DNA from: Escherichia coli
Lineage (GTDB): Bacteria; Pseudomonadota; Gammaproteobacteria; Enterobacterales; Enterobacteriaceae
Length of the DNA: 64,000 bases
Assembly: GCF_044324785.1 (NCBI RefSeq)
Contig: NZ_CP172127.1
Reading direction: 5' to 3' (one strand)
Part shown: positions 1 through 64,000 of the stretch, piece after piece
Layout of the letters: every line of letters begins with the position of its first letter
Numbering within the stretch: position 1 is the first letter of the stretch
Made by a program: the position numbers and the translations under genes
Notes under the pieces: generated by a model
What the model saw: only the letters and a program-made list of their open reading frames with translations
Databases searched by the model: none
Told to the model about the DNA's origin: nothing

Positions 1-440
1 AACGGCACGCCGAGCAGCAAGTTGCCGAAGGCAATACCGAAGACTACCGGCGGCACCAGACTGCCGATGACCAGTCCGGCATCCCACATTTTACGCCAGC
101 GTGCATCGGCGATTTTTCCGCGATAATCAAAGGCCAGCGGGCGGAAGAACAGCGAGCACAGCACCAGAATCATCGCCACATAAAAGCCGGAAAACGCCGC
201 TGCATAAACTCTGGGCCAGGCGGCAAATAATGCCCCACCTGCGAGGATCAACCAGACCTGATTGCCTTCCCAGTGCGCACCAACGCTATTAATCACTATC
301 CGGCGTTCATCATCATCACGCGCCACCAGCGGCAGCAAACAGCCAATCCCCATGTCAAATCCGTCGGAGATCATAAAGACCACCAGGATCACGCCAATCA
401 GCAGCCACCAGATGAAGCGCAATGTTTCATAATCAAACAT
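1..440 (-). CDS. appB: Cytochrome bd-II ubiquinol oxidase subunit II, N-terminal part (gene continues beyond window start)
   Basis: Minus-strand ATG at 440 (cat at 438-440) translates [33 protein letters not shown]..., a CydB/AppB-type N-terminus; lies 11 nt downstream of appC stop. Confidence 0.85.
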
Positions 441-451
441 GATTTTCTCCT

Positions 452-1996
452 TTACCCCTGTTGCTGCGTCGGTTGTTCACTCTGCATCGCGCTCGGCCCC
501 AGACGGGCATATTTCTGCATCAGGTAGACTTCGGCGATTAAGAACAGGGTGTAAAGCCCTACGATCATGATCAGTGAGAAAGCCAGTTGTCCTGTGGTTA
601 AGGCGGAGTGCGCGGAGTATGTCGGTAAGATGTCCTGTATCGCCCACGGCTGACGACCAAACTCGGTCATAAACCACCCGGCTTCAATCGCAATCCACGG
701 CAGCGGCAAACTCCAGAGCGCCATTTTCAGCACCCAGCGATGCTGGTCGATTTTGCCACGCAGCGTCTGGACAAGCGCAATCAGCATCACCAGTAGCAGC
801 AGAGAACCACAGCCCACCATGATGCGGAAACTCCAGAATACCGGCGCAACCTGAGGTATCGCGCCACGCATCGCCGCCTGGTACTGTGCAGCTGTGACAT
901 GGTTCATATCCGGCGCATAGCGGGAGAGCAACATGCCGTAACCAAGGTCGCCTTCCAGCTCCCGGAATGCCTGCAACACATGCGGCTCTCGATTGCCTTG
1001 CGATATTTCCTGCATTAACAGCCAGGCCATACGTCCGCGTTGCAAGCGTGGGTAGGTTTCAGCCATCAAATTCTTCAGACCCGGCACGGGTTTATCTAAT
1101 GAGTGAGTGGCGAGGATCCCTAGCAGCGCGGGAATTTTGATGGCAAAGGCGTTACGCTCTTGATCCTGTTCCGGCCAGGCAACCACATGGAACGGTGCAG
1201 GTGCAGGTTCCGTTTGCCACTCCCCTTCCATCGCCGCCAGTTTTACCGGTTGTACTTGCGCGACTTCATACGCCGAACTGTCTCCGAGTTGCAGCGTACC
1301 GATAATCGCCAGAGTACCGAAGACGGAACCGATGGCAAACGAGCGTAATGCAACATCGCGCTCCCGTCCGCGCAGTAAATACCAGGCGCTGATCGCCATA
1401 ATAAACATGGCCCCGGTCACGTAGCCCGCCATTACGGTGTGTACAAATTTCACCTGGCTGACCGGGTTAAAGACCAGCTCGCTGAAGCTGGTCATTTCCA
1501 TGCGCAGGGTGTCGATATCAAAATGCGCACCGGTCGGGTATTGCATCCAACCGTTGGCATTCAATATCCACAATGCAGAGAGATTTGAACCGAACGCCAC
1601 CAGCCACGTCACCAGCAGGTGCTGGTATTTATTCAGCCGTTGCCAGCCGAAGAAGAACAGCCCGACAAAAGTGGATTCGAGGAAGAAGGCCATTAATGCT
1701 TCCATCGCCAGCGGTGCGCCAAAAATATCGCCCACATAGTTGGAATAGAATGACCAGTTAGTACCAAACTGAAACTCCATGGTCAGGCCGGTAGCCACGC
1801 CAAGAGCAAAGTTGATACCGAAGAGCTTACCCCAGAAGCGCGTCATATCGCGGTAGATTGTTTTGCCGGTGACCACGTAAATGGTTTCCATGATAGCCAG
1901 CAAAAAAATCAGCCCCAGGGTAAGGGGTACAAATAAAAAGTGATACAGCGCGGTCAGAGCAAACTGCCAGCGCGATAAATCAATGACATCCCACAT
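452..1996 (-). CDS. appC: Cytochrome bd-II ubiquinol oxidase subunit I
   Basis: Track ORF 452..2002 (GTG-extended) trimmed to ATG at 1996; product [28 protein letters not shown]... 514 aa. Confidence 0.93.
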
Positions 1997-2129
1997 GCGC
2001 ACTCCTGTAGGCGAAGAGAGAAAAATAACCCGTTAATGGTAGATCTCCCTCTTTATCCTGAAACTCTACGACCAGAGGTATTCGCCGATTGCGATATTCA
2101 TAAGCCTGAAAGCGATACTTACCGTCTTT

Positions 2130-2987
2130 TTACGACGGTGCCCCTTCCGCCAGCCACTGACATACCTCACTAAGCCGCTGCGCAGAGTCGACCAAATCTT
2201 CTGGCGCTGCCAGAACCACTTCCGGTATCGGGCAGATTTCATAACTTTCCAGTAACGGGCCTTTTAAGGTGTCCGTACAGCGTAAATGCCAGACATGGCG
2301 TAACCCCGTGGCGTTGATATAGCTCTCGCCATAGCCAATGGTACGAATCTGAATATTTCCCGGCCCACAGAGACGTGAGAGAAAAAGCCGATCAGCCTCG
2401 CTGATGGGTAATTGCGTCAGATTAATGCTGTGCGGCTGCGCGTCGGGGTTACGTACATGCGCCAGTAACTCATGCGCCAACGGTAGGCCATTCATCAGGC
2501 CATCAATGGGCGGCGGTAACAGCGAATCTGTCGGCAAGAGATTTTGCGTTGCCGCCTGCCACAACGCCAGCGGCGCGCAGCCAGCCTCCAGTTTGTCCTC
2601 CAGCAACTTTTCGCCGCGACGTCTGCGCACCCGCCATAATCCGCAGAAGATCGCCTCCTGTATTTCACTTTCACTGTCGTCAGCCTGCTGAATGCGCACT
2701 GACACTTCCCCTTCCCCGAGAAGCGTATTGATAAAGTGACGATCGTCGGCGTTGAGATTTAACAGATCGACTGCCAGCACCTCGCCCAACGGCGGCTGGC
2801 GTTCGCTTAGTTGATGTTGTAACTCGTTTAACAGCGCAATCACCTGCGGGCTGTGAGCACATTGCTCCAGGGCCGCCATACTCGGTTCATCATTCACCTG
2901 ACAGGTGATCGGCAGTGGATTCATGCTGAAACTGTCATCGTTCGGTTGCGTTCCTGGCCCCAGCAAATGGAAAAAAGTTTCGCTCAT
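2130..2987 (-). CDS. hyaF: Hydrogenase-1 operon protein HyaF (maturation/accessory)
   Basis: Track ORF 2130..3047 trimmed to ATG 2987 ([20 protein letters not shown]...), 285 aa; ATGA overlap with hyaE stop. Confidence 0.9.
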
Positions 2988-3382
2988 GAGGCACGCTCCT
3001 GTTGTGGTTCGACAAGCCCACGCATCAGGTTTATCAGTTCCGCCCACGGGTGGATACCATTCAGCACGCCGCGATAATTACCGCTGGTAAATACTAATGT
3101 GGCGGGAAAGCGAAAGACGCCAAAGCGATCGCCGATGGCTTCGCTCTGCTCAAGGTCAGCTATCGCTACCTGCCATGTATAGTCGGGAAACTCGCGCAGT
3201 AATTCGCTAATCATTACCGGATTATCGCTGACCTCTGGCGTACGTTTCGGGTCACTGCTTAATAACACCACGCCGTCTGGCGCTTGCGTAAGCCAGTCGT
3301 CAAGACGGGATTCACTGACCGGCGTCCAGCCGCGCGCCAGCATTCGTTGCCACAACGCATCAAATGGCGTGTCGTTGCTCAT
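2984..3382 (-). CDS. hyaE: Hydrogenase-1 operon protein HyaE (Tat proofreading chaperone-like)
   Basis: Track ORF 132 aa [31 protein letters not shown]...; 4-nt overlaps with hyaD and hyaF. Confidence 0.9.
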
Positions 3383-3966
3383 CTCTGCTCCTCCTGTGTC
3401 ATCCGGTACTGGCGCAAGCGAACGCCTTCGTAATTTTCCATCGACAGACAGTCATAATTGAGACAACGCGATTCATTAGCCGGTTGCGGCACAATTCCCC
3501 ACGCAGCCAGCTGCGCCAGCGCCGCCTGTTCCGCAGCGGGCAGTTGCTCCCGCGCCAGTTCGCTCAGGCTGCCGCCGTAGTCGTCGAGCATTGCGGGTTG
3601 CAGACCGACGAGGGCAATATGTGCTGGCAGATGTCCGCGGATATCTGCCAGCGCCAGCACTTCGGAGAAACTGTTCTGATGCAGGCTCATTTTCTTCGCG
3701 CTGAGATAAGCCGGAATGCGTTCTCCGGCATATGTTCGCAGCGTTCCGGGTTCCAGCCCGTAATCAATGGCATCGAGGATCAACAAGTGACTGGCGCTTT
3801 CGACATACCCCAGCAAGTTCAGTCCCTGAGTACCGCCATCGACAATCTCCACATCCTCGGGCCAGTGGTAATGGGCATACAGCCGTTCCGCCACCCGCAC
3901 GCCGAAGCCTTCATCGGCCCACAGCAGATTGCCCAGCCCCATTACCACCACGCGTTGATCGCTCAT
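3379..3966 (-). CDS. hyaD: Hydrogenase-1 maturation endopeptidase
   Basis: Track ORF 195 aa [29 protein letters not shown]... (HyaD/HybD-family protease). Confidence 0.92.
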
Positions 3967-4670
3967 GAACGCTCCTTGTTACTTATTTTGCCAAATTTGT
4001 GGCTACGGTAGCCGTTGACCATGGTGGAGATCACTGTGTCGTCGGACATGATGTCTTCACGCAGCGCCATGTAGACATGACCGATCACAAACGCGCCAAT
4101 CAGCCACATCCCCAGCCGATGCCAGCTGTGAATGTCCATTGAGTTGCCACCCGTCCAGTAGAAAAATTCCACCACATAACGGAACGGCGCAAAAATAGCG
4201 TACTGGCTGTGTTCGCTGTACAGCGCAAAGCCGGTGATGATCATAAAAACTGACATCAGGAAATAGCCGAACATCGCCGCCTGGGCGATGGGGTTATGGC
4301 CTATATCGGCACTCGGACGTTTTGCCAGAAACAGATACCAGCGGATTTCATACCACACGCCCTGCCACCAGCTTTTACGCCATACCGGCACGATAAACAG
4401 CTCGCGGGAGTATCGATTGCCAACAAAAGCCCAGTAGATCCGCATCAGCAAGACCACGGTAAAAACCATCCCGGCGCTGAAGTGAATTAACCTGATGTAG
4501 CCCATATAGAACAGATACGTCGCCTCGCCGCTGACGGAAGGTAGCGGCTTGCCGATAAAGTAACCGGTGACCATCAACACCGCCATGCATAACACCGTCA
4601 GCCAGTGCCAGATACGCACTGGCGCTTCAAAGACATAGTGGCTGACAACGTTGTCGCTTTTCTGTTGCAT
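3963..4670 (-). CDS. hyaC: Hydrogenase-1 b-type cytochrome subunit
   Basis: Track ORF 235 aa, hydrophobic membrane protein [38 protein letters not shown]... Confidence 0.92.
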
Positions 4671-4688
4671 GATGATTCTCCTTCGCTG

Positions 4689-6482
4689 TTAACGCACCTG
4701 CACGGAGATCAGCTCGCTACCGTCGTCGCCCAGCACGTGTGTTGAACAGGCGAGGCACGGATCAAAGCTGTGCAGAGTACGCAGGATCTCCAGCGGTTGC
4801 TCGGGGATCGCCATTTTGGTGTTCATCAGCGCCGCTTCATAAGCGCCAATCTGCCCTTTGGGATCGCGCGGGCTGGCGTTCCAGGTGGTCGGCACCACGC
4901 ACTGGTAGAGATCAATCTTGCCATCGCGAATGGCGGCCCAGTGGCCTAACGCTCCGCGCGGCGCTTCGGTAAAACCGACACCACGGCACTCTGTCGGCCA
5001 GGTTGTGGGTTCCCATTTTTCCGTGGAGGCGGTGGCAAGATTGCCGTTTTTCAGGTTAGTCATCAGCTTGTTGAAGAAATACTGCAACTTACCTGCGGCC
5101 CACTGTGCTTCGTGTGCGCGGCACAAAATGCGGCCCAATGTTGACTGGATACCGGAAAGCGGCAGGTTCAGCGCCGACATCATGCGATCGACCGACTCAA
5201 CGGTCGCCGCATCGCCTTTGTGATAAGCGATTAACGTGCGTGCCAGCGGCCCCACTTCCATCGCGTTACCGCGCCAGCGTGGCGCTTTGATCCACGAGTA
5301 GCGTTCCTGTTCATTCAGCTGCTGAATGTTGGTATCGCTGCCTTTGACATCGCCGGGGTTGTACCACGGGTCGGTAATGCCATCGAACGGATGACGCCCG
5401 ACCTGATCGTTGGGATAACGATACCAGGCGTGGTCGACAAACTCCTGCACCTGCTGCGGATCAACCAAATCCACTGGCAGCACATTGTTGAAGTCGCCGT
5501 TAATCACCGCGCCGCCAGGCATCAGCAGACTTTTCTCGCCAAAGTCGTTGGCGATATCCGGGAACGCGCCGTAACTGAGAACGCATTTATCCGAAAGGCC
5601 AGTGCCGATTTCGCTCCACGGTTTGTTGAACTGACCGATGGCTAAGGCGTCGGGGATCATCACGTTGTTAATGAAATCCGCCGTGCGGGTGATAATCGAC
5701 TGCACCAGGTTCAGGCGTTCCATATTGACCGCCCCGACCGCGCCGCTTTCGTCAATGTTAATGGCGCAAGGCATCCCACCGACAATCCAGTTTGGATGCG
5801 GGTTTTTACCGCCAAAAACCGCGTGGATTTTGACAATTTCACGCTGGAAATCGAGAGCTTCGAGATAGTGGGCAAAGCCCATCAGATTGGCTTCTGGCGG
5901 CAGTTTGTACTGCGGGTGCCCCCAGTAGCCATTGCGGAAGATCCCCAACTGCCCACCTTCAACGAATTTCTTCAGGCGGTTTTGTACGTCGAAGAAATAG
6001 CCAGGGGATGATTTCGGCCAAGAGGAGAGACTTTGCGCCAGTTCGGAGGTTTTCCGCGGATCGGCTTTCAGCGCATCTAACACATCGATCCAGTCCATCC
6101 CGGCAAGCTGATAGAAGTGCACCAGATGATCGTGGCACCAGAGCGTTGCCAGCATAATGTTGCGGATGATATTGGCGTTGTCCGGCACTTTAATACCGAT
6201 GGCATCTTCGATGGCGTAAACCGAAGCCAGGGCGTGTACGCCAGTACAGACACCGCAGATACGTTCAACGAACGCCCACGCATCGCGCGGGTCGCGCCCT
6301 TGCAGGATGATCTCCAGCCCGCGAAACATGGTGCCGCAGGAGACGGCATTGGTGATCACATTCTGATCGTTAATATTCACTTCGCAGCGCATGTGGCCTT
6401 CGATGCGCGTAATCGGGTCGACCACCAGGCGGCGTCCGGCATTGTTGATGGTGTATCCCTGAGTTTCGTACTGAGTGCTCAT
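4689..6482 (-). CDS. hyaB: [NiFe] hydrogenase-1 large subunit
   Basis: Track ORF 597 aa with N-terminal RICGVC and C-terminal DPCLAC nickel-binding motifs. Confidence 0.95.
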
Positions 6483-7597
6483 GCCTGTTTATCCTCATTG
6501 CCTGGCTGATGTTCGGTTTCTGTAGGTTGCTGGTTATGACGTCTGCGCTGGTCAACGGCGCTGGCAACTGCGTGCACACCAACAGCCGCTGCCACCACGC
6601 CAAGCGCGGTTAAACCGACGGTGTCGGCGGTGGAATGAGTACCCATTTGCGGAATATCGACTACGCGGCTGTAGAACGAACCGCGATCCCAGAAACCATT
6701 TTCCGCGCAGCCCAGGCAGCCGTGACCAGACTGGATTGGGAAAGAAACGCCATCATTCCAGCGGGTGGAGGAACAGGCGTTATAGGTGGTAGGCCCTTTG
6801 CAGCCCATTTTGTACAGGCAGTAACCTTTGCGGGCAGCGTCATCATCCCAACTCTGGACGAACTCTCCGGCGTCGAAGTGAGCGCGGCGATAACATTTAT
6901 CGTGGATACGCTGACCATAAAACATCAGTGGACGGCCCATTCTGTCGACATCTGGCAAGCGATCAAAGGTCACCATGTAAGTAATGATGGCGCTCATCAC
7001 ATCCGGGATCGGCGGGCAGCCAGGTACTTTGATAATAGGTTTGTCGGTGATGACTTTGTCGATAGGCGTTGCCTGCGTCGGATTGGGTCGCGCGGCCTGC
7101 ACGCAGCCCCAGGACGCGCAGGTTCCCCAGGCGATAATCGCGCTGGCTCCGGCAGCGGCACGTTTGAGTTTCTCAATAAACGGTCGACCGCTGCTGATAC
7201 AGAACATCCCCTGCTCGCCCAGCGGCGGATTACCTTCTACTGCGAGGATATATTTGCCATTGTATTGCGTGATGATGTCTTCAAAGACTTCTTCCGCCTG
7301 GGTTCCGGCGGCAGCCATCAAAGTATCGTCGTAATCGAGGGAAATCAGGGAAAGGATGACGTCCTTTGCCAGCGGGTGAGCGGAGCGGATAAAAGATTCG
7401 GTACAGCAGGTGCATTCCAGACCGTGGATCCATACCACCGGAATGCGCGGTTTGTTCTCCAGCGCCCAGGCAATCTTTGGTGCCATTCCCGCGCCTAATC
7501 CCAGCGACGTGGCAGCCAGACTACAATATTTGAGAAAGCTGCGCCGGGTAACGCCCTGACGCCGCATGGCCTGGTAAAATGTTTCCTCGTTATTCAT
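6479..7597 (-). CDS. hyaA: [NiFe] hydrogenase-1 small subunit (Tat-exported)
   Basis: Track ORF 6479..7624 trimmed to ATG 7597 ([29 protein letters not shown], twin-arginine signal); ATGA overlap with hyaB start. Confidence 0.93.
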
Positions 7598-8023
7598 ATC
7601 GCACGTCTCTTCTCCTTGCGACACCGGCAGGACACCGGGCGCTTATGGTCGGCAAGCGACGTCCCTGTAGCAAGGCAAACCATCGCTTCACGTGAGATGC
7701 TGAAAACGAAAGCTCATCCTTCTGCACTGGCGCACGTCGCCAGAAAGTATTGTTAATAAAGCGTAGTGAAACTTTTGCACAAAACAATACAAACTGTATG
7801 GATTTATCTTTTAGCGATAAAAATGGACCTATTTTTCTTTTTGCCGGGCAGTGGGGATGTTTAGCCGGTTGCTAAACGAGTAAAAGAGAAGGAATTCATG
7901 GTGATGAAATGATCAATCTGCTGTTATTTCACGCTATCAATGCACTTTTGGCTGTTTTTCAGGCAAACAAACAAATTAGGGGTTTACACGCCGCATCGGG
8001 ATGTTTATAGTGCGCGTCATTCC

Positions 8024-8111
8024 GGAAGTGTGGCCGAGCGGTTGAAGGCACCGGTCTTGAAAACCGGCGACCCGAAAGGGTTCCAGAGTTCGAATCTCTG
8101 CGCTTCCGCCA
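8024..8111 (+). tRNA. serT: tRNA-Ser (anticodon UGA)
   Basis: 88-nt GGAAGTGTGGCCGAGCGGTTGAAGGCACCGGTCTTGAAAACCGG...CGCTTCCGCCA; 7-bp acceptor stem, long variable arm, anticodon loop CTTGAAA, encoded CCA end. Confidence 0.93.
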
Positions 8112-8121
8112 AATAAGATAA

Positions 8122-8154
8122 GGGGTTAGCTAAATGCTAACCCCTTTTTCTTTT
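8122..8154 (+). terminator. Rho-independent terminator downstream of serT
   Basis: Perfect 9-bp stem GGGGTTAGC/GCTAACCCC with loop TAAAT followed by TTTTTCTTTT. Confidence 0.8.
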
Positions 8155-8317
8155 GCCTGTCGAAATTCTCAGGGCGTTATATTTGCTTAATGACCTGATA
8201 ATCCGTTGTTAAACCTGTTCCAGATCAAATGCGTAAAGATGGGTAAAACTTCTGGGTGCCCTTACGCATTATCATTATGCTGCTTAATTAATTACATCTG
8301 TCATAGAGAGTGACTCA

Positions 8318-8977
8318 ATGGATCGTATTGTTAGTTCTTCACATGACCGTACATCGCTGCTTAGCACCCATAAGGTGCTGCGTAATACCTATTTTCTGCT
8401 GAGCCTGACGCTGGCCTTTTCGGCGATTACCGCAACTGCCAGTACGGTGCTGATGCTGCCATCTCCGGGTCTGATTCTGACGCTGGTGGGTATGTATGGT
8501 TTGATGTTCCTGACCTATAAAACGGCGAATAAGCCGACCGGAATTATCTCCGCATTCGCCTTTACCGGTTTTCTGGGTTATATCCTCGGACCAATTCTGA
8601 ACACCTATCTGTCTGCCGGAATGGGTGACGTAATCGCTATGGCACTGGGCGGAACGGCGTTAGTGTTCTTCTGCTGCTCTGCATATGTGCTGACCACCCG
8701 CAAAGATATGTCGTTCCTCGGCGGTATGCTGATGGCGGGTATTGTGGTGGTGCTGATTGGTATGGTTGCTAATATCTTCCTGCAGCTGCCCGCTCTGCAT
8801 CTGGCGATCAGCGCGGTCTTCATTCTGATCTCCTCTGGCGCTATTTTGTTTGAAACCAGCAACATCATTCATGGCGGTGAAACGAACTATATTCGTGCCA
8901 CGGTTAGCCTGTATGTTTCGCTGTACAACATCTTCGTCAGCCTGCTGAGCATTCTGGGCTTCGCCAGCCGCGATTAA
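8318..8977 (+). CDS. yccA: Inner-membrane protein of the BAX inhibitor-1 (TMBIM) family, modulator of FtsH
   Basis: Track ORF 219 aa [39 protein letters not shown]..., seven hydrophobic segments. Confidence 0.92.
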
Positions 8978-8999
8978 TCTCACCCGCTAACACTGTCAT

Positions 9000-9029
9000 A
9001 GCCTCGCTTTATGCGGGGCTTTGTTTTTT
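9000..9029 (+). terminator. Candidate intrinsic terminator after yccA
   Basis: Stem AGCCTCGC/GCGGGGCT (one G-U wobble) followed by TTGTTTTTT. Confidence 0.6.
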
Positions 9030-9067
9030 GTTACACTGCCGGCAGTCTGATTAAGGTAGTAATAATT

Positions 9068-9397
9068 ATGCTGATCTTCGAAGGTAAAGAGATAGAAACG
9101 GATACCGAAGGCTATCTCAAAGAAAGCAGCCAGTGGAGTGAGCCGCTGGCAGTGGTGATTGCAGAGAACGAAGGGATTTCGCTGTCGCCAGAACACTGGG
9201 AAGTGGTGCGTTTTGTGCGTGATTTCTATCTGGAATTCAATACTTCTCCGGCGATTCGTATGCTGGTAAAAGCGATGGCGAATAAATTTGGCGAAGAAAA
9301 AGGTAACAGCCGCTATTTATACCGACTGTTTCCGAAAGGTCCGGCTAAGCAAGCCACCAAAATTGCTGGCCTGCCAAAACCGGTAAAATGTATTTAA
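9068..9397 (+). CDS. tusE: Sulfurtransferase TusE (2-thiouridine tRNA modification)
   Basis: Track ORF 9011..9397 trimmed to ATG 9068 ([23 protein letters not shown]...), 109 aa, DsrC-like C-terminal ...PKPVKCI. Confidence 0.9.
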
Positions 9398-9672
9398 CGG
9401 ATACGAAAATCGGTTAATTCACCCGAGGGATGATGCGGCTCGCTGAGCACCCGTTCTACACGCGCAGAACGCGGGCCGCCACTCTTTAACCACTGCATTA
9501 ATTTTTCTACCTGCCCTTCTTCACCGCAAGCAACCACTTCCACGCTGCCATCGTCAAGATTTTTGGCGTACCCGGTTAAACCCAGTCTTTTCGCTTCGTA
9601 CTGTGTGGTGTAGCGAAATCCTACGCCCTGAACTCGCCCGTAAACCCAGGCAATTATGCAGACTTTCGACAT
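9394..9672 (-). CDS. acyP: Acylphosphatase
   Basis: Track ORF 9394..9885 trimmed to ATG 9672 ([35 protein letters not shown]...), 92 aa with acylphosphatase signature VQGVGFR. Confidence 0.9.
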
Positions 9673-9766
9673 TGCTGCTCTCCTTATCCTTAATGGACGC
9701 GTTGCAAATCCATGGAAAACTCCGGACAATGACGCCCATTTCTTTGCATCGACAGAAAAGTAAATT

Positions 9767-10957
9767 ATGAGTGTACGTTTAGTGTTAGCCAAAGGGCGCG
9801 AAAAATCATTACTTCGTCGCCATCCGTGGGTCTTTTCCGGGGCCGTTGCCCGCATGGAAGGTAAAGCCAGCCTCGGGGAAACCATCGATATTGTTGATCA
9901 TCAGGGAAAATGGTTAGCACGCGGCGCTTATTCGCCAGCTTCGCAAATCCGGGCGCGCGTCTGGACGTTTGACCCGTCTGAGTCTATCGACATTGCTTTT
10001 TTTTCCCGCCGTTTGCAACAAGCACAAAAATGGCGTGACTGGCTGGCGCAAAAAGATGGCCTCGACAGCTATCGTTTAATCGCCGGTGAATCTGATGGCC
10101 TGCCGGGTATTACTATCGATCGTTTCGGTAATTTTCTGGTGCTGCAATTGCTGAGTGCTGGCGCAGAATATCAGCGCGCAGCATTAATTAGTGCCCTGCA
10201 AACGCTGTACCCGGAATGTGCGATTTACGATCGCAGCGACGTTACGGTACGTAAAAAAGAAGGGATGGAACTGACCCAGGGCCCCGTTACCGGAGAGCTA
10301 CCGCCTGCCCTGCTGCCGATTGAAGAACACGGCATGAAGCTGCTGGTGGACATACAGCACGGGCACAAAACGGGCTACTACCTGGACCAGCGTGACAGCC
10401 GCCTGGCTACCCGCCGCTACGTTGAAAATAAACGCGTACTGAACTGTTTCTCCTATACCGGTGGTTTCGCCGTATCGGCACTGATGGGCGGTTGCAGCCA
10501 GGTTGTCAGCGTTGATACCTCCCAGGAAGCCCTGGATATTGCACGGCAGAACGTTGAGCTGAACAAACTGGATCTGAGCAAGGCTGAGTTTGTCCGTGAT
10601 GATGTCTTTAAATTGCTGCGTACTTATCGCGATCGCGGTGAAAAATTTGACGTTATCGTGATGGACCCGCCGAAGTTTGTTGAGAATAAAAGCCAGTTGA
10701 TGGGCGCGTGTCGTGGCTATAAAGATATCAATATGCTGGCGATTCAGTTGCTGAATGAAGGCGGTATTCTCCTGACTTTCTCCTGTTCCGGTCTGATGAC
10801 CAGCGATTTATTTCAGAAAATCATCGCGGATGCCGCAATTGATGCCGGTCGTGATGTACAATTTATAGAGCAGTTCCGTCAGGCAGCCGATCATCCGGTG
10901 ATCGCTACCTACCCGGAAGGGCTATATCTGAAAGGGTTTGCCTGTCGCGTCATGTAA
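9767..10957 (+). CDS. rlmI: 23S rRNA m5C1962 methyltransferase
   Basis: Track ORF 396 aa [27 protein letters not shown]..., PUA plus SAM-dependent methyltransferase domain. Confidence 0.92.
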
Positions 10958-11332
<375 letters not shown>

Positions 11333-11341
11333 TCCCTGAAC

Positions 11342-11379
11342 AAATCCCCGGAAGGTTTTGGCCTTCCGGGGATTTTTTA
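11342..11379. terminator. Shared hairpin terminator between convergent hspQ and yccU
   Basis: Perfect 10-bp stem CCCCGGAAGG/CCTTCCGGGG, loop TTTTGG, then ATTTTTTA; yccU stop codon (11377-11379) abuts the T-run. Confidence 0.8.
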
Positions 11380-11790
11380 TTTGGCCAGGCCCAGGCGAGG
11401 GATCTCAATAGCCGGGCAGCGATCCATCACCACATTTAATCCGGCATCCCGTGCCAGTACTGCCGCTTGCTCATTAATCACCCCCAGTTGCATCCAGAGG
11501 GTTTTCGCGCCGATGGCGATCGCTTCCTGCGCTACGCCCCACGCCGCTTCTGAATTCCGGAAAACATCGACCATATCGACTTTTTCAGGAACTTCTGCCA
11601 GCGTGCCATACCCCTGCTGGCCCAGCAGTGTTTTGCCAGCAACTTTTGGCGAAACCGGAATGACGTGATACCCCTGGTCGAGTAGATATTTCATCACGCG
11701 ATAGCTGGGACGATCGGGTTTGTCGCTTGCCCCCACCAGCGCAATGGTGTGAGTGGACGTTAAAATGCCTGCAATATCGGTTTCTTTCAT
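11377..11790 (-). CDS. yccU: CoA-binding domain protein
   Basis: Track ORF 11377..11871 trimmed to ATG 11790 ([37 protein letters not shown]...), 137 aa. Confidence 0.88.
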
Positions 11791-11962
11791 TATTTCCTCC
11801 AGACTGTTTAACAAAGTGTACGACAAAGCCGACATGCCAACCATGCAGCTAATACGAATGAATGAGAGCAAAAGCGGGAAATATGTCTATATGTTAGTAA
11901 GTATGATTAAAGAAAAATTTTGACACATTATTATTCGGGCGGTCTTTTGACAGGAGCTACCT

Positions 11963-12625
11963 ATGAAAACCGGCATCGTGACCACCTTGATTGCATTATG
12001 TTTGCCGGTATCCGTTTTTGCCACCACGCTGCGGCTTTCAACCGATGTCGATCTTCTGGTACTCGACGGCAAGAAGGTTTCCAGCTCTCTGCTGCGCGGT
12101 GCGGACAGCATTGAACTGGATAACGGACCGCATCAGTTAGTGTTTCGCGTTGAGAAGACGATTCATCTTTCCAATAGTGAAGAACGGCTGTATATCTCCC
12201 CACCGCTGGTGGTCAGTTTTAATACCCAGCTCATCAACCAGGTCAATTTTCGCCTGCCTCGCCTGGAGAATGAGCGGGAAGCTAACCATTTTGATGCCGC
12301 GCCGCGCCTTGAATTGTTGGATGGCGATGCGACGCCGATTCCGGTAAAGCTGGATATTCTCGCCATTACCTCAACGGCAAAAACGATTGATTATGAGGTC
12401 GAGGTTGAACGCTATAACAAATCCGCGAAACGCGCTTCACTACCGCAATTTGCCACGATGATGGCAGATGACAGTACGCTGCTTTCGGGTGTTTCCGAGC
12501 TGGATGCTATTCCACCGCAGTCTCAGGTGCTCACAGAACAACGGCTGAAGTATTGGTTTAAACTGGCTGACCCACAAACGCGAAATACTTTCCTGCAATG
12601 GGCGGAAAAACAACCATCTTCCTGA
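11963..12625 (+). CDS. yccT: UPF0319 family periplasmic protein
   Basis: Track ORF 220 aa [38 protein letters not shown]... with N-terminal signal peptide. Confidence 0.88.
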
Positions 12626-12720
12626 GATTTTTGTGCCTGTGCGCAGGCTTTTTCGGTCTTTCTCTTGCAGCGATAAGTGCTTACAGTAATCTGTAGGAAA
12701 GTTAACTACGGATGTACATT

Positions 12721-13179
12721 ATGGAACTGACGACACGTACTTTACCTGCGCGGAAACATATTGCGCTGGTGGCACACGATCACTGCAAACAAATGCTGAT
12801 GAGCTGGGTGGAACGGCATCAACCGTTACTGGAACAACACGTACTGTATGCAACAGGCACTACCGGTAACTTGATTTCCCGTGCAACCGGCATGAACGTC
12901 AACGCGATGTTGAGTGGCCCAATGGGGGGTGACCAGCAGGTTGGCGCATTGATCTCAGAAGGGAAAATTGATGTATTGATTTTCTTCTGGGACCCACTAA
13001 ATGCCGTTCCGCACGATCCTGACGTGAAAGCCTTGCTGCGTCTGGCGACGGTATGGAACATTCCGGTCGCCACCAACGTGGCAACGGCAGACTTCATTAT
13101 CCAGTCGCCGCATTTCAACGACGCGGTCGATATTCTGATCCCCGATTATCAGCGTTATCTCGCGGACCGTCTGAAGTAA
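12721..13179 (+). CDS. mgsA: Methylglyoxal synthase
   Basis: Track ORF 12712..13179 trimmed to ATG 12721 ([24 protein letters not shown]...), 152 aa. Confidence 0.93.
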
Positions 13180-13185
13180 TATTGC

Positions 13186-13206
13186 ACAGGTGGCAAACGC
13201 CACCTG
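13186..13206. terminator. Hairpin between convergent mgsA and helD
   Basis: Perfect 9-bp stem ACAGGTGGC/GCCACCTGT with loop AAAC filling most of the 31-bp gap between the two stop codons; T-rich on the plus side. Confidence 0.7.
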
Positions 13207-13210
13207 TTTC

Positions 13211-15265
13211 TTACGGTTTTCTCGCCACCGGCACATCCAGATTTTTCAGTATTTCGACAAATGGAGAGGGATTCTCTTTGTTAAACAGTGCCCATACCCG
13301 ATGGCGTGCCCGGGTCAGCGCCACGTACATTAACCGCCGTTCTTCAGCGTCCGGGAAATCCTCAACCGGTGGCAGTAGCGCCTCTTCCATAATCGACTCC
13401 CGCGCCGCAGCCGGAAAACCATCACTCCCCTCCTGCAAGCCAACGATGATGACGTAATCCGCCTGTTGCCCTTTGCTGGCATGAATGGTCATAAAGTCGA
13501 TTTGCAACTTCGGCCAGCGTGTTGCCGCTTTTTCCAGGCTGGCAGGCCTCATGTGATGGTAACGCGCCAGGATCAGAATGCGCTCTTCCGGTTTGGCATA
13601 ACCAGAGAGCTTATCCAGCAAAGCGTCAAGATGGCTCTCATCCAATAACGTGACGGCTTTTTTGTCTCCATTGGTTAAGCTGTTTAGCGGCTTTTTCAGC
13701 TGGCCTGGGTTCTGCTGAATAAACCGGTTTGCCACCTCACCGATACGACTGTTAAAACGGTAAGTCGTGTCTAAATCACAGCGATCGCCTTCTCCAAAGT
13801 TTTCATGGAAAGCGGTGGTGAGCGACATTTGCGCACCGCTGAAACGGTAAATCGCCTGCCAGTCATCACCAACAGCGAACAACGTCGTTTGACTGTTTTG
13901 CTTGCGTAATGCCGCTAACAACGCTGCGCGCTGCGGCGAGATATCCTGAAATTCATCAACCAGAATATGCTTCCACGGGCTGATAAAGCGACCTTTCTCC
14001 AGAATCACAATCGCCTGGTGAATAAGGCCCGAAAAATCGACAGCGTTTTCTGCCTTCAGCGCACCTTTCCAGGCTTTTAATAACGGGGCCATCAACTTGA
14101 TACGTTTACTGAACAGATCGCGAATCTCTTCGGGTGCACTGGCAATCATTTCTGCCTGTGCACCGCCGTGCATCCGCATCAGACTTACCCAGCGATCGAG
14201 GCGTGATGCAAGACGACGCTGTAATTTTTCATCATCCCAGAAATTACCTTCTGGCACTGACCACTGCATTTCTTCAGTCAGCCATTGCCGCCAGCCCTTC
14301 GCCTGCGCTTTCTTTTCGCTGCATTGCTTGCACCACTCAGCAATAAAAAGTTCATGACGGGCAGCGGTATCATTTTCCAGTTTGCTGACTATCGGAACTT
14401 TTTTGCTACCCTGCTGAATAATATGCAGCGCCAGCGCATGAAATGTGCGTGCGGTAATGTCTTCGGTATGTAGTCGTTCTCGAATACGCTCGTCCATCTC
14501 TTCAGCGGCTTTGCGACCAAACGCCAGCAATAAAATTTGCTCAGGGGACGCTTCACCACGCGCCAGCAACCAGCCTGCACGGGCCACCAGCACCGACGTT
14601 TTTCCGCTTCCTGCACCAGCCAGCACTAACAAAGAATGCTCGCCATTAACGACTGCCCGGGCCTGCGCCGGATTCAGCGGTGAAGACTCGACCTGGCGGA
14701 AAAAATCCGCATACTCGGTAAGCATGGCTTCGGTATACGCCTGATTATGCTGCAACCGAGCGCTTTCAATATCTTTCAACCAGGCCTGACATTTACGCCA
14801 CGCCTCACGGCAGTTATCGAATTCTTCCAGTCGGTTAACCGGCAACGGCAACGCCGACAAAGCCTGGCGGATTTGTTGCTGCACGCCAGAGGTTTGCTCA
14901 CGCGTCAGCCATTTATTTTCTCCGGTGCGCGTGGCAATTAAATCCAGTTGCTGGCGTAAAACACCAGACGCAATTTCGCTCATCTCGCTACTCCACCGCC
15001 GCCAGTGAGCATCAAGATGATGGTAAAAACGCTGCGTCTCGCCCCATTCGGTACCGTGCAGACGCACCACTTTTTCGCCCGGCAGTACAAATTCCAGCTC
15101 GCCCCATACCAGACCGCGCTTACAGTGAATAGCCAGTAATTGATTGAAAGGAATAAGGTATTCGTGGCGATCGCCGGAGACTTTAATCCCGGCATTGAGG
15201 ATCACCGCCCGATCGTAAGGGTGCTGTGCCAGACGTTTTCCAAGCGTTGTCGCTTTCAGTTCCAT
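13211..15265 (-). CDS. helD: DNA helicase IV
   Basis: Track ORF 13211..15358 trimmed to ATG 15265 (MELKATTLGKRLAQHPYDRAVILNAGIKV...), 684 aa, Walker A GAGSGKTS, UvrD-like. Confidence 0.93.
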   Translation of the reverse strand: MELKATTLGKRLAQHPYDRAVILNAGIKVSGDRHEYLIPFNQLLAIHCKRGLVWGELEFVLPGEKVVRLHGTEWGETQRFYHHLDAHWRRWSSEMSEIASGVLRQQLDLIATRTGENKWLTREQTSGVQQQIRQALSALPLPVNRLEEFDNCREAWRKCQAWLKDIESARLQHNQAYTEAMLTEYADFFRQVESSPLNPAQARAVVNGEHSLLVLAGAGSGKTSVLVARAGWLLARGEASPEQILLLAFGRKAAEEMDERIRERLHTEDITARTFHALALHIIQQGSKKVPIVSKLENDTAARHELFIAEWCKQCSEKKAQAKGWRQWLTEEMQWSVPEGNFWDDEKLQRRLASRLDRWVSLMRMHGGAQAEMIASAPEEIRDLFSKRIKLMAPLLKAWKGALKAENAVDFSGLIHQAIVILEKGRFISPWKHILVDEFQDISPQRAALLAALRKQNSQTTLFAVGDDWQAIYRFSGAQMSLTTAFHENFGEGDRCDLDTTYRFNSRIGEVANRFIQQNPGQLKKPLNSLTNGDKKAVTLLDESHLDALLDKLSGYAKPEERILILARYHHMRPASLEKAATRWPKLQIDFMTIHASKGQQADYVIIVGLQEGSDGFPAAARESIMEEALLPPVEDFPDAEERRLMYVALTRARHRVWALFNKENPSPFVEILKNLDVPVARKP

Positions 15266-15387
15266 GACTCTGTAGATCCACACGAAATGATTTCTTATCA
15301 GTGTAACCGTCAGAGAAAACGTGCTCCAGCCCAAAAAAACGTTACAATTGCCGCCCATTACTGAAAACCACAGTAAAGCGAGGTTTT

Positions 15388-15834
15388 ATGCGTACCGTTT
15401 TGAACATTCTGAACTTTGTGCTTGGCGGATTTGCCACCACTCTGGGCTGGCTGTTGGCGACTCTGGTCAGTATTGTGCTGATTTTTACCTTACCGCTGAC
15501 ACGATCCTGCTGGGAGATCACTAAACTGTCTCTGGTGCCTTATGGCAATGAAGCTATTCATGTCGATGAACTGAACCCGGCTGGCAAAAATGTGCTGCTA
15601 AATACTGGCGGTACGGTATTGAATATTTTCTGGCTGATTTTCTTTGGCTGGTGGTTATGCCTGATGCACATTGCAACGGGCATCGCACAATGTATTTCAA
15701 TCATTGGCATTCCTGTCGGCATTGCGAACTTTAAAATTGCCGCTATTGCACTATGGCCGGTTGGTCGTCGCGTGGTATCGGTAGAAACAGCGCAAGCTGC
15801 GCGTGAAGCCAATGCACGTCGTCGTTTTGAATAA
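15388..15834 (+). CDS. yccF: Inner-membrane protein YccF
   Basis: Track ORF 148 aa MRTVLNILNFVLGGFATTLGWLLATLVSIVL... Confidence 0.9.
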   Translation: MRTVLNILNFVLGGFATTLGWLLATLVSIVLIFTLPLTRSCWEITKLSLVPYGNEAIHVDELNPAGKNVLLNTGGTVLNIFWLIFFGWWLCLMHIATGIAQCISIIGIPVGIANFKIAAIALWPVGRRVVSVETAQAAREANARRRFE

Positions 15835-15852
15835 TCCACTAATATGGCCTTT

Positions 15853-18006
15853 ATGCTAAGTCCTTTGCTCAAACGCTATACCTGGAACAGCGCCTGGCTG
15901 TATTACGCGCGTATTTTTATTGCGCTTTGTGGAACCACAGCGTTTCCGTGGTGGCTGGGTGATGTAAAACTGACGATTCCGCTGACGCTGGGGATGGTGG
16001 CAGCGGCGCTGACCGATCTCGATGACCGACTGGCGGGACGTTTGCGTAACCTCATCATTACGCTGTTCTGCTTTTTTATCGCCTCGGCCTCAGTAGAATT
16101 GCTGTTTCCCTGGCCCTGGCTATTTGCGATTGGCCTAACGCTCTCTACCAGCGGCTTCATTTTGCTCGGCGGTCTGGGTCAACGCTATGCAACAATTGCC
16201 TTCGGTGCATTGCTGATCGCCATTTACACTATGTTGGGAACATCACTGTATGAGCACTGGTATCAGCAGCCGATGTATCTGCTGGCCGGTGCCGTCTGGT
16301 ACAACGTCCTGACACTTATTGGTCATCTGCTGTTCCCGGTCCGCCCGCTGCAGGACAACCTGGCGCGTTGCTATGAACAACTGGCGCGTTATCTTGAGCT
16401 CAAGTCGCGCATGTTTGATCCTGATATTGAAGATGAAAGCCAGGCACCGCTGTACGATTTGGCTCTCGCCAACGGTCAGCTGATGGCGACATTGAATCAG
16501 ACGAAACTCTCGCTGCTTACCCGCTTACGTGGCGATCGTGGTCAACGGGGAACGCGTCGCACGCTGCATTATTACTTTGTCGCACAGGATATTCACGAGC
16601 GTGCCAGCTCTTCTCATATTCAGTATCAAACATTGCGTGAACATTTTCGCCACAGCGACGTACTGTTCCGTTTTCAGCGGCTGATGTCGATGCAGGGCCA
16701 GGCGTGCCAGCAACTGTCACGCTGTATTTTGCTGCGCCAGCCTTATCAACATGATCAGCATTTTGAGCGCGCTTTTACGCATATTGATGCTGCGCTGGAG
16801 CGGATGCGCGATAACGGCGCGCCTGCCGATTTACTCAAAACACTGGGATTTTTGCTGAACAATTTACGCGCTATTGATGCCCAACTGGCAACAATTGAAT
16901 CAGAACAGGCCCAGGCACTGCCCCATAATAATGACGAAAATGAGCTCGCTGATGACAGCCCGCACGGATTAAGTGATATCTGGCTGCGTCTTAGCCGTCA
17001 CTTCACGCCGGAATCCGCCCTCTTCCGTCATGCGGTAAGAATGTCGCTGGTGTTGTGCTTCGGCTACGCCATCATTCAGATAACCGGAATGCATCACGGG
17101 TATTGGATCTTGCTGACAAGTTTGTTTGTCTGCCAGCCAAACTATAACGCCACGCGCCACCGCCTGAAGTTAAGGATTATTGGGACGCTGGTAGGTATCG
17201 CCATTGGCATTCCTGTGCTGTGGTTTGTGCCGTCACTGGAAGGGCAACTGGTGCTACTGGTTATTACCGGCGTGCTCTTTTTTGCCTTCCGTAACGTGCA
17301 ATACGCCCATGCAACGATGTTCATCACACTTTTGGTGCTACTTTGTTTTAACTTACTGGGTGAAGGTTTTGAAGTGGCGTTACCTCGCGTAATTGATACG
17401 CTGATTGGTTGTGCCATTGCGTGGGCGGCAGTGAGCTACATCTGGCCTGACTGGAAGTTTCGCAATCTGCCGCGCATGCTCGAACGCGCCACAGAGGCCA
17501 ACTGTCGGTATCTCGACGCCATACTGGAGCAATACCATCAGGGACGTGATAACCGTCTGGCGTATCGTATTGCCCGCCGCGATGCACACAACCGTGATGC
17601 TGAACTGGCGTCGGTGGTATCAAATATGTCCAGCGAGCCGAACGTTACCCCGCAAATTCGCGAGGCCGCGTTTCGGTTGCTGTGCCTTAACCATACGTTT
17701 ACCAGCTATATCTCAGCCCTCGGTGCTCACCGGGAGCAGTTAACTAATCCTGATATTCTGGCGTTTCTTGATGACGCAGTTTGCTATGTTGATGACGCGC
17801 TACATCATCAACCTGCTGATGAAGAACGCGTCAATCAGGCATTAGCTGGCCTGAAACAGCGGATGCAGCAACTTGAACCGCGGGCAGACAGCAAAGAACC
17901 TCTGGTCGTACAACAAGTCGGGTTATTGATTGCATTACTGCCAGAGATTGGTCGTCTGCAACGCCAGATTACTCAAGTTCCGCAGGAAACTCCTGTTTCG
18001 GCGTAA
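15853..18006 (+). CDS. yccS: Inner-membrane protein YccS (aromatic acid exporter-like, FUSC family)
   Basis: Track ORF 15844..18006 trimmed to ATG 15853 (MLSPLLKRYTWNSAWLYYARIF...), 717 aa. Confidence 0.9.
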   Translation: MLSPLLKRYTWNSAWLYYARIFIALCGTTAFPWWLGDVKLTIPLTLGMVAAALTDLDDRLAGRLRNLIITLFCFFIASASVELLFPWPWLFAIGLTLSTSGFILLGGLGQRYATIAFGALLIAIYTMLGTSLYEHWYQQPMYLLAGAVWYNVLTLIGHLLFPVRPLQDNLARCYEQLARYLELKSRMFDPDIEDESQAPLYDLALANGQLMATLNQTKLSLLTRLRGDRGQRGTRRTLHYYFVAQDIHERASSSHIQYQTLREHFRHSDVLFRFQRLMSMQGQACQQLSRCILLRQPYQHDQHFERAFTHIDAALERMRDNGAPADLLKTLGFLLNNLRAIDAQLATIESEQAQALPHNNDENELADDSPHGLSDIWLRLSRHFTPESALFRHAVRMSLVLCFGYAIIQITGMHHGYWILLTSLFVCQPNYNATRHRLKLRIIGTLVGIAIGIPVLWFVPSLEGQLVLLVITGVLFFAFRNVQYAHATMFITLLVLLCFNLLGEGFEVALPRVIDTLIGCAIAWAAVSYIWPDWKFRNLPRMLERATEANCRYLDAILEQYHQGRDNRLAYRIARRDAHNRDAELASVVSNMSSEPNVTPQIREAAFRLLCLNHTFTSYISALGAHREQLTNPDILAFLDDAVCYVDDALHHQPADEERVNQALAGLKQRMQQLEPRADSKEPLVVQQVGLLIALLPEIGRLQRQITQVPQETPVSA

Positions 18007-18598
18007 GAGAGTCAGCCCATTCTGCAAGCTCCTGGCGGCGTGCCACCGGGAGCGCAGCTTCATGAATGCCGATAATGGCCCCTTCAAGCATAAACAGAAT
18101 CTTTTCTGTCACCAGACTGTTTTGCTGCCGCAGTCGCAACCAACACATTTTTGCCCCAAGTATACGTAACGCCCGTACATCCTTAATCCCCACCTCCCCG
18201 AGAATCGCTTCCAGATGAAAAGACATATTGGGCAAATCTTTCAGTCTTTCCCGGGTATTGCGCGTGCTTTTCTCTTTCAGCGCTGCATCGAGAGAATATT
18301 TCGACAGACGCACCAGCTTCAGTTGATTTCGCCATAGACTTTCATCAACCCGATAGTAATTGAGGGTAACGGATCGGCCACACTTTTTATATGTCAGCCA
18401 GACAGGCGGATGTTTTACACAGTACTGTGCACTTTGCTCACAAGCCCGAAGATACAACTCACCATCAGAAACCATCGCAAACACCGTGTCGTCAACGGTC
18501 AGGCTGTAACTACCAAACAATGATCGGTATTCAATTGTGCCCAACGTTGCCAGGTATTCTTGTGATTTATAGATCCGCTTATAGGAGAGGCTTTTCAT
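17969..18598 (-). CDS. sxy: Competence regulator Sxy/TfoX
   Basis: Track ORF 209 aa MKSLSYKRIYKSQEYLATLGTIEYRSLFGSYSLTVDD...; 3' end overlaps yccS 3' end. Confidence 0.92.
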   Translation of the reverse strand: MKSLSYKRIYKSQEYLATLGTIEYRSLFGSYSLTVDDTVFAMVSDGELYLRACEQSAQYCVKHPPVWLTYKKCGRSVTLNYYRVDESLWRNQLKLVRLSKYSLDAALKEKSTRNTRERLKDLPNMSFHLEAILGEVGIKDVRALRILGAKMCWLRLRQQNSLVTEKILFMLEGAIIGIHEAALPVARRQELAEWADSLTPKQEFPAELE

Positions 18599-18774
18599 AA
18601 AATTCCTTTTAAAATCATAACATAAAAGAATGATTCACATTAACGGATCCGTTAACTACGAAAATAGGCAACTTATTCTTAAGGGGCAAGATTAATTTAT
18701 GTTTTCCCGTCACCAACGACAAAATTTGCGAGGCTCTTTCCGAAAATAGGGTTGATCTTTGTTGTCACTGGATG

Positions 18775-18794
18775 TACTGTACATCCATACAGTA
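18775..18794 (+). promoter_or_regulatory. LexA (SOS) box in the sulA promoter
   Basis: TACTGTACATCCATACAGTA, a perfect CTGT-N8-ACAG palindrome about 20 bp upstream of the sulA start. Confidence 0.9.
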
Positions 18795-18816
18795 ACTCAC
18801 AGGGGCTGGATTGATT

Positions 18817-19326
18817 ATGTACACTTCAGGCTATGCACATCGTTCTTCGTCGTTCTCATCCGCAGCAAGTAAAATTGCGCGTGTCTCTACGGAAAACACT
18901 ACAGCCGGGCTTATCAGTGAAGTTGTCTATCGCGAAGATCAGCCCATGATGACGCAACTTCTACTGTTGCCATTGTTACAGCAACTCGGTCAGCAATCGC
19001 GCTGGCAACTCTGGTTAACACCGCAACAAAAACTGAGTCGCGAATGGGTTCAGGCATCTGGGCTACCCTTAACGAAAGTAATGCAGATTAGCCAGCTCTC
19101 CCCTTGCCACACCGTGGAGTCAATGGTTCGCGCTTTACGCACGGGCAATTACAGCGTGGTGATCGGTTGGTTGGCAGATGATTTGACTGAAGAAGAGCAT
19201 GCTGAACTTGTTGATGCGGCAAATGAAGGTAACGCTATGGGGTTTATTATGCGTCCGGTAAGTGCATCCTCTCACGCCACGAGACAACTTTCCGGGCTAA
19301 AAATTCACTCTAATTTGTATCATTAA
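18817..19326 (+). CDS. sulA: SOS cell-division inhibitor SulA
   Basis: Track ORF 18811..19326 (TTG-extended) trimmed to ATG 18817 ([25 protein letters not shown]...), 169 aa. Confidence 0.94.
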
Positions 19327-19514
19327 GTAAATTTAGGATTAATCCTGGAACTTTTTTTGTCGCCCAGCCAATGCTTTCAGTCGTGACTAATTTTCCTTGC
19401 GGAGGCTTGTCTGAAGCGGTTTCCGCGATTTTCTTCTGTAAATTGTCGCTGACAAAAAAGATTAAACGTACCTTATACAAGACTTTTTTTTCATATGCCT
19501 GACGGAGTTCACAC

Positions 19515-19681
19515 TTGTAAGTTTTCAACTACGTTGTAGACTTTACATCGCCAGGGGTGCTCGGCATAAGCCGAAGATATCGGTAGAGTTAATATTGAGC
19601 AGATCCCCGGTGAAGGATTTAACCGTGTTATCTCGTTGGAGATATTCATGGCGTATTTTGGATGATAACGAGGCGCAAAAA
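19515..19681 (+). promoter_or_regulatory. ompA promoter and long stable 5' UTR
   Basis: TTGTAA (19515-19520) and TAGACT (19537-19542) upstream of GCCAGGGGUGCUCGGCAUAAGCCG..., which I recognise as the start of the ompA leader; about 132-nt UTR to the ATG at 19682. Confidence 0.7.
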
Positions 19682-20722
19682 ATGAAAAAGACAGCTATCG
19701 CGATTGCAGTGGCACTGGCTGGTTTCGCTACCGTAGCGCAGGCCGCTCCGAAAGATAACACCTGGTACACTGGTGCTAAACTGGGCTGGTCCCAGTACCA
19801 TGACACTGGTTTCATCAACAACAATGGTCCGACCCATGAAAACCAACTGGGCGCTGGTGCTTTTGGTGGTTACCAGGTTAACCCGTATGTTGGCTTTGAA
19901 ATGGGTTATGACTGGTTAGGTCGTATGCCATACAAAGGCAGCGTTGAAAACGGTGCATATAAAGCTCAGGGCGTTCAGCTGACCGCTAAACTGGGTTACC
20001 CAATCACTGACGATCTGGACGTATACACTCGTCTGGGTGGTATGGTATGGCGTGCAGACACTAAATCCAACGTTTATGGTAAAAACCATGACACCGGCGT
20101 TTCTCCGGTCTTCGCTGGCGGTGTTGAGTATGCGATCACTCCTGAAATCGCTACCCGTCTGGAATACCAGTGGACCAACAACATCGGTGACGCACACACC
20201 ATCGGTACTCGTCCGGACAACGGCATGCTGAGCCTGGGTGTTTCCTACCGTTTCGGTCAGGGCGAAGCAGCTCCAGTAGTTGCTCCGGCTCCAGCTCCGG
20301 CACCGGAAGTACAGACCAAGCACTTCACTCTGAAGTCTGACGTTCTGTTCACCTTCAACAAAGCAACCCTGAAACCGGAAGGTCAGGCTGCTCTGGATCA
20401 GCTGTACAGCCAGCTGAGCAACCTGGATCCGAAAGACGGTTCCGTAGTTGTTCTGGGTTACACTGACCGCATCGGTTCTGACGCTTACAACCAGGGTCTG
20501 TCCGAGCGCCGTGCTCAGTCTGTTGTTGATTACCTGATCTCCAAAGGTATCCCGGCAGACAAGATCTCCGCACGTGGTATGGGCGAATCCAACCCGGTTA
20601 CTGGCAACACCTGTGACAACGTGAAACAGCGTGCTGCACTGATCGACTGCCTGGCTCCGGATCGTCGCGTAGAGATCGAAGTTAAAGGCATCAAAGACGT
20701 TGTAACTCAGCCGCAGGCTTAA
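19682..20722 (+). CDS. ompA: Outer membrane protein A
   Basis: Track ORF 19595..20722 trimmed to ATG 19682 ([36 protein letters not shown]...), 346 aa with APAPAPAP hinge and OmpA-C domain. Confidence 0.97.
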
Positions 20723-20735
20723 GTTCTCGTCTGGT

Positions 20736-20766
20736 AAAAAACCCCGCTGCTGCGGGGTTTTTTTTC
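20736..20766. terminator. Bidirectional terminator between convergent ompA and matP
   Basis: AAAAACCCCGCTGCTGCGGGGTTTTTTTT: GC stem flanked by an A-run and a T-run. Confidence 0.85.
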
Positions 20767-20797
20767 GTCTTTAGAAAATTGAACTGACTTTCGTCAG

Positions 20798-21250
20798 TTA
20801 TTCCTTACCCAGCAATGCCTGCAGATCCTGCTTCAAAGAAGACATTTTATTCGCGTATTTCTCTTTGTTTTCCGCATCTTCAATCAGCTGAACAATCGTT
20901 TCAGAAAGCGTTTTACCGCGACGCTGCGCAAGACCAGCCAGACGTTGCCAGACAATAAATTCCAGATCGATCGATTTTTTGCGCGTATGCTGGTGTTCCG
21001 CATTAAAATGGCGCTTCCGTCTGGCCCGAATGGTCTGCTTCATGCGATTGACCAGTTCCGGATTCATATGCTTATCAATCCAGTTATTTACCAGCACGGG
21101 TTCATTTTCCAGCGAGAGCAACACATCGACGGCTTCCTGGGCGGCACTGGCTTCTATGTAACGGGTGATTAACTCCCCTTCGCGATGCTTCTTCACCAGA
21201 TACTTCCATTTCCAACCGCTTTCAAGATTTTCAAGTTGTTGATATTTCAT
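20798..21250 (-). CDS. matP: Ter macrodomain organizer MatP
   Basis: Track ORF 150 aa [35 protein letters not shown]... Confidence 0.92.
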
Positions 21251-21435
21251 AGCGATCTCAATGTTACCGTGTAACTCTTTACAGAATATCAGCTTTTTGG
21301 GCCAGTGAAGAAAAGAATCTCCATCCTGTGAGCTTTAACGCCCATGCCAAGAGTATTGTCGGTGCTTTCTACGTGTGCTGTAGTGCCGGTTACGGTATAA
21401 TCGCGGCTTTGACAACAGACTAAAAAACATCAACT

Positions 21436-23196
21436 TTGACCATTACGAAACTTGCATGGCGTGACCTGGTTCCTGATACCGATAGCTATCAGGAAATATT
21501 TGCTCAGCCACATTTGATTGACGAAAACGATCCTTTATTCAGTGATACTCAACCGCGACTGCAATTTGCGCTGGAGCAGTTGCTGCATACGCGAGCATCC
21601 TCCTCTTTTATGCTGGCGAAGGCCCCGGAAGAGTCTGAGTATCTGAATCTTATTGCCGATGCCGCGCGTGCGCTACAAAGTGATGCAGGCCAACTGGTGG
21701 GCGGTCACTATGAGGTTTCCGGCCACACCATCCGCTTACGTCACGCAGTGAGTGCAGATGATAATTTTGCGACTTTAACGCAAGTTGTCGCTGCCGACTG
21801 GGTAGAAGCAGAGCAACTCTTTGGCTGCCTGCGCCAGTTTAATGGCGACATTACCCTGCAGCCAGGTCTGGTGCATCAGGCAAATGGCGGTATTCTCATC
21901 ATCTCTTTGCGTACACTGCTGGCGCAACCTCTGCTGTGGATGCGGCTGAAAAATATCGTTAACCGCGAGCGTTTTGACTGGGTTGCGTTTGATGAGTCGC
22001 GCCCTCTCCCCGTCTCTGTGCCTTCGATGCCATTGAAGCTGAAAGTCATTCTGGTAGGCGAACGCGAATCATTGGCTGATTTCCAGGAGATGGAACCAGA
22101 GCTTTCAGAGCAGGCTATTTATAGCGAATTTGAAGACACTCTGCAGATTGTCGATGCGGAGTCAGTAAGCCAGTGGTGTCGCTGGGTGACATTGACCGCC
22201 AGACATAATCACTTACCTGCACCAGGAGCGGATGCCTGGCCGGTACTTATCCGCGAAGCAGCCCGCTACACCGGTGAACAAGAAACACTTCCGCTTAGCC
22301 CGCAGTGGATCCTCCGCCAGTGTAAAGAGGTCGCCTCCCTGTGCGATGGCGACACCTTCTCCGGCGAGCAGCTAAACTTAATGCTGCAGCAGCGTGAATG
22401 GCGTGAAGGTTTCCTCGCTGAACGCATGCAGGATGAGATCCTTCAGGAGCAAATCCTGATTGAAACCGAAGGCGAACGCATCGGGCAAATTAACGCCCTT
22501 TCGGTCATTGAATTTCCGGGTCATCCACGCGCTTTTGGCGAACCTTCTCGCATTAGCTGCGTTGTGCATATTGGCGATGGTGAATTCACCGACATCGAAC
22601 GCAAAGCGGAGCTTGGCGGCAATATCCATGCGAAAGGGATGATGATCATGCAGGCGTTCCTGATGTCGGAACTACAGCTTGAGCAACAGATCCCCTTCTC
22701 AGCATCGCTGACATTTGAGCAGTCATACAGTGAAGTGGATGGCGATAGTGCCTCGATGGCTGAACTCTGCGCCCTGATAAGCGCCCTCGCCGATGTGCCG
22801 GTGAATCAGAGTATCGCTATCACAGGTTCAGTCGATCAGTTCGGTCGTGCCCAGCCGGTCGGTGGTTTAAATGAGAAAATCGAAGGCTTCTTTGCTATTT
22901 GCCAGCAACGTGAGTTAACCGGGAAACAAGGTGTCATTATCCCCACTGCTAACATTCGCCATTTAAGTCTTCACAGTGAACTGGTGAAAGCGGTAGAAGA
23001 AGGCAAATTCACCATCTGGGCAGTAGACGATGTGACTGACGCACTGCCGTTATTATTAAATCTGATGTGGGATGGCGAAGGCCAAACGACGCTGATGCAA
23101 ACCATCCAGGAACGTATCGCGCAAGCATCGCAACAGGAAGGACGTCACCGTTTTCCATGGCCATTACGTTGGCTGAACTGGTTTATTCCGAACTGA
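21436..23196 (+). CDS. ycbZ: Lon protease homolog (S16 peptidase domain protein)
   Basis: Track ORF 586 aa [27 protein letters not shown]...; start codon is TTG; C-terminal Lon-type proteolytic domain (DGDSAS... serine motif). Confidence 0.88.
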
Positions 23197-23264
23197 TCGG
23201 ACTTGTTCAGCGTACACGTGTTAGCTATCCTGCGTGCTTCAATAAAATAAGGCTTACAGAGAAC

Positions 23265-23783
23265 ATGGTAGATAAACGCGAATCCTATACAAAAGAAGAC
23301 CTTCTTGCCTCTGGTCGCGGTGAACTGTTTGGCGCTAAAGGCCCGCAATTGCCAGCACCGAACATGCTGATGATGGACCGTGTGGTCAAAATGACCGAAA
23401 CGGGTGGTAACTTCGACAAAGGGTATGTTGAAGCAGAACTGGATATCAATCCGGATCTGTGGTTCTTCGGATGCCACTTCATTGGCGATCCGGTTATGCC
23501 GGGATGCCTGGGCCTGGACGCAATGTGGCAGCTGGTAGGGTTCTACCTCGGCTGGCTGGGCGGCGAAGGTAAAGGCCGCGCGCTGGGCGTTGGCGAAGTG
23601 AAATTCACTGGTCAGGTACTGCCAACAGCGAAAAAAGTGACCTACCGTATTCACTTTAAACGCATTGTTAACCGTCGTCTGATTATGGGCCTGGCGGATG
23701 GCGAAGTGCTGGTTGATGGTCGTTTGATCTATACCGCCAGCGACCTGAAAGTCGGTCTGTTCCAGGATACGTCTGCCTTCTGA
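23265..23783 (+). CDS. fabA: 3-hydroxydecanoyl-ACP dehydratase/isomerase
   Basis: Track ORF 23067..23783 trimmed to ATG 23265 ([40 protein letters not shown]...), 172 aa. Confidence 0.96.
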
Positions 23784-23807
23784 TTATAATCAGACAGAGT
23801 ATCAAAA

Positions 23808-23840
23808 GGCGAAACCTCCGCAATGCGGAGGTTTCTTTTT
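23808..23840. terminator. Bidirectional terminator between convergent fabA and rmf
   Basis: GAAACCTCCGCAATGCGGAGGTTTC hairpin followed by TTTTT on the plus strand and a short T-run on the minus strand. Confidence 0.8.
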
Positions 23841-23852
23841 AAAGAGACAGAA

Positions 23853-24020
23853 TCAGGCCATTACTACCCTGTCCGCCATGGCTTCTCGCCAGCCTCCCAG
23901 CCATTGTGACCTTTGATTCAGCGTCTGATAGGGACACATTTCTTTTGAGCGTCCGGCGATGCCGGCCTGATAACCACGTTGATGTGCCCGTTCCAGGCGA
24001 TCTCGTTTTTGTCTCTTCAT
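23853..24020 (-). CDS. rmf: Ribosome modulation factor (100S ribosome dimerization)
   Basis: Not in the ORF track (55 aa, below its cutoff). Minus-strand ATG at 24020 gives MKRQKRDRLERAHQRGYQAGIAGRSKEMCPYQTLNQRSQWLGGWREAMADRVVMA, stop TGA at 23853-23855. Confidence 0.93.
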   Translation of the reverse strand: MKRQKRDRLERAHQRGYQAGIAGRSKEMCPYQTLNQRSQWLGGWREAMADRVVMA

Positions 24021-24218
24021 GCCTCGTTTCCCTCATACTGGTTTCTGGTGGAAAAGAAAACAGTGATTACTAAATGTGCAATCACAGTTAAGCAATACCG
24101 CGAATCATAACTGCCGTCAATGCGCAAAATTCACGCCACTGTCATATTTGTGAGCTACACGGGCATGTCGGTTGTACAAAAAATGTGAAGAGGAACAACT
24201 TTTTCCGCAAGTTAGAAA

Positions 24219-24253
24219 CAAAAAAACCGCCTCAGGCAACATACCGGAGACGG
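24219..24253 (-). terminator. Candidate intrinsic terminator downstream of pqiC
   Basis: Minus-strand RNA CCGUCUCCGG..CCUGAGGCGG stem (one wobble, one mismatch) followed by U7. Confidence 0.55.
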
Positions 24254-24275
24254 TTATATTTACAAATCTTTATGA

Positions 24276-24839
24276 TTACGGTAGACGCTTTATCTCTTGC
24301 GCAATAGAAGCGGCTTCCTGACTCCAGACACTGGCCAGCACTTTAACCATTTCATCGTAACCATCCTGAGTTTGCACCCCTTCCAGACGGAACGGACGTT
24401 TGATCAGTTGTCCCTGGTGGTTCAACAGCCACTCACCACTGACAATGACCTTGCCATCATATCGCCCGTTAAACTCCGTTACGGTAACATTGAGCGTATC
24501 CTGGGCGCTTCCCAGAGGCTGGGAGGCAACCACCCAGCCGGGCAGTTGCGTGCTCAGGTTGGCAACCAGAGTGTTGCGCAACTGTTGATCCAACGGGCTG
24601 GCCCACAAGTTGTTGTTGGCAATCACATACTTCACATCACTGGTTTGATAAACCACACCATTTCCGGCCAGATAGTCAGGAACAGCGACCTGCTCTACCC
24701 ATAACAGGCGATTACCCTGGCTGGCGGTACTTTGTGTACCGCTCTGCACCACAGGTAACTGGTAATAGTTTTTATTAATTTCGCCGGAGCTGCATCCGGC
24801 CAGCCACAGTGCTGCAATCGTCACTAGCCACTTTTTCAT
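24276..24839 (-). CDS. pqiC: Paraquat-inducible protein C, outer-membrane lipoprotein of the Pqi MCE pathway
   Basis: Track ORF 187 aa MKKWLVTIAALWLAGCSSGEINKNYYQLP... with lipobox LAGC. Confidence 0.9.
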   Translation of the reverse strand: MKKWLVTIAALWLAGCSSGEINKNYYQLPVVQSGTQSTASQGNRLLWVEQVAVPDYLAGNGVVYQTSDVKYVIANNNLWASPLDQQLRNTLVANLSTQLPGWVVASQPLGSAQDTLNVTVTEFNGRYDGKVIVSGEWLLNHQGQLIKRPFRLEGVQTQDGYDEMVKVLASVWSQEAASIAQEIKRLP

Positions 24840-26476
24840 TGTTTCGCCCTCTTCGGCTCTGGATCTTTTTTGTCCTTCGCTTCAAATACCAGCGCGTTAC
24901 TCTTCTCATTGAGCGTTTTCAGCACCGGTTGCAGTTCTCGCAACACCTGATCAAGGCGCTGCATATCCGCCACCATCTTGTTGTAGGCTGCGGAGCCAGG
25001 CTGGAAGCCCTGCATGCTGCGATTCAATTCACGCAACGTTGACTGCATATCCGTCGGCAGCTGCTGCATCGACTGGCTGGCGAGGATCTTGTTCATGCTA
25101 TCCAGCGTCGTTTGCAGGTTTTTCATTGTGCGCTGACTTTCAGAAAGCGTACTGGTTGCCTGTTCAATCATCGGATTCAATGGCAGTTTGTTGATCTTAT
25201 CCAACGCTTCCATCAGTCGTTGCTGGATTTGCGCCAGGCCGCCGCTAACGGTCGGGATAATCTGATAACCATTAAATTCACGAATACCGGTTATTGCAGG
25301 CGTATTTGGATAGAAATCGAGATCAACATACAGTGCGCCAGTGACCAGGTTTCCGGTTTTCAGCGATCCGCGTAAACCACGTTTCAACAATTCGCCAAGG
25401 TGCTCAACAACATCCGCATTTTCGCCAAGCTGCATTTTCAGCCGCTCTGGCTCGATACGAATCAGTACCGGAATACGGTAATCATCGTTAAATGTCTGAC
25501 GCATATTCGGCGCAAAGAATGGCACTTTGCTTACGGTACCCAGGCGAATCCCCCGGAATTCTACCGGAGCTCCCGGTTGCAGACCGCGTACCGAATCTTT
25601 AAAGAACATCAGATAATCAATGTGATCGGTGTACAACGAATCCTGAATGCTCTTCTGATCATCATACAAAACGAAAGCTGTTTTCGGTGCCACTGGCTGC
25701 CCTAAATCCAGACCTTCCGGCACATCAAAGCTGACACCGCCACTAAGCAGCGTTGTCAATGAGCCCATCTCCACACGCATTCCCGCTGACGTCAAATCAA
25801 CCGCAATGCCACTATCTTTCCAGAAGCGAACATTGCTGGTCACCAGTCGGTCATAAGGTGCATTGATGAACAGTTGATAGCTGATATTGCGTTTTTGCGT
25901 ATCGAAGGTGCTGGTTTCAACCGAACCTACCCGATAGCCACGGAACAGCACGGGATCTCCTGGCGAGAGCTGCCCGGCTTTTTTGCTATCGAGAATCACA
26001 CGGATACCTTTCGCATCAGGCGGGGCCAACGGTGGCGAGTCCAGCAAATCGTATTTATCCATTTTGCTGCCTTTCGCGCCTGGCTGCAGTTCGATATAAA
26101 CCCCAGACAGCAGCGTTCCCAGGCCGCTAATCCCTTCTCGACCAATCTGCGGTTTCACCACCCAAAAGACGGTATCTTTATGCAGCAATTTTTCCATACC
26201 GGAATTCAGCCGCGCTTTGATTTCAACGTGCGTCAAATCATCAGCCAGTGTGGCGCTTTCAACCACGCCGACGTCAACGCTACGGCTTTTAATGGTGGTT
26301 TTACCACCTTCAATTCCTTCCGCATTCGCGGTGATCAGGGTCACTTCCGGCCCCTGATGGCTGTAATGATAAAAAAGAACCCAGGCCCCAATGAGCGCCG
26401 TGACGATAGGAAATATCCACACGGGAGACCAGTTCTTCACTTTCTGGATTTTGGCTTCCCCATTATTAGATTCCAT
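24836..26476 (-). CDS. pqiB: Paraquat-inducible protein B (MCE-domain protein)
   Basis: Track ORF 24836..26536 trimmed to ATG 26476 (MESNNGEAKIQKVKNWSPVWIFPIVTALIGAWVLF...), 546 aa. Confidence 0.9.
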   Translation of the reverse strand: MESNNGEAKIQKVKNWSPVWIFPIVTALIGAWVLFYHYSHQGPEVTLITANAEGIEGGKTTIKSRSVDVGVVESATLADDLTHVEIKARLNSGMEKLLHKDTVFWVVKPQIGREGISGLGTLLSGVYIELQPGAKGSKMDKYDLLDSPPLAPPDAKGIRVILDSKKAGQLSPGDPVLFRGYRVGSVETSTFDTQKRNISYQLFINAPYDRLVTSNVRFWKDSGIAVDLTSAGMRVEMGSLTTLLSGGVSFDVPEGLDLGQPVAPKTAFVLYDDQKSIQDSLYTDHIDYLMFFKDSVRGLQPGAPVEFRGIRLGTVSKVPFFAPNMRQTFNDDYRIPVLIRIEPERLKMQLGENADVVEHLGELLKRGLRGSLKTGNLVTGALYVDLDFYPNTPAITGIREFNGYQIIPTVSGGLAQIQQRLMEALDKINKLPLNPMIEQATSTLSESQRTMKNLQTTLDSMNKILASQSMQQLPTDMQSTLRELNRSMQGFQPGSAAYNKMVADMQRLDQVLRELQPVLKTLNEKSNALVFEAKDKKDPEPKRAKQ

Positions 26477-26480
26477 ACTG

Positions 26481-27734
26481 TCAGGACTCCTCATGCTCTG
26501 ATTCAGGTTGACGATCCCACGACAAACGCGGGTCAAACGTCATAGCAGAAAACATTGTCATTATGACGACTAAAGCAAACATTAATGCACCCATTGCCGG
26601 ATAAATACTCATTAAACCTCCCATACGCACCAGCGCCGAGAGCACCGCGATAACGAAAACGTCAATCATCGACCAGCGGCCTACAAACTCAACAACTTCA
26701 TAAATCAAATGCATTCTTTCACTGTCGCGCTTGCCATGCCCTTTGGCATCCCAACACAACCACGCTATGGCGATCATCTTTAACGTTGGCACCATAATAC
26801 TGGCCAGAAAGATAACCGCAGCGACGGGATAAGATCCTTCGCTCCATAACAGGATGACCCCAGCGAGAATCGTCGATGGCATCTTCGAGCCTAATAAATC
26901 CGTCACCATGATGGGCAAAATATTAGCCGGAAGGTACAGCATGATGGACGTTACAAGCAGCGCGAGTGTCCATTGCAGGCTGTTTCTACGCCGAACGTAC
27001 CCTTTAGTACCACAGCGCGCGCATACGGGTTCATCAGCAGGAAGGATTGCCGTACAACAGGAGCAAGAACGCAGCCCCTGACGTATCCCCGTGACGCCAG
27101 GTTTTAGCGGCTGGCGCAGTTCTGGCATCGGGGCGATATCGTCCCATAACCAGCGACGATCAACGCACTGAAAGGCGCGCAGTTGCAGGACACAAAATAA
27201 ACACCAGGGGAGAAAGCTACTGCCGACACCAATGCTGCCGTAGGCCATCAGTTTAACGAAACTGACCAGCACACCCGCGAGGAAAATCTCCGCCATTCCC
27301 CAGGTTTTGAGTTGAAAAAGCACCCGTGCCAGTTGCTCTTTTAAACGGACCGGTAATTCCGCGCGATTCACCAGTAACAGAATGGTTATCAGACAAAACG
27401 CGGGAACCAGTTGCACAAACAACAGGAAAAAGGTGCCGAGGCTGGCGTAGTCCTCAGAAAAAAGCACGCCGGGAATTTCCAGTAATGTAATTTCACTGGT
27501 GACTCCCGCAACGTTCATATTCACAAAAGGAAACAAGTTGGACAGCAACAGCATGAACAGTGCAGCCAACGCATAGGCGGTGGGACGCTGCCGAGGGGCA
27601 TCCCACGCCACGGTTAACGTTGTGCCACACCGGGGACATGCCGCTTTCTGACCATGCTCAAGGCGCGGTAACGCCACCAGCATGTCACACTGCGAGCACA
27701 GGATGTGCTTCGCGGCATGATGATGTTCGCACAT
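26481..27734 (-). CDS. pqiA: Paraquat-inducible protein A (integral membrane, Zn-ribbon motifs)
   Basis: Track ORF 417 aa MCEHHHAAKHILCSQCDMLVALPRLEHGQKAACPRCGTTL... Confidence 0.9.
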   Translation of the reverse strand: MCEHHHAAKHILCSQCDMLVALPRLEHGQKAACPRCGTTLTVAWDAPRQRPTAYALAALFMLLLSNLFPFVNMNVAGVTSEITLLEIPGVLFSEDYASLGTFFLLFVQLVPAFCLITILLLVNRAELPVRLKEQLARVLFQLKTWGMAEIFLAGVLVSFVKLMAYGSIGVGSSFLPWCLFCVLQLRAFQCVDRRWLWDDIAPMPELRQPLKPGVTGIRQGLRSCSCCTAILPADEPVCARCGTKGYVRRRNSLQWTLALLVTSIMLYLPANILPIMVTDLLGSKMPSTILAGVILLWSEGSYPVAAVIFLASIMVPTLKMIAIAWLCWDAKGHGKRDSERMHLIYEVVEFVGRWSMIDVFVIAVLSALVRMGGLMSIYPAMGALMFALVVIMTMFSAMTFDPRLSWDRQPESEHEES

Positions 27735-27863
27735 TGGTACTCCTTAATGATGCGCTATTTTACAGATGACTAACAAAGTGTTGGTTTTCATGCCTGATTA
27801 ACCCAGTTCATCAGGCAATTTTACCGTTGTCAGCTGTCTCTGTTTAAATCGACTATTTTGCGA

Positions 27864-29771
27864 TCAGCCACCATTTTTTAACGCTTCAAGATACTCCCAG
27901 CGTTCAAAGGCTTGCTCCAGCTCCTGCTCTGCAGCAGCCATATCGGCGAGCACTTTTTGCGTCTGCTCATGCGGCTGACTGAAGAAGGAAGCATCCGCCA
28001 CCTGCGTCTGTAGGGCTTCCAGCTTCGCCTCCAGATCTTCGAGCAATTGCGGTAGCTGCTCCAGTTCGCGCTGCAATTTATAGCTTAGTTTGCTACTGCT
28101 GCGTTTTACAGTTTCTGCTTTTGGCGCGGCGGCTTCTTCGATTTTTTTCACCGCAGGCTGTTTGAGCGCCACATACTGTTCTTGCTGACCACGGGCATCA
28201 TGATAACCGCCGACATAACGACCAATTTTACCGCCGCCTTCGAAGATCCAGCATTCTGTAACGGTGTTATCGACAAACTGACGATCGTGGCTCACCAGCA
28301 ATACCGTGCCCTGGTAGCTGTCGATCAGTTCTTCCAGCAGTTCCAGCGTTTCAACATCAAGATCGTTGGTCGGTTCGTCAAGAATCAATAAGTTGCTTGG
28401 TTTGAGGAACAATCGCGCCAACAACAAGCGGTTACGCTCACCGCCAGAAAGCGCACGTACCGGCGTCATCGCCCGTTTCGGATGGAACAGGAAGTCCTGC
28501 AAATAGCCCAAAACATGGCGTGGCTTGCCGTTAACCATCACCTCTTGCTTACCTTCAGCAAGGTTATCCATCACCGTTTTATCGGGATCCAGTTCCGCAC
28601 GGTGCTGATCGAAATAAGCCACTTCCAGTTTGGTGCCAACGTGAATACGCCCGCTGTCCGCTTGAAGCTGACCGAGCATCAGTTTCAGCAGCGTGGTTTT
28701 GCCGCACCCATTCGGGCCAATCAGGGCAATTTTGTCGCCACGTAGAACTTGGGCAGAAAAATCTTTCACCAGTTGCTTACCGTCAACCTGGTAGCAAACG
28801 TCTTCCATTTCGAAAACGATCTTACCGGAGCGGCTGGCCTCTTCCACCTGCATCTTTGCGGTACCCATCACTTCGCGACGTTCGCCACGCTCGCGACGCA
28901 TTGCTTTCAGGGCGCGTACGCGGCCTTCATTACGGGTACGGCGTGCTTTGATCCCCTGGCGGATCCACACCTCTTCCTGCGCCAGTTTGCGATCGAACTC
29001 GGCATTTTGTAGTTCTTCCACGCGCAGGGCTTCTTCTTTTTCCAGCAGGTACTGGTCGTAATTGCCAGGATAGGTCACAAGTTTGCCGCGATCGAGATCA
29101 ACAATACGCGTCGCCATATTGCGGATAAACGAACGGTCGTGGGAGATGAAAATAATCGTCCCATTGAAGGTTTTAAGGAATCCTTCCAGCCAGTCGATGG
29201 TTTCGATATCCAGGTGGTTAGTCGGTTCGTCGAGCAGCAATACGCGCGGATTGCTCACCAGCGCTCGTCCTAATGCCGCTTTACGCAACCAACCGCCGGA
29301 AAGCGACGACAGCGCAACATTAGGATCTAACCCCAGTTGCGCCAGCACTTCGTTGATGCGGTTTTCCAGCTGCCACAGGTTGTGGTGATCCAGCTGTTCC
29401 TGAACCTTCGCCAGTTCGTTGAGATTTTTCTCGCTCGGGTCGTTCATCACCAGGCGCGAAATATCGTGATAGCGTTTCAGGTATTCCGCTTGTTCTTCAA
29501 TGCCTTCGGCAACGAAATCATAAACGCTACCCTCAACGTTACGCGGCGGATCCTGTTGCAGACGAGCTACAATCAAATCTTGCTCGTAAATAATGCGACC
29601 GTCATCCAGCCCTTGTTCACGGTTGAGGATTTTCATTAACGTCGATTTGCCTGCGCCGTTACGGCCTACCAGACAAACACGTTCGTTATCTTCGATATGC
29701 AGTTCTGCGTTATCGAGAAGCGGCGCGTCGCTGAACGACAGCCATGCGCCATGCATACTGATTAATGACAT
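27864..29771 (-). CDS. uup: ABC-F family ATPase Uup
   Basis: Track ORF 635 aa with two ABC cassettes (GRNGAGKST and GPNGCGKTT Walker A) and a C-terminal coiled coil. Confidence 0.94.
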   Translation of the reverse strand: MSLISMHGAWLSFSDAPLLDNAELHIEDNERVCLVGRNGAGKSTLMKILNREQGLDDGRIIYEQDLIVARLQQDPPRNVEGSVYDFVAEGIEEQAEYLKRYHDISRLVMNDPSEKNLNELAKVQEQLDHHNLWQLENRINEVLAQLGLDPNVALSSLSGGWLRKAALGRALVSNPRVLLLDEPTNHLDIETIDWLEGFLKTFNGTIIFISHDRSFIRNMATRIVDLDRGKLVTYPGNYDQYLLEKEEALRVEELQNAEFDRKLAQEEVWIRQGIKARRTRNEGRVRALKAMRRERGERREVMGTAKMQVEEASRSGKIVFEMEDVCYQVDGKQLVKDFSAQVLRGDKIALIGPNGCGKTTLLKLMLGQLQADSGRIHVGTKLEVAYFDQHRAELDPDKTVMDNLAEGKQEVMVNGKPRHVLGYLQDFLFHPKRAMTPVRALSGGERNRLLLARLFLKPSNLLILDEPTNDLDVETLELLEELIDSYQGTVLLVSHDRQFVDNTVTECWIFEGGGKIGRYVGGYHDARGQQEQYVALKQPAVKKIEEAAAPKAETVKRSSSKLSYKLQRELEQLPQLLEDLEAKLEALQTQVADASFFSQPHEQTQKVLADMAAAEQELEQAFERWEYLEALKNGG

Positions 29772-29782
29772 TACTATTCCTT

Positions 29783-31891
29783 TCAGGCTGCGGTAATCAG
29801 CCAGCAGTTGTGGATCTGGCGGTTACGGGCGAAATCCTGGGAGAGCGTTTTTTGCGTAATTTCTTGTGCTTTCAGTCCCAGTTTTGCCAGGCCGTCGAGA
29901 TCCATACGGAAGCCACGTTTGTTGTTCGAGAACATGATCGTCCCACCTGCACGCAGCAGACGTTTCAAATCTTTCATCAGCGCCAGATGATCGCGCTGAA
30001 CATCAAACGCATCTTCCATTCGTTTTGAGTTAGAGAAGGTTGGCGGATCGATAAAGATCAGATCGAACTGTTCATTTGCCTCACGCAGCCACGCCAGGCA
30101 ATCGGCCTGAATCAGGCGATGCGCACGCCCGGTTAGGCCATTCAGACGCAGGTTGCGTTCTGCCCACTCCAGATAAGTACGCGACATATCCACGGTGGTG
30201 GTGCTGCGTGCACCGCCTAATCCCGCATGCACGGTGGCGCTGCCGGTATAAGAGAACAGGTTGAGGAAATCTTTGCCTTTGCTCATCTGACCTAGCATAC
30301 GGCGGGCGATGCGGTGATCGAGGAACAGACCAGTATCGAGATAATCCGTCAGGTTCACCCACAAGTGAGCGTTATATTCGGTAACTTCCAGAAACTCGCC
30401 CTTCTCGCCCAGTTTCTGGTACTGATTTTTGCCCTTCTGACGTTCACGGGTTTTCAGCACCAGTTTGTTTGGCGCAATCCCCAGTACCGAAATGGTTGCA
30501 GCGATAATATCGAACAGACGCTGACGCGCTTTGTGCGCATCAATAGTTTTTGGCGGCGCATACTCCTGCACCACCACCCAGTCGGCATAACGGTCAACGG
30601 CAACGTTATATTCTGGCAGATCGGCGTCATACAGGCGGTAACATTCAATCCCTTCCTGGCGAGCCCACTTCTCGAATTTTTTGAGGTTCTTACGCAGGCG
30701 GTTGGCGTAGTCTTCCGCTACCATCGCCGGTTTGCTGTCTGGAGTGCTTTCGGCAACGTGGTAATTTTTCTGTACGCAGTCCAGCGGGCCGTTTTTCGCC
30801 TTGTACTGTTTGTCTGCACGCAGCTGCAGGCAGCTGAGCAGATCCGGCGAGGCACTAAACAAAGAGAGATTCCAACCACCAAACTGGTTTTTCATGATTC
30901 GGCCCAGCAGACTATGCAGCGCAATCAGCGCCGGTTCGCTGTCCAGACGTTCGCCGTAAGGCGGGTTGCTCAACACTGTACCGTATGGCCCTTTCGGCAG
31001 CGGATTGGTCAGTTGCGCGACATCTTTCACTTCAAAAGTGATCAGTTCGCCAATCCCCGCAAGACGGGCGTTGGTGCGCGCACGTTGAATCACCCGTGCG
31101 TCGCTGTCCGAACCATAAAAATGAGAGCTATACTCAGCCAGGCCTTTGCGGGCGCGAGTTTGCGCTTCCGCTTTCACTTCCTGCCAGATAGCTTCATCAT
31201 GCTGCGCCCAGCCGCTAAAGCCCCAACGCCCACGGTGCAAGCCTGGTGCGCGATCGGTCGCCAGCATCGCCGCTTCAATCAGCAACGTACCGGAACCACA
31301 CATCGGATCGAGCAGCGGTGTTCCTGGCTGCCAGCCGGATCGCATCACAATCGCGGCTGCCAGGGTTTCTTTGATCGGCGCAATACCAGCACGATCGCGA
31401 TAGCCACGCAGATGTAAACCATCACCACTGAGATCAAGGGCGATACTGGCTGTTTCTTTATGCAGCCAGACGTTAACGCGGATATCCGGCGCATCGCGAT
31501 CAACATTTGGACGCGGCAGATTTTTCCGCGTGAAAGCATCGACGATCGCGTCTTTCACTTTCATCGCACCGTACTGACTGTTGCGGATGGTGTCATTCAA
31601 ACCACTGAAGTGGACAGCGAAGGTCGCACCAGGATTAAACATCTCTGTCCAGTTGATCGCCTGAACACCGAGATAGAGGTCTAAATCGCTGTAAACCTTA
31701 CACTCGCCCAGTGGCAACATAATACGCGAGGCCAGGCGGCTCCACATCAGGCTCTGGTAAACAAGCCGTGTGTCGCCCTTGAAATGGACCCCACCCTGAA
31801 CCACCTGGCATTCAACGGCCCCCAGGTTTTCCAGTTCAGTTTTTAACAGCTCTTCCAGCCCACGGGCCGTACTGGCAAACAGAGAATTCAT
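29783..31891 (-). CDS. rlmL: Bifunctional 23S rRNA methyltransferase RlmKL (m2G2445/m7G2069)
   Basis: Track ORF 702 aa [25 protein letters not shown]... Confidence 0.92.
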
Positions 31892-32134
31892 ATCGTCACT
31901 TTTACTCTAAGAGCCTACCGCAGTAGGCGTAATTGTTGCAGTCAGTCTGGACATGGACAGCGCGGAGAAACCGGAGCGTACACAAGTACGTGAGGATTTC
32001 GAGCACTTCCCTGGGCCAAACTGACAAATAAAATAGCCTAATGGGACAGGCGCTAAGAAAATTGTTGCGCATTATAGCTAATAAGCGCGTCATGTCATAA
32101 AGTTGAGGGCTTATTTTCATTTGAGGACCGCACC

Positions 32135-33244
32135 GTGGCGACATTAACCCGGCTTTTTATTCATCCTGTTAAATCGATGCGCGGCATTGGTCTTACACAT
32201 GCTCTGGCAGATGTCAGTGGTCTGGCCTTCGATCGCATCTTTATGATCACGGAACCTGACGGTACGTTTATTACCGCTCGCCAGTTTCCCCAGATGGTAC
32301 GGTTTACTCCTTCACCTGTGCATGATGGCTTGCATCTCACCGCACCAGATGGCAGTAGCGCATATGTTCGTTTTGCTGATTTCGCCACACAAGACGCACC
32401 AACCGAAGTTTGGGGCACACATTTTACCGCGCGAATTGCGCCAGGCGCGATCAACAAATGGCTAAGTGGATTTTTCTCCCGCGAAGTGCAATTACGCTGG
32501 GTGGGGCCACAAATGACCCGGCGCGTGAAACGCCACAACACTGTACCTCTGTCATTTGCTGATGGCTATCCTTACCTTCTTGCTAACGAAGCCTCGTTAC
32601 GTGATCTCCAACAACGTTGTCCAGCCAGTGTAAAAATGGAGCAATTCCGCCCCAATCTGGTGGTTTCCGGCGCGTCCGCCTGGGAAGAAGATAGCTGGAA
32701 AGTGATTCGCATTGGTGATGTGGTATTTGATGTGGTTAAACCTTGTAGCCGCTGTATTTTCACCACCGTCAGCCCAGAAAAAGGGCAAAAACATCCGGCA
32801 GGCGAACCATTAAAAACATTGCAATCTTTCCGCACTGCCCAGGATAACGGCGATGTCGATTTTGGTCAGAATTTAATTGCCCGTAATAGCGGCGTAATTC
32901 GCGTTGGCGATGAGGTGGAAATTCTGGCAACGGCTCCGGCTAAAATTTACGGCGCAGCCGCCGCTGATGATACCGTCAACATCACGCAACAACCGGACGC
33001 AAATGTAGATATTGACTGGCAGGGACAGGCATTTCGTGGAAATAACCAGCAGGTGTTGCTGGAGCAATTAGAAAATCAGGGAATTCGTATCCCTTATTCT
33101 TGCCGCGCGGGCATTTGTGGAAGTTGCCGTGTTCAGCTTTTAGAAGGCGAAGTCACGCCGCTGAAAAAATCAGCAATGGGCGATGATGGCACCATTCTTT
33201 GCTGTAGCTGTGTACCGAAGACTGCGCTTAAGCTGACGCGTTAG
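32135..33244 (+). CDS. ycbX: MOSC-domain protein with C-terminal 2Fe-2S ferredoxin domain
   Basis: Track ORF 369 aa beginning at GTG 32135 ([19 protein letters not shown]...); GAGGA Shine-Dalgarno at 32122-32126; C-terminal [11 protein letters not shown] ferredoxin motif. Confidence 0.9.
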
Positions 33245-33783
33245 ACTGCCTGTTCGAGGCTGAAGCTGTCCGCATTAACCTGCGGTTTCAGCCTGTCGTT
33301 CATGATTTTAATGGCGTCGCCCAACTGCATCGTGCGACCCGCAATAACAACGCAGGGTTGGGCCAGCAGGCATAGTGCGGCATTTTCGCCAGATTCAATG
33401 ACCAGCAAATTGACCTGCTCGTGAGTATCGCTCAACCAAACGCAGGCCGCATCGCCCGGCATGGGCATCCACATTTCACCATGAGATACAAAATGCCAGC
33501 TTTTCGGCATTTGCGGTTTGAGATAACGAATTGCTACCAGTGCATTAAGCACCAGTTCGGCTTTTTGTTCTTTAGATAAATTAAAATCGCGGCATTTTTC
33601 TTCAAATGAGAAATAGAGCGCTGCATCATCAACACAAAAAACGGAGGGATTAAAGGCATCTGGTGTGAGCATTTTACGAGCAAAACGCGAGCGAAATAAC
33701 ATACCATTGGCTAAATCGAGCATCATTCGATCGTGCTCTTCATCATAATACCAGCGCCAGTTATCGTCAGGTTTAATTCGCAT
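33241..33783 (-). CDS. zapC: Cell-division protein ZapC
   Basis: Track ORF 180 aa [30 protein letters not shown]... Confidence 0.92.
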
Positions 33784-33956
33784 GCGGATTCTCCCACCTA
33801 AATCATTCTGCGCAACATTGTCCTTTGCCGCTTCGTTTATTGCCCTAAATAAGAAAAGACTAAAATGTATAAATAAGCAACAGGTAAGGAATATAAAACA
33901 ACCAGGGCTGGAAATAAAGCCCCGGTTGTCTCATAACGTTAAAAAGGAGAAATTAA

Positions 33957-34967
33957 TCAGATATTGCTAACGATTTCTTTAATCAAAGGCGGTCCTTTGA
34001 AAATAAATCCCGAATAAATTTGCACCAGCGTTGCACCCGCAGCAATCTTTTCACGCGCAGCGATAACCGAGTCAATGCCGCCAACACCGATGATCGGTAA
34101 GCGACCGTTTAATTCCTGTGACAAGCGGCGAATAATTTCTGTGCTTTTTAACTGAAGCGGACGACCACTTAAGCCACCGGTTTGATCACAATTTTTCATT
34201 CCCTGAACCAGAGAACGATCGAGCGTGGTATTGGTTGCAATAACGCCATCAATATTATGGCGAACTAAACTATCGGCAACCTGGATCAATTCTTCTTCAG
34301 AAAGATCCGGCGCGATCTTCACTGCGATCGGCACATATTTATGGTGCATCGCTTGCAAATCATTTTGCTTATTTTTAATCGCGGTTAAGAGATCATCCAG
34401 CGCTTCGCCATATTGCAGTGTGCGTAGTCCTGGGGTATTCGGCGATGAAATATTGATGGCGATATATCCCGCATAAGCATAGATTTTTTCCATACAAATC
34501 AGATAGTCATCTTTACCCTGCTCCACCGGCGTATCTTTATTTTTGCCGATGTTAATACCCAGGACGCCATCATAATGGGCTTTTTTTACGTTCTCTACGA
34601 GGTTATCAACGCCAAGATTATTAAAGCCCATACGGTTGATCAAACCTTCGGCATCTACCAGACGAAAGAGACGCGGCTTGTCATTACCTGGCTGTGGACG
34701 TGGCGTGACGGTACCGATCTCGATCGATCCAAATCCCATCGCGCCTAACGCGTCAATGCACTCCCCGTCTTTATCAAGACCGGCTGCCAGACCAAGCGGA
34801 TTTTTAAACGTCAGGCCCATGCAGTTAACAGGTTTCGCAGGCACTTTCTGCCGCACCAGTGCTTCAAACGGCGTTCCGGTAATGCGGCGTAATTGCTGAA
34901 AAGTAAACTCATGAGCGCGCTCTGGATCGAGCTGGAAAAGGGCTTTACGAACGAAGGGGTAGTACAT
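33957..34967 (-). CDS. pyrD: Dihydroorotate dehydrogenase (quinone)
   Basis: Track ORF 33957..34994 (TTG-extended) trimmed to ATG 34967 ([21 protein letters not shown]...), 336 aa. Confidence 0.95.
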
Positions 34968-35077
34968 GAACTCTCCTGGATTCCCGGTGTGCAAACCGGG
35001 GGCGTATTATGTGCGAGTTCGGACCAAAAGGGAATTGACCTGTGGCAAAAAAAGCGCAAACGTTTTCCGAACCTGTT

Positions 35078-35788
35078 TCAGAGCAGATTTTGCTCCTTCT
35101 TTGCACTCAACCCGCCGTAATCATTTATCGTCCGCCAGGAGACATGACACGGTGCTATTGCCTGACACCAGCTTGTCTGACGCTGGCTTTTAGGTGGCAC
35201 AACTCCCGCATTACTTAACGCTTTACCATTTACGCTCACCTGAATCAGGTTAATGTAGTAAGGCGTTGGGTTAGTGAGTTGTACACCCTGCGAATTCCGT
35301 GTCCAGCGTAATTGTTGATAAGCTTCCAGCGGGTCGCCCGGCAAACCTTCGGGTCGCCAGAACAGTTTAAATACCGAGCGCATCGCCACTTTTACGCTCT
35401 GATTTTCAACTTTGCCGGATGGTACGCTGGCAATGCTTAACTCAAATAGCGTTTCGCGATCCACAGGCAAAATGCCGCTTTCCGTTCTCAGCAAGCGCAA
35501 CGTGCCTGTAGTACCGGGCTTCAGGAGAACAAGTGGTGGAGCGACCAGTAGTGGTGCTGACCCTGTCGATGCTTCGCCCCCGGCCCAACGCGTTGGGCGA
35601 TTGATTTTACTGTTAATAAGCCAGGATTCCTGACTGGTATTAGTCAGTGAAATAGATATCGATTCTCTGTCTGCCGGGAAGATAAATCGCGTTCCGCCAA
35701 CCACCACTCCTGCCTGCAATTTCCCCGCCACCAGCAGCGATAAAACGGCAAAAATCGCGAGCGTCAATCTGTTCCACGTATTAGTCAT
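35078..35788 (-). CDS. ycbF: Periplasmic fimbrial chaperone (PapD-like), second chaperone of the elf cluster
   Basis: Track ORF 35078..35815 trimmed to ATG 35788 (MTNTWNRLTLAIFAVLSLLVAGKLQA...); chaperone-type fold signature ...VFKLFWRPEGL...; start set by N-terminus recall, moderate certainty. Confidence 0.8.
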   Translation of the reverse strand: MTNTWNRLTLAIFAVLSLLVAGKLQAGVVVGGTRFIFPADRESISISLTNTSQESWLINSKINRPTRWAGGEASTGSAPLLVAPPLVLLKPGTTGTLRLLRTESGILPVDRETLFELSIASVPSGKVENQSVKVAMRSVFKLFWRPEGLPGDPLEAYQQLRWTRNSQGVQLTNPTPYYINLIQVSVNGKALSNAGVVPPKSQRQTSWCQAIAPCHVSWRTINDYGGLSAKKEQNLL

Positions 35789-36296
35789 AATGAAGTACAA
35801 ATGTCGCGCTGGCATTCACTTTACCCGACTGCACATCGCTATTAACAGGTCGCAATTGCGCATAAAAAGTTAATGGCACCTTACCGCTATGTAGGCTGTA
35901 GTCTTTACTCGCCTGGTTAAGCGGAATCAATATTTTCGCATCATCCAGAATCGCAATTGCCAGCCCGCTGGCTGCATCCGTACCACTTTCAATGGACAGC
36001 ATTTCGCTCTGCACTCCGTCGGGGGCTCCTGAAAAGGTGACGTCAACCGTGCTGACATCTGTTCCGCAATCCTGCAAATTAATAATGAAAGATTTCTCCG
36101 GGCCAAAATTCCCATTAGAAAAACGTGTCAGCGAGACATCGCCTAACTGCACATTGATTTGCTTGCTATCCTGTGCCAGCACGCATGTATTACGGCGAAA
36201 CGATCCGCTAATGTTAACCGTGCCATCATGGGCAAATAGCTCACAGCTTCCCATTAATCCCAGTAAGCACAGCATCCAGATTATCCGTTTCAACAT
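35781..36296 (-). CDS. ycbV: Fimbrial-like subunit
   Basis: Track ORF 35781..36344 trimmed to ATG 36296 (MLKRIIWMLCLLGLMGSCELFA...), 171 aa; 8-nt overlap with ycbF start. Confidence 0.82.
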   Translation of the reverse strand: MLKRIIWMLCLLGLMGSCELFAHDGTVNISGSFRRNTCVLAQDSKQINVQLGDVSLTRFSNGNFGPEKSFIINLQDCGTDVSTVDVTFSGAPDGVQSEMLSIESGTDAASGLAIAILDDAKILIPLNQASKDYSLHSGKVPLTFYAQLRPVNSDVQSGKVNASATFVLHYD

Positions 36297-36303
36297 CACT
36301 CCT

Positions 36304-36846
36304 TCACTGGTAAACCAGATCAAAATAGAGAACCGCCGTCGCATTACCGCCCGTTGCGCCCGCCTTTGTGGACTTATAGCGGAGTTGATATTTGAGTGTG
36401 TTATCCCCCGCTTTTAAGGGCGTAAGAGGCTGGACCTGATTGAGCGGGATTTCTTGCTGACTTTGCGCATCAAGAATTTGCACGGCAATCCCCGTTGCCA
36501 TACCACCGCCTCCGCCTGTGTCAGTTAGTTTGAGCAGTGTCGGCACAAGGGTGTCAGCCTCACCGCTAAAAAGGACGTCCGCGCCAGTAATACCAGCGGC
36601 ACAACCGGTGATATCGATATTCAAATCAGCAGCAGTGCTTACGGTATTCGCGGCCTGAAAATCACTGATATTAAAATCACCAATATGAATATTTTGTAAT
36701 GCACTTTTGGTGGCGACATCACAGCCCTGATCGACCACATTCCCATAAATATGCATACTAACTTGTTCAGGCCCAGCCATCCCGACATGGATGTTAAGAT
36801 TGCTAAAGAACAAGATAACGCACTGAAATATCGTTTTTTTCTTCAT
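36304..36846 (-). CDS. ycbU: Fimbrial-like subunit
   Basis: Track ORF 180 aa MKKKTIFQCVILFFSNLNIHVGMA... with signal peptide and pilin-like C-terminus. Confidence 0.82.
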   Translation of the reverse strand: MKKKTIFQCVILFFSNLNIHVGMAGPEQVSMHIYGNVVDQGCDVATKSALQNIHIGDFNISDFQAANTVSTAADLNIDITGCAAGITGADVLFSGEADTLVPTLLKLTDTGGGGGMATGIAVQILDAQSQQEIPLNQVQPLTPLKAGDNTLKYQLRYKSTKAGATGGNATAVLYFDLVYQ

Positions 36847-36857
36847 ACGTTCACGCG

Positions 36858-40519
<3,662 letters not shown>

Positions 40520-40543
40520 CTCGCTCTCTTAACTGAAGACGGC

Positions 40544-41245
40544 TTACGATTTACAGTTGAGTTGCGGCGTTTCCGCCCCGTAGTCATTGATGGTTCGGTA
40601 CGTTACGCTACTGTTTTGAGCACCCTTTGGCAGAGGGAATTGGTATTTATCAAAGGGGGAAATCATTTGATTTTTAACTACTTTTCCACCTATTTTCAGG
40701 TCTGTCAGGGTAATGAAATAAGGTGTTGGGTTACTGACCGTAACCATGTCAGCTGACGAAGTGCAACGCAGTTTCGCCGGAGCCTCGGCTAAGGGATACG
40801 CTAAACCTTTTGGTCGCCAGAAAAGTTTGATGACGCTTTGTGTGGCAATCTTCAGGGTATTGCCTTCTTCCCGCTTCGTTGTTGAAGGGACTGCCCGTAC
40901 GCTGGTGAAGAAAAGAGTTTCTCTGTCTTTCGCCAACGGCGCACCAATATACATAATGCGTAACAGATTCTCGTTTGCCGGATTCAGCACAAATAGCGGT
41001 GGTGTAATAATAAAGTCCGCTGACTTTTTATTATCTGGGGTCATCACCCATGACTGAATAAGATAAGGAACATCCGGACTGGTGTTACGTACACCCAGTG
41101 AAATTTGCTCTTCACCTTCCGAATAAACAAGACGTGTTGCTGCAAGTCCGACCCCACCTTTACCTGCCGCCCATGTGAACGAACAGCTGAGTAATATTGC
41201 CGTTAAACTTACGGTCACAATTCCCTTTGTTATGCAAGTTTTCAT
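40544..41245 (-). CDS. elfD: Periplasmic fimbrial chaperone
   Basis: Track ORF 233 aa MKTCITKGIVTVSLTAILLSCSFTWA... with ...VIKLFWRPKGL... chaperone signature. Confidence 0.9.
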   Translation of the reverse strand: MKTCITKGIVTVSLTAILLSCSFTWAAGKGGVGLAATRLVYSEGEEQISLGVRNTSPDVPYLIQSWVMTPDNKKSADFIITPPLFVLNPANENLLRIMYIGAPLAKDRETLFFTSVRAVPSTTKREEGNTLKIATQSVIKLFWRPKGLAYPLAEAPAKLRCTSSADMVTVSNPTPYFITLTDLKIGGKVVKNQMISPFDKYQFPLPKGAQNSSVTYRTINDYGAETPQLNCKS

Positions 41246-41327
41246 AAATAGTCACTCTTAAAAAATATGGATATCCCCTCCAGAACACTGGAGGGGTACT
41301 AATTAATAAAACAATTAATGAGTTCTA

Positions 41328-41867
41328 TTAATAATAGTTAATATGGAAATTTGTTACCGCATTCACATTACCAGAAGTCGCTTTCCCCGTAGCGATATAA
41401 TCAACTTTAAAAGTCAACGTCTGATCTCCATCTTGCAACAAAATGTTCCCGGTTTCTGTGTCTGGCGTGATGGCCGTTGTACCATCATTCATATACATTT
41501 GCAGGGCCACGTTTGTAGCAGCATCAGATGAGGCCTGGTTAGCAAACGCTGTAATCTGAGTAGTATCCGCAGTGCCATTAAAGGTGAACGTTGCATTTTT
41601 TGTTACGGTAGTATCACAATCTTTTAATTCAATTGGCACATCAGTTTGCACGCCAGAAACCTGACCATTGGTTTGCAACTTCGTGGCACTAACATCTGGC
41701 AAAGTCACCACGGAATCTTTCGTCGCAGCGACCAGAGTACAAGCTGGAGCAATAACTTTACCATTAAATGTTACTGAGCCATCCGTGATAGCATTATCAT
41801 CAGCAGCCATAACGCTGGACGTTGCACATACCACAGTTATAAACGCCGTCAATACACTTTTTTTCAT
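41328..41867 (-). CDS. elfA: Major fimbrial subunit (E. coli laminin-binding fimbriae)
   Basis: Track ORF 41328..41876 trimmed to ATG 41867 (MKKSVLTAFITVVCATSSVMAADDNAITDGSVTFNGKV...), 179 aa. Confidence 0.88.
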   Translation of the reverse strand: MKKSVLTAFITVVCATSSVMAADDNAITDGSVTFNGKVIAPACTLVAATKDSVVTLPDVSATKLQTNGQVSGVQTDVPIELKDCDTTVTKNATFTFNGTADTTQITAFANQASSDAATNVALQMYMNDGTTAITPDTETGNILLQDGDQTLTFKVDYIATGKATSGNVNAVTNFHINYY

Positions 41868-42222
41868 CGTTATCATCCTGATCTCTTCGTAAATATGATA
41901 ATGCCTTTAAATGACATTAGACTTAATAATAACAATAATTGTCCGCCATTTAAATCAAGCATACTAAATCCAATAAGTGACAAATCTTTAATTTATAGAT
42001 TTCATGAATATTTAAATATTAACTGAACGAGTAATTCATTGATTCAACATCTAATGACTATCCAATAAATAAATATGCGTGATATATAAAGCCCTTTCTT
42101 TAGTTTATTTTCAGAAAAAGATACACAAAATTTATATTTGGCATTTTCTTGTCTCTCCGACAGACTGACCGAATTGTTATCAATGTTAACAAAACAAGAA
42201 CAATTGGTTATAAGGAGAGAGT
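41868..42222. promoter_or_regulatory. AT-rich divergent control region between elfA and ssuE
   Basis: 355 bp, visibly AT-rich with long A/T tracts (e.g. ATTTAAATATTAACTGAACGAGTAATTCATTGATTCAACATC); must hold the elf promoter (leftward) and the sulfur-starvation ssu promoter (rightward). Confidence 0.65.
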
Positions 42223-42798
42223 ATGCGTGTCATCACCCTGGCGGGTAGTCCTCGCTTTCCTTCTCGCTCCAGCTCCTTGCTGGAATATGCGCGGGAAAAA
42301 CTGAATGGCCTGGATGTAGAGGTTTATCACTGGAATCTGCAAAACTTCGCCCCGGAAGATCTACTTTATGCTCGTTTCGATAGTCCGGCACTCAAGACCT
42401 TCACCGAACAGCTGCAACAGGCTGATGGACTGATAGTCGCTACACCTGTGTATAAAGCCGCCTATTCCGGCGCGCTGAAAACCCTGCTCGACCTGCTGCC
42501 AGAGCGCGCTTTGCAAGGCAAAGTGGTGCTGCCGCTGGCGACAGGCGGCACGGTGGCTCATCTTTTGGCGGTCGATTATGCCCTTAAGCCAGTTTTAAGT
42601 GCGCTGAAAGCCCAGGAGATCCTGCACGGCGTGTTTGCCGATGACTCACAAGTAATTGATTACCACCACAAACCCCAGTTCACGCCAAATCTGCAAACCC
42701 GTCTTGATACCGCGCTGGAAACTTTCTGGCAGGCATTGCACCGTCGGGATGTTCAGGTTCCTGACCTTCTGTCTCTGCGAGGTAATGCCCATGCGTAA
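42223..42798 (+). CDS. ssuE: NADPH-dependent FMN reductase
   Basis: Track ORF 191 aa MRVITLAGSPRFPSRSSSLLEYAREKL... Confidence 0.93.
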   Translation: MRVITLAGSPRFPSRSSSLLEYAREKLNGLDVEVYHWNLQNFAPEDLLYARFDSPALKTFTEQLQQADGLIVATPVYKAAYSGALKTLLDLLPERALQGKVVLPLATGGTVAHLLAVDYALKPVLSALKAQEILHGVFADDSQVIDYHHKPQFTPNLQTRLDTALETFWQALHRRDVQVPDLLSLRGNAHA

Positions 42799-43750
42799 GA
42801 TCATTAAACTGGCGCTGGCGGGCTTACTTAGCGTCTCTACACTTGCTGTTGCCGCGGAGTCTTCGCCAGAGGCGTTACGGATTGGCTATCAGAAAAGCAA
42901 CATCAGTTCGGTGCTGGCGAAAAATTACCAAATGCTGGAAAAACGCTATCCGCAAACAAAAATCTTCTGGGTGGAGTTCCCGGCTGGCCCGCAGATGCTG
43001 GAGGCACTGAACGTCGGTAGTATCGATCTGGGTAGTACGGGAGATATTCCGCCAATCTTTGCTCAGGCCGCCGGGGCTGATTTGCTGTATGTGGGTGTCG
43101 AGCCACCGAAGCCAAAAGCCGAAGTGATTCTGGTGGCAGAAAATAGTCCGATCAAAACCGTAGCCGATCTTAAAGGTCACAAAGTTGCCTTTCAGAAAGG
43201 TTCCAGTTCACACAACCTTTTACTGCGTGCACTGCGTCAGGCCGGACTTAAGTTTACCGATATACAACCCACTTACCTGACACCCGCTGATGCCCGCGCC
43301 GCGTTCCAGCAAGGTAACGTTGACGCCTGGGCTATCTGGGATCCCTACTACTCCGCTGCATTATTACAGGGCGGCGTGCGGGTGCTGAAAGACGGCACCG
43401 ATCTCAATCAAACCGGATCGTTTTATCTGGCTGCCCGTCCGTATGCAGAAAAAAACGGCGCATTTATTCAGGGTGTACTGGCAACCTTTAGTGAGGCCGA
43501 TGCGTTAACCCGCAGCCAGCGCGAGCAAAGCATCGCCTTATTGGCAAAAACGATGGGCTTACCGGCCCCGGTGATTGCCTCGTATCTGGATCATCGCCCT
43601 CCCACCACCATCAAACCGGTTAACGCCGAAGTTGCCGCCTTACAGCAGCAAACGGCAGATCTGTTTTATGAAAACCGTCTGGTGCCGAAAAAAGTCGATA
43701 TTCGCCAGCGTATCTGGCAGCCCACTCAACTGGAAGGAAAACAATTATGA
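42791..43750 (+). CDS. ssuA: Aliphatic sulfonate ABC transporter periplasmic binding protein
   Basis: Track ORF 42656..43750 trimmed to ATG 42791 ([34 protein letters not shown]...), 319 aa; 8-nt overlap with ssuE. Confidence 0.92.
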
Positions 43751-44892
43751 GTCTGAATATGTTCTGGTTTTTACCGACCCATGGTGACGGGCATTATCTG
43801 GGAACGGAAGAAGGTTCACGCCCGGTTGATCACGGTTATCTGCAACAAATTGCGCAAGCGGCGGATCGTCTGGGCTATACCGGTGTGCTAATCCCAACGG
43901 GGCGATCGTGTGAAGATGCGTGGTTGGTGGCGGCGTCGATGATCCCGGTGACGCAGCGGCTGAAGTTTCTTGTCGCCCTGCGCCCCAGCGTAACCTCACC
44001 TACCGTTGCCGCCCGCCAGGCCGCCACGCTTGACCGTCTCTCTAATGGACGTGCGTTGTTTAACCTGGTCACAGGCAGCGATCCACAAGAACTGGCAGGC
44101 GACGGCGTGTTCCTTGATCATAGCGAGCGCTACGAAGCCTCGGCGGAATTTACCCAGGTCTGGCGGCGTTTATTGCTGGGCGAAACCGTCGATTTCAACG
44201 GTAAACATATTCATGTGCGGGGAGCCAAACTGCTCTTCCCGCCGATTCAACAGCCGTATCCTCCGCTTTACTTTGGCGGATCGTCAGACGTCGCCCAGGA
44301 GCTGGCGGCAGAACAAGTTGATCTCTACCTCACCTGGGGCGAACCGCCAGAACTGGTTAAAGAGAAAATCAAACAAGTGCGGGCGAAAGCTGCCGCGCAT
44401 GGACGCAAAATTCGTTTCGGTATTCGTCTGCATGTGATTGTTCGTGAAACCAACGACGAAGCGTGGCAGGCCGCCGAGCGGTTAATCTCGCATCTTGATG
44501 ATGAAACTATCGCCAAAGCACAGGCCGCATTCGCCCGGACGGATTCCGTAGGACAACAGCGGATGGCGGCGCTCCATAACGGCAAGCGCGACAATCTGGA
44601 GATCAGCCCCAATTTATGGGCGGGCGTTGGCTTAGTGCGCGGCGGTGCCGGGACGGCGCTAGTGGGCGATGGTCCGACGGTCGCCGCGCGGATCAACGAA
44701 TACGCTGCACTTGGCATCGACAGTTTTGTGCTTTCGGGCTACCCGCATCTGGAAGAAGCGTATCGGGTTGGCGAATTGCTGTTCCCGCATCTGGATGTCG
44801 CCATCCCGGAAATTCCCCAGCCGCAGCCGCTGAATCTGCAAGGCGAAGCGGTGGCAAATGATTTTATCCCCCGTAAAGTCGCGCAAAGCTAA
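43747..44892 (+). CDS. ssuD: FMNH2-dependent alkanesulfonate monooxygenase
   Basis: Track ORF 381 aa [44 protein letters not shown]... Confidence 0.94.
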
Positions 44893-44903
44893 GGAACACG
44901 ATA

Positions 44904-45695
44904 ATGGCAACGCCAGTGAAAAAGTGGTTATTGCGCGTTGCCCCCTGGTTTTTACCGGTGGGCATCGTGGCGGTGTGGCAACTGGCCTCCTCAGTTGGCT
45001 GGCTGTCAACACGTATTTTGCCCTCACCGGAAGGGGTGGTGATGGCGTTCTGGGCGCTCTCCGCCAGCGGCGAATTGTGGCAGCATCTGGCGATCAGCTC
45101 CTGGCGGGCGCTCATTGGCTTTTCAATTGGCGGATCGCTGGGCTTGATTCTGGGACTGATTAGCGGGCTGTCGCGCTGGGGAGAACGGCTGCTGGATACC
45201 TCAATTCAGATGTTGCGCAACGTGCCGCATCTGGCGCTGATCCCGCTGGTGATTTTGTGGTTTGGCATTGATGAATCCGCAAAAATCTTTCTGGTCGCAC
45301 TCGGTACGCTATTCCCCATTTATATCAACACCTGGCATGGCATCCGTAATATCGATCGCGGGCTGGTGGAGATGGCGCGTAGCTATGGATTATCCGGCAT
45401 ACCGCTGTTTATCCATGTGATCCTGCCTGGCGCCCTGCCCTCAATTATGGTCGGCGTGCGTTTTGCGTTGGGCCTGATGTGGCTGACGCTGATTGTTGCC
45501 GAAACCATTTCTGCCAATTCTGGCATTGGTTATCTGGCGATGAATGCGCGGGAGTTTTTGCAAACGGACGTGGTGGTGGTCGCCATTATTCTTTACGCCC
45601 TGCTCGGCAAACTGGCTGACGTCAGCGCACAGCTGTTAGAGCGCCTCTGGTTGCGCTGGAACCCGGCTTATCATTTGAAGGAGGCCACGGTATGA
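44904..45695 (+). CDS. ssuC: Aliphatic sulfonate ABC transporter permease
   Basis: Track ORF 263 aa [33 protein letters not shown]... Confidence 0.92.
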
Positions 45696-46459
45696 ATACT
45701 GCTCGTCTGAACCAGGGCACACCATTGTTGCTCAATGCAGTAAGCAAACATTACGCGGAAAATATCGTCCTGAACCAACTGGATTTACATATTCCGGCTG
45801 GTCAGTTTGTGGCGGTGGTGGGCCGCAGCGGTGGTGGCAAAAGTACCCTGCTGCGCCTGCTGGCAGGTCTGGAAACGCCAACCGCTGGCGATGTGTTAGC
45901 GGGCACCACACCGCTGGCTGAAATTCAGGAAGACACGCGAATGATGTTTCAGGATGCGCGTCTGCTGCCGTGGAAATCGGTGATTGATAACGTTGGGTTA
46001 GGCCTTAAAGGCCAGTGGCGCGATGCCGCGCGTCGGGCGCTGGCTGCAGTAGGACTGGAGAATCGCGCAGGGGAATGGCCTGCCGCACTTTCTGGCGGGC
46101 AGAAACAGCGTGTGGCGCTGGCAAGAGCGTTGATTCATCGACCGGGTTTATTATTGCTTGATGAACCGCTCGGGGCGCTGGACGCCCTGACTCGGCTCGA
46201 GATGCAGGATTTGATTGTGTCACTTTGGCAGGAGCACGGCTTTACCGTACTGTTGGTGACGCATGATGTGAGCGAAGCGGTAGCAATGGCTGACCGGGTG
46301 TTGTTAATTGAAGAGGGAAAAATTGGTCTGGATTTGACGGTGGATATCCCCCGTCCGCGCCGGTTAGGGTCGGTGCGATTAGCGGAGCTGGAAGCGGAAG
46401 TGTTGCAACGGGTGATGCAGCGTGGTGAATCTGAAACTCGCCTGAGAAAACAGGGGTAA
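45692..46459 (+). CDS. ssuB: Aliphatic sulfonate ABC transporter ATP-binding protein
   Basis: Track ORF 255 aa with Walker [10 protein letters not shown] and ABC signature LSGGQKQR. Confidence 0.93.
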
Positions 46460-46500
46460 ATTCCCGAATGGCGGCGCTATTGCCGCCATTCGGTTATTTA

Positions 46501-49113
46501 TCAAGCCAGTGCTTTAGTTATCTTCTCGTACAGATCGCCAGAGAGATTTTCCAGCCCTTTCAACTGTTCCAGCGCCGCGCGCATTTTCTCCTGACGTTTG
46601 GCATCATATCGTTTCAGGCGAATCAGCGGCTCAATCAGGCGCGAAGCCACCTGCGGGTTACGGCTGTTGAGGTCGGTAAGCATTTCCACCAGGAACTGGT
46701 AACCGCTGCCATCTTCAGCATGGAACGCTGCCGGGTTGCTGCCCGCAAACGCGCCAATCAACGAACGAATACGGTTCGGGTTGCTCATGGTAAATGAGCG
46801 ATGCTGCAACAGACCGCGCACCGTCTCCAGAACATTCGCCGCCGGGCTGGTGGCTTGCAGGATAAACCATTTATCCATCACCAGACCATCCTGATGCCAC
46901 TTGTCGTCGTACTCCTGCATCAGCGCATCACGGCATGGCAACTGTGCAGCAACCGCCGCAGAAAGCGCCGCCAGCGCATCAGTCATATTGTTTGCTTCAT
47001 GGAACTGCTTGCTTACCAGCACGTCAGCCAGATGCGTTTCACCAAAAGCGAGGAAGCGCAGGCAGGCATTACGCAGAGTGCGTTTTGCAATATCTTCATG
47101 CTCAACACGGTACTCGCTCTGGTAATTCGCGTTGTAAATAGCCAGCAGCTCATCCGCCAGTTCAGTCGCCAGAGTACGGGTGAGTGCTTCGCGCACTTCG
47201 GCAATAGCAATCGGGTCGATGATATCGAACAGTTCCGCCATTTCATTGACGGAAGGCAGCGTCAGGATTTCTGCCGCCAGTGCCGGATCAATCTTCTCAT
47301 CAAGCAGCACTGCGCGGAAAGCGTCAGCCACATGCACCGGCAGAGACAGCGGCTGCCCTTGCTGATGACGGGCGACGTTGAGCTTGATGTAGGTTGCCAG
47401 CAGGCTTTGCGCCGCATCCCAGCGGGAGAAATCATTACGCGCATGGCGCATCAGGAAGGTCAGTTGCTGATCGCTCCACTTATATTCCAGTTTCACTGGC
47501 GCAGAGAATTCGCACAGCAGCGCAGGCACCGGCTGAAAGTAGACATTATCAAAGACAAAGGTCTGTTCCGCCTGGGTGACGTTCAGCACCGAATTCACCG
47601 GATGACCGCCTTTTTGCAACGGGATCACTTTGCCTTCGTTATCATACAATTCGATTGCAAACGGAATATGCAGCGGTTGTTTTTCTGCCTGATCCGGCGT
47701 AGCAGGCGTACGCTGGCTGATGGTCAGGGTGTACTGCTCGGTTTCTGGATTATAGTCGTCTTTGACGGTCACAACCGGCGTACCGGACTGGCTGTACCAA
47801 CGGCGGAAATGAGAGAGATCGACATTCGACGCATCTTCCATCGCCTGAACAAAGTCGTCGCAGGTTGCCGCGCTGCCATCATGGCGCTCGAAATAGAGCT
47901 GCATCCCTTTCTGGAAGTTTTCTTCGCCCAGCAGGGTGTGGATCATGCGAATCACTTCCGCGCCCTTCTCGTAAACGGTCAGGGTGTAGAAGTTGTTCAT
48001 CTCAATGACCATATCCGGGCGGATCGGGTGCGCCATCGGGCTGGCGTCTTCCGCAAACTGCAATCCGCGCATGGTGCGCACGTTGTTGATACGGTTTACC
48101 GCGCGAGAACCAAGGTCAGAGCTGAATTCCTGATCGCGGAACACGGTTAAACCTTCTTTCAGGCTGAGCTGGAACCAGTCGCGGCAGGTCACACGGTTAC
48201 CGGTCCAGTTGTGGAAATATTCGTGACCAATAACACGCTCAATATCGAGGTAATCTTTATCGGTGGCGGTGTCGGTACGGGCCAGCACATATTTGGAGTT
48301 AAAGATATTCAGACCCTTATTCTCCATTGCGCCCATATTAAAGAAGTCCACCGCGACGATCATATAGATGTCGAGGTCATACTCCAGGCCGAAGCGTTCT
48401 TCATCCCATTTCATGGAGTTTTTCAGCGAGGTCATCGCCCACGGCGCGCGGTCGAGGTTGCCGCGATCGACGTACAACTCCAGCGCCACTTCGCGACCAG
48501 AACGCGTGGTGAAGGTGTCGCGCAGCACGTCGAAGTCGCCTGCAACCAGCGCAAACAGGTAGCACGGTTTCGGGAACGGGTCCTGCCACTGTACCCAGTG
48601 ACGTCCGTTTTCCAGTTCGCCTTGCGCAACGCGGTTACCGTTGGAAAGCAGGAAGGGATATTTGGTTTTATCGGCAATAATTTTGGTGGTAAAACGCGCC
48701 AGCACGTCCGGGCGGTCAAGATAATACGTAATATGGCGGAAACCTTCGGCTTCACACTGAGTGCAAAGCGCATCGCCTGACTGATAAAGCCCTTCCAGCG
48801 CGGTATTCGTCGCCGGGCTAATTTCATTAACGATCTTAAGCGTAAAACGCTCCGGCAAATTACTGATGACCAGTGCGCCATCTTCTTCTTTCCAGGCGGT
48901 CCACGGCTCATCATTAATATGAACAGAAACCAGTTTAAGATCTTCGCCATCAAGACGAAGCGGAGCATCTGATGCACCATGACGGACAGCCTGGCTGACC
49001 GCGGTAACGACCGTCTTTTGCGCGTCCAGGTCAAAGGTCAAGTCAATATCAGTAATCTGGTAATCCGGCGCACGATAATCGTGACGGTATTTGGCTTGTG
49101 GCTGTTGAGTCAT
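46501..49113 (-). CDS. pepN: Aminopeptidase N (M1 zinc metallopeptidase)
   Basis: Track ORF 870 aa MTQQPQAKYRHDYRAPDYQITDIDLTFDLDAQKT...; GAMEN and HEYFHNWTG zinc-binding motifs. Confidence 0.96.
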   Translation of the reverse strand: MTQQPQAKYRHDYRAPDYQITDIDLTFDLDAQKTVVTAVSQAVRHGASDAPLRLDGEDLKLVSVHINDEPWTAWKEEDGALVISNLPERFTLKIVNEISPATNTALEGLYQSGDALCTQCEAEGFRHITYYLDRPDVLARFTTKIIADKTKYPFLLSNGNRVAQGELENGRHWVQWQDPFPKPCYLFALVAGDFDVLRDTFTTRSGREVALELYVDRGNLDRAPWAMTSLKNSMKWDEERFGLEYDLDIYMIVAVDFFNMGAMENKGLNIFNSKYVLARTDTATDKDYLDIERVIGHEYFHNWTGNRVTCRDWFQLSLKEGLTVFRDQEFSSDLGSRAVNRINNVRTMRGLQFAEDASPMAHPIRPDMVIEMNNFYTLTVYEKGAEVIRMIHTLLGEENFQKGMQLYFERHDGSAATCDDFVQAMEDASNVDLSHFRRWYSQSGTPVVTVKDDYNPETEQYTLTISQRTPATPDQAEKQPLHIPFAIELYDNEGKVIPLQKGGHPVNSVLNVTQAEQTFVFDNVYFQPVPALLCEFSAPVKLEYKWSDQQLTFLMRHARNDFSRWDAAQSLLATYIKLNVARHQQGQPLSLPVHVADAFRAVLLDEKIDPALAAEILTLPSVNEMAELFDIIDPIAIAEVREALTRTLATELADELLAIYNANYQSEYRVEHEDIAKRTLRNACLRFLAFGETHLADVLVSKQFHEANNMTDALAALSAAVAAQLPCRDALMQEYDDKWHQDGLVMDKWFILQATSPAANVLETVRGLLQHRSFTMSNPNRIRSLIGAFAGSNPAAFHAEDGSGYQFLVEMLTDLNSRNPQVASRLIEPLIRLKRYDAKRQEKMRAALEQLKGLENLSGDLYEKITKALA

Positions 49114-49331
49114 AAATAACCTTTAGCATCTTTTATAGAGTCTGGTGTTCAGTCTATTCCTGTTGCGTAAATCGCGCTATGCAGAATCTTCATCTTTTCA
49201 GGTACAAACGCCTTTATTGCTACATTTTTATAACATACACCGCGTAATGCCATCGACCAGAAAGGTGGCATATGGTGTGATCGGGGTTCAATAAATTGCG
49301 AAACAAGGTATACTCCAGCAGTTCCTGAAGA

Positions 49332-49348
49332 TGTTTATTGTACTAAAC
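49332..49348 (+). promoter_or_regulatory. Candidate NadR-type operator (NAD box) in the pncB leader
   Basis: Palindrome TGTTTA-ttgtac-TAAAC 30-47 bp upstream of the pncB ATG; half-sites match the TGTTTA/TAAACA motif I associate with NadR-repressed genes. Confidence 0.4.
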
Positions 49349-49378
49349 GCTCCTGTACGAGGACGCTACTGCGCACCT

Positions 49379-50581
49379 ATGACACAATTCGCTTCTCCTG
49401 TTCTGCACTCGTTGCTGGATACAGATGCTTATAAGTTGCATATGCAGCAAGCCGTGTTTCATCACTATTACGATGTGCATGTCGCGGCGGAGTTTCGTTG
49501 CCGAGGTGACGATCTGCTGGGTATTTATGCCGATGCTATTCGTGAACAGGTTCAGGCGATGCAGCACCTGCGCCTGCAGGATGATGAATATCAATGGCTC
49601 TCTGCCCTGCCTTTCTTTAAGGCCGACTATCTTAACTGGCTACGCGAGTTCCGCTTTAACCCGGAACAAGTCACCGTGTCCAACGATAATGGCAAGCTGG
49701 ATATTCGTTTAAGCGGCCCGTGGCGTGAAGTCATCCTCTGGGAAGTTCCTTTGCTGGCGGTTATCAGTGAAATGGTACATCGCTATCGCTCACCGCAGGC
49801 CGACGTTGCGCAAGCCCTCGACACGCTGGAAAGCAAATTAGCCGACTTCTCGGCATTAACCGCCGGTCTTGATATGTCGCGCTTCCATCTGATGGATTTT
49901 GGCACCCGCCGACGTTTTTCTCGTGAAGTACAAGAAACCATCGTGAAACGTCTGCAACAGGAATCCTGGTTCGTGGGCACCAGCAACTACGATCTGGCGC
50001 GTCGGCTTTCCCTCACGCCAATGGGAACACAAGCACACGAATGGTTCCAGGCGCATCAGCAAATCAGTCCGGATCTTGCCAACAGCCAGCGAGCTGCACT
50101 TGCTGCCTGGCTGGAAGAATACCCCGACCAACTTGGCATTGCATTAACCGACTGCATCACTATGGATGCTTTCCTGCGTGATTTCGGTGTCGAGTTCGCC
50201 AGCCGCTATCAGGGCTTGCGTCATGACTCCGGCGACCCAGTTGAATGGGGTGAAAAAGCCATTGCACATTATGAGAAGCTGGGAATTGATCCACAGAGTA
50301 AAACGCTGGTTTTCTCTGACAATCTGGATTTACGCAAAGCGGTTGAGCTATACCGCCATTTCTCTTCCCGTGTGCAATTAAGTTTTGGTATTGGGACTCG
50401 CCTGACCTGCGATATCCCCCAGGTAAAACCCCTGAATATTGTCATTAAGTTGGTTGAGTGTAACGGTAAACCGGTGGCGAAACTTTCTGACAGCCCTGGC
50501 AAAACTATCTGCCACGATAAAGCGTTTGTTCGGGCGCTGCGCAAAGCGTTCGACCTTCCGCATATTAAAAAAGCCAGTTAA
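49379..50581 (+). CDS. pncB: Nicotinate phosphoribosyltransferase
   Basis: Track ORF 49331..50581 trimmed to ATG 49379 ([33 protein letters not shown]...), 400 aa. Confidence 0.94.
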
Positions 50582-50588
50582 TATCATC

Positions 50589-50615
50589 AGGGAGCTAATC
50601 GGCTCCCTTTTTTTA
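50589..50615 (+). terminator. Intrinsic terminator after pncB
   Basis: AGGGAGC/GCTCCCT stem with loop TAATCG followed by TTTTTTT. Confidence 0.8.
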
Positions 50616-50749
50616 CCTTTAATTCCGAAATCTTTCGCTGCATTTGCGAATTCTGCTTGTCTGATTGCAGATGCCAGGTAACATAGGTATCCCCCCATTT
50701 ACGGGTGGACAAGTGTTTATTTTTTCCGACTATTAACAGAGAGAATATT

Positions 50750-52150
50750 ATGAGCGTTGTGCCTGTAGCCGACGTACTCCAGGGCCGCGTAGCCGTTGAC
50801 AGCGAAGTCACCGTACGCGGATGGGTACGTACCCGCCGAGATTCAAAAGCTGGCATCTCCTTCCTCGCCGTTTATGACGGTTCCTGCTTTGATCCTGTAC
50901 AGGCTGTCATCAATAATTCTCTGCCCAATTACAATGAAGACGTCCTGCGTCTGACCACCGGTTGCTCGGTCATTGTGACGGGTAAAGTCGTGGCGTCGCC
51001 GGGCCAGGGGCAACAATTTGAAATTCAGGCCAGCAAGGTTGAAGTTGCTGGTTGGGTTGAAGATCCAGACACTTACCCGATGGCGGCAAAACGCCACAGC
51101 ATTGAGTATCTGCGTGAAGTCGCTCACCTGCGTCCGCGCACAAACCTGATTGGTGCCGTCGCGCGCGTTCGCCATACGCTGGCGCAGGCGCTGCATCGCT
51201 TCTTTAACGAGCAGGGATTCTTCTGGGTTTCAACGCCACTGATTACTGCGTCTGATACCGAAGGGGCTGGCGAAATGTTCCGCGTTTCTACGCTGGATCT
51301 GGAAAACCTGCCGCGTAACGATCAGGGCAAAGTGGATTTCGACAAAGACTTCTTTGGTAAAGAGTCTTTCCTGACCGTATCTGGCCAGTTGAACGGCGAA
51401 ACCTACGCTTGCGCATTATCCAAAATTTATACCTTCGGCCCGACTTTCCGTGCTGAAAACTCCAACACCAGCCGTCACCTGGCGGAATTCTGGATGCTGG
51501 AGCCGGAAGTGGCGTTTGCTAACCTGAACGATATCGCGGGTCTGGCTGAAGCCATGCTGAAATATGTCTTCAAAGCGGTTCTCGAAGAACGCGCTGACGA
51601 CATGAAATTCTTCGCTGAACGCGTAGATAAAGATGCCGTTTCACGTCTGGAACGCTTCATTGAAGCCGATTTTGCGCAGGTGGATTACACCGACGCAGTG
51701 ACCATTCTCGAAAACTGCGGCAGGAAGTTTGAAAACCCGGTTTACTGGGGCGTTGATCTCTCTTCTGAGCATGAGCGTTATCTGGCGGAAGAACACTTTA
51801 AAGCACCGGTAGTGGTTAAAAACTATCCGAAAGATATTAAAGCGTTCTATATGCGCCTTAACGAAGACGGTAAAACCGTTGCGGCTATGGACGTTCTGGC
51901 TCCGGGCATCGGTGAGATCATTGGTGGCTCCCAGCGTGAAGAACGTCTGGACGTGCTGGACGAGCGTATGCTGGAAATGGGCCTGAATAAAGAAGATTAC
52001 TGGTGGTATCGCGATCTGCGTCGCTACGGTACTGTTCCGCATTCAGGTTTCGGTCTTGGTTTTGAACGCCTGATTGCTTACGTAACTGGTGTGCAAAACG
52101 TGCGTGATGTGATTCCGTTCCCACGTACTCCGCGTAACGCCAGCTTCTAA
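50750..52150 (+). CDS. asnS: Asparaginyl-tRNA synthetase
   Basis: Track ORF 50705..52150 trimmed to ATG 50750 ([38 protein letters not shown]...), 466 aa, class II aaRS. Confidence 0.96.
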
Positions 52151-52164
52151 TTTAGCGTCTTCAA

Positions 52165-52191
52165 GAGCCAGCACCCGCTGGCTCTTTTTTT
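52165..52191 (+). terminator. Intrinsic terminator after asnS
   Basis: GAGCCAGC/GCTGGCTC perfect 8-bp stem, loop ACCC, then TTTTTTT. Confidence 0.85.
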
Positions 52192-52542
52192 ATCCTTTCT
52201 GTCAAGTTATCTGTTTGTTAAGTCAAGCAATCTATTTGCAACCCCGCCATAACGATCATCCTGTTACGGAATATTACACTGCAATATTTTCGCACAAAAA
52301 ATAATCCGCATTCTTATTGCGGATTAGTTTTTTCTTAGCTGATAGCACAATTTTCATACTATCTTTTGGCGTTCTGGATGTCTGAACGAGGATTTAGTGC
52401 CAGGTCGATAAAGTTTCCATCAGAAACAAAATTTCCGTTTAGTTAATTTAAATATAAGGAAATCATATAAATAGATAAATATTGCTGTAAATATCATCAC
52501 GCTTCTATGGAAATATGACGGTGTTCACAAAGTTCCTTAAAT

Positions 52543-52636
52543 TTTACTTTTGGTTACATATTTTTTCTTTTTGAAACCAAATCTTTATCTTTGTAGCACT
52601 TTCACGGTAGCGAAACGTTAGTTTGAATGGAAAGAT
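52543..52636 (+). promoter_or_regulatory. ompF promoter with tandem OmpR-binding sites F1-F3
   Basis: TTTACTTTTGGTTACATATTT / TTTTCTTTTTGAAACCAAATC / TTTATCTTTGTAGCACTTTC tandem 20-bp sites followed by AAAGAT -10 candidate; about 110-nt leader to the ATG. Confidence 0.75.
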
Positions 52637-52752
52637 GCCTGCAGACACATAAAGACACCAAACTCTCATCAATAGTTCCGTAAATTTTTATTGACAGAAC
52701 TTATTGACGGCAGTGGCAGGTGTCATAAAAAAAACCATGAGGGTAATAAATA

Positions 52753-53826
52753 ATGATGAAGCGCAATATTCTGGCAGTGATCGTCCCTGCTCTGTTAGTA
52801 GCAGGTACTGCAAACGCTGCAGAAATCTATAACAAAGATGGCAATAAAGTAGATCTGTACGGTAAAGCTGTCGGTCTGCATTATTTTTCTAAAGACAATG
52901 GTGTAAACAGTTACGGCGGAAACGGCGACAAAACTTATGCCCGTCTTGGTTTTAAAGGGGAAACACAAATCAATTCCGATCTGACCGGCTACGGTCAGTG
53001 GGAATATAACTTCCAGGGTAACAACTCTGAAGGCGCTGATGCCCAGAAAGGTAACAAAACTCGTCTGGCATTCGCAGGTCTGAAATTCGCTGATGCGGGT
53101 TCTATCGACTACGGTCGTAACTACGGTGTGGTTTACGACGCACTGGGTTACACCGATATGCTGCCTGAGTTTGGCGGTGACACGGCATACAGCGATGACT
53201 TCTTCGTTGGTCGTGTAGGCGGCGTTGCTACCTATCGTAACTCCAACTTCTTCGGTCTGGTTGACGGCCTGAACTTTGCCGTTCAGTACCTGGGCAAAAA
53301 CGAACGTGCTGGTATTCCTGAGCGTTCCAACGGCGACGGCGTCGGTGGCTCTATCAGCTACGAATTCGAAGGCTTTGGTATCGTAGGTGCTTACGGTGCA
53401 GCAGACCGTACCGACGCCCAGGAAGCCGAATTCCGCGGTCAGGGTAAAAAAGCTGAACAGTGGGCAACTGGTCTGAAGTATGACGCGAACAACATCTACC
53501 TGGCAGCGAACTACGGTGAAACCCGTAACGCTACGCCAATTGAAGGCGGCTTCGCCAACAAAACGCAAGACGTTCTGTTAGTTGCGCAATACCAGTTCGA
53601 TTTCGGTCTGCGTCCGTCCATCGCTTACACCAAATCTAAAGCGAAAGACGTAGAAGGTATCGGTGATGTTGATCTGGTGAACTACTTTGAAGTGGGCGCA
53701 ACCTACTACTTCAACAAAAACATGTCCACCTATGTTGACTACATCATCAACCAGATCGATTCTGACAACAAACTGGGCGTAGGTTCTGACGACACCGTTG
53801 CTGTGGGTATCGTTTACCAGTTCTAA
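52753..53826 (+). CDS. ompF: Outer membrane porin F (variant allele, 357 aa)
   Basis: Track [41 protein letters not shown]...VGIVYQF; general-porin fold with terminal aromatic residue; loops differ from the K-12 allele. Confidence 0.95.
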
Positions 53827-53851
53827 TAGCACACCTCTTTGTTAAATGCCG

Positions 53852-53881
53852 AAAAAACAGGACTTTGGTCCTGTTTTTTTT
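53852..53881 (+). terminator. Intrinsic terminator after ompF
   Basis: AAAAAACAGGACTTTGGTCCTGTTTTTTTT: 6-bp stem flanked by A-run and T-run. Confidence 0.85.
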
Positions 53882-54010
53882 ATGCCTTCCAGAGCAATCT
53901 CACGTCTTGCAAAAACAGCCTGCGTTTTCATCAGTAATAGTTGGAATTTTGTAAATCTCCCGTTACCCTGATAGCGGACTTCCCTTCTGTAACCATAATG
54001 GAACCTCGTC

Positions 54011-55201
54011 ATGTTTGAGAACATTACCGCCGCTCCTGCCGACCCGATTCTGGGCCTGGCCGATCTGTTTCGTGCCGATGAACGTCCCGGCAAAATTAAC
54101 CTCGGGATTGGTGTCTATAAAGATGAGACGGGCAAAACCCCGGTACTGACCAGCGTGAAAAAGGCTGAACAGTATTTGCTCGAAAATGAAACCACCAAAA
54201 ATTACCTCGGCATTGACGGCATCCCTGAATTTGGTCGCTGCACTCAGGAACTGCTGTTTGGTAAAGGTAGCGCCCTGATCAATGACAAACGTGCTCGCAC
54301 GGCACAGACTCCGGGTGGCACTGGCGCACTACGCGTGGCTGCCGATTTCCTGGCAAAAAATACCAGCGTTAAGCGTGTGTGGGTGAGCAACCCAAGCTGG
54401 CCGAACCATAAGAGCGTCTTTAACTCTGCAGGTCTGGAAGTTCGTGAATACGCTTATTATGATGCGGAAAATCACACCCTTGACTTCGATGCACTGATTA
54501 ACAGCCTGAACGAAGCTCAGGCTGGCGACGTAGTGCTGTTCCATGGCTGCTGCCATAACCCAACCGGTATCGACCCTACGCTGGAACAATGGCAGACACT
54601 GGCACAACTTTCCGTTGAGAAAGGCTGGTTACCGCTGTTTGACTTCGCTTACCAGGGTTTTGCCCGTGGTCTGGAAGAAGATGCTGAAGGACTGCGCGCT
54701 TTCGCGGCTATGCATAAAGAGCTGATTGTTGCCAGTTCCTACTCTAAAAACTTTGGCCTGTACAACGAGCGTGTTGGCGCTTGTACTCTGGTTGCTGCCG
54801 ACAGTGAAACCGTTGATCGCGCATTCAGCCAAATGAAAGCGGCGATTCGCGCTAACTACTCTAACCCACCAGCACACGGCGCTTCTGTTGTTGCCACCAT
54901 CCTGAGCAACGATGCATTACGTGCGATTTGGGAACAAGAGCTGACTGATATGCGCCAGCGTATTCAGCGTATGCGTCAGTTGTTCGTCAATACGCTGCAG
55001 GAAAAAGGCGCAAACCGCGACTTCAGCTTTATCATCAAACAGAACGGCATGTTCTCCTTCAGTGGCCTGACAAAAGAACAAGTGCTGCGTCTGCGCGAAG
55101 AGTTTGGCGTGTATGCTGTTGCTTCTGGTCGCGTAAACGTGGCCGGGATGACACCAGATAATATGGCTCCGCTGTGCGAAGCGATTGTGGCAGTGCTGTA
55201 A
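54011..55201 (+). CDS. aspC: Aspartate aminotransferase
   Basis: Track ORF 396 aa [46 protein letters not shown]...; PLP-lysine region [14 protein letters not shown]. Confidence 0.97.
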
Positions 55202-55216
55202 GCGTTAAAAACAATG

Positions 55217-55245
55217 AAGCCCGCTTGAAAAGCGGGCTTTTTTAT
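55217..55245 (+). terminator. Intrinsic terminator after aspC
   Basis: AAGCCCGCTT-GAAA-AGCGGGCTT hairpin followed by TTTTTAT; sits 7 bp from the ycbL stop on the other strand. Confidence 0.85.
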
Positions 55246-55251
55246 GCGCTT

Positions 55252-55899
55252 TTACCAGACGGGCATTTCGTCTTGCAGGAAGGGATTATGCAGGCGCTCA
55301 TAACCAAGTGTGGATAATGGTCCGTGACCCGGAATAAATGTCACGTCATCCCCCAGTGGCAGCAACTTATCTTTGATTGAAGAAATCAGTTGATTATGAT
55401 CGCCACGCGGGAAGTCACTGCGCCCTACTCCGCCTTTGAAAATAACGTCGCCAGAAATCAGCAGCTTTGCCCGATCATCAAAAAACACGACATGACCCGG
55501 CGTATGCCCAGGGCAATGTAACACCTGTAAAGCCACATTCCCTATGCTGATGGTATCGCCTTCGTTCAGCCAACGATCCGGCGTCAGCGGCTGGCACTCT
55601 TCCAGACCAAACATACGACTTTGCGCAGGCAAGCCTTGCAGCCAGAACTCATCTTCTTTTTCCGGGCCAAAAACCGGCACGCCGTAATGTTGCGCCAGTT
55701 CCGCCGCTGCACCAACGTGGTCCAGATGACCATGCGTCAGCAGGATCTGCATCAGTGTCAGGCCGCTGGCGTCAACTTCCTGTTTGATTTTTTCCGCATC
55801 GCCGCCAGGATCGACCAGTGCGGCCAGGCGGGTTTGTTCACACCAGATCAATGAACAGTTCTGGGAGAATGCGGTGACCGGAATAATACGATAGTTCAT
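55252..55899 (-). CDS. ycbL: Metallo-beta-lactamase fold hydrolase (glyoxalase II-like)
   Basis: Track ORF 215 aa [38 protein letters not shown]... with THGHLDH metal-binding motif. Confidence 0.9.
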
Positions 55900-55925
55900 A
55901 CTGCCCCTGTTTCGTTAAGCAATTG

Positions 55926-56474
55926 CTACCAGTGCCGTGCTGGCCCGGTATCAATATGCACAAAGTTACTACGTGGGTAATATCCTACACCACCTGCGCG
56001 CATAGATAACGCGGCTTTGCGAATATTGCTTAACGCGATACCTTCAATATGGAAATCCATCGCCTGCCCTTTCGTGTGATAGCTTTTCTTCGCTACTCCA
56101 CGGCTGCGGGCGCGTAGTTCATTGTTGGTATCAATGGAACGATAACCGGAAATGAGTTGCACCGGTTTGCGGGTGCCTAATAACCCTTGCAGGCGATACA
56201 ACTGATCGAACAATCCTGGGTCGATGGACTTTATTTTGTTCGCGCGGTAATCGCGGAAAAAATGGTTAAGTTTTGCCAATTCTTCCTGAATATAGCCTCT
56301 GCCATCGAAAAACTCCGCTTTGATTGACTCTCCGGTATGAAGATTATTGAGTGTCAAAATGCGCGGGCGTGGGGTAGAGAGTGTTGCAAACGCAGGGGTC
56401 GGCAGGATGGCGGCACCGAGTGCAACGCCACCAAGCGCCAGCAATTTGCGGCGATTAGCGTCGAATTTGTCCAT
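55926..56474 (-). CDS. mepK: Peptidoglycan L,D-endopeptidase (peptidase M15 family), Tat-exported
   Basis: Track ORF 55926..56483 trimmed to ATG 56474 (MDKFDANRRKLLALGGVALGAAILPTPAFA...), 182 aa; twin-arginine-like RRKLL signal. Confidence 0.85.
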   Translation of the reverse strand: MDKFDANRRKLLALGGVALGAAILPTPAFATLSTPRPRILTLNNLHTGESIKAEFFDGRGYIQEELAKLNHFFRDYRANKIKSIDPGLFDQLYRLQGLLGTRKPVQLISGYRSIDTNNELRARSRGVAKKSYHTKGQAMDFHIEGIALSNIRKAALSMRAGGVGYYPRSNFVHIDTGPARHW

Positions 56475-56654
56475 GATAATCAAGTCTACAGGTCAATGTT
56501 ATCGTTTATATGCACTTCTGGCGCACAAGAGGCACCTTAACCGCCCGTAAAGCAGACGTCAAGATGACTCAACCCCAGCAGTGACGGGGGCTGCAGAGAA
56601 TCGCCCCCGATCATGCTAATTATTACGACAACTGATTTCCCCGAACTGCTTCAT

Positions 56655-58502
56655 TTACCTGATTAATTGTTCCGCTTTCGATACGATTTGCGAGCTGGAT
56701 CGCGCAGGCAGATCATAATTGTAAATATCTGTACGATACTGGGTACGACCATCTGCACCAACAAATGCCGTCAGGTAGTAGAGATTTACCGGAATCGACT
56801 GCCGAATATTGACGTAACGCGTATCGCCCTGCTTCAGCGCATCAGAAATACGTTTGTCATTCCAGCCTGCATCCTGCAACAGCATATTCGCCAGATCGGA
56901 AGCTTTATTCACTCGTACACAGCCTGAGCTCAATGCGCGTGTATCACGCTTGAACAGATTGTGGTTCGGCGTGTCATGCAAATAAATGGCCTCTGAACTC
57001 GGCATATTGAATTTATAGCGCCCCAGCGAGTTCCGTGGGCCTGGAGCCTGCTGGAAGCGGAACGGTAAATTCGAGGCCGTGATTGTAGACCAGTCAACCT
57101 GCCATGGGTCAATCGCTTCTCTGCTGTTCCAGCCGCGCATCACCGTATAGCCATGGCTTTCGAGATATCCCGGATCGTTGCGCACTTTCGGCAGAATATC
57201 TTTGCGTGCCAGAGTTGGGGGTACGTTCCACGGCGGGTTTACCACTACGTTGTTAAGTGCACTGCTCATCATCGGCGTTTTGCGATCGGGGCGACCAACA
57301 ATGACTCGCGAATCCAGCACCTGATTGCCGTTCTGATAGTAGACCAGCGAATAGGCCGGAATGTTAACCATGATCCCGGTAGAAAGCTCTGTTGGCAGCA
57401 AGCGCAATCGCTGGATGTTGAGTGCCAACACGCCAGCACGCTGGGCGGGCGTTACGTTTAACCAGTCACGCGTTGCCGGGCCAATAGCGCCATCTGCTCC
57501 CAATCCTTGCCATGCCTGAAAACGTTTAACGGCTTCCACCAGTTCATTATCGTAGGCGGCACGAACGGCAGGCGCAGGTTTACTACGAGACGTCGTTTGC
57601 TTGTCCATCGGCTTAGTTTCTGCTGTTTCAACAGTAACAGCGGATGGGCTGACTACTGCGTCAGTTGGCGTGTCATCGCCAGGGAGAGTAATTTTTGGCC
57701 CCCCGTCCAACATGCCTGTGCGTTGCAATATTTCGCGCAACGCCGGTACGTCGTTACTCCACTGCCCTGGGCGCAACGTTGCTTTACCGGTCAGTTGAGG
57801 CCACGGTTTGGTGTCACTGAGTAAGGCCAGTAACGATTCATGCATCGCCGCATATTGCGGATGCTGCGGTGCCAGTCCTGCAACAAACGTCGGCAATTGA
57901 CCTTTATCCAGCGTCAGCTGCCATTGGTTAATCACCGAAAGCGGCGGCGTTGCAAGCGCATAAGGTTTACTGCTATATAGCCAGCGAGTGCCTTTGACCG
58001 GAATATTTGCAATGAAATGGAGATAGCCCATCATCGCATCAGAGAGCACGACGTCGCGTGCCATCCCGTTAACACCAGGATCGGTCAGTAACTCTACCCA
58101 TTTATTAAACTGCGGCTGGAAACCGGCAATCGCCACCTCTGCCAGCTGTTGCTGGAAGGCTTTAACAGCATCACGGTTTTCCCACATGGGTTGCATATCG
58201 CGTGCGGCATACAACAGTTGAAGCTGGTTAAGATAAACCGGCTTGTAACCTGCGGGTAATTGAGATTCGATTTGCGTGCGGGCTTTTTCTGCCGCACCTT
58301 CAGGCAATGGCTGGATCCCCGCCATTATTGCCGTGGCTTGCGCCTGCGGCAGTGCCTCGCCCTGTTCACTGACAGCCACCGGGCTGTCGCCAGGGATTAC
58401 TTCAGGCTCATCGGCCTGCGCATTGAACAGTGGAGCGAATGTTACGGCCAGGCACAAACTGATTGCCGACAGCCGACGACCACACATCATATTAAGCAAC
58501 AT
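56655..58502 (-). CDS. ldtD: L,D-transpeptidase (3-3 peptidoglycan cross-linking)
   Basis: Track ORF 615 aa [30 protein letters not shown]...; C-terminal YkuD-type domain with catalytic ...LSSGCVRV... Confidence 0.9.
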
Positions 58503-58762
58503 CCCTTGCCCCCTGTTTTTATCATACTCTGAATAGCCAGGCTGTTATTTTACGACTTGCCTGTACAACGCCAATACTCACGAAAGTATGACGAGCAAGC
58601 CTGTTACTCATCAGGCTTATCTTCAGTATATAAACGCCGATACGTTTTTACATAACCTAATGTAAAGAAGTTTAAAGAAAAGCGCGCCGTAATGTGCCAC
58701 TTTTTTAGTGCAGAAACGGAGTTTTCGGAAAAAGAAAAGGCGGCATTGCTGCCGCCTTCATT

Positions 58763-61700
58763 TTAACTCGCCTGGGAAGGCGCTTCGTCACTTCCTGGAA
58801 GCGTTTCAGGGAGTTGCGGCGCAAATCCTCGCAGGCCGACGACGTGAACGTGTTCGGTATTCTGGAAGACTTTACGTACCAGTTTATAGGTGGTGCCTTT
58901 TTCCGGACTGATATTTTCCGGCGCTGCGATGATGAGCTGCATTTGCAAACGTTCACACAATTCAAACAGCGTGGCGATAGAACGAGCATCCAGTCGCGCT
59001 GCTTCATCGAGGAACAGCAGGCGGCAAGGAGAGATATCTTTACCGCGCAGGCGGCGAGATTCATCTTCCCAGCTTTGTACCACCATCACCAGAATCGACA
59101 TACCGGTACCAATCGCCTCACCGGTCGACAATGCACCAGACTCTGCACGCAACCAGCCATCAGAACCACGGTTAACCTCAACTTCCATTTCCAGATAGTT
59201 GCGGTAATCCAGCAGTTCTTCGCCAATGGTCTGCGGCGTGCGCTGCCCCATATCAATCTGCGGATTAAGACGCTGATACAATTTCGCCAGTGCTTCTGAG
59301 AAGGTCAGACGGTTGCTGTTAAACAGATCCTGATGCTGCTCGTGCTGTTCAGAGAGCACATCCAGCAGCATGGCGTGCGTTTCACGCACGTTCACGTTCA
59401 GACGTACGCTGTTCACCTGACCAAACGATACGTTCTGCAACCCCTGGTTGAGCATACGGATACGGTTCTGTTCGCGCTGAATGGTTTTGCGAATAATGTT
59501 CGCCACGCTGCGGGAACTGATCGCCAGTTTCTGTTCACGGGAGGTTAACTCTTCGGTCAAACGGCTAAGTTCGATCTCCATCTGTTCGATAGCTTCCACC
59601 GGATCATCGGTACGAATAATATCCTGACGAATACGTTCACGCAGATGCTGATAAACCGCCACGAAGAACTGAATTTTACGTTCCGGACGTTTTGGATCTT
59701 CCGACATCCGCAGCACGTCGCGCAGATGTTCGTTATCCGCCACCGCCAGACGCAGCGCACCTAACGCCTTATCCGACATGGAACGCAAATCATCAGCGGA
59801 GAGATAAGCCAGCTCACGACGGTGTAAGCGACGCTCAACGCCGTTATCTTTCACCATGCGCATGACTGCACACCAGCCCGCTTTCGCGGTCACTACCTGC
59901 TCGCGCATCTCAAAGTAATCACGCTCCAGCTTGCGTAGTTTGCGGGTCAGATTGTCCATCTCCGCTTCGCAGAAGGTAAGCGCTTTTTCCAGTTGATTGC
60001 GGCGGGACCGGTTATTGCTCAGCTGCGCATGCAACTCGTCACGGCGAATACGCGCCCGCTCTTCTGCCCCGCTATCAGCACGCACGCCGATATCCTGCAA
60101 TTCACGTTGCAGATCGTTGAGTAGCTCTTTTTTGGTGTCGTAAGAACTTTTCAGCGAAGCCAGCACCTGGTTGTACTGACTCAACTGCGCTGCGTGACCG
60201 CGCAACGCTTCGCGAGCGCGGGTACGCTCCGCTTCCGCCTGTTCCAGACGTTCACGCAGTTTTTCGTTGAGATCGCTGTTACCGCTAAGCATTTCTGCCG
60301 AGTCAGAATAGCTAAAGTGCGCACGACGCTGCACCACTTCCGTCAGGGCAAACGCCTGCTGACGGGCATCGCGCTGCATCTGCTGAGAGTACGCGTAATC
60401 TTCTTTTAACTGTTCGAACTGTTCCGGGTCGCTCTGCAATACCGAAACGATCGGTTCCAGTTTCGCCAGTTGATTACCGAACTGCTGAACAAAACGCGCG
60501 GCTTCCTGGGCTTCATCCAGACGTTCGCGGATTTCCTCGACGCGATCCGCCAGGCTGTCATCAGCCAACAGGTTGAGACGCGGCAGAATGCGGTTCAGCG
60601 CCGTAACGCCTTCTTTCGCCTGCTCAAACTGAATGCGCTGCTGCTGGTTATCATTTTCATGATTACTCAACGCCCGCTCCAGTTCGACGCGACGGCTGTT
60701 CAGTTGACGGATTTCTGCTTCCGGGTCAGACTCAAACGCCACCGCCAGATGACTACCGATAAAGCGGCTGAACGCCTGATGCAGACGCTGGGTTTTCTGT
60801 ACATCAAAGGAGAGCGTGGCGAAGCGTTCGGAAAGCACTTCACGCTCAGCATGGAGACTTTCAATACGGCTTTCACGCGCAGCACGACCAAACAGCGGCA
60901 CTTCCGGGAAACGTGAATAACGCCACTGACGATCGGCGATTTTCACCACCACCGCTTTTTCCAGCTCATCAACGCTGAACACGCTGTCATCGAATGACTG
61001 CGGATCCCCTTCGATCAAATAGAGATCTTCCGGGCAATCGCTCAAGCCTTCCAGGTGTTCGGTTACCTGTGACAGATCTGGCACCACGATGGCGTGGCGT
61101 GACGGGCCATACAGCGCCGAGAAGTACGGCGCATCCTCCAGGCTAACGTCGTCATAAATTTCTGACAGCAGCACACCACCAAAACGCTCCGCCAGTGCGT
61201 TCAGACGCTGATCTTCAGAGCCGCCAGGCTGGCTTAAACGTTCGATCTCTTCATCGACAGCGTTTTTGCGCGCGCCCACTTCATCGCGTTCAACAATGGC
61301 TTCGCGCTCACGCTCCAGCAGCTGTTGCAGATATTCGGTGACGTCCTGGCTGGAGGAGAACTCTTCGCCGCACTGTTCACTCAACTGGTTGAGACTGTTT
61401 TGCGCTGCCAGCCAAACCGGTGCACGCTGCATCAAACTCTGAATGCGAGACTGCAGCTGTTCCTGCTCCTGGCGCAGTGCCATACGCTCTTCGCGGGCGT
61501 TAGACACGCTATCGGAAAGAGAGGCAATACGCGCTTCCAGCTCCTGATGCAGGGCTTCCAGTTCGTCGATATCAAAATTCTTGCCCTGACGTTTGCAGAA
61601 ATCTGCCAGCAGGCGTTCGGCTTCTTGCTGTTCGCGCAGACGCTGTTCCAGTTCGCTTAAGCGCATCCGCAACGGCTGAACCTGCTCTGCCAGGTGACGC

Positions 61701-63223
61701 TGATCGACCCCTTCGCGCAATAGTTCGCGAGCGACATCCCACGCCTCGTTACGCGCCAGCGGGCCGTTGATTGCCACCACCAGCTGATAAGCCTGCTCAA
61801 ACTGGCTGTGCGCGGTTTGCGCCATGCTCATTTTCTGCTCAAGAGAGAGCATTTTTTCAGTCGCTTCCAGCTCTTTCGCCTGGAAGGTTTCCAGCCATTC
61901 GGCGGCGCTGTCGGCGGTTAAGTCCGGCAGATGGCACAGTTCTTTGGCACGATTAAGCGCAGCAATCGCCTGGTTATACTGGATCGCGCGCGTTTGCTGG
62001 ACGTCCAGCGCCTGCTGGTAGTCAGCAAGCTGGCTTTTCAGCTCGTCCACTTCCAGTTCGGCAGCTTCCGCACGAGCCTCATTCTCTTCCTGGCGTTCGA
62101 TGGCTTCTGCCACCACTTCATTTTGCTCTTCCAGACGGATCTGCAGCTCATCGAGATCCGCTTCGTAGCGTTCGATCTTCTCCTGCTGACGCAGTGCGGT
62201 TTGCACCAGGTTCAGGTGATCGCTGGCCGCCTGATAATCCGCTTCCAGATCGCCTTCGGCACCGTTGTGCTCTGCCAGCTCACGCGCCATATCGACGTGT
62301 TTGTACTGCTCCGCCGCCAGTTGCTGACGCGAAGTATGTAGTTCGCGACGAAACTCCAGGGCCTTATCGAGATGGACACGGCGCTCGTTGGCGTGACGCA
62401 TGTAGTCCGCCGCCACGTAGTTGGTGGCTTCGCTGATCAGATGCTTAAACAGGTCGCGGTCCGACTGGGTGACACGAATCGCTTCCAGCGTCATGCGGTT
62501 TTCGCGCAGCGCCGCTTCCATGTCCTGGAACGCTTTCCGCACGCCGCTGTTTTCCGGCAACAGGTAGTCGCGCAGAGAGCGCGTAATGGCGCTGGAGATC
62601 CCGCCGTACAGCGAAGCTTCGATCAGACGATAGAATTTGCTACGGTCAGATGCGGAGCGCAGACGACGCGCGATGATGCCCAGATCGAACATCAGCGAGT
62701 GGTAATCGGTAATGGAGTTGAACTGCTTAAACTGCACGCCTTCCATCGCCTCGAGCTTGTCTTTCAGCTCGTTCAGCGGCAGTACACGCGCCTGGCGTTC
62801 GTTCAGAGTTTCGGTCACCAACTGCGTCGGCTGCACCGACATCGGCAGTCCCTGAATGGCAAATGGTTTGATATCCACTTTACGATCGCGTCCGGCAACC
62901 TGTTGCAGACGCACACCGACCACCACGCGCTGGTGGCGCGAGTTAATGGTGTCGAGCATCGAATAACAGACACCCGCTTTCAGCTTACCGTGCAGACCTT
63001 TATCGCGCGAACCGCTGGTGGCCCCGGCTTCCGTAGTGTTACGGAAGTGCAGCAGGGTCAGGTCGGGGATCAGCGCCGTAACGAACGCCGCCATGGTGGT
63101 GGATTTACCCGCCCCGTTACCGCCGGAGAGCGTCGTAACCAGCTCATCGAGGTCAAAAGTTCGGGCAAAAAAGCCGTTCCAGTTAATCAGCGTCAGTGAG
63201 CGAAATTTACCGCGTTCAATCAT
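58763..63223 (-). CDS. mukB: Chromosome partition protein MukB (SMC-like condensin)
   Basis: Track ORF 1486 aa [47 protein letters not shown]... with long coiled-coil arms. Confidence 0.97.
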
Positions 63224-63927
63224 TATTCTTCCTCTCCGCTATCTGGCTGATTCTCTTCGGTTTCATCGTTGAGTTGCAGATGATTTTCAATCGGCATTGC
63301 TTCGCCATCACGAATCAGGCGACGCTGTGCTTCACGGGGATCGTCGCCAGCACGCACATCGGCTCCGAAGCGGAACACCGATTCGGTAATGCGGAACTTG
63401 CTGCTGTCGTGGCCCATAAACCACACCATACCCAAACGACGCAGACGGTTGAGCGAAGAACGTACTTTTTCCTGCAACTTCTGGCGGTCAACGTCTGAAC
63501 CGGTTGAACGGTTGTTCACCAGTTTCAGCAGTTTCGCTTCATCGGCCAGGGTGAGCAGTTCGTCGTACAGTTCCTGCTGGGTGAAAATCCCCTCGTTCGC
63601 CAGCCGTTCCGGGCTGAGATAGAGATAACAGAGGATTTTCCCGACCATCATATCCAGTTCCGACAAGACGGAACGAGGGATCAGCGTGGTGGAACGTGGG
63701 CGTAAATAGAAGAACCCTTCTGGTGCGCGAATAAGCTCAACGTTATAACGCGCGTAAAACTCTTCCAGATATTCCTGAAAATCCATCAGGAATGCATGAT
63801 TATCCAGTTCGTCGAGGCCAATATGGCGGCCTGAACGTAAGGCGCTGTCCAGCGCCGGAAATAACGGATTCGCCAGCGCCTGCGCCAGCTTAACCGGCAT
63901 CACTTGTTCAATATTTGTCGATGACAT
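63223..63927 (-). CDS. mukE: Chromosome partition protein MukE
   Basis: Track ORF 63223..63954 trimmed to ATG 63927 ([38 protein letters not shown]...), 234 aa; start set by N-terminus recall. Confidence 0.88.
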
Positions 63928-64000
63928 GCGCCTGTACCTTGGCTCCGTAATCATTAATCGGCTGCCATTTCGCTGGCAGTCCGGTGAAATCTGCTTGCGC
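63908..64000 (-). CDS. mukF: Chromosome partition protein MukF, C-terminal 30 codons (gene continues beyond window end)
   Basis: Minus-strand frame ending ...[30 protein letters not shown] then TGA at 63908-63910; overlaps mukE start by 20 nt. Confidence 0.8.

Follow-up and report, generated by a model that had tools for sequence, protein, structure and literature searches.

ATGA start/stop overlaps at four of the five hyaABCDEF junctions of Escherichia coli are consistent with ordinary translational coupling

The window analysed here, a 64,000-nt stretch of Escherichia coli DNA, contains a gene run in which the stop codon of one gene and the start codon of the next repeatedly share nucleotides as ATGA, raising the question of what such recurrent overlaps reveal about the genes that they join. 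The locus is hyaABCDEF, the hydrogenase-1 operon; the enzyme is a membrane-bound uptake hydrogenase of the [NiFe] type. Both the open reading frame (ORF) list and the RefSeq annotation contain an intact operon of six co-directional genes on the minus strand, in the order small subunit, large subunit, cytochrome b, endopeptidase, HyaE and HyaF:

6479–7597, minus strand: hyaA, hydrogenase-1 small subunit, 372 aa, with a Tat signal (RefSeq CDS; TIGR00391, 674.8 bits; TIGR01409 match; Shine-Dalgarno (SD) ΔG −8.4)
4689–6482, minus strand: hyaB, hydrogenase-1 large subunit, 597 aa (NF007550 equivalog, residues 1–597/597, 1441 bits)
3963–4670, minus strand: hyaC, cytochrome b subunit, 235 aa (NF007551, 1–235/235; PDB 4GD3_A, 1–235)
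3379–3966, minus strand: hyaD, hydrogenase-1 maturation endopeptidase, 195 aa (NF007616, 1–195/195)
2984–3382, minus strand: hyaE, HyaA-specific chaperone, 132 aa (NF008563, 1–132/132; PDB 2HFD_A, 1–132)
2130–2987, minus strand: hyaF, 285 aa (RefSeq CDS; HupH_C domain, Pfam PF04809, E = 2e-43)

The CDS boundaries in the ORF list agree with the RefSeq annotation of a 100%-identical record, E. coli N3 NZ_CP031609.1, in which none of the hya genes carries a pseudogene flag. All six ORFs are full length with one terminal stop each, the HMM matches of HyaB to HyaE are likewise full length, and HyaB, HyaC, HyaD and HyaE exceed the cut-offs of their NCBIfam equivalogs, as HyaA does that of its subfamily model. 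In addition, both expected hydrogenase-1 features are present, namely the Tat signal on HyaA (TIGR01409) and, on HyaB, a C-terminal extension of the kind cleaved off during maturation, which comprises 15 residues (the 597-aa gene product versus residues 1–582 of PDB 3UQY_L). The original prediction had taken the overlaps as confirmation that the operon is intact; the operon is indeed intact, but it is the full-length ORFs, and not the overlaps, that establish this. At least 80% of the hya locus is carried by 5418 of 5426 complete E. coli genomes, and this particular sequence variant is 100% identical to that of E. coli N3 only, the next best among 5,425 genomes reaching 98.3%. A 324-aa HyaD match (P0001), considered as a HyaD–HyaE fusion born at an ATGA junction, is an internal duplication of HyaD and was rejected as such a fusion. 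In a consensus scan, sites resembling promoters or terminators were no more frequent within the operon than in shuffles, as would be expected of a polycistronic unit, and Rfam and promoter/terminator scans of positions 1–9000 found tRNA-Ser and its terminator alone.

Direct reading of the sequence, matched by the annotation, bears out the predicted geometry, with ATGA overlaps at four of the five junctions and the hyaB stop and hyaC start 18 nt apart. The plus strand reads 'tcat' at 6479–6482, 3963–3966, 3379–3382 and 2984–2987, corresponding to ATGA on the minus-strand mRNA; at all four sites the TGA closes one gene and the ATG opens the following one. The span originally given for the overlaps, 2984–6482, exactly brackets all four, with no mention of the minus strand. 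The junctions are as follows:

6479–6482, minus strand: hyaA/hyaB ATGA overlap, hyaA stop TGA and hyaB start ATG; kept in 9/9 Enterobacterales hya operons
4671–4688, minus strand: hyaB–hyaC spacer, 18 nt, between hyaB TAA (4689–4691) and hyaC ATG (4668–4670)
3963–3966, minus strand: hyaC/hyaD ATGA overlap, by direct reading; kept in 9/9 Enterobacterales
3379–3382, minus strand: hyaD/hyaE ATGA overlap, by direct reading; Escherichia only
2984–2987, minus strand: hyaE/hyaF ATGA overlap, by direct reading; kept in Escherichia and Salmonella

An SD motif lies 5–9 nt before each start, and at all four ATGA junctions the motif of the downstream gene lies within the 3′-terminal codons of its upstream neighbour:

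6492–6496, minus strand: hyaB SD GAGGA, within the last codons of hyaA, 9 nt before ATG; ΔG −6.1
4678–4683, minus strand: hyaC SD AAGGAG, in the hyaB–hyaC spacer, 7 nt before ATG; ΔG −8.8
3972–3977, minus strand: hyaD SD AAGGAG, within hyaC, 5 nt before ATG; ΔG −8.3
3388–3395, minus strand: hyaE SD AGGAGGAG, within hyaD, 5 nt before ATG; ΔG −10.3, top 0.5% of hya-mRNA 20-mers
2996–3000, minus strand: hyaF SD AGGAG, within hyaE, 8 nt before ATG; ΔG −7.8

The ΔG values of the hya SDs, from −6.1 to −10.3 kcal/mol, fall in the top 0.5–10% of 20-mers in hya mRNA and compare with a weaker median of −2.7 for 49 other start sites of the window. All four overlapped genes open with ATGAGC (Met-Ser).

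The frequency of such overlaps was compared with a base rate for −4 pairs drawn from the window's own gene pairs and from a published upper bound for E. coli, 707 of 2987 pairs within −8 to +6 (PMC10666635). Outside hya, −4 overlaps account for 3 of the window's 33 same-strand neighbour pairs, and for 3 of 16 among pairs spaced at most 25 nt. The probability of at least four ATGA junctions in five comes to 3e-4 for p = 0.09 and 5e-3 for p = 0.19, and rises to 1.3e-2 with the published upper bound; the hya run therefore exceeds the local base rate and is denser than average, yet it is unexceptional among compact operons. The ssu operon of the same window has junctions of −8, −4, +10 and −4, and the −4 overlap is the most frequent junction in E. 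coli, as it is across 1,695 species (PMC6728339; PMC10666635). Moreover, the hya ATGA pattern is already known, the same distances being tabulated for K-12.

Our junction comparison of nine Enterobacterales hya operons, in which Escherichia, Salmonella, Citrobacter and Edwardsiella are represented, reveals that ATGA is retained throughout at A/B and C/D only. The D/E junction spans −11 to +5 nt (−11 in Salmonella, −7 in Edwardsiella, +5 in Citrobacter and ATGA in Escherichia), and the E/F junction spans −4 to +3 nt (Citrobacter and E. hoshinae have −1, as TGATG, and two Edwardsiella species have +3). These differences between genera indicate that ATGA itself is not strongly constrained at D/E and E/F; among orthologous operons, junctions take several interchangeable states between −11 and +5, of which ATGA is one. 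Every junction in the nine operons falls within −11 to +19 nt, and the hyaB/hyaC spacer measures 18–19 nt in all of them. The terminal ~17 nt of hyaA are invariant in the nine genomes, as is the hyaD SD region, ACAAGGAG, and at the A/B junction six of eight third-codon positions at the end of hyaA are invariant, versus 20% gene-wide in hyaB (P = 0.0014). The conserved trait thus appears to be tight spacing with an embedded ribosome-binding site, not ATGA itself, and selection seems to keep the former.

The overlaps had been described as the classic arrangement for translational coupling. The geometry conforms to that description, and the same arrangement is strictly coupled in four of the five native E. 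coli ATGA pairs tested, hyfH/I, astD/B, ydbH/ynbE and menD/H (PMC6728339), whereas for hya itself coupling, and its size, are plausible by analogy; our literature search found no paper that links the hya genes with translational coupling. In the published work, a gap of ~20 nt all but abolished reinitiation (PMC6728339; PMC10666635). If hyaABCDEF is read as a single polycistronic mRNA, a ribosome terminating at UGA would stand 1 nt past an AUG with an SD 5–9 nt upstream, and that ribosome, or at least its 30S subunit, could restart at the overlapping AUG. Translation of hyaB, hyaD, hyaE and hyaF would then depend in part on translation of the preceding cistron, and some de novo initiation at the embedded SDs may also occur. 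Ordinary termination–reinitiation coupling at the four ATGA junctions, with embedded SDs and close spacing apparently under selection, is probably the best explanation of these observations.

The same junctions bear on an alternative that we consider unlikely, in which the overlaps, though real, are by-products of how junctions evolve and functionally neutral, the cistrons being initiated mainly independently at their own strong SDs with little coupling. Around the four ATGA starts, local folding does not exceed that of shuffles in stability (z −0.2 to +1.2), with no occluding RNA structure; the strong SDs, which are not sequestered by unusual structure, meet no obvious block to independent initiation, and the ATGA pair bioB/bioF provides a precedent for de novo initiation without coupling (PMC6728339), against the four coupled pairs of the same study. 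A neutral route can also be envisaged, since a second codon starting with A would give ATGA, a ready TGA stop for an upstream gene drifting into frame. The shared ATGAGC opening fits such a route, as do the persistence of ATGAG(C/T) at the hyaF start even where the E/F junction is −1 or +3, and the variation of D/E and E/F among genera (−11, −7, −4, −1, +3, +5). However, neutrality sits poorly with the retention of ATGA at A/B and C/D in 9/9 Enterobacterales despite 20% gene-wide third-codon invariance, and with the confinement of all junctions to −11 to +19 nt.

A further, doubtful reading would divide the operon into two translational relay units, a tightly coupled A/B pair, which fits the 1:1 heterodimer, and an uninterrupted relay from hyaC through hyaD and hyaE to hyaF, with the 18–19-nt spacer acting as a reset before hyaC. 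On this reading, the output of the cytochrome and of three maturation factors would be capped by hyaC initiation, and the informative feature would be the position of the lone non-overlapping junction (9/9 Enterobacterales), not the overlaps. In E. coli, a hairpin pairing 4704–4711 with 4673–4681 covers part of the hyaC SD (z −1.7; 12 of 200 shuffles fold as well), and in Escherichia and Edwardsiella pairing is possible between the strong hyaC SD and the final codons of hyaB. The CUCC arm of the hairpin is missing in Citrobacter and Salmonella, and the consensus fold over nine genomes contains neither the hairpin nor compensatory changes; an SD-occluding hairpin as a conserved coupling device at hyaB/hyaC was accordingly rejected.

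Less likely still is the proposal, also part of the original prediction, that the ATGA overlaps serve to hold the hydrogenase subunits and their maturation factors at a fixed stoichiometry. It suits HyaA and HyaB, which form a 1:1 heterodimer and share a conserved ATGA junction, but A/B is the only one of the four ATGA pairs whose partners belong to the same stable complex. Maturation proteases work catalytically, not stoichiometrically, and HyaD, a protease by its NF007616 match, would thus be expected to act in that way. Coupling efficiency is below 1 and differs from gene to gene, so that ratios are not fixed; coupling would coordinate expression, but by itself would probably not set fixed protein ratios. 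The D/E overlap is not conserved outside Escherichia, nor the E/F overlap beyond Escherichia and Salmonella, and the crystal retained only one cytochrome b per (αβ)2. Furthermore, the remaining three ATGA junctions, C/D, D/E and E/F, join non-complex pairs, classed as 'CMPLX not' in Table S2 of Huber et al. 2023, where complex partners occur in only 1/4 hya ATGA pairs, whereas the complex pair B/C has no overlap but a +18 spacer, in the range of falling coupling efficiency (PMC10666635).

The overlaps would be artefactual in part if one or more junction starts were mis-annotated, the condition under which the prediction was to fail, but the starts are well supported by ORF limits, HMMs, PDB chains and SDs. 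In hyaB, hyaC, hyaD and hyaE, the annotated ATG is the earliest start that the ORF allows, with no in-frame alternative upstream; the corresponding NCBIfam equivalog models cover each protein from residue 1 to its end, the PDB chains of HyaB, HyaC and HyaE start at residue 1, and the N-termini of the hya proteins align with those of relatives at offset 0. Mis-annotation is highly improbable even for hyaD, with GTG and ATG candidates 5–8 codons downstream of its annotated start, and for hyaF, where a GTG in frame lies 20 codons upstream (3047) and the lack of an NCBIfam model matching HyaF leaves the start without an anchor, given that a correctly spaced SD precedes every hya start, that relatives of HyaF align from residue 1, and that an in-frame TGA two codons upstream of the homologous ATG excludes a longer N-terminus in two Edwardsiella species.

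For hya, the check therefore amounts mostly to annotation quality control, with gene boundaries correct, the operon intact and very little beyond. It also offers a small worked example of orthologous operons in which tight spacing and the embedded ribosome-binding site persist while overlap length drifts, and for this reason ATGA is better read as 'probably coupled' than as 'fixed stoichiometry'.

Comparison with E. coli K-12 hyaABCDEF (b0972–b0977) shows six genes in identical order and identical junctions of −4, +18, −4, −4 and −4, followed by +133 to appC (Huber et al. 2023 Table S2); the flanks, appCB downstream and tRNA-Ser/yccA upstream, are shared as well, and no structural difference between the two hya loci was found. 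The coupled −4 pairs of Huber et al. (2019, 2023) resemble those of hya in lying on the same strand, sharing ATGA and carrying an SD embedded within the end of the first gene. They differ in that the pairs with demonstrated coupling are hyfH/I, astD/B, ydbH/ynbE and menD/H, and in that complex partners are encoded by one hya ATGA pair only. The E. coli hybOABCDEFG operon (hydrogenase 2) and the hup/hox-type operons of other Proteobacteria are likewise tightly packed with frequent short overlaps and, as in hya, place structural subunits alongside a specific protease and chaperones, although the overlap lengths of K-12 hyb (junctions +2, −11, −4, −1, −8, −8, +12) are unlike those of hya. In distant uptake-hydrogenase loci, the junction between the small- and large-subunit genes is −4 in 11/49 and −1 in 6/49 under a heuristic choice of starts; many junctions in distant operons exceed 20 nt, and the HyaD and HyaE homologues lie ~290–670 nt apart, rather than adjacent as in hya.

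The hyaABCDEF operon lies on the minus strand of the window, and its boundaries in a mechanical ORF list agree with the RefSeq CDS:

6479–7597, minus strand, hyaA (RefSeq CDS)
4689–6482, minus strand, hyaB (RefSeq CDS)
3963–4670, minus strand, hyaC (RefSeq CDS)
3379–3966, minus strand, hyaD (RefSeq CDS)
2984–3382, minus strand, hyaE (RefSeq CDS)
2130–2987, minus strand, hyaF (RefSeq CDS)

NCBIfam equivalog models match HyaB (1–597 of 597), HyaC (1–235 of 235), HyaD (1–195 of 195) and HyaE (1–132 of 132) above cut-off, HyaA is recognised by the small-subunit model and also has a Tat-signal match, and HyaF contains the Pfam HupH_C domain; the gene identities are secure. A 6-kb query (window 1900–7900) found the locus in 5,418 of 5,426 complete E. 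coli genomes, with 100% identity to strain N3 (NZ_CP031609.1) only. The locus itself is near-universal, and this strain carries a somewhat divergent allele of it. The best match after N3 shows 98.3% identity (among 5,425 genomes), identity of at least 99% occurs in one genome only, and five matches are plasmid-borne. The original prediction that the operon is intact holds by virtue of six full-length ORFs free of pseudogene flags; the overlaps themselves are not the evidence for it.

Read directly, the sequence confirms exactly the predicted ATGA overlaps at four of the five junctions, the only omission having been the minus strand. At each, TGA is the stop of the upstream gene and ATG the start of the downstream gene:

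6479–6482, minus strand, hyaA/hyaB overlap (plus strand tcat, ATGA on the mRNA)
3963–3966, minus strand, hyaC/hyaD overlap (plus strand tcat, ATGA on the mRNA)
3379–3382, minus strand, hyaD/hyaE overlap (plus strand tcat, ATGA on the mRNA)
2984–2987, minus strand, hyaE/hyaF overlap (plus strand tcat, ATGA on the mRNA)

The hyaB/hyaC gap is likewise 18 nt as predicted, from the hyaB stop TAA (4689–4691) to the hyaC start at 4670. The hexamer ATGAGC (Met-Ser) opens all four overlapped genes (6477–6482, 3961–3966, 3377–3382 and 2982–2987, minus strand).

Misplaced junction starts, the refuting condition named originally, are not borne out: the annotated starts stand when judged from in-frame starts, protein chains, relatives and Shine-Dalgarno (SD) motifs. 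In hyaB, hyaC, hyaD and hyaE the annotated ATG is the earliest start codon past the upstream in-frame stop, so that a longer form is impossible. Crystallised or NMR chains of HyaC (1–235) and HyaE (1–132) begin at the annotated residue, and that of HyaB (residues 1–582, ending where the 15-residue C-terminal extension starts) has the same N-terminal residue as the annotation. For hyaF, an in-frame GTG lies 20 codons upstream of the annotated ATG; alignment with its relatives starts at residue 1, and in two Edwardsiella species an in-frame TGA stands two codons 5' of the homologous ATG. An SD motif, embedded in the upstream gene or, for hyaC, in the spacer, precedes every downstream start:

hyaB, GAGGA, 9 nt to ATG
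hyaC, AAGGAG, 7 nt to ATG
hyaD, AAGGAG, 5 nt to ATG
hyaE, AGGAGGAG, 5 nt to ATG
hyaF, AGGAG, 8 nt to ATG

Their anti-SD duplex energies (−6.1 to −10.3 kcal/mol) rank in the top 0.5–10% among all 20-mers of the hya mRNA; the window's other 49 annotated starts have a weaker median, −2.7.

From 80 loci with HyaD relatives (one genome per species), the six homologues were located by tblastn and junctions were measured from the start candidate closest to the E. coli-aligned N-terminus. Nine were full orthologous Enterobacterales operons, from three Escherichia, three Edwardsiella, two Citrobacter and one Salmonella genome:

A/B, ATGA in 9 of 9
B/C, 18–19 nt in 9 of 9
C/D, ATGA in 9 of 9
D/E, −4 in Escherichia only; −7 (GTG) in Edwardsiella; +5 in Citrobacter; −11 (GTG) in Salmonella
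E/F, −4 in Escherichia and Salmonella; −1 (TGATG) in Citrobacter and E. hoshinae; +3 in two Edwardsiella

In the nine genomes the final ~17 nt of hyaA (6483–6499, minus strand) show no variation, and neither does the SD block ACAAGGAG ahead of hyaD. In the hyaA stretch 6 of 8 synonymous third-codon positions are invariant, as compared with 20% of third positions across hyaB (P = 0.0014), a sign of nucleotide-level selection on the hyaB ribosome-binding site embedded there. In distant hup/hox-type operons, where start choice is heuristic, the small and large subunit genes meet at −4 in 11/49, at −1 in 6/49 and with >20 nt in 15/49, and the HyaD and HyaE homologues are ~290–670 nt apart rather than adjacent. 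The feature that persists is tight spacing with an embedded SD, ATGA being one among several interchangeable states. The relatives of hyaF keep ATGAG(C/T) even at −1 or +3 junctions, so ATGA in part reflects the downstream N-terminus.

Salmonella enterica subsp. arizonae (loci L010 and L048 of the HyaD-relative search) and subsp. diarizonae (L013 and L031) each carry two related operons: the hya orthologue, with ATGA at A/B, C/D and E/F, and a paralogue (HyaD ~52–54% identical) with +2 at A/B, GTGA at C/D and a ~295-nt gap between the HyaD and HyaE homologues. P0001, a 324-aa HyaD homologue from a public database, repeats approximately its residues 1–131 in an internal tandem duplication; it is not a HyaD–HyaE fusion and is likely an assembly artefact.

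Translational coupling, the original reading of the overlaps, is plausible at hya, and ordinary termination–reinitiation along a polycistronic mRNA is the reading with the best support. Local structure at the four ATGA starts does not exceed that of shuffles in stability (z −0.2 to +1.2), so nothing visibly blocks de novo initiation at the strong SDs, and reinitiation and independent initiation are likely to occur side by side. Within the operon, sites resembling promoters or terminators show no excess over shuffles, and a literature search found no paper testing coupling at hya. At hyaB/hyaC, a hairpin in the E. coli mRNA (4673–4711, minus strand) pairs the last hyaB codons (4704–4711) with the hyaC SD and spacer (4673–4681) at −22.4 kcal/mol (z = −1.7; 12/200 shuffles fold as well). 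If acting, it would represent the classical unmasking type of coupling. It is not put forward as a conserved element, since its arm is missing in Citrobacter and Salmonella and a consensus fold over nine genomes contains no compensatory changes.

The further proposal, that the overlaps fix the stoichiometry of enzyme and maturation factors, is weak. Among the ATGA junctions, A/B alone links two partners of a stable 1:1 heterodimer. C/D, D/E and E/F, which link cytochrome, protease, chaperone and accessory protein, are non-complex pairs in a published table (Huber et al. 2023, Table S2), B/C is the other complex-forming junction and the one without overlap, and the crystal structure kept one cytochrome b per (alpha-beta)2 (PMC4771823).

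Outside hya, −4 overlaps occur in 3/33 same-strand neighbour pairs of the window (pqiB/C, ssuA/D, ssuC/B), or 3/16 among pairs spaced ≤25 nt. The probability of at least four of five junctions at −4 is 3e-4 at p = 0.09, 5e-3 at p = 0.19 and 1.3e-2 at a generous published upper bound, the 707/2,987 E. coli unidirectional pairs within −8 to +6 (PMC10666635). The hya run is denser than average, yet well inside the range of compact operons. Annotated co-directional junctions and other features of the window are:

24849–24852, co-directional, pqiB/pqiC, −4
42804–42811, co-directional, ssuE/ssuA, −8
43760–43763, co-directional, ssuA/ssuD, −4
45704–45707, co-directional, ssuC/ssuB, −4
63235, co-directional, mukE/mukB, −1
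9394–9397, convergent, tusE/yccX 3' overlap, 4 nt
17969–18006, convergent, yccS/sxy 3' overlap, 38 nt
33254–33257, convergent, ycbX/zapC 3' overlap, 4 nt
8024–8111, tRNA-Ser, the sole Rfam match in 1–9000, upstream of hya
8120–8146, perfect 11-bp hairpin after tRNA-Ser, T-runs on both strands
3364–4011, plus strand, 215-aa ORF antisense to hyaD/hyaC, without RefSeq annotation
6635–7498, plus strand, 287-aa ORF antisense to hyaA, without RefSeq annotation

Placed between the tRNA-Ser gene and the hyaA upstream region, the hairpin resembles a bidirectional terminator, and both antisense ORFs, lying within coding sequence, are probably spurious.

Published work ranks −4 (ATGA) well ahead of all other junctions in frequency, both in E. 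coli and across 1,695 species; of five native E. coli ATGA pairs, four are strictly coupled by termination–reinitiation and bioB/bioF is uncoupled, and reinitiation is almost lost with spacers of ~20 nt (Huber et al. 2023 and its 2019 predecessor). The K-12 distances (hyaA/B −4, hyaB/C +18, hyaC/D −4, hyaD/E −4, hyaE/F −4; hyaF/appC +133; Huber et al. 2023, Supplementary Table S2) equal those of the present strain, and the overlaps are an ordinary, already documented feature. By comparison, ssuEADCB in the same window has junctions of −8, −4, +10 and −4, and the paralogous hybOABCDEFG of K-12 has +2, −11, −4, −1, −8, −8 and +12.

Follow-up and report, generated by a model that had tools for sequence, protein, structure and literature searches.

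How do two genes that converge tail to tail end their transcripts when no base separates them, and why does such an arrangement last? The question is raised by tusE and acyP (also named yccX) in a 64,000-nt stretch of Escherichia coli DNA (the window), where the two stop codons interlock on the four nucleotides TTAA at positions 9394-9397. The pair is shown here to be an ordinary minimal tail-to-tail overlap of functionally unrelated housekeeping genes. The explanation preferred for its persistence, at a probability of roughly 0.85, is passive retention: constraint on the C-termini of both proteins would hold the overlap, each transcript would come to its end within the partner gene, and a trace of RNase III-cleaved duplex would be tolerated.

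Two genes on one stop tetramer

Read directly, positions 9389-9399 are TGT ATT TAA CG. The plus strand at 9386-9397 (AAA TGT ATT TAA) ends tusE with K-C-I and a TAA at 9395-9397, and the minus strand (...CGT ATC CGT TAA) closes the 92-aa open reading frame of acyP with a TAA that spans 9396 to 9394. These are two genuine convergent genes, whose opposite-strand stops share two bases. The central claim of the preliminary description, that the stops of tusE (9395-9397, plus strand) and acyP (9394-9396, minus strand) lie on one TTAA, was confirmed by re-translation and by RefSeq; the tetramer is common to both strands in the sequence, in the open reading frame list and in the RefSeq annotation of near-identical genomes. 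In a genome of 99.9% identity RefSeq gives tusE and yccX identical coordinates and the same 4-nt overlap, and a K-12 derivative and a B2 strain carry the overlap in their annotation too.

The protein products agree with both gene ends. tusE (yccK; 9068-9397, plus strand) encodes a 109-aa DsrC-family sulfurtransferase with the C-terminus ...VKCI. The DsrC profile is matched full-length (Pfam PF04358, 6e-45, residues 4-109), the alignment with DsrC-family PDB structures extends to their last residue, and the C-terminal arm contains the conserved penultimate Cys. yccX/acyP (9394-9672, minus strand) encodes a 92-aa acylphosphatase (Pfam PF00708, Acylphosphatase, 1e-26, residues 8-91), which aligns over residues 1-92 of 92 with the solved E. 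coli acylphosphatase of the same length (PDB 2GV1, 3.5e-60). Mis-assigned stops were what the preliminary description had named as fatal to its claim, and re-translation, PDB, Pfam and RefSeq all uphold both stops. An annotation artefact, with one stop codon or frame mis-assigned, can be regarded as ruled out: AcyP has the 92 residues of 2GV1, TusE ends at the conserved C-terminal residue of its family, the re-translated gene ends are identical in 78 of 80 species, and no point was found in favour of such an error.

TusE acts in the sulfur relay for tRNA 2-thiouridine, and AcyP is an acylphosphatase. The gene order around them is serT, yccA (8318-8977, plus strand), tusE, yccX/acyP, rlmI (9767-10957, plus strand) and hspQ.

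The arrangement belongs to a described class. The four tetramers of convergent overlap (CTAA, TTAA, CTAG, TTAG) have been named and 58 convergent overlaps counted in E. coli (Lillo and Krakauer, 2007; PMC2174442). The frequency of convergent overlaps jumps at a length of four: the 1890 overlaps found in 58 genomes fall to 1218 when those shorter than 5 nt are left out (PMC2174442). [CT]TA[AG] is the modal class of convergent overlap and was already known; tusE/acyP is one instance of it, without any difference, and its orthologues show all four tetramers.

The first 50 kb of the window contain eight convergent pairs, three of which overlap, two of these by exactly 4 nt; the remaining five have spacers of 31-75 nt. 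The second 4-nt case is formed by ycbX (32135-33244, plus strand) and zapC (33241-33783, minus strand), with stops interlocked on TTAG at 33241-33244. yccS (15844-18006, plus strand) and sxy (17969-18598, minus strand) share a 38-nt convergent coding overlap (17969-18006). Both pairs also appear in the published excludon list considered below. The hspQ/yccU pair resembles tusE/acyP in ending two converging transcripts, and does so with a bidirectional intrinsic terminator; it has a 44-nt spacer, in which an A-run and a T-run border a 15-bp hairpin, whereas tusE/acyP possesses neither a spacer nor an element of this kind. The perfect 15-bp hairpin of hspQ/yccU (11342-11375) gave weak, sub-threshold Rfam matches to NsiR1 and His_leader, which probably just reflect its resemblance to a terminator.

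Conservation of the overlap and of the protein ends

Of 5426 complete E. coli genomes, all but one (5425) contain the tusE/acyP locus. The species comparison used one genome per species for the 80 closest species, all of them Enterobacteriaceae and spread over about 30 genera. acyP is convergent with tusE in all 80. The preliminary description had proposed that conservation be checked across this family, and the 4-nt stop interlock proved to be kept in 78 of the 80 species. Among these 78 loci (the counts leave out the two without overlap) the tetramer is TTAA in 48, TTAG in 11, CTAA in 11 and CTAG in 8, all four permitted forms being present. The TusE C-terminus is KCI in every species, preceded by Val in 79 (VKCI) and by Ala in one (AKCI).

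The sole two species without the overlap lost it through small indels. Cedecea colo (L057, 2828-2836) carries a 7-nt tandem duplication (ATTTAGT ATTTAGT) that leaves a 3-nt spacer, and in Entomohabitans teleogrylli (L054, 2828-2833) the sequence is TAATCA, in which the stops abut and acyP uses TGA.

The two stops interlock as [C/T]TA[A/G], the only form that the genetic code permits. Under passive retention, the changes that keep both stops would be confined to T<->C at the first position and A<->G at the fourth, and any other change in the tetramer would be expected to lengthen or truncate a protein at a C-terminus that matters. The overlap would thus persist because almost any change is harmful. 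Because each of the two stops is read on an mRNA of its own, they work independently of one another. Free change at only the two degenerate tetramer positions fits purifying selection on both protein ends; as far as the aligned sequences go, such selection predicts the conservation pattern, which would need no selection on the overlap itself. Retention over about 30 genera, despite the capacity of indels to abolish the overlap as in the two lineages above, could instead mean that the antisense arrangement is selected.

Two variations at the protein ends were noted. In Escherichia (E. coli, E. albertii) AcyP ends in ...FRIR, and in the majority of other genera it ends in ...IRY, with a C-terminal Tyr. 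A 3-nt deletion directly 3' of the tetramer (window 9398-9400; about 2831-2833 in L004-L081) took the Tyr codon in Escherichia; the same deletion also removed the tandem second stop of tusE (TAA TAG), yet recreated the 4-nt overlap. Several E. coli-like TusE variants are of odd length (119 aa in P0005, 108 aa in P0043 and P0047, 106 aa in P0063), and stop-shift or start-shift cases at the junction could be among them; the TusE matches listed in this protein search were all of at least 88% identity.

Where the two transcripts end

Zero intergenic bases make an intergenic terminator impossible, and a G+C-rich hairpin with flanking A-run and U-run is absent between tusE and acyP, where there is no spacer. 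A terminator scan found no terminator-like site on the plus strand from 9020 to 11080 and none on the minus strand within tusE. The preliminary description had stated that there is no room for a terminator and that each transcript must run into the other gene. The first statement stands as regards the missing spacer and the negative scan, and has to be qualified as regards the coding sequences, in which stem-loops are embedded on both strands. The second is logically inevitable and is borne out for tusE running into acyP, by a mapped 3' end and by an RNase III duplex, and for acyP running into tusE at gene level only.

The tusE transcript ends within acyP. A Term-seq 3' end classed as 'antisense yccX' has been mapped to the minus strand of MG1655 at 1030253/1030252 (Adams et al., 2021; PMC7815308, supplementary file 1); of the three sheets for growth conditions, two contain it. 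The 61 nt that flank it recur without change at window positions 9433-9493, which puts the end at 9493/9494, 96-97 nt beyond the tusE stop. The tusE 3' untranslated tail (9398-9494, plus strand) therefore runs antisense to the final third of acyP. It contains a long, imperfect stem-loop (9412-9491, plus strand; RNA fold of -27.7 kcal/mol), whose base is 2 nt upstream of the mapped end. No U-tract follows this stem-loop, and its stability is not unusual (z = -0.55). Supplementary file 2 of the Term-seq study lists no Rho termination region at the locus (PMC7815308), and the TERMITe supplements hold no entry for tusE/acyP. In Klebsiella aerogenes, tusE (EAE_RS15705) is flagged with a significant 'Termination' event in the analysis of a rifampicin time series (PMC10349824, supplement).

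Three-prime ends that are Rho-dependent or trimmed, and that a stem-loop lacking a U-tract protects, have been described previously (Dar and Sorek, 2018; PMC6061677). The tusE end is similar in that it follows the base of a stem-loop by 2 nt and has no U-rich tract after it; it differs in that no Rho region is listed there and in that the stem-loop, at z = -0.55, is not unusually stable. An end in this position would be the signature of downstream or diffuse termination plus trimming. Under passive retention, tusE mRNA would accordingly be terminated downstream or diffusely and then shortened by 3'-exonucleases as far as the protective stem-loop.

The fate of acyP transcripts is seen in gene-level RNA-seq. 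In wild-type total RNA (PMC7373196, Table S1c), sense and antisense levels are 19.0 and 13.6 RPM for yccX, 40.3 and 15.2 RPM for tusE, 365 and 4.5 RPM for yccA, and 60.7 and 3.5 RPM for yccW; the antisense/sense ratio computed from these values is 0.72 for yccX and 0.38 for tusE, an unusually high level of antisense RNA for both genes. By arithmetic, the antisense density over yccX (13.6 RPM over 279 nt) is close to that expected if tusE transcripts stop one third of the way in. Antisense RNA over tusE (15.2 RPM) nears the sense level of yccX (19.0 RPM); per nucleotide, it is then about 7-fold lower over yccA. The levels over tusE and then yccA suggest that acyP transcripts go well into tusE and mostly end before or near yccA.

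The strand that these transcripts would enter folds strongly. The 154 nt after the acyP stop (minus strand) reach -50.7 kcal/mol (z = -3.9, with none of 200 shuffles as good), against -39.4 kcal/mol (z = -0.74) for the complementary tusE strand, and in 76 of the 82 orthologous sequences compared the minus strand is the more stable of the two. Two hairpins stand out. Hairpin 1 (9341-9383, minus strand; -27.7 kcal/mol) begins 10 nt past the acyP stop and is antisense to tusE codons 92-106. Hairpin 2 (9302-9333, minus strand; about -13 kcal/mol) is antisense to tusE codons 76-89 and is followed by U5CUU (UUUUUCUU, 9294-9301), so that a stable hairpin with a U-tract, resembling a terminator, is found about 100 nt past the acyP stop. 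In E. coli, an acyP mRNA entering tusE would first meet the very stable hairpin and then the hairpin with its U-tract about 100 nt downstream; its end point is one that we infer, and little acyP mRNA would reach yccA, to judge from the gene-level RNA-seq.

A fold of this strength on the minus strand (z = -3.9; 76 of 82) might be a sign of selection on a 3' structure, and the promising z-score led to its consideration as a candidate. It was rejected, the score being outweighed by zero covariation and shuffle-level pairing. No compensatory changes were found at 29 pairs in an ungapped alignment of 81 sequences, in which 86.9% of cells are paired compared with 87.0% in shuffles. The paired bases of the hairpins correspond to first and second codon positions of the conserved TusE residues N-S-R-Y-L-Y-R-L-F. 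Varying third positions break hairpin pairs without covariation, and synonymous sites near the overlap vary freely. From these alignments the hairpins are regarded as probable by-products of conserved TusE codons, and an Rfam search of the tusE/acyP junction matched no known RNA family. In E. coli they may nevertheless stabilise acyP transcripts or terminate part of them.

This raises the alternative that dedicated intrinsic terminators lie within the partner coding sequence, notably for acyP at hairpin 2 and its UUUUUCUU tract (9294-9333, minus strand), and that read-in is short and programmed. We hold it to be unlikely. The hairpin directly followed by U5CUU, the greater stability of hairpin 1, the z-score of the minus-strand fold and the 7-fold antisense drop from tusE to yccA all point towards it, as does the estimate that about 20% of the genes in convergent overlaps have a predicted rho-independent terminator within the partner gene (PMC2174442). 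However, hairpin 2 is missed by the standard terminator scan, and in most other species it is weaker, with a central stem mismatch and the U-run reduced to UUUCUCUU. No acyP-strand 3' end was mapped at the U-tract or elsewhere in tusE in three Term-seq conditions (PMC7815308), where low expression may limit detection. The lack of compensatory pairs and the shuffle-level pairing argue that conserved TusE codons give rise to the hairpin. By arithmetic, termination at about 100 nt predicts only about half of the antisense density found over tusE, so that at most a part of the transcripts would terminate there.

Double-stranded RNA and the question of mutual regulation

Since both transcripts run into the partner gene, roughly 100-200 nt of one tail are complementary to the other. 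Under passive retention, such tails would pair occasionally and be cut by RNase III, and a product of this cleavage has been captured in vivo at low abundance. It is a 21-nt perfectly paired duplex of the tusE tail and acyP mRNA, obtained with p19 as CGAGGGAUGAUGCGGCUCGCU / CGAGCCGCAUCAUCCCUCGGG, with both strands recovered at 1.4-1.5 RPM (Huang et al., 2020; PMC7373196, Table S3), near the dsRNA reporting threshold of 1 RPM. By sequence, CGAGGGAUGAUGCGGCUCGCU / CGAGCCGCAUCAUCCCUCGGG is placed at 9422-9445 of the window, on both strands. Given the weak expression of both genes, this duplex most likely serves no regulatory purpose and is a by-product that the cell tolerates.

The opposite reading is that of a functional excludon, in which the overlap itself is selected and convergent transcription with RNase III cleavage makes tusE and acyP mutually antagonistic; a small RNA (RyhB, for instance) that acts on one partner might then be coupled to the other too. 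yccX-tusE is in fact listed among the 165 convergent excludons that make up the 'excludome' of E. coli MG1655 (ExcludonFinder; PMC12288877), and yccX/tusE have been cited as tail-to-tail mRNAs that co-purified in RyhB MAPS (PMC7154689). The pair is like the convergent excludons in overlapping transcription and RNase III processing: transcription was found to overlap, in the direction from acyP into tusE at gene level only, and a processed duplex is present, with the antisense/sense ratios given above and with the overlap kept in 78 of 80 species. Excludons are, however, defined by mutually exclusive expression, of which RNA-seq of rnc mutants shows no sign for tusE/yccX. In rnc-14 and rnc-38 (single RNA-seq values) the sense RNA of both tusE and yccX is lower, not higher, as it is in neighbouring genes, and RNase III-dependent mutual repression finds no support in these values. 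The ExcludonFinder criterion of overlapping transcript boundaries is automatic for any expressed pair with overlapping coding sequences, and the dsRNA lies close to its reporting threshold. Weak expression of both genes should make polymerase collisions rare, TusE and AcyP have no known functional link, and the synonymous sites near the overlap vary freely and without covariation. Mutual antagonism is accordingly judged improbable.

A further proposal is that head-on RNA polymerases, positioned by nascent stem-loops, set both 3' ends by collision. Ju et al. (2019) and Wang et al. (2022) put this model forward for convergent gene pairs in E. coli, numbering in the hundreds, with terminators that are neither intrinsic-like nor Rho-dependent. 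The tusE 3' end, which follows a stem-loop without a U-tract at a site with no listed Rho region, would agree with it. At the low expression of these genes (19-40 RPM), however, simultaneous convergent polymerases should be infrequent, and the acyP strand has no mapped 3' end as a counterpart, so that collision appears very doubtful as the cause of these ends. Dedicated terminators in the partner gene, a functional excludon and collision-driven termination are all rated as possible but unsupported.

The most elaborate version would combine several of these elements. Selection on obligatory antisense pairing of the 3' tails would keep the stops interlocked and couple the expression of TusE and the acylphosphatase, the hairpins embedded in tusE would serve as terminator or stabiliser for acyP, and RyhB/iron-dependent control could possibly be passed between the mRNAs, because the pair co-purified in RyhB MAPS. 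We give this combination very little credence.

Passive retention thus leaves tusE/acyP as a clean, well-conserved textbook case of minimal convergent overlap, with no new mechanism or element. The arrangement is common and already documented, the pair itself is annotated and present in transcriptomic resources, and no special function is indicated. For weakly expressed housekeeping genes the lack of an intergenic terminator appears to be tolerated, RNase III clearing the trace of dsRNA, and the pair could be used as a natural test case for the termination of convergent genes with zero spacer.

Some observations concern the neighbouring genes. yccA has an intrinsic terminator (hairpin 9000-9020 followed by a T-run), and a Term-seq 3' end at 1030711 corresponds to window position 9035, leaving only 33 nt to the ATG of tusE at 9068; tusE sense RNA amounts to about 11% of that of yccA. 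tusE may depend on read-through of the yccA terminator or on a promoter inside yccA. Published Term-seq 3' ends internal to open reading frames also map to 11080-11102, inside hspQ, and to about 10939, inside rlmI. The end within hspQ coincides with a small hairpin followed by CGGTTT in the terminator scan.

Follow-up and report, generated by a model that had tools for sequence, protein, structure and literature searches.

The yccS and sxy genes of Escherichia coli overlap tail-to-tail by 38 nt, and this overlap looks like a passive product of stop-codon drift in dispensable C-terminal tails rather than a selected device. Beside it, at positions 18028..18053 of the window (the whole 64,000-nt stretch of E. 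coli DNA that was analysed), lies a GC-rich hairpin embedded in sxy codons. Invariant synonymous sites suggest that this hairpin is the one selected element near the overlap, and it is probably the site where the yccFS mRNA ends in a Rho-dependent manner. The whole account, in which the overlap arose by neutral drift, the two transcripts are mutually antisense, the yccFS transcript has a Rho-type end at the hairpin and the effect on sxy is weak, is given a probability of roughly 0.6. The overlap is not new, as it is annotated in RefSeq E. coli and has already been catalogued; the codon-embedded hairpin beside it is the only element at yccS/sxy that is possibly new.

Both yccS and sxy are real protein-coding genes. 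The plus strand carries yccF (15388..15834), the first gene of the yccF-yccS operon (named as such in PMC4161252) and the source of the plus-strand transcript, followed by yccS (15844..18006, with its TAA at 18004-18006), which encodes a FUSC-like putative transporter of 720 aa with Pfam matches to FUSC-like (E 6e-115) and FUSC_2. The minus strand carries sxy (tfoX, formerly yccR; 17969..18598, with its TAA read from 17971 to 17969), which encodes a CRP-S coactivator of 209 aa containing the Pfam domains TfoX_N and TfoX_C (E 1e-25 and 3e-27). The earlier note had claimed a 38-nt overlap of the two coding regions at 17969..18006, and this is borne out by the open reading frame list and by RefSeq, whose yccS and sxy coordinates for the identical strain N3 equal those of the list. 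The overlap lies in phase (123:132) and covers yccS residues 709-720 plus the stop codon and sxy residues 198-209 plus the stop codon, such that the yccS TAA falls within sxy codons 198-199 and the sxy TAA within yccS codons 709-710. An overlap of 38 nt is likewise found in MG1655 and in a 92%-identical E. coli. Annotation artefact was ruled out as its source, since the stop codons are unambiguous and the annotations agree. Orthologues of the pair are syntenic in 30 loci, the region is found in 5425/5426 complete E. coli genomes and 5364 of those 5425 carry a junction of 99% identity or more. Between the window and MG1655 there are about 14 differing sites in 1201 nt, and the estimated chance of finding no difference within 121 nt is about 0.23; for this reason the near-uniform junction within E. 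coli was not counted as extra conservation.

At the 30 syntenic Enterobacterales loci, the two genes are separated by as much as 44 nt or overlap by as much as 47 nt. The lengths found (negative values denote a spacer) are -44 in Chimaeribacter, -2, 4 (Yokenella, ESL0689), 11, 14 in Salmonella, 20 in Leclercia, 23, 26 in Tatumella, 32, 35, 38, 41, 44 and 47 nt. An 81-nt overlap on metagenome contig L030 was set aside, as the Sxy C-terminus there looks frameshifted. The last Pfam match of YccS ends at residue 685, and the tail beyond LLPEIxRLQxQI differs among genera; TfoX_C ends at Sxy residue 194, and the tail beyond ELxxW varies in both sequence and length. Within Escherichia, the mean pairwise divergence of the overlap is 0.140 and that of its flanks 0.122 and 0.167. 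Neutral drift is suggested because the overlap sits in hypervariable tails outside the Pfam domains, varies in length and diverges to the same extent as its flanks. The genes overlap or abut within 2 nt at 29/30 loci, an arrangement that could also reflect selection for tight convergence.

As the earlier note held, full-length mRNAs of the two genes are mutually antisense at their 3′ ends; the geometry forces at least 38 nt of complementarity, and published data support it (PMC4161252; PMC12288877; PMC7373196). The sxy and yccFS operons are described as converging in the Fig. 1 legend of Conway 2014 (PMC4161252), and sxy-yccS appears in Table 1 of ExcludonFinder 2025 as one of 165 convergent excludons, observed in half or more of 58 RNA-seq sets (PMC12288877). 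In Table S1c of Huang 2020 (PMC7373196), the ratio of antisense to sense reads is 0.22-0.30 for sxy, 0.32-0.58 for yccS and 0.03-0.09 for yccF. The same work reports, at gene level, 9-54 RPM of p19-captured dsRNA for sxy and 79-124 RPM for yccS. Among the duplexes listed in its Table S3, those mapped to the window fall inside yccS and outside 17969-18006: an RNase III duplex captured by p19 at 17420..17442, about 530 nt past the sxy stop, and a second p19-captured duplex at 16528..16550, about 1.4 kb past it. From the position of the former, antisense RNA therefore reaches well beyond the CDS overlap. The transcripts of these two neighbours do overlap. The premise, also taken from the earlier note, that sxy expression is tightly limited is supported by PMC3330819. 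A regulatory effect of the overlap on sxy is possible, and nothing found argues for an added layer of control.

A stronger reading of the same data would be that transcription of yccFS and that of sxy are mutually repressive, with polymerases colliding and RNase III cleaving the duplex of the 3′ ends, as a selected layer holding sxy expression down. Such control would fit the antisense reads and the p19-captured dsRNA found on both genes (PMC7373196), the place of the pair within the ExcludonFinder core set (PMC12288877) and the retention of convergent abutment from Escherichia to Tatumella and Chimaeribacter; a precedent has been proven in E. coli for mscL-arfA, which also has a 3′ CDS overlap, and the natural inducing condition for sxy is not known. 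Excludon listing is nearly automatic, however, for two expressed genes whose CDSs overlap. All three such pairs in the window are on the list (PMC12288877), and 276/370 (75%) convergent E. coli operons overlap transcriptionally anyway. Neither the length nor the sequence of the overlap is conserved, and in Chimaeribacter the genes lie 44 nt apart, with a hairpin in the space between them. In the published counts for the rnc-14 and rnc-38 mutants (PMC7373196), sxy and yccS sense reads show no specific rise and drop together with those of their neighbours, and the duplexes listed there lie 0.5 and 1.4 kb from the overlap. Given the weak expression of both genes, polymerases should seldom collide. 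Selected mutual repression is thus regarded as unlikely.

The junction was also searched for signals that could end either transcript. A terminator and promoter scan of 15000-19500 gave nothing near the junction on either strand, with total matches at shuffle level, and Rfam at a permissive E-value returned only a chance match to snoZ168 (E = 0.41). The 18028-18053 hairpin does not have the form of an intrinsic terminator, a GC-rich hairpin with a U tract, as it is followed by GCAGCUUCAUGA on the plus strand and by UUGCAGAAUGGG on the minus strand. Because there is neither intergenic space nor an intrinsic terminator, each mRNA must end inside the other gene. Fold z-scores of the 201-nt junction RNAs are -2.75 on the plus strand, driven by the hairpin, and -1.29 on the minus strand, which is not notable. 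On the sxy-sense strand, no conserved hairpin was found 3′ of the sxy stop; hairpins in this region differ in position and sequence among loci and have ordinary energies, and they were dropped as a conserved end signal for that reason. The supplement text of Adams 2021 holds no entry for sxy, yccS or yccF.

The hairpin of the plus (yccS-sense) strand, GCTCCTGGCGGCGTGCCACCGGGAGC, has no U tract and is a candidate 3′ stem-loop of the yccFS mRNA by its predicted folds and its synonymous constraint. It begins 21 nt past the yccS stop, is encoded by sxy codons 182-191 (A-LPVARRQE-L) and is present once in the window. Over 21 loci its dG spans -14.5 to -25, with -17.2 in E. coli, and its stem starts 12-21 nt past the yccS stop among loci. 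The share of paired cells is 92.7% at the hairpin and never above 54% in slid controls, and no more than 0.13% of synonymous recoding trials yield a structure as stable as the observed one. Among Escherichia loci, no other measured segment diverges so little (0.042), and a 600-nt sliding scan reaches its minimum at the hairpin. The stem codons CTC (Leu183), CCG (Pro184) and GAG (Glu190) are unchanged in 17/17 loci and CGC in 16/17, compared with codon identities of 0.15-0.50 at the other invariant Leu columns and 0.38 at Pro123. Neither CTC nor GAG is a preferred codon in E. coli. Fully invariant codons cluster within codons 179-190 (hypergeometric P = 0.007). Covariation is thin, with double changes in only 2/11 pairs and five pairs that never vary, and it is mainly the unvarying synonymous sites of 17 related loci that make the case for a selected hairpin.

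Such invariance could arise if the hairpin were a by-product of the conserved Sxy motif ALPxxRRxEL and of shared ancestry, with no function of its own. Conserved residues are encoded by both arms, most stem pairs never vary, the loci are related and the shuffle control is only marginal (5 to 48 of 500 shuffles). Against this stand the fixation and clustering of codons that include unpreferred ones, the rarity of equally stable recoded sequences and the genera in which motif and structure part company. Yokenella and Chimaeribacter keep LP..R.EL and lack the hairpin, with recoding fractions of 0.78 and 0.16, respectively, and Yokenella uses CTG, CCT and GAA at the motif. The protein motif therefore does not force the structure, and a functionless by-product is the least probable of the readings weighed here. 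It is also quite improbable that the hairpin acts on the sxy mRNA, through decay or ribosome transit, or as a palindromic protein-binding site in DNA (GCTCCYGG-N10-CCGGGAGC), instead of on the yccFS RNA. Either strand may be the acting one, because the hairpin loses little stability on the sxy-sense strand (reverse-complement dG -13.6 to -25.9); recoding fractions are low there too (0.0003-0.007), and the outer half-sites are invariant with fixed spacing. A hairpin within the translated sxy CDS would, however, be unwound by ribosomes. U.G wobbles fall on the yccS-sense strand, usually the more stable one, and strands differing by more than about 1.5 kcal/mol favour it, with the exception of locus L018, where the sxy-sense strand is stronger by 1.5 kcal/mol. 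Changes in the inner stem keep the pairs (GC to AU, and AU alternating with GC), which argues for base pairing rather than protein contacts, and the spacing from the yccS stop together with the C-rich tract downstream suits the 3′ end of a plus-strand transcript.

Under the preferred reading, a Rho-dependent yccFS end at the hairpin, the pair would work as follows. With yccS and sxy packed without a spacer, each transcript would run into the other gene before ending, and this mutual run-in would give rise to the antisense RNA and dsRNA of the published data. In the yccS sense, the hairpin is followed by a rut-like tract (18107..18246, plus strand), a C-rich, G-poor stretch of the yccS-sense RNA that is antisense to the middle of sxy and is a candidate rut by composition only (C 0.31-0.40, G 0.14-0.17). 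Rho would terminate transcription downstream, exonucleases would trim the yccFS RNA back to the stem, and the stable mRNA would then be antisense to approximately the last 85 nt of sxy. The sxy-sense RNA, without a comparable conserved end signal, seems to extend far into yccS. Counting against such an end, antisense read density on sxy is about half the sense density on yccS, which means that a large share of transcription reads past the hairpin. The output of sxy is probably affected little, if at all, relative to the known controls at the 5′ end of sxy. A more ambitious version, in which the hairpin and the rut-like tract form a selected coupling device whereby Rho activity or yccS translation sets the antisense cover of sxy, gating Sxy in Enterobacteriaceae and helping to explain why laboratory induction is not seen, is highly improbable.

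The overlap as first stated matters little, since all E. coli annotations show it and publications already describe the convergent transcription. The pair serves better as an example: an overlap of CDSs may be retained in different genera even though its length and sequence are free to drift, the “excludon” label can follow almost automatically from overlapping CDSs, and a selected element may sit beside an overlap and not within it. Should the yccFS mRNA prove to end at the hairpin, the hairpin would neatly illustrate how an RNA end signal can be written into the synonymous sites of a convergent gene. It would also provide a handle on whether yccFS read-through influences Sxy, a regulator without known natural induction in E. 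coli.

Compared with known convergent gene pairs, the yccS/sxy overlap is statistically unremarkable. Convergent pairs overlap in 3/9 cases in the window (tusE/yccX by 4 nt, ycbX/zapC by 4 nt and yccS/sxy by 38 nt), and 58-75 convergent CDS overlaps have been counted across the E. coli genome, with stop-codon mutation as their accepted origin (Lillo & Krakauer 2007, PMC2174442; Huvet & Stumpf 2014, PMC4161906). Like the pairs in those surveys, yccS and sxy are two real genes with their stops within each other, overlapping in poorly conserved C-terminal tails by a length that shifts between species, and any termination signals are forced into the coding sequence of the partner. They share the phase (123:132) that is commonest among convergent overlaps of at least 5 nt (49%). 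There is no essential difference, and the 38 nt exceeds the modal 4-nt type (TTAA and similar), of which tusE/yccX and ycbX/zapC are examples.

Among convergent excludons and operons, sxy-yccS is itself a member of both published sets (PMC4161252; PMC12288877) and shares with the others complementary 3′ transcript ends and the lack of a strong terminator between the genes, whereas its published rnc-mutant counts carry no sign of RNase III-dependent control. The mscL-arfA pair is likewise convergent, with an overlap in the 3′ UTR and 3′ CDS; its two genes are conserved as neighbours in Gammaproteobacteria, as are sxy and yccS, and ExcludonFinder lists both pairs. Antisense RNA has been demonstrated to affect transcript stability and RNase III processing in mscL-arfA (Morra 2023, PMC10070815), whereas the likeness of sxy-yccS is one of arrangement. 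The closest parallel for the proposed yccFS end is found in those Rho-dependent 3′ ends that a stem-loop lacking a U tract protects, with a rut directly downstream (Dar & Sorek 2018, PMC6061677). The yccFS transcript likewise has a stable stem-loop soon after its stop codon, no uridine run and, judged by composition only, a C-rich, G-poor tract thereafter. It differs from those ends in that its stem-loop is made wholly of the codons of the convergent gene and appears to be kept by constraint on their synonymous sites.

The 38-nt tail-to-tail overlap of yccS and sxy described in the earlier note is confirmed by the ORF list, the sequence and RefSeq annotation. The yccS gene, which encodes a FUSC-like putative transporter, occupies 15844-18006 on the plus strand and ends in TAA at 18004-18006. 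The sxy gene (also named tfoX), which encodes the CRP-S coactivator, occupies 17969-18598 on the minus strand, where the TTA at 17969-17971 is TAA on the opposite strand; the shared stretch is 17969-18006. The same 38 nt are annotated in strain N3, MG1655 and a 92%-identical E. coli. Strain N3 matches the window at 100% identity over 17500-18700, and the region is present in 5425 of 5426 complete E. coli genomes. Both products have strong Pfam matches, and an annotation artefact as the source of the overlap was rejected because both stop codons are unambiguous. The yccS start is now placed by RefSeq at 15844 (720 aa) vs 717 aa (1020953-1023106) in a U00096.2 table (PMC7373196), which leaves the 3' overlap unaffected.

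Among convergent pairs the overlap is not unusual. Three of the nine convergent gene pairs in the window overlap, the other two being minimal-type 4-nt overlaps in RefSeq annotation (tusE/yccX at 9394-9397 and ycbX/zapC at 33254-33257). Published counts of convergent CDS overlaps in E. coli range from 58 to 75, and such overlaps were concluded to originate by stop-codon mutation (PMC2174442, PMC4161906). The yccS/sxy phase is (123:132), with codon positions 1-1, 2-3 and 3-2 paired, and 49% of convergent overlaps of at least 5 nt are in this phase (PMC4161906).

The junction was compared across 30 related loci sharing the synteny helD-yccF-yccS, convergent sxy, then sulA-ompA-matP. The overlap is 38 nt in E. 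coli, the cryptic clades and E. fergusonii, 41 nt in E. albertii, 11, 23, 32 or 47 nt in Citrobacter, 14 nt in Salmonella, 20 nt in Leclercia, 35 nt in Intestinirhabdus, 44 nt in an Enterobacter MAG and Lelliottia, 26 nt in Tatumella, and 4 nt in Yokenella and Enterobacteriaceae bacterium ESL0689. One metagenome locus has a 2-nt gap (-2 nt), and among the relatives Chimaeribacter alone has a true spacer (44 nt). An 81-nt overlap in a short metagenome contig was set aside as frameshift-like. The overlap sits past the last Pfam-matched residue of both proteins (Sxy 194 of 209, YccS 685 of 720), in tails whose length and sequence differ among genera. Mean pairwise divergence within Escherichia is 0.140 in the overlap, 0.122 in the yccS flank and 0.167 in the sxy flank, and dual coding brings no visible extra constraint. 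Because the overlap is variable, lies in hypervariable tails and diverges as fast as its flanks, we conclude that it is probably a by-product, free to drift, of the abutment of two genes whose tails are dispensable. Two database oddities were seen alongside. An assembly of Alkalicoccobacillus porphyridii contains a 276-nt contig (NZ_VLXZ01000190.1, coverage about 1) that matches E. coli sxy at 99% identity and is almost certainly E. coli contamination. Sxy-like proteins of 210 aa (JGI) and 245 aa (ENA) carry an extra match to SulA (PF03846) or amino-acid permease (PF13520) and probably result from chimeric or frameshifted gene calling on short contigs.

Beside the overlap lies a GC-rich hairpin, GCTCCTGGCGGCGTGCCACCGGGAGC, at 18028-18053 on the plus (yccS-sense) strand (dG -17.2 kcal/mol). 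It starts 21 nt past the yccS stop (12-21 nt across the clade from Escherichia to Lelliottia and Leclercia), lacks a U tract on both strands and falls on sxy codons 182-191, where Sxy has the conserved motif ALPxxRRxEL. Leu183 (CTC), Pro184 (CCG) and Glu190 (GAG) use the same codon in 17 of 17 loci, among which Sxy identity falls as low as 58%, and Arg188 is CGC in 16 of 17, the lone CGT facing a paired Ala-to-Thr (ACG) change. Across these 17 loci, pairwise codon identity elsewhere is 0.15-0.50 for other invariant Leu columns and 0.38 for Pro123. Eight codons are fully invariant, and four of them lie in the stretch 179-190 (hypergeometric P = 0.007). Stem cells are paired in 92.7% of cases vs at most 54% in slid-partner controls, with double changes at two pairs. 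When synonymous codons were resampled by local codon usage, the observed stability was matched in at most 0.13% of trials (yccS-sense) and 0.03-0.7% (sxy-sense). In Yokenella and Chimaeribacter the amino-acid motif is retained and the hairpin is absent (recoding scores 0.78 and 0.16). Hairpin divergence (0.042) is the lowest among segments compared in Escherichia loci and the minimum of a sliding 600-nt scan. Covariation is thin, and the hairpin is almost equally stable on the sxy-sense strand. Synonymous sites, pairing, recoding and local conservation all indicate that the structure itself is under selection. No published description of the 18028-18053 hairpin was found; this codon-embedded structure is a modest new lead next to a known overlap. 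At the other end of sxy (18557-18583, minus strand), Tyr6 TAT, Ile9 ATC, Tyr10 TAT and Glu14 GAA are also synonymously invariant in 17 of 17 loci, which could reflect the 5' mRNA stem-loop predicted by Sinha & Redfield (PMC3330819) or a translation-initiation constraint.

Mutual sxy/yccS antisense RNA is real and already published, given the antisense reads and captured dsRNA on both genes. The sxy and yccFS (yccF-yccS) operons converge (Conway et al. 2014, Fig. 1 legend, PMC4161252). ExcludonFinder (2025, PMC12288877) lists sxy-yccS, as well as tusE/yccX and ycbX/zapC, among 165 convergent excludons (neighbouring genes with overlapping transcripts) detected in half or more of 58 RNA-seq sets from MG1655; the label follows almost by construction for any pair with overlapping CDSs. 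Wild-type sense and antisense reads are 32.7 and 9.7 RPM for sxy (listed as yccR), 63.0 and 20.9 RPM for yccS, and 17.0 and 0.5 RPM for yccF (Huang et al. 2020, Table S1c, PMC7373196). Double-stranded RNA captured with the p19 protein gives 9-54 RPM for sxy and 79-124 RPM for yccS (Huang et al. 2020, PMC7373196). Two RNase III duplexes listed within yccS map to 17420-17442 and 16528-16550, outside the overlap and 0.5 and 1.4 kb past the sxy stop, and antisense RNA therefore reaches 0.5-1.4 kb beyond that stop; sxy read-through and internal antisense promoters are candidate sources.

The earlier note's suggestion that sxy could be limited by convergent transcription or antisense pairing is plausible in kind. 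Proteolysis of Sxy by Lon has been described. The known or predicted controls of sxy lie at its 5' end (an upstream CRP site and a predicted stem-loop in the 115-nt leader), and the gene has no known natural inducing condition (PMC3330819). In mscL-arfA, which has a 3' CDS overlap as in sxy-yccS, antisense control is demonstrated in E. coli (PMC10070815). Against a selected role of the overlap itself stand its differing length and sequence among relatives, the weak expression of both genes, and the rule that convergent operons overlap transcriptionally, with complementary 3' ends in 276 of 370 and a mean overlap of 286 nt (Conway et al. 2014, PMC4161252). So does the absence of a specific effect in rnc (RNase III) mutants: in rnc-14 and rnc-38, sxy and yccS sense reads drop in parallel with neighbouring genes, with no rise (PMC7373196 data). 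An ordinary, drifting overlap is preferred, and any effect on sxy would likely be small.

A scan found no intrinsic-terminator-like site near the junction on either strand. On the sxy-sense strand there is no conserved hairpin within 150 nt past the sxy stop, nor any C-rich tract over about 500 nt, which fits the antisense reads and duplexes deep in yccS. On the plus strand, a C-rich, G-poor tract (18107-18246; C 0.31-0.40, G 0.14-0.17) lies 3' of the hairpin. We propose that yccFS transcription would continue beyond the yccS stop and be ended by Rho inside sxy, that exonucleases would then shorten the RNA as far as the embedded stem, and that stable yccFS mRNA would thus be antisense to roughly the final 85 nt of sxy; sxy transcripts would extend further into yccS. 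Antisense density on sxy is about half of yccS sense density, so read-through past the hairpin is substantial. The Chimaeribacter coloradensis spacer holds a strong hairpin with an 11-bp GC stem (GGGTAGCCGGC-CGGGT-GCCGGCTACCC, dG -23), 4 nt past the sxy stop and 14 nt past the yccS stop and followed by CTTT on the yccS-sense strand, which may be a shared terminator. In Rho-dependent E. coli transcripts, steady-state 3' ends consist of a stable stem without U residues followed directly by a rut region (Dar and Sorek, PMC6061677), and the hairpin and C-rich tract in the window resemble this architecture.

Follow-up and report, generated by a model that had tools for sequence, protein, structure and literature searches.

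The gene ycbZ lies on the plus strand of the window, the 64,000-nucleotide stretch of Escherichia coli DNA (contig NZ_CP172127.1) that was analysed here as a whole, and its coding sequence of 586 codons opens with a TTG codon (Table 1). The reading frame is closed by an in-frame TAA five codons before this TTG, the first in-frame ATG after it is codon 59, and the only canonical candidates for initiation between these two points are the TTG triplets at codons 27 and 49. An initial annotation, made from the sequence, had drawn attention to this arrangement, describing a frame that opens at a stop codon, has TTG as its first possible start and meets its next ATG more than 50 codons downstream, and direct reading confirms each part of that description. 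The 586-aa coding sequence is also the form held in RefSeq for E. coli 042, for a divergent Escherichia lineage and for K-12 MG1655 (b0955). Among 5425 complete E. coli genomes that were searched, 5082 have 57 nt around the TTG that are identical to those of the window, and on this identical background an ATG or GTG start occurs in none.

Table 1. Coordinates of the features at the ycbZ start region; position 1 is the first base of the window.
Feature	Position	Strand	Basis
-10 hexamer TATAAT (perfect) of the ycbZ primary promoter	21396..21401	+	Direct reading; 28-species alignment
Mapped transcription start (G)	21411	+	Kim et al. 2012, transferred onto the window
25-nt 5' leader GACAACAGACUAAAAAACAUCAACU, A/C-rich, two G, no Shine-Dalgarno	21411..21435	+	Direct reading; fold prediction
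In-frame TAA	21421..21423	+	Direct reading
ACA 9 nt before the start, reported MazF cleavage site under mazF overexpression	21427..21429	+	Sauert et al. 2016
Conserved start context ACU-UUG-ACCA	21433..21442	+	Base frequencies, 74 species
TTG initiation codon of ycbZ	21436..21438	+	RefSeq CDS start; ortholog conservation; INRI-seq peak
ycbZ CDS, 586 aa, LonC-type Lon-like protease	21436..23196	+	ORF list; RefSeq; Pfam; AlphaFold2
In-frame ATG (Met59), internal codon rather than start	21610..21612	+	Conservation; model; SD score

The product had been called a Lon homolog, and membership of the Lon family is upheld, although the name is imprecise: the protein is of the LonC type, in which a Ser-Lys protease domain is joined to an AAA-like domain without Walker motifs. 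Pfam matches in YcbZ are to AAA_32 and Lon_C (the latter with E 4e-10), and the closest solved relative is LonC of Meiothermus taiwanensis (MtaLonC; PDB 4fw9/4fwd; E 1e-57), which is ATP-independent. An AlphaFold2 model of YcbZ, of mean pLDDT 87.9 and pTM 0.83, matches the MtaLonC crystal structures with a whole-chain TM-score of 0.81. Residues S438 and K481, which are invariant in the alignment, correspond to the catalytic S582/K625 of LonC, and a Walker A motif ([AG]xxxxGK[ST]) is found in none of 25 family members. YcbZ thus resembles MtaLonC in its fold, its Ser-Lys dyad and its AAA-like domain lacking Walker A, whereas the two proteins share only about 25% identity and YcbZ is the shorter, at 586 against 732 residues. 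Judged by alignment and model together, YcbZ is a LonC-type Lon-like protease, with predicted activity and predicted ATP independence, and 'AAA family ATPase', as the product is named in RefSeq, is a doubtful label. At the other end of the protein, YcbZ has been linked to translation and has a C-terminal arrest peptide; in-vivo ribosome footprints on ycbZ extend to the last codon, 586, where there is a strong stall (Fujita et al. 2022).

The TTG is the genuine start of ycbZ, as already annotated, and not an annotation error. It is the sole canonical start between the in-frame TAA and the conserved residue W8, and the residues that follow were compared in a protein alignment that takes in sequences of as little as 36% identity and in a codon alignment of 74 species from about 36 genera of Enterobacterales, with one genome per species. 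In the codon alignment W8 is kept in 65 of the 74 species, L11 in 71, P13 in 73, and Q39 and R41 each in all 74; because the species are phylogenetically related, such counts do not represent independent events. At the site that corresponds to the window's TTG, these same species have TTG in 70 cases, GTG in 4 (Providencia, Arsenophonus, Morganella and Moellerella) and ATG in none. Comparison of orthologs at this position does recover a conserved start, though not a canonical ATG but the same weak TTG or GTG, and since orthologs retain it, the position of the start is fixed and its weakness confirmed. Initiation at the codon is also seen in vitro: INRI-seq (Hoer et al. 2022) records a retapamulin peak at the annotated ycbZ start (1018299) in 5/5 in-vitro replicates, at 7–12 RPM, where the RNA translated in a purified system is not the native mRNA but a T7 transcript whose leader has a fixed length of 30 nt; in-vivo Ribo-RET data contain no peak at this codon. 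Among proteomic and profiling resources, the N-terminal peptide of YcbZ was not found, the TRAINSPOTTER supplementary files searched do not mention ycbZ, and the Salmonella riboproteogenomics supplements contain no match. Of the two options offered by the initial annotation, conservation, the structural model and in-vitro profiling together support the first, namely that the 586-aa product is real and that its initiation is weak or independent of a Shine-Dalgarno (SD) sequence.

The absence of an SD sequence before the TTG, likewise claimed at the outset, is substantiated by scoring the region -20..-4 for pairing to the 3' end of 16S rRNA, where the best duplex for ycbZ in the window has a dG of +0.4 kcal/mol. 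Over the 74 species the mean is 0.05 and the best value -3.3, so that none reaches -4 kcal/mol or below, and a GGA-type motif within -20..-1 occurs in 2/74 species only. The purine-rich motif 4–14 nt upstream, pairing with the 16S 3' end, that SD-led initiation requires is therefore absent. For comparison we used the 55 complete annotated coding sequences of the window, in place of fabA, for which automatic start calls are unreliable. In this set ycbZ is the only gene to start with TTG, is one of three with dG of 0 or above (the median being -6.0), and has the fewest G residues (2) in the 25 bases upstream of its start.

Transcription of ycbZ is set by a promoter that is recognizable at a conserved distance from the start codon. 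The -10 element takes the extended form TGnTATAAT in most other genera, and a -10-like hexamer ends 33–36 nt before the start codon in 59 of the 74 species. A consensus promoter scan returned no -35/-10 pair, and the promoter, recognizable through conservation alone, belongs to the -10 or extended -10 class. Conway et al. (2014) report a primary promoter upstream of the ycbZ-fabA operon, and the supplementary table of Kim et al. (2012) for MG1655 gives a transcription start at 1017547 and a 5'UTR of 25 nt, along with a promoter string whose last bases are GGTATAATCGCGGCTTTG. This mapped start, which comes from a single dataset, is 10 nt downstream of the -10 hexamer, an unusually long distance; the Cappable-seq supplements, the files of which are possibly incomplete, list no ycbZ start by coordinate.

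The resulting leader is unpaired in the predicted minimum free energy fold of the E. coli mRNA and contains no ATG, GTG or TTG. Averaged over the 74 species it consists of A at a frequency of 0.41 and of G at 0.10, compared with a G frequency of 0.22 further upstream and 0.27 in the coding sequence, and A reaches 0.49–0.73 at positions -9 to -17, with the exception of -16 (A 0.24, G being commonest). For the region from -15 to +12 the mean unpaired probability is 0.63, whereas control windows inside the same mRNAs have 0.41 (p = 7e-31). Leaderless mRNAs begin at, or a few nucleotides from, the start codon, which is normally AUG, and the 25-nt leader and UUG codon of ycbZ place it outside that class. 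SD-independent initiation on A-rich leaders is characterized by A-richness within about 15 nt upstream and by low structure at the start, both of which are present. The earlier suggestion of a non-canonical mechanism is overstated, given that SD-independent initiation on A-rich, unstructured leaders is established in E. coli.

Several other features of the region were considered and set aside. The idea that ribosomes use the first start codon from the 5' end, in a scanning-like fashion, is unsupported, as additional ATG, GTG or TTG triplets occur within the leader in 29 of the 74 species. A direct repeat, CTTTGAC, occurs in E. coli at 21407 and 21434, and its upstream copy is not conserved; TTGACC was rejected as an internal promoter's -35 element, there being no -10 at the right spacing; and a FadR-like operator is a poor match, judged by eye only. 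A palindrome with hairpin potential at 21470–21495 is shared by most of the closer enterobacterial genera in the alignment and is absent from Yersinia, Serratia and more distant genera; by eye it tracks conserved Pro-Asp and Tyr-Gln codons, and no covariation was seen.

Conservation is concentrated on the start codon and the bases that flank it. Across the 74 species the codon itself has U1 at a frequency of 0.95 and U2 and G3 at 1.0; upstream the frequencies are 0.99 for A-3, 0.81 for C-2 and 0.77 for U-1, and downstream 0.97 for A+4, 0.84 for C+5, 0.76 for C+6 and 0.99 for A+7. At codons 2 and 3 the encoded amino acids vary while the first base stays A. The yardstick for these values is a set of 47 conserved four-fold sites in the same genes and species, at which the commonest base has a mean frequency of 0.48 and a maximum of 0.80; as silent sites are thus saturated, T at 0.95 in the first position of the start codon is under selection. 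On the evidence of the alignment, the bases flanking the ycbZ start are conserved beyond coding needs. Further afield, six metagenomic orthologs of 37–49% identity comprise four with ACU-UUG-A, one with GTG and one with ATG, the last of which indicates that AUG is not forbidden in the family. The best reading of these comparisons, as part of the best explanation for the locus, is one in which purifying selection against AUG maintains the weak UUG, or GUG in some Morganellaceae. The reason for its retention, itself speculative, is probably that synthesis of this protease is kept low, and a link between the weak start and regulation is possible.

Overall, we consider it likely that ycbZ has a genuine TTG start at which initiation is SD-independent and of a known kind, and that its weak codon is maintained by purifying selection. 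For the base after the start codon, pairing between A at +4 and U33 features in older proposals. Saito et al. (2020) found that E. coli selects the right start sites even when no SD pairing takes place, and that initiation at its SD-less genes is promoted by A-rich stretches in the 15 nt or so upstream; they suggest that ribosomal protein S1 binds upstream A/U-rich sequence, and they cite Baez (2019) for the importance of A at -3 in an SD-less bacterium. Hoellerer and Jeschek (2023) describe pairing of U at -1 with A37 of tRNAfMet, an effect that is small and was measured on AUG reporters. Transcription from the conserved (extended) -10 promoter would yield a leader of about 25 nt. Because ycbZ has all of these cited features, and has them conserved, we infer that the 30S subunit would load on the open, A-rich leader independently of an SD, possibly aided by S1, and that the start would then be fixed by its local context of A-3, U-1 (able to pair with A37 of the initiator tRNA) and A+4, which would stabilise the weak interaction between UUG and the anticodon. 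With UUG never upgraded to AUG, the output of the protease would be kept low.

The same conservation might be read in another way, with the ACUUUGACCA block acting mainly as a site for a trans-acting regulator of ycbZ translation, whether protein or small RNA, and the TTG kept as part of that site; feedback tied to translation status would be one possibility. Such a regulator is suggested by the conservation of the non-coding positions -3 to -1, and of the silent or variable-residue positions +4, +6 and +7, beyond that of any neutral site, and it would suit both the conserved distance from promoter to start and the connection of YcbZ, with its arrest peptide, to translation. Yet no partner is known, the interval 21200–21700 has no Rfam match at E ≤ 1, and no second half-site or conserved repeat is seen in the upstream alignment. 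Moreover, that Morganellaceae tolerate a change from T to G is easier to square with 'any weak start' than with a fixed motif, and for each of the conserved bases a generic role in initiation context is already known; we regard the regulator as unlikely. It is also quite improbable that the start block and its fixed-length, G-poor leader form a dedicated sensor of the initiation machinery (for example IF3, S1 or initiator tRNA availability) or of YcbZ itself. Were that so, the sensor and the C-terminal arrest peptide would together tie synthesis of this translation-linked protease to translational stress, and perhaps read-through into fabA as well.

Some further routes would dispense with direct loading of the 30S subunit on the native leader: translational coupling to a small ORF upstream, an mRNA left leaderless or nearly so once MazF has cut it, or use of the near-cognate ATT at codon 3 as the start. 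Coupling is suggested by the overlap of the start with a TGA in the +1 frame (as TTGA or GTGA) in nearly all species and by a 31-codon GTG ORF (21328–21423) that ends at the in-frame TAA; the frame ending at the overlapping TGA, however, lacks any start codon inside the transcript, the 31-codon ORF has its GTG ahead of the mapped transcription start, and in other species the length over which the upstream frame stays open differs greatly. Cleavage by MazF 9 nt upstream is on record ('ycbZ 9' in Table 1 of Sauert et al. 2016), but under mazF overexpression only, and it leaves a 9-nt leader and would not explain a pattern that spans the order. Codon 3 encodes Ile in only 29 of the 74 species. 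Initiation in INRI-seq, finally, took place in vitro on an isolated 30-nt leader, without uORF coupling, MazF or such aids, and we find all of these routes highly improbable.

The second option of the initial annotation, that the coding sequence is annotated too long and that a 528-aa protein is translated from the ATG of codon 59, is almost certainly wrong. [quoted passage not shown] (2022), show no peak at the ycbZ start, an absence that low expression may explain. Residue 59, however, is Met in 50 of the 74 species and is replaced in the other 24 (Leu in 21, Ile in 2 and Ala in 1), its codon is ATA (Ile) in a divergent Escherichia, and the other in-frame candidates, codons 3, 27 and 49, are likewise not conserved, whereas residues 8–41 upstream are strongly conserved. 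The SD duplex before the codon-59 ATG scores only -2.2 kcal/mol, which does not amount to an SD. In the AlphaFold2 model residues 1–60 are folded as four helices with block pLDDT of 74–95 and Met59 lies inside a beta-strand (58–62), so that a start there would fall within the strand and remove four helices of the AAA-like domain. The peaks for ycbZ in INRI-seq are at the annotated TTG and at an out-of-frame GTG at +106, the 153 coding nt of the construct ending before codon 59. We reject the 528-aa form because the residues upstream are conserved, because Met59 is variable and lies mid-strand, and because the INRI-seq peak is at the TTG. This settles the annotation in favour of 586 aa, and the 528-aa version found in some records is wrong.

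Returning to the preferred reading of a genuine, SD-independent start with a selected weak codon, what appears to be new is the preservation throughout the order of the arrangement of UUG, no SD, A-3, U-1 and A+4, each mechanistic element of which was already known; no description of this conserved arrangement at ycbZ was found in the literature searched. The scientific reach is modest, since each ingredient is known, and the locus nonetheless offers a clean natural example of a start that combines the lack of an SD with a weak codon and is preserved across about 36 genera. Conservation marks the bases that are likeliest to work, namely A-3, U-1, A+4 and the upstream A tract, and hence makes the ycbZ leader well suited to testing how E. 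coli selects starts independently of an SD. The start runs contrary to the trend by which weak codons are replaced with AUG or compensated by a stronger SD, and suggests that low output has been selected.

Conserved non-AUG starts that limit or regulate their own synthesis are familiar from infC (AUU), pcnB (AUU), cyaA (UUG) and rpsT (UUG); for these genes there is experimental proof of function, for instance through IF3 autoregulation or limited expression, and most retain an SD. The start of ycbZ is like these in being sub-optimal and in having been kept over a long evolutionary distance, and differs in that the case for it is made from conservation and in that it has no SD. With the SD-independent, A-rich leaders described by Saito et al. 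(2020) and Baez et al. (2019) it shares the lack of an SD, the enrichment of A within about 15 nt, A-3 and low structure, whereas its codon is UUG rather than AUG and its arrangement is conserved across an order. It also resembles the reported pairing of U-1 with A37 of tRNAfMet, in that U-1 is present in 77% of species and A+4 in 97%, placing U-UUG-A opposite the anticodon loop; unlike in those reports, at ycbZ such pairing would compensate for the U1-U36 mismatch of UUG. In the survey of Belinky, Rogozin and Koonin (2017), which, as here, set start-codon switches against four-fold sites, AUG was selected for and GUG and UUG were compensated by stronger SDs; ycbZ goes against both trends, having kept its UUG and having no SD.

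INRI-seq, a published in-vitro profiling of initiation sites with retapamulin, reports an alternative start within ycbZ at an out-of-frame GTG (+106), with a peak of 20 and a value of 3 in the count column; Ribo-RET, the in-vivo counterpart, gives no signal there. This codon opens an ORF of ~34 codons nested within a longer frame, and the INRI-seq site is probably an in-vitro artefact. Shorter versions of YcbZ do occur in public protein sets, at 528, 545 and 539 aa (entries P0099, P0005 and P0007). Judged by its length, the Salmonella entry of 528 aa could be a call at Met59, the next in-frame ATG after the TTG. If it is a Met59 call, this entry would show that gene callers are at odds over the ycbZ start.

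Features in and around ycbZ, with window positions
Feature	Position	Location	Remark
ACA	21427-21429	9 nt upstream of ycbZ start	reported MazF cleavage
ycbZ CDS	21436-23196		RefSeq product name 'AAA family ATPase'
ycbZ and fabA	21436-23783		fabA directly 3' of ycbZ
Perfect 9-bp hairpin, TTCCTGATA...TATCAGGAA	21470-21495	ycbZ codons 12-20	flagged by terminator scan
ORF containing the GTG-initiated frame	21518-21646
Out-of-frame GTG	about 21542-21544	+106 of ycbZ	INRI-seq alternative initiation site
Stall site	23188-23196	last two ycbZ codons and stop	Pro585-Asn586

Sauert et al. (2016) include ycbZ in the 'MazF regulon', reporting cleavage at the upstream ACA and association with polysomes following mazF overexpression. 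Within the early codons, the hairpin falls on conserved Pro-Asp and Tyr-Gln codons; among the genera aligned, most of the closer enterobacteria carry the palindrome, and Yersinia, Serratia and more distant genera lack it. At the other end of the gene, Fujita et al. (2022) described a strong ribosome stall at Pro585-Asn586 and the stop codon, and confirmed it with reporter assays, tRNA-seq and cryo-EM; both ends of ycbZ thus carry unusual translation signals. C-terminal residues 565-586 of YcbZ were also recovered as an interactor in an RNase E two-hybrid screen.

Of six metagenomic orthologs recovered, at 37-49% identity, five (loci L084 and L086-L089) share the arrangement with fabA seen in E. 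coli; the sixth lies on a contig that stops just past the ycbZ-family gene. A poorly translated 1.76-kb ycbZ ORF upstream could influence read-through transcription into fabA. Laboratory evolution yields inactivating ycbZ mutations that make cells resistant to several chemicals, erythromycin and EDTA among them (Maeda et al. 2020).

The RefSeq product name is probably misleading for YcbZ, because a Walker A motif is absent from every family member examined and the fold matches that of LonC, the ATP-independent Lon-like protease of Meiothermus taiwanensis.

Follow-up and report, generated by a model that had tools for sequence, protein, structure and literature searches.

A palindromic hairpin as the probable shared terminator of the convergent genes fabA and rmf in Escherichia coli, with a stem sequence that appears to be conserved along with rmf

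The region between fabA and rmf belongs to a known convergent gene pair of the E. coli chromosome (fabA → ← rmf), and a single palindromic hairpin located in it very probably forms the 3′ ends of both mRNAs, acting as an overlapping bidirectional terminator of the intrinsic type. The 3′ ends of fabA and rmf are already present in published genome-wide tables; that is to say, the shared terminator is already known. The new point is that the stem of the rmf terminator appears, from the comparison of orthologous loci, to be kept in its sequence and not just in its shape across several families of Enterobacterales, while control terminators change.

The fabA–rmf locus and its relation to K-12

In the window (the whole stretch of E. 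coli DNA that was analysed, 64,000 nucleotides in length), the fabA CDS is located on the plus strand at 23265..23783. It encodes the 3-hydroxydecanoyl-ACP dehydratase/isomerase of 172 aa, its stop codon TGA is at 23781–23783, and its product matches the Pfam family FabA (PF07977) with E = 4.8e-53; RefSeq E. coli records, including K-12 b0954, carry the same fabA annotation. The rmf CDS, encoding the ribosome modulation factor, is located on the minus strand at 23853..24020, with the initiation codon ATG at 24020–24018 and the termination codon TGA at 23855–23853. In plus-strand coordinates, the fabA stop ends at 23783 and the rmf stop begins at 23853, so the spacer at 23784..23852, which is assigned to no strand, is 69 bp long, as the initial annotation had stated.

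Bases 23200–24300 match 5,425 of 5,426 complete E. coli genomes, at best with 99.9%. The gene order in RefSeq (strain AST215) is ycbZ, fabA (+), rmf (−), pqiC (−) and pqiB (−), and the same order, in the opposite orientation, is found in K-12 MG1655 from b0955 to b0951, where a position is obtained as 1039735 minus the window coordinate. Between 23265 and 24275, 7 of the 1,011 bases differ from MG1655, none of them in the spacer or in rmf. The K-12 gene b0953 therefore shows no difference from rmf of the window: the protein, the neighbours (pqiC-rmf-fabA-ycbZ) and the DNA of both rmf and the 69-bp spacer are the same. Because of this identity, RNA 3′ ends mapped in K-12 apply to the window as well.

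The rmf gene and its product

Translation of the minus strand over 23853..24020 gives MKRQKRDRLERAHQRGYQAGIAGRSKEMCPYQTLNQRSQWLGGWREAMADRVVMA, i.e., 55 codons, followed by the stop codon. This product matches the Pfam family RMF (PF04957) with 79.6 bits (cutoff 27.9) over profile positions 1–52 of 53, and the NCBIfam equivalog NF011162 with 92.1 bits (cutoff 40). Moreover, it is identical in 55 of 55 residues to two PDB chains, 6H4N chain v and 4V8G chain AV, both named “Ribosome modulation factor”; 6H4N is the solved E. coli hibernating 100S ribosome, and its RMF chain matches the product of the window at 100%. In the E. coli records of RefSeq that were checked, including K-12 b0953, rmf is likewise annotated between pqiC and fabA. 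The 55-aa ORF is rmf, the already-known ribosome-hibernation gene of E. coli.

RMF is expected to drive the dimerisation of 70S into 100S ribosomes in stationary phase. The rmf gene is induced in stationary phase and upon ppGpp accumulation, its promoter being dependent on ppGpp and CRP, and fabA is a growth-phase gene. A scan of 23000–24600 for sigma-70 promoters found none and is uninformative on the rmf promoter. A candidate Shine-Dalgarno sequence, GAGG, can be read at 24022..24025 on the minus strand, only one base upstream of the rmf ATG, which is an unusually short spacing; a second motif, GAGGG, can be read further upstream of the ATG at 24030–24034 on the same strand.

The identical K-12 gene is expressed in stationary phase with formation of 100S ribosomes, and its mRNA decays unusually slowly, the half-life being about 24 min (PMC8778775). 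The 3′ end of rmf mRNA carries short poly(A) tails (PMC1636475; PMC5389530), and rmf mRNA is among the top CLIP-seq targets of the RNA-binding protein YhgF (PMC10201417).

The hairpin in the spacer

The hairpin GAAACCTCCGCAATGCGGAGGTTTC is located at 23811..23835 and has the form GAAACCTCCGC-AAT-GCGGAGGTTTC, in which the two arms (23811–23821 and 23825–23835) pair into a perfect 11-bp stem with 7 G-C pairs and enclose a 3-nt loop (23822–23824). As the stem is perfectly palindromic, it forms identically in the two transcripts, and a terminator scanner matches it on both strands. Within it, the 7-bp core CCTCCGC/GCGGAGG at 23815..23831, again common to both strands, flanks a loop that varies freely among relatives. 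The 64-kb window holds a single match to the core pattern CCTCCG-N3-18-CGGAGG, where 0.03 would be expected.

The folding energies are in agreement with a structure of this kind. The whole spacer folds at −20.3 kcal/mol on the plus strand and −20.2 on the minus strand, compared with about −9 for dinucleotide shuffles (z of −5.1 and −4.3), and 0 of 200 shuffles folded as well; the hairpin by itself folds at about −19 to −20 kcal/mol (z of −4.3 to −5.7).

The sequence following the hairpin reads TTTTTAAAGA on the plus strand and GCCTTTTGAT on the minus strand. In the fabA direction, the U-rich tract UUUUUAAA begins directly after the stem (TTTTT in the DNA). In the rmf direction, the tail is GCCUUUUG, in which four U's start 3 nt past the full stem (GCCTTTT), and this is a weak tract, though a simple scanner flags it as terminator-like. 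The initial annotation had described a GC-rich hairpin between the genes with U-tracts available on both transcripts. The hairpin is present as described and the scanner flags both strands; the shared-terminator reading is refined in that the U-tract on the rmf side is weak in E. coli.

Several other identities of the element were considered. A scan of 23000–24600 with Rfam 15 (E ≤ 1) found nothing reaching the gathering score; its four weak matches (a trpB motif, the Phe and Leu leaders and the rnk leader) are look-alikes which overlap terminator hairpins. A DNA operator bound by a dimeric protein was rejected as an explanation of the palindrome, since the loop separating the half-sites ranges in length between 3 and 14 nt in different species. 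A small ORF spanning the hairpin was also rejected, since the loop does not change length in steps of three nucleotides and the tails are unconserved.

Published RNA 3′ ends

Two published K-12 datasets place the ends of both transcripts at this one hairpin, on its opposite sides. For fabA, the primary 3′ end by TRS is at MG1655 1015892(−), corresponding to 23843 in the window (PMC10687069), and the Term-seq end is at 1015897(−), corresponding to 23838 (PMC7815308); both are located in the plus-strand tail TTTTTAAA at 23836..23843. For rmf, the primary end by TRS is at 1015929(+), corresponding to 23806 (PMC10687069), and the Term-seq ends, from different conditions, are at 1015926/1015927(+), corresponding to 23809/23808 (PMC7815308); these are located in the tail at 23802..23810, which reads GCCTTTTGA on the minus strand. 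That is to say, fabA RNA ends 3–8 nt beyond the right side of the hairpin and rmf RNA 2–5 nt beyond its left side, and the two RNAs overlap by about 30–38 nt spanning the whole hairpin, so that each of them holds the full stem-loop.

The TRS statistic, defined as 1 minus the local read-through, is 0.974–0.996 for fabA and 0.993 for rmf, corresponding to a local read-through of about 1–3%, and below 1% for rmf (PMC10687069). Both ends are sharp in the exponential-phase TRS data, and a further 3′ end on the fabA strand is recorded at 24025 with R = 0.65 (PMC10687069). The latter means that some fabA-strand RNA crosses all of rmf; either termination on this side is incomplete, or an antisense promoter is present. 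The proposal of the initial annotation that one structure probably terminates both convergent genes, and that 3′-end mapping would bear on it, is borne out by published ends which flank a single hairpin.

Distribution of the hairpin among relatives

Species-representative genomes were scanned with FabA, which gave 80 loci from Enterobacterales, Pasteurellales and Vibrionales; three rmf loci unlinked to fabA were added (Pectobacterium, Dickeya and Serratia proteamaculans), and the comparison set overall comprised 85 other loci. The distance between the two genes differs greatly among lineages. In about 40 loci (Enterobacteriaceae, Pantoea, Erwinia, Morganella, Providencia, Edwardsiella and Vibrio), rmf is convergent with fabA at 55–150 bp; the distance is 188–261 bp in Rahnella, Proteus and Yersinia aldovae, and 0.5–1.3 kb in Tatumella, Rouxiella, Hafnia and Photorhabdus. 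Within 1.5 kb of fabA, rmf was not found in Cedecea, Budvicia, Brenneria, Pectobacterium, Dickeya, most Serratia and Yersinia, or Pasteurellaceae. In Pseudoalteromonas, the convergent genes are separated by a 48-bp spacer with a different perfect bidirectional hairpin, and in Vibrio, the convergent pair has two hairpins. The convergent rmf–fabA pair is old.

The core CCTCCG...CGGAGG was found in 42 fabA-anchored loci, the window included, mostly 15–28 nt after the rmf stop. Its position follows rmf and not fabA. The Rouxiella hairpin is 24 nt away from rmf and some 600 bp away from fabA; fabA of Rahnella, Serratia silvae and Kluyvera is followed by a hairpin terminator of its own, which is distinct from the core hairpin and upstream of it; and in Erwinia and Providencia, an extra element is inserted between rmf and the hairpin. 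In the 23 loci without rmf in the 1.5-kb flank, the core was never found after fabA, where unrelated hairpin-plus-T-run terminators are present instead. Moreover, in the three loci in which rmf has another neighbour, namely a co-directional chemoreceptor gene in Pectobacterium brasiliense, a convergent DAHP synthase gene in Dickeya lacustris and a Y1 transposase gene in Serratia proteamaculans, the core hairpin is located 24–28 nt past the rmf stop with a good U-tract on the rmf strand (3 of 3). That the hairpin accompanies rmf also beside genes other than fabA points to its being ancestrally the terminator of rmf itself, one that fabA probably shares in only part of the lineage.

The form found in E. 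coli differs at the edges of the stem. Enterobacteriaceae have a stem lengthened to GAAACC/GGTTTC and a T-rich tail on the fabA side; the mean number of T's in the 10 nt after the core is 7.3 on the fabA side against 5.2 on the rmf side, and in the other families it is 5.9 against 6.9. Although this difference in T is modest, it suggests that the shared use of the hairpin by fabA is derived in the E. coli form, i.e., in Enterobacteriaceae, by way of the extended stem and the T-run on the fabA side.

Conservation of the stem sequence

The helix is supported by covariation. In 37 distinct orthologous sequences, 96% of the cells of the alignment pair, compared with 43–53% after shifting the partner columns. 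The four outer pairs of the 11 change on both sides; 20 sequences, for example, have G-C at the basal pair and 10 have A-U. The inner pairs CCUCCGC/GCGGAGG are nearly constant, with one change from C-G to U-A in the RIT691 and UBA7423 genomes, and the loop is free, with 31 distinct sequences of 3–14 nt between the core arms. These 37 sequences include only loci having the core, and the invariance is partly due to this selection.

A fairer control is provided by Enterobacteriaceae, in which every rmf-bearing locus was included, i.e., without ascertainment bias, together with the loci unlinked to fabA. In the Enterobacteriaceae set, the 8-nt arms of the rmf stem have 2 variants, as against 17–18 for the arms of the pqiC terminator at the same loci, a count of distinct variants that is sounder than the mean pairwise identity of the pqiC arms, which is rough since those stems are out of register. 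In addition, the fabA terminators of loci lacking rmf are unrelated to one another. The constraint on the core is not absolute, because the stem has been replaced in several clades which kept rmf (ACCCCC/GGGGGU in Edwardsiella, and other stems in Rosenbergiella, Proteus, Photorhabdus, Vibrio and Pseudoalteromonas).

Two side observations concern the letters of the stem and its surroundings. In the TRS table of E. coli 3′ termini, with its roughly one thousand or more entries, the string CCUCC was counted 79 times and the string GGAGG 75 times; such stems are a minority and not rare, and the counts are uninformative on function. Outside Enterobacteriaceae, the rmf RNA carries a box AAGGAA or AGGGAA immediately 5′ of the stem.

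A possible sequence-specific role of the stem

The kept stem sequence can also be read in another way, in which the hairpin serves chiefly as a sequence-specific element in the rmf mRNA, such as an autoregulatory site or the binding site of a protein that sets the stability of the mRNA according to growth phase, and termination is only part of its job. Of the alternatives to the shared terminator, it has the most in its favour and is to be regarded as possible, though we would bet against it. The near-invariant core in the 37 sequences, drawn from Enterobacteriaceae, Erwiniaceae, Yersiniaceae, Morganellaceae and Pectobacteriaceae, with a loop that varies, is what such an element would look like, and the 2 arm variants against 17–18 in the unbiased set and the unrelated fabA terminators of rmf-less loci speak in the same direction. 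The core also persists where working in both directions is unneeded, as in Pectobacterium with its co-directional next gene, and the stability of rmf mRNA is regulated, the mRNA being a top YhgF target in CLIP-seq (PMC10201417). Against this stand the clades that swapped the stem yet kept rmf, and the fact that no binding site is mapped to the hairpin. Moreover, a palindrome serving both strands is barred from passing through G-U intermediates, which would be A-C on the other strand, so that this alone would slow its turnover; and the control consists of just two terminators.

A more specific version, in which the core is an element of rmf mRNA read by a protein, the 30S subunit or RMF itself and sets a stability or translation dependent on growth phase, is offered tentatively and is held to be improbable. 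RMF binds in the SD/anti-SD pocket of the ribosome, as in the 4V8G and 6H4N structures, and a link of the core to this pocket is pure speculation. The core ACCUCC has the letters of the anti-Shine-Dalgarno end of 16S rRNA, and the GGAGGU paired with it is the Shine-Dalgarno consensus; in the folded hairpin, ACCUCC is base-paired and not single-stranded, which argues against a simple anti-SD mimic. If the constraint on the stem is functional, it would give access to the way in which the long-lived rmf mRNA is first stabilised and later removed, to the benefit of studies on ribosome hibernation and persistence, without amounting to a new type of system.

Formation of the two 3′ ends

In the preferred reading, i.e., the shared bidirectional terminator, RNA polymerase coming from fabA would transcribe the hairpin and stop in the UUUUUAAA tail, and RNA polymerase coming from rmf would transcribe the same hairpin and stop in the tail (UUUC)GCCUUUU. 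Both ends would arise by intrinsic termination and not by processing, and the 3′ hairpin may be one reason for the slow decay known for rmf mRNA.

The doubt between termination and trimming back to the hairpin concerns mainly the rmf side, where the U-tract is weak. Transcription of rmf could read through or be stopped by Rho, and a 3′-to-5′ exonuclease could then trim the RNA to the hairpin, which would account for the end at this site without intrinsic termination. The poor U-tract of the E. coli tail GCCUUUUG favours such a course, as does the known status of the rmf 3′ end as a substrate of the poly(A) polymerase and exonuclease pathway. The Term-seq ends of rmf are merely 2–3 nt past the stem, closer than the canonical 7–9 nt, which also fits trimming; if the tail is taken to include the lower UUUC of the stem, however, the E. 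coli ends fall 6–8 nt after the GC core, which is canonical. In addition, outside Enterobacteriaceae the hairpin on the rmf strand is followed by canonical U-tracts, e.g., UUUUUGUUU and UUUUUUUU, the TRS read-through beyond the rmf site is below 1%, and fabA is located immediately downstream, so that any RNA reading through would run antisense to a gene that is essential and highly expressed. On this evidence, trimming is an unlikely origin of the rmf end.

Collision is the other course to be weighed, in which termination needs the head-on encounter of converging polymerases paused at the hairpin, as in the Ju/Wang/Liu model. The anatomy of the locus fits (convergent genes, one hairpin, overlapping 3′ ends), and both the model and the class have been described in E. 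coli (bioRxiv 10.1101/2022.10.23.513370). The fabA side, however, is a textbook stem with a U5 tail, and the same hairpin ends rmf where there is no convergent gene, as in Pectobacterium. Moreover, with rmf a stationary-phase gene and fabA a growth-phase gene, little simultaneous traffic is expected, yet both ends are sharp in exponential-phase data. A requirement for collision is thus also judged improbable, to about the same degree as trimming.

If the shared terminator is as proposed, it would insulate the essential growth-phase gene fabA from the stationary-phase gene rmf, and would stand as a textbook-grade overlapping bidirectional terminator.

The overlapping 65-aa reading frame

The initial annotation had noted that rmf was missing from the ORF track, and so it is: at the default cutoff of 60 aa, only a 65-aa ORF is listed over 23784..24100, and rmf, being 55 aa long, is missing because it is too short. 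The 65-aa ORF is located at 23839..24036 on the minus strand, i.e., on the same strand as rmf, which it overlaps in another frame. It begins with ATG and is intact in E. coli and E. albertii, and its frame is open in 18 of 57 orthologous rmf loci; in the other 39, which include close relatives such as Citrobacter, Leclercia, Kluyvera and Enterobacter asburiae, internal stops interrupt the frame, and it is therefore a chance ORF. That it should be a real gene, or a second gene overlapping rmf, has practically no chance of being right, since it matches no Pfam or NCBIfam family and its frame is broken in so many loci, and since it is the rmf frame that is conserved, annotated and present as protein in solved ribosome structures. 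The case can serve for calibration, with a real 55-aa gene falling below the cutoff and a spurious overlapping ORF taking its place, and conservation of the reading frame cleanly tells the two apart.

Comparison with known systems

Rfam contains an “rmf RNA motif”, a 5′ UTR element of Pseudomonas, i.e., a conserved RNA structure upstream of rmf. The two differ in position, as the Pseudomonas motif is located upstream of rmf and the E. coli hairpin downstream of it.

A neighbouring canonical Rho-independent terminator is that of pqiC (about 24212–24246, minus strand). The likeness is in the GC-rich stem-loop, the U-rich tail and the 3′ ends just past the stem. However, the stem sequence of the pqiC terminator changes from genus to genus, whereas the rmf hairpin keeps its 7-bp core across families and works on both strands.

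Bidirectional terminators between convergent genes of E. coli are a described class, according to the account of Ju et al. 2019 given in bioRxiv 10.1101/2022.10.23.513370. The fabA–rmf hairpin resembles the class found by SEnd-seq (Ju, Li & Liu 2019, e.g., ynaJ-uspE) in having one hairpin, an A-run and a T-run on its two sides, and overlapping 3′ ends. That class is described as unlike intrinsic terminators and dependent on collision, whereas the fabA direction here looks like a canonical intrinsic terminator; and the fabA–rmf hairpin differs further from it in that it also ends rmf in genomes where rmf has no convergent partner.

Conservation of the rmf Terminator Stem

The core of the rmf terminator stem (window 23815–23831) is 7 bp long, and its sequence CCUCCGC/GCGGAGG is one and the same throughout several Enterobacterales families (loci L003–L068 and L083–L085, the L-numbers denoting fabA or rmf loci of other genomes), whereas in these same families the hairpin loop and the neighbouring terminators drift in sequence. 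One control for stem turnover was the terminator of pqiC, the gene neighbouring rmf on the side away from fabA. This gene has its own hairpin followed by T7 (window ~24212–24246, minus strand), located upstream of the rmf promoter region, and the published TRS table (PMC10687069) records a 3′ end at this site; the sequence of its stem differs in nearly every genus. The letters ACCUCC in the rmf stem core are also those of the anti-Shine–Dalgarno (anti-SD) end of 16S rRNA, and their pairing partner is the SD consensus GGAGGU.

Outside Enterobacteriaceae, two Vibrio species included, the rmf RNA carries an AAGGAA or AGGGAA box no more than a few nucleotides 5′ of its terminator stem (seen in the 3′ flanks of rmf in L034, L040, L042, L043, L046, L055, L056, L058, L062, L065, L066, L080, L082 and L083–L085). 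Read on the fabA strand, this box is TTCCTT. Possible roles are a GGA site of the SD or CsrA type, or nothing more than a pyrimidine-rich tail for the opposite strand.

The rmf Start Region and Transcripts

The immediate 5′ context of the rmf start is AUGAGGGAAACGAGGC-AUG (window 24022–24036, minus strand), which contains two GAGG motifs. Neither has typical SD spacing, since a single base separates the nearer one from the AUG and the farther one lies at a distance of about 10 bases. In the published K-12 tables, a 3′ end on the fabA strand is located at window 24025 (MG1655 1015710, R = 0.65; PMC10687069), just past the rmf start codon, that is to say, some RNA is antisense to the entire rmf. 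On the rmf strand, a 3′ end is also found inside the gene, 44 nt into the ORF (window 23976, MG1655 1015759; PMC10687069, PMC7815308). It has been reported that rmf mRNA is among the top CLIP-seq targets of the Tex-like protein YhgF, that the two bind in vitro with a Kd of 150–300 nM, and that overexpression of YhgF leads to more rmf mRNA (PMC10201417).

Spacer Variants and Convergent Arrangement in Other Genomes

The Leclercia fabA–rmf spacer contains a (TTTTGC)x6 microsatellite (L005 1846–1890), and in Citrobacter spacers a REP-like palindromic insert separates fabA from the hairpin (spacers of L006, L007 and L011). In Erwinia and Providencia, an additional hairpin element follows the rmf stop and precedes the conserved hairpin. 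The rmf terminator of Serratia proteamaculans is directly followed by a transposase gene of the Y1 (IS200/RAYT-like) type (L085 2869–3327), in the place of fabA in E. coli, and a second palindrome, CCTCCGG...CCGGAGG, is found at 3408. Candidatus Pantoea persica (L052 ~1965–2168) has only a shortened rmf match of 43 aa at 65% identity, with a frame that continues into the end of fabA; in this symbiont genome, rmf is probably decaying.

Convergent rmf–fabA is also found in Alteromonadales and Vibrionales. The Vibrio loci (L077, L080 and L082) have two separate hairpins, and in Pseudoalteromonas tunicata (L087 2672–2719) both genes share a single perfect bidirectional hairpin, AAAACGCCCC-AAAT-GGGGCGTTTT, whose sequence is unlike that of E. 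coli.

What the first reader, a model, noticed from the sequence alone, without database searches (positions are those of the whole stretch)
33241..33244. ycbX and zapC share overlapping stop codons
ycbX (plus) stops with TAG at 33242-33244 and zapC (minus) stops with TAA at 33241-33243 on the complementary strand, another tail-to-tail overlap with no intergenic terminator. This is the same architecture as the tusE/acyP pair.
Basis: seen in the sequence. Interest (0 to 1): 0.15.

Follow-up and report, generated by a model that had tools for sequence, protein, structure and literature searches.

The report
ycbX–zapC four-base stop-codon overlap
Two convergent E. coli genes, ycbX and zapC, end on the same four bases; this is an ordinary, already annotated arrangement, and because no spacer is left between the genes, the conserved RNA hairpin that follows ycbX lies inside the last codons of zapC.

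Summary
ycbX (+, 32135-33244) stops with TAG at 33242-33244. zapC (-, 33241-33783) stops with TAA, the complement of 33241-33243. The ORFs share the tetramer TTAG (CTAA on the zapC strand).

This is the commonest kind of convergent overlap in prokaryotes. RefSeq annotates it identically in E. coli K-12. It was separated on purpose in a recoded BL21 strain, and the pair is listed as a convergent excludon.

In 80 Enterobacteriaceae species, 74 keep the exact overlap (TTAA 59, TTAG 8, CTAA 7). Six have gaps of 6-70 nt. More distant relatives have gaps of 8 or 38 nt, or lack ycbX.

Published K-12 data place the zapC-strand 3' end 92 nt inside ycbX, and place Rho-dependent termination regions on both strands inside the partner gene.

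I add one result. A stem-loop at 33258-33293, 14 nt after the ycbX stop and inside zapC codons 164-176, is conserved with compensatory changes. It is far more stable than synonymous recoding allows (median z -4.0) and pairs better on the ycbX strand. It most likely shapes or protects the ycbX mRNA 3' end.

Interest is low.

The parts
32135..33244 (+). ycbX CDS (MOSC/2Fe-2S protein, 369 aa), stop TAG at 33242-33244
   Evidence: ORF list. Pfam MOSC_N, MOSC and Fer2, with Fer2 ending at residue 362 of 369. 98.6% aa identity to K-12 YcbX. RefSeq annotation.
33241..33783 (-). zapC CDS (cell division protein ZapC, 180 aa), stop TAA = complement of 33241-33243
   Evidence: ORF list. Pfam ZapC_N and ZapC_C, with the domain ending at residue 168 of 180. 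Matches PDB 5fo3 and 5e1l over residues 1-180. RefSeq annotation.
33241..33244 (.). Shared tetramer TTAG (+ strand; CTAA on the zapC strand) holding both stop codons
   Evidence: Sequence. It is one of the four tetramers that allow a 4-nt convergent overlap (Lillo & Krakauer 2007). The tetramer position is kept in 74 of 80 species as TTAA 59, TTAG 8, CTAA 7.
33258..33293 (+). Conserved stem-loop in the ycbX-sense transcript, 14 nt after the ycbX stop and inside zapC codons 164-176. The stem is GGCUGAAGCUG/CGGUUUCAGCC and the loop is variable.
   Evidence: MFE -19.6 kcal/mol against -7.4 +/- 2.4 for synonymous recodings. 89.2% of cells pair against 80.8% in shuffles and 21-49% in slid controls; 7 of 11 pairs show compensatory changes. 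RNAalifold predicts the same helix. Pairing is 89.2% on the ycbX strand against 74.7% on the zapC strand. It is the only strong outlier in a scan of all of zapC.
33149..33186 (-). zapC-sense 3' region inside ycbX. An imperfect hairpin spans 33186-33153. Position 33149 is the equivalent of the K-12 Term-seq 3' end (K-12 1006586), 92 nt past the zapC stop.
   Evidence: Adams et al. 2021, supplementary file 1. The window is identical to K-12 over 33100-33225, so the mapping is exact. Fold. The hairpin is not conserved across the family: no consensus pairs.
33088..33088 (-). Approximate equivalent of the K-12 Rho termination region 1006647 (zapC-sense strand, antisense to ycbX)
   Evidence: Adams et al. 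2021, supplementary file 2: Rho score 7.24, p 1.1e-24. The position is a region marker from 800-nt windows, not an exact site.
33695..33695 (+). Approximate equivalent of the K-12 Rho termination region 1006040 (ycbX-sense strand, antisense to zapC)
   Evidence: Adams et al. 2021, supplementary file 2: Rho score 4.34, p 7.4e-8. The position is a region marker only.

Best explanation
This is an ordinary four-base, tail-to-tail overlap of two independently transcribed genes.

Shown: the ycbX stop (TAG) and the zapC stop (TAA) lie in one tetramer. The junction has been held at the same position across most Enterobacteriaceae.

Inferred: the junction is held because a change to either shared base would destroy both stops, and losing either stop would add a long tail to a working protein. 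Only T/C at tetramer position 1 and A/G at position 4 are free, and those are the only variants seen. Nothing suggests the overlap is itself a device. It is a frozen result of stop-codon position combined with two short, loosely constrained C-terminal tails.

The consequence is that each mRNA must end inside the other gene.

Shown for K-12 by published data: zapC transcripts run at least 92 nt into ycbX, and both strands have Rho-dependent termination regions within the partner CDS. The two mRNAs are therefore partly complementary, which is the definition of a convergent excludon.

Shown here: a stem-loop 14 nt after the ycbX stop is written into zapC codons 164-176 and kept by selection at the nucleotide level, preferentially on the ycbX strand.

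Inferred: it is the 3' stem-loop of the ycbX mRNA. It most likely blocks exonucleases after Rho-dependent termination further downstream. It may also act as a weak terminator that limits antisense transcription into zapC.
For: **Anatomy**
- Searches give the stops and ORFs. RefSeq annotates the same layout.

**The class is known**
- Huvet & Stumpf 2014 count 75 convergent overlaps in E. coli.
- In this window 3 of 9 convergent pairs overlap.

**Conservation**
- 74 of 80 species keep the overlap, using only the permitted variants.
- More distant relatives with the same pyrD-zapC-ycbX-rlmL order have gaps of 8 and 38 nt.

**The overlap is dispensable**
- Six natural gaps of 6-70 nt exist.
- 6-11 nt were inserted after the ycbX TAG in a well-growing recoded BL21 strain (Mukai 2015).

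**Transcripts**
- zapC and ycbX are monocistronic units with their own start sites.
- A Term-seq 3' end lies at K-12 1006586, and Rho termination regions lie at 1006647 (+) and 1006040 (-).
- zapC-ycbX is listed among 165 convergent excludons.

**Hairpin**
- Searches support it.
- The matched negative control on the zapC side shows no conserved structure.
- Stable stem-loops without a U tract, with rut sites just downstream, are the described 3' ends of Rho-dependent E. coli transcripts (Dar & Sorek 2018 abstract).
Against: - No Term-seq 3' end antisense to zapC, or primary to ycbX, is listed in Adams et al. 2021. The ycbX 3' end at the hairpin is therefore unobserved. It could be missing because ycbX expression is low, but that is not shown.
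- The U tract after the stem is poor (UGUCGUUC), and the terminator scan did not report the site.
- C over G enrichment downstream of the hairpin is only modest, 1.15-1.67.
- The hairpin is also fairly stable on the zapC strand (median z -2.35), so a role in zapC mRNA is not excluded.
- All transcript data are from K-12, not from the strain of this window.
- The sequences compared are related. The internal scan controls for this, but independent evolutionary events were not counted.
Confidence: 0.8

Rival explanations
1. The overlap is a selected regulatory device, a true excludon. Forced convergent transcription through each other's coding region makes zapC and ycbX expression mutually exclusive, through RNA polymerase collision and RNase III cleavage of the duplex. 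That function is what keeps the junction conserved.
For: - zapC-ycbX is listed in the E. coli excludome, seen in at least 50% of 58 transcriptomes.
- The same paper reports higher synteny for excludon pairs in general.
- Transcripts do extend into the partner gene in K-12.
- The junction is conserved in 74 of 80 species.
Against: - No reciprocal expression data for this pair were found.
- Cell division (ZapC) and detoxification of N-hydroxylated bases (YcbX) have no evident functional link; this rests on the annotation.
- Purifying selection on two stop codons alone explains the conservation of the tetramer.
- Six species, and the more distant relatives, have gaps. An engineered 6-11-nt separation was tolerated. 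None of these removes the transcript overlap, so they argue only against the ORF overlap being the device.
Confidence: 0.15
2. The conserved hairpin acts in the zapC mRNA or at the DNA level, not in the ycbX transcript. Possible roles are slowing ribosomes before the zapC stop, stabilising zapC mRNA, or serving as a palindromic protein-binding site.
For: - The complementary strand is also more structured than synonymous recodings: median z -2.35, and -4.19 for the window sequence.
- The min-z scan gives -3.58 for the sense strand.
- No ycbX 3' end has been mapped at the hairpin.
Against: - Pairing is 89.2% on the ycbX strand against 74.7% on the zapC strand. There are 160 G-U cells against 33. 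The ycbX strand pairs better in 69 of 81 sequences and worse in 2.
- A-U to U-G changes, seen in 23 species, keep pairing on the ycbX strand only.
- On the zapC strand the helix is inside the translated region and would be opened by ribosomes (inference).
- G-U tolerance argues for RNA rather than duplex DNA.
Confidence: 0.12
3. The overlap is an annotation or reading artefact: one of the two stop codons is not the real end of its protein.
For: None found.
Against: - Re-translation confirms both stops.
- ZapC aligns over residues 1-180 with two crystal-structure sequences of 180 residues.
- YcbX length and stop position are kept in 74 of 80 species.
- RefSeq annotation agrees.
Confidence: 0.01

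Closest known systems
Four-nucleotide convergent (tail-to-tail) gene overlaps of prokaryotes, tetramers CTAA/TTAA/CTAG/TTAG (Lillo & Krakauer 2007, PMC2174442; Huvet & Stumpf 2014, PMC4161906)
   Same: Two real convergent genes have their stop codons in one tetramer. The overlap length is the modal one. 58-75 such convergent overlaps are counted in E. coli. Any terminator has to lie in the partner's coding sequence.
   Different: Nothing essential differs. This junction is unusually stable (74 of 80 species), whereas Huvet & Stumpf stress high turnover of overlaps.
Convergent excludons / overlapping 3' UTR transcription in E. coli (ExcludonFinder, PMC12288877)
   Same: zapC-ycbX, yccX-tusE and sxy-yccS are all listed as convergent excludons in MG1655. 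K-12 3'-end data agree that transcripts extend into the partner gene.
   Different: Mutually exclusive expression or RNase III processing has not been shown for this pair. The listing rests on RNA-seq coverage overlap alone.
Protective 3' stem-loops of Rho-dependent transcripts (Dar & Sorek 2018, PMC6061677)
   Same: A stable stem-loop is not followed by a U-rich tract. A Rho-dependent termination region lies downstream on the same strand in K-12.
   Different: The steady-state ycbX 3' end at this stem has not been observed. The stem is encoded inside another gene's reading frame on the opposite strand.
Intrinsic (Rho-independent) terminators, including bidirectional terminators between convergent genes
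   Same: A G+C-rich hairpin sits close after a stop codon. The more distant relative L088 has a classical palindromic hairpin in a 38-nt spacer between zapC and ycbX.
   Different: No U tract follows the stem (4 U in the first 8 nt), and the consensus scan did not report it. The hairpin lies upstream of the zapC stop, so it cannot serve zapC and is not bidirectional.
tusE/yccX (acyP) junction in the same window
   Same: A 4-nt overlap (TTAA, 9394-9397). The K-12 tusE-strand 3' end lies 86 nt inside yccX. A strand-specific hairpin lies 10-54 nt past the yccX stop, inside the tusE tail, with z -3.3.
   Different: Cross-species conservation of that junction and hairpin was not tested here.

Membership tests
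4-nt convergent stop-codon overlap | Two genuine protein-coding genes on opposite strands, converging | tested here: met
   ORFs. Pfam domains in both. PDB match for ZapC. RefSeq annotation.
4-nt convergent stop-codon overlap | Both stop codons contained in one tetramer of the set CTAA/TTAA/CTAG/TTAG | tested here: met
   TTAG at 33241-33244 on the + strand. Set as defined.
4-nt convergent stop-codon overlap | Same junction in orthologous gene pairs, so it is not a strain-specific accident | tested here: met
   74 of 80 Enterobacteriaceae species: TTAA 59, TTAG 8, CTAA 7. K-12 is identical at the junction.
Convergent excludon | Transcripts of the two genes overlap | not testable with these tools
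   Published for K-12 only: the excludome list, the Term-seq end 92 nt inside ycbX, and Rho termination regions in both partner genes. No RNA data exist for this strain.
Convergent excludon | Reciprocal (mutually exclusive) expression, or RNase III processing of the duplex | not tested
   No pair-specific data were found in the papers read.
Intrinsic terminator (hairpin 33258-33293) | Stable G+C-rich stem-loop | tested here: met
   MFE -19.6 kcal/mol; an 11-pair helix conserved with covariation.
Intrinsic terminator (hairpin 33258-33293) | U-rich tract immediately 3' of the stem | tested here: not met
   The tail is UGUCGUUCAUGAUUUU. The scan, which requires 5 T in 8, did not report the site.
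Intrinsic terminator (hairpin 33258-33293) | RNA 3' end mapped at the tract | tested here: inconclusive
   No 3' end antisense to zapC appears in Adams et al. supplementary file 1. Supplements of other E. coli data sets are not held, or contain no mention of either gene.
Protective 3' stem-loop of a Rho-dependent transcript | Stable stem-loop not followed by a U-rich sequence | tested here: met
   Definition.
Protective 3' stem-loop of a Rho-dependent transcript | Rho-dependent termination downstream on the same strand | tested here: inconclusive
   K-12 Rho termination region at 1006040 (-): score 4.34, p 7.4e-8. It is derived from 800-nt windows, and C/G downstream is only 1.15-1.67.
Protective 3' stem-loop of a Rho-dependent transcript | Steady-state 3' end immediately downstream of the stem; dependence on PNPase/RNase II | not testable with these tools
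   Needs 3'-end mapping of ycbX mRNA. None is listed.
Described RNA families (Rfam 15) | Match at gathering score over the junction or the hairpin | tested here: not met
   The only hits in the window are the PyrD leader (34962-35035) and one tRNA.

The most novel reading that the evidence does not exclude
The stem-loop at 33258-33293 is a selected dual-use sequence: the 3'-end hairpin of ycbX mRNA written into zapC codons 164-176. On this reading, keeping the hairpin has shaped the C-terminal tail of a cell-division protein. The example is ZapC F174Y changing together with K166Q in 23 species, which turns an A-U pair into U-G. The hairpin would also limit antisense transcription into zapC. 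The tusE/yccX junction appears to repeat the pattern. That would suggest a general rule: 4-nt convergent overlaps persist where one partner's tail can host the other's 3' hairpin.
Probability: 0.45. Interest if true: 0.3.

Novelty: already known. Interest (0 to 1): 0.13.

Why it matters
The overlap itself adds nothing new. It is annotated in reference genomes and belongs to a well-described class. It has already been handled in genome recoding, where the ycbX TAG had to be uncoupled from zapC, and in transcriptome surveys.

Three modest points are worth keeping.

- **Genome design.** Edits near 33241-33300 touch two proteins and a conserved RNA hairpin at once. Synonymous recoding of the zapC tail could therefore change ycbX mRNA.
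- **A worked example.** When the intergenic spacer is lost, the 3'-end element moves into the neighbour's reading frame, and it can be detected there by a synonymous-recoding null.
- **A testable hypothesis.** The parallel with tusE/yccX gives a small hypothesis about which convergent overlaps are stable.

Tried and rejected
**Supplementary 3'-end tables**
- None are held as text for ExcludonFinder, PMC12259150, Dar & Sorek 2018 or PMC9023263.
- The TERMITe supplements do not mention either gene.
- The ycbX 3' end could therefore not be checked in a second data set.

**Conserved structure downstream of the zapC stop**
- The region lies inside ycbX (alignment A2). RNAalifold gives 0 pairs.
- The GCUGAUUUUUUCAGC hairpin next to the K-12 Term-seq end occurs only in Escherichia, Citrobacter and Salmonella. 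I rejected it as a family-wide element, and it serves as a negative control.

**Classical terminator**
- The consensus scan found no + strand site between 33095 and 34029. On the - strand inside ycbX it found only weak 5-6-bp sites, at 33094-33078 and 33062-33046.
- I rejected a canonical intrinsic terminator.

**Rfam**
- Nothing at the junction.

**Reaching distant relatives**
- The search for homologous proteins listed only close relatives (at least 72% identity), so the representative search was needed to reach more distant ones.
- Two of the four more distant loci lack a called ycbX (L087, L089) and say nothing about the junction.

**Other ideas rejected**
- Genome compaction as the driver: the neighbouring spacers are large, 173 nt for zapC-pyrD and 243 nt for ycbX-rlmL.
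- Mis-assigned stops: rejected.

Full report
**1. Observation**

The sequence around the site reads ...aag ctg acg cgT TAG act gcc.... Mechanical ORF listing gives ycbX at 32135..33244 on the + strand, 369 aa, ending KLTR followed by TAG at 33242-33244. It gives zapC at 33241..33783 on the - strand, 180 aa, ending EQAV followed by TAA, the complement of TTA at 33241-33243.

The two ORFs share four bases (TTAG on the + strand, CTAA on the zapC strand). The two stop codons share two bases. Every coordinate in the finding is right.

Both ORFs are real genes:
- The products carry ZapC_N plus ZapC_C, and MOSC_N plus MOSC plus Fer2.
- ZapC aligns end to end with the sequences of two crystal structures.
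- The window is an E. coli chromosome segment collinear with K-12 975.7-1039.7 kb. Most of its proteins are 99-100% identical to K-12.

**2. The overlap is already annotated and belongs to a known class**

RefSeq annotates the same layout in E. coli N3 and in K-12 MG1655: zapC 1005952..1006494 (+) and ycbX 1006491..1007600 (-). The K-12 junction sequence is identical to the window. The 1.7-kb segment is present in 5425 of 5426 complete E. coli genomes.

Lillo & Krakauer (2007) describe this class. The modal overlap length is 4 nt. [quoted passage not shown] E. coli has 58 convergent overlaps. Any terminator for such genes must lie inside the partner's coding sequence. Huvet & Stumpf (2014) count 75 convergent overlaps in E. 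coli.

In this window 3 of 9 convergent pairs overlap:
- yccS/sxy by 38 nt.
- ycbX/zapC by 4 nt.

Mukai et al. (2015) inserted 6-11 nt after the ycbX TAG, specifically to separate the overlapping ORFs while removing UAG codons from BL21(DE3). The resulting strain grew well.

**3. Comparative anatomy of the junction**

A scan of one genome per species returned 80 Enterobacteriaceae loci with zapC. ycbX converges on zapC in all 80.

- In 74 the stops overlap in the same register. The tetramer, read on the zapC strand, is TTAA in 59, TTAG in 8 and CTAA in 7.
- Only the two positions that can vary without losing a stop do vary. Position 1 is T or C, which is synonymous in the last Val codon of ZapC. 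Position 4 is A or G.
- The other six species (a Citrobacter amalonaticus strain, two Raoultella and three Enterobacter spp.) have gaps of 6, 10, 11, 16, 45 and 70 nt that look like small insertions.

More distant ZapC homologues were reached through the representative library:
- The pyrD-zapC-ycbX-rlmL order is kept with an 8-nt gap at 61% ZapC identity (L085/L086).
- It is kept with a 38-nt gap at 46% identity (L088). That gap holds a perfect 10-bp palindromic hairpin.
- Two further lineages lack a called ycbX.

The overlap is therefore a long-lived state within Enterobacteriaceae, not a universal feature of the gene pair. It can be lost both naturally and by engineering.

The simplest account is purifying selection on two stop codons. 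Reading past the ycbX stop in this window meets no in-frame stop in the roughly 45 codons (about 135 nt) I read by eye from the sequence, so losing the stop would add a long tail. Both proteins end in short tails outside their Pfam domains: ZapC residues 169-180 and YcbX residues 363-369.

**4. Where the transcripts end**

There is no intergenic DNA, so there can be no intergenic terminator. Published K-12 data fill in the picture.

- SMRT-Cappable-seq lists zapC and ycbX as separate units with their own start sites, 1005851 forward and 1007624 reverse.
- Adams et al. (2021) list a Term-seq 3' end at 1006586 on the zapC strand. That is 92 nt past the zapC stop and antisense to ycbX. It maps exactly to window 33149, because the window equals K-12 over 33100-33225.
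- Their bicyclomycin experiment gives two Rho termination regions. One is at 1006647 on the zapC strand (Rho score 7.24, p 1e-24). The other is at 1006040 on the ycbX strand, antisense to zapC (score 4.34, p 7e-8).
- ExcludonFinder (2025) lists zapC-ycbX among 165 convergent excludons of MG1655, together with yccX-tusE and sxy-yccS.

Both mRNAs therefore run into the partner gene and depend at least partly on Rho. This is shown for K-12 and inferred for this strain.

**5. A conserved hairpin inside zapC**

Folding the + strand just after the ycbX stop gives a strong stem-loop at 33258-33293 (GGCUGAAGCUG ... CGGUUUCAGCC). I aligned this stretch in the ycbX sense from the window and the 80 loci (alignment A1). 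Five results support it:

- **Pairing and covariation.** For the 11-pair helix, 89.2% of cells form standard pairs, against 80.8 +/- 0.7% in shuffles (0 of 500 reach it) and 21-49% when the partner is slid. Cells with changes on both sides number 89, against 20 +/- 5. Seven of the 11 pairs show such changes.
- **Independent prediction.** RNAalifold predicts the same helix on its own.
- **Strand preference.** The helix pairs better on the ycbX strand: 89.2% against 74.7% paired, and 160 against 33 G-U cells. The ycbX strand is better in 69 of 81 sequences and worse in 2.
- **Not explained by the protein.** Recoding each sequence with synonymous codons, keeping ZapC unchanged, gives 56.2 +/- 1.7% pairing against 90.0% observed (0 of 1000). 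For the window sequence the MFE is -19.6 against -7.4 +/- 2.4 kcal/mol. The median z over 78 species is -3.9.
- **Unique within zapC.** The same test was run in 45-nt windows along all of zapC in 36 species, so relatedness is the same for every window. This window is the only strong outlier: median z -4.00 on the ycbX strand and -2.35 on the zapC strand, against absolute values of about 1.6 or less elsewhere.

The matching region on the other side, downstream of the zapC stop inside ycbX, has no consensus structure at all.

The stem lies in ZapC codons 164-167 and 172-176. The variable loop lies in codons 168-171. One compensatory change is non-synonymous on both arms: F174Y together with K166Q turns A-U into U-G in 23 species.

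**6. What the hairpin does (inference)**

It is not a canonical intrinsic terminator. The tail is UGUCGUUC, and the consensus scan did not report the site.

It fits the 3' ends that Dar & Sorek (2018) describe for Rho-dependent E. coli transcripts: stable stem-loops without a U tract that protect against 3'-5' exonucleases, with rut sites just downstream. A Rho termination region does lie downstream on that strand.

The weak points are:
- No ycbX 3' end is listed at the hairpin in the one data set I could read.
- The C over G excess downstream is modest.

A weak terminator role that limits antisense transcription into zapC is compatible with the data and is not separated from the protective role here.

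**7. Rivals**

- **A selected regulatory excludon.** This cannot be excluded, but nothing specific to this pair supports it beyond transcript overlap.
- **A role for the hairpin in zapC mRNA or in DNA.** The G-U asymmetry disfavours it.
- **An annotation artefact.** This is excluded.

**8. Verdict**

The feature is ordinary and already known.

The only new element is the conserved, strand-specific hairpin for ycbX embedded in zapC. It is a new instance of known kinds of 3'-end element. The tusE/yccX junction hints at the same layout:
- The K-12 tusE-strand 3' end lies 86 nt inside yccX.
- A strand-specific hairpin lies 10-54 nt past the yccX stop, with z -3.3.

I did not test that junction across species.

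Noticed in passing
window 33501-34000 (mainly 33607-33700 and 33784-33956): This 500-nt piece is only 84% identical to K-12, against 97-99% for most of the window. The differences cluster in zapC codons ~28-60 and in the zapC-pyrD spacer, which also has small indels. ZapC is still 96% identical in protein. The best match of the 1.7-kb segment among 5426 complete E. coli genomes is only 97.2%. This looks like a recombined or fast-evolving tract.
   Followed up: partly
window 33897-33930 (- strand): A terminator-like hairpin lies just after pyrD (ACAACCGGGGCUUUAUUUCCAGCCCUGGUUGU followed by U-rich sequence). It differs from K-12 at several stem positions, and by eye the pairing appears to be kept.
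   Followed up: no
window 9394-9397 and 9340-9390: tusE (+) and yccX/acyP (-) share TTAA. The K-12 Term-seq 3' end of the tusE strand lies 86 nt inside yccX, seen in two conditions. A strong strand-specific hairpin (MFE -27.1, z -3.3 against synonymous recoding) lies 10-54 nt past the yccX stop, inside the tusE tail. This mirrors the ycbX/zapC layout.
   Followed up: partly
window 17969-18006: yccS (+) and sxy (-) overlap convergently by 38 nt. The pair is also listed as a convergent excludon in MG1655.
   Followed up: no
window 33258-33293; ZapC residues 166 and 174: ZapC F174Y occurs together with K166Q in 23 species. Only 3 species have each change alone. The two changes convert an A-U pair of the hairpin into U-G, so an RNA structure on the opposite strand may be steering amino-acid changes.
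   Followed up: partly
L088:3044-3081: In a more distant relative (46% ZapC identity) the 38-nt zapC-ycbX spacer holds a perfect 10-bp palindromic hairpin (UACCGCUUAC-CCG-GUAAGCGGUA). This is the classical intergenic arrangement that Enterobacteriaceae lack.
   Followed up: no
L033:3041-3070: In Enterobacter sp. BIGb0383 the stops are 10 nt apart. A new 7-bp G+C-rich hairpin (CCGCCCU/AGGGCGG) starts in the gap, spans the ycbX stop and runs into the ycbX tail.
   Followed up: no
window 32098-32071 (- strand): A promoter-like site matches 11 of 12 consensus positions (ATGACA-16-TATAAT). It lies where the SMRT-Cappable-seq rlmL start site (K-12 1007671, about window 32064) predicts the rlmL promoter, in the ycbX-rlmL divergent spacer.
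   Followed up: no
window 34962-35035 (- strand): Rfam PyrD leader, 97.9 bits, upstream of pyrD. This is a known element.
   Followed up: no
window 31800-35200: The loose terminator-like scan found 14 sites, against 3.7 +/- 1.9 in shuffles. Most are short stems inside coding sequence. The excess is unexplained.
   Followed up: no
window 42501-43000, 53001-53500, 37001-40500: Other pieces with low identity to K-12: 89% at ssuE/ssuA, 87% in ompF, and 92-95% across the elf fimbrial genes. These are probably allelic diversity of surface or imported segments.
   Followed up: no
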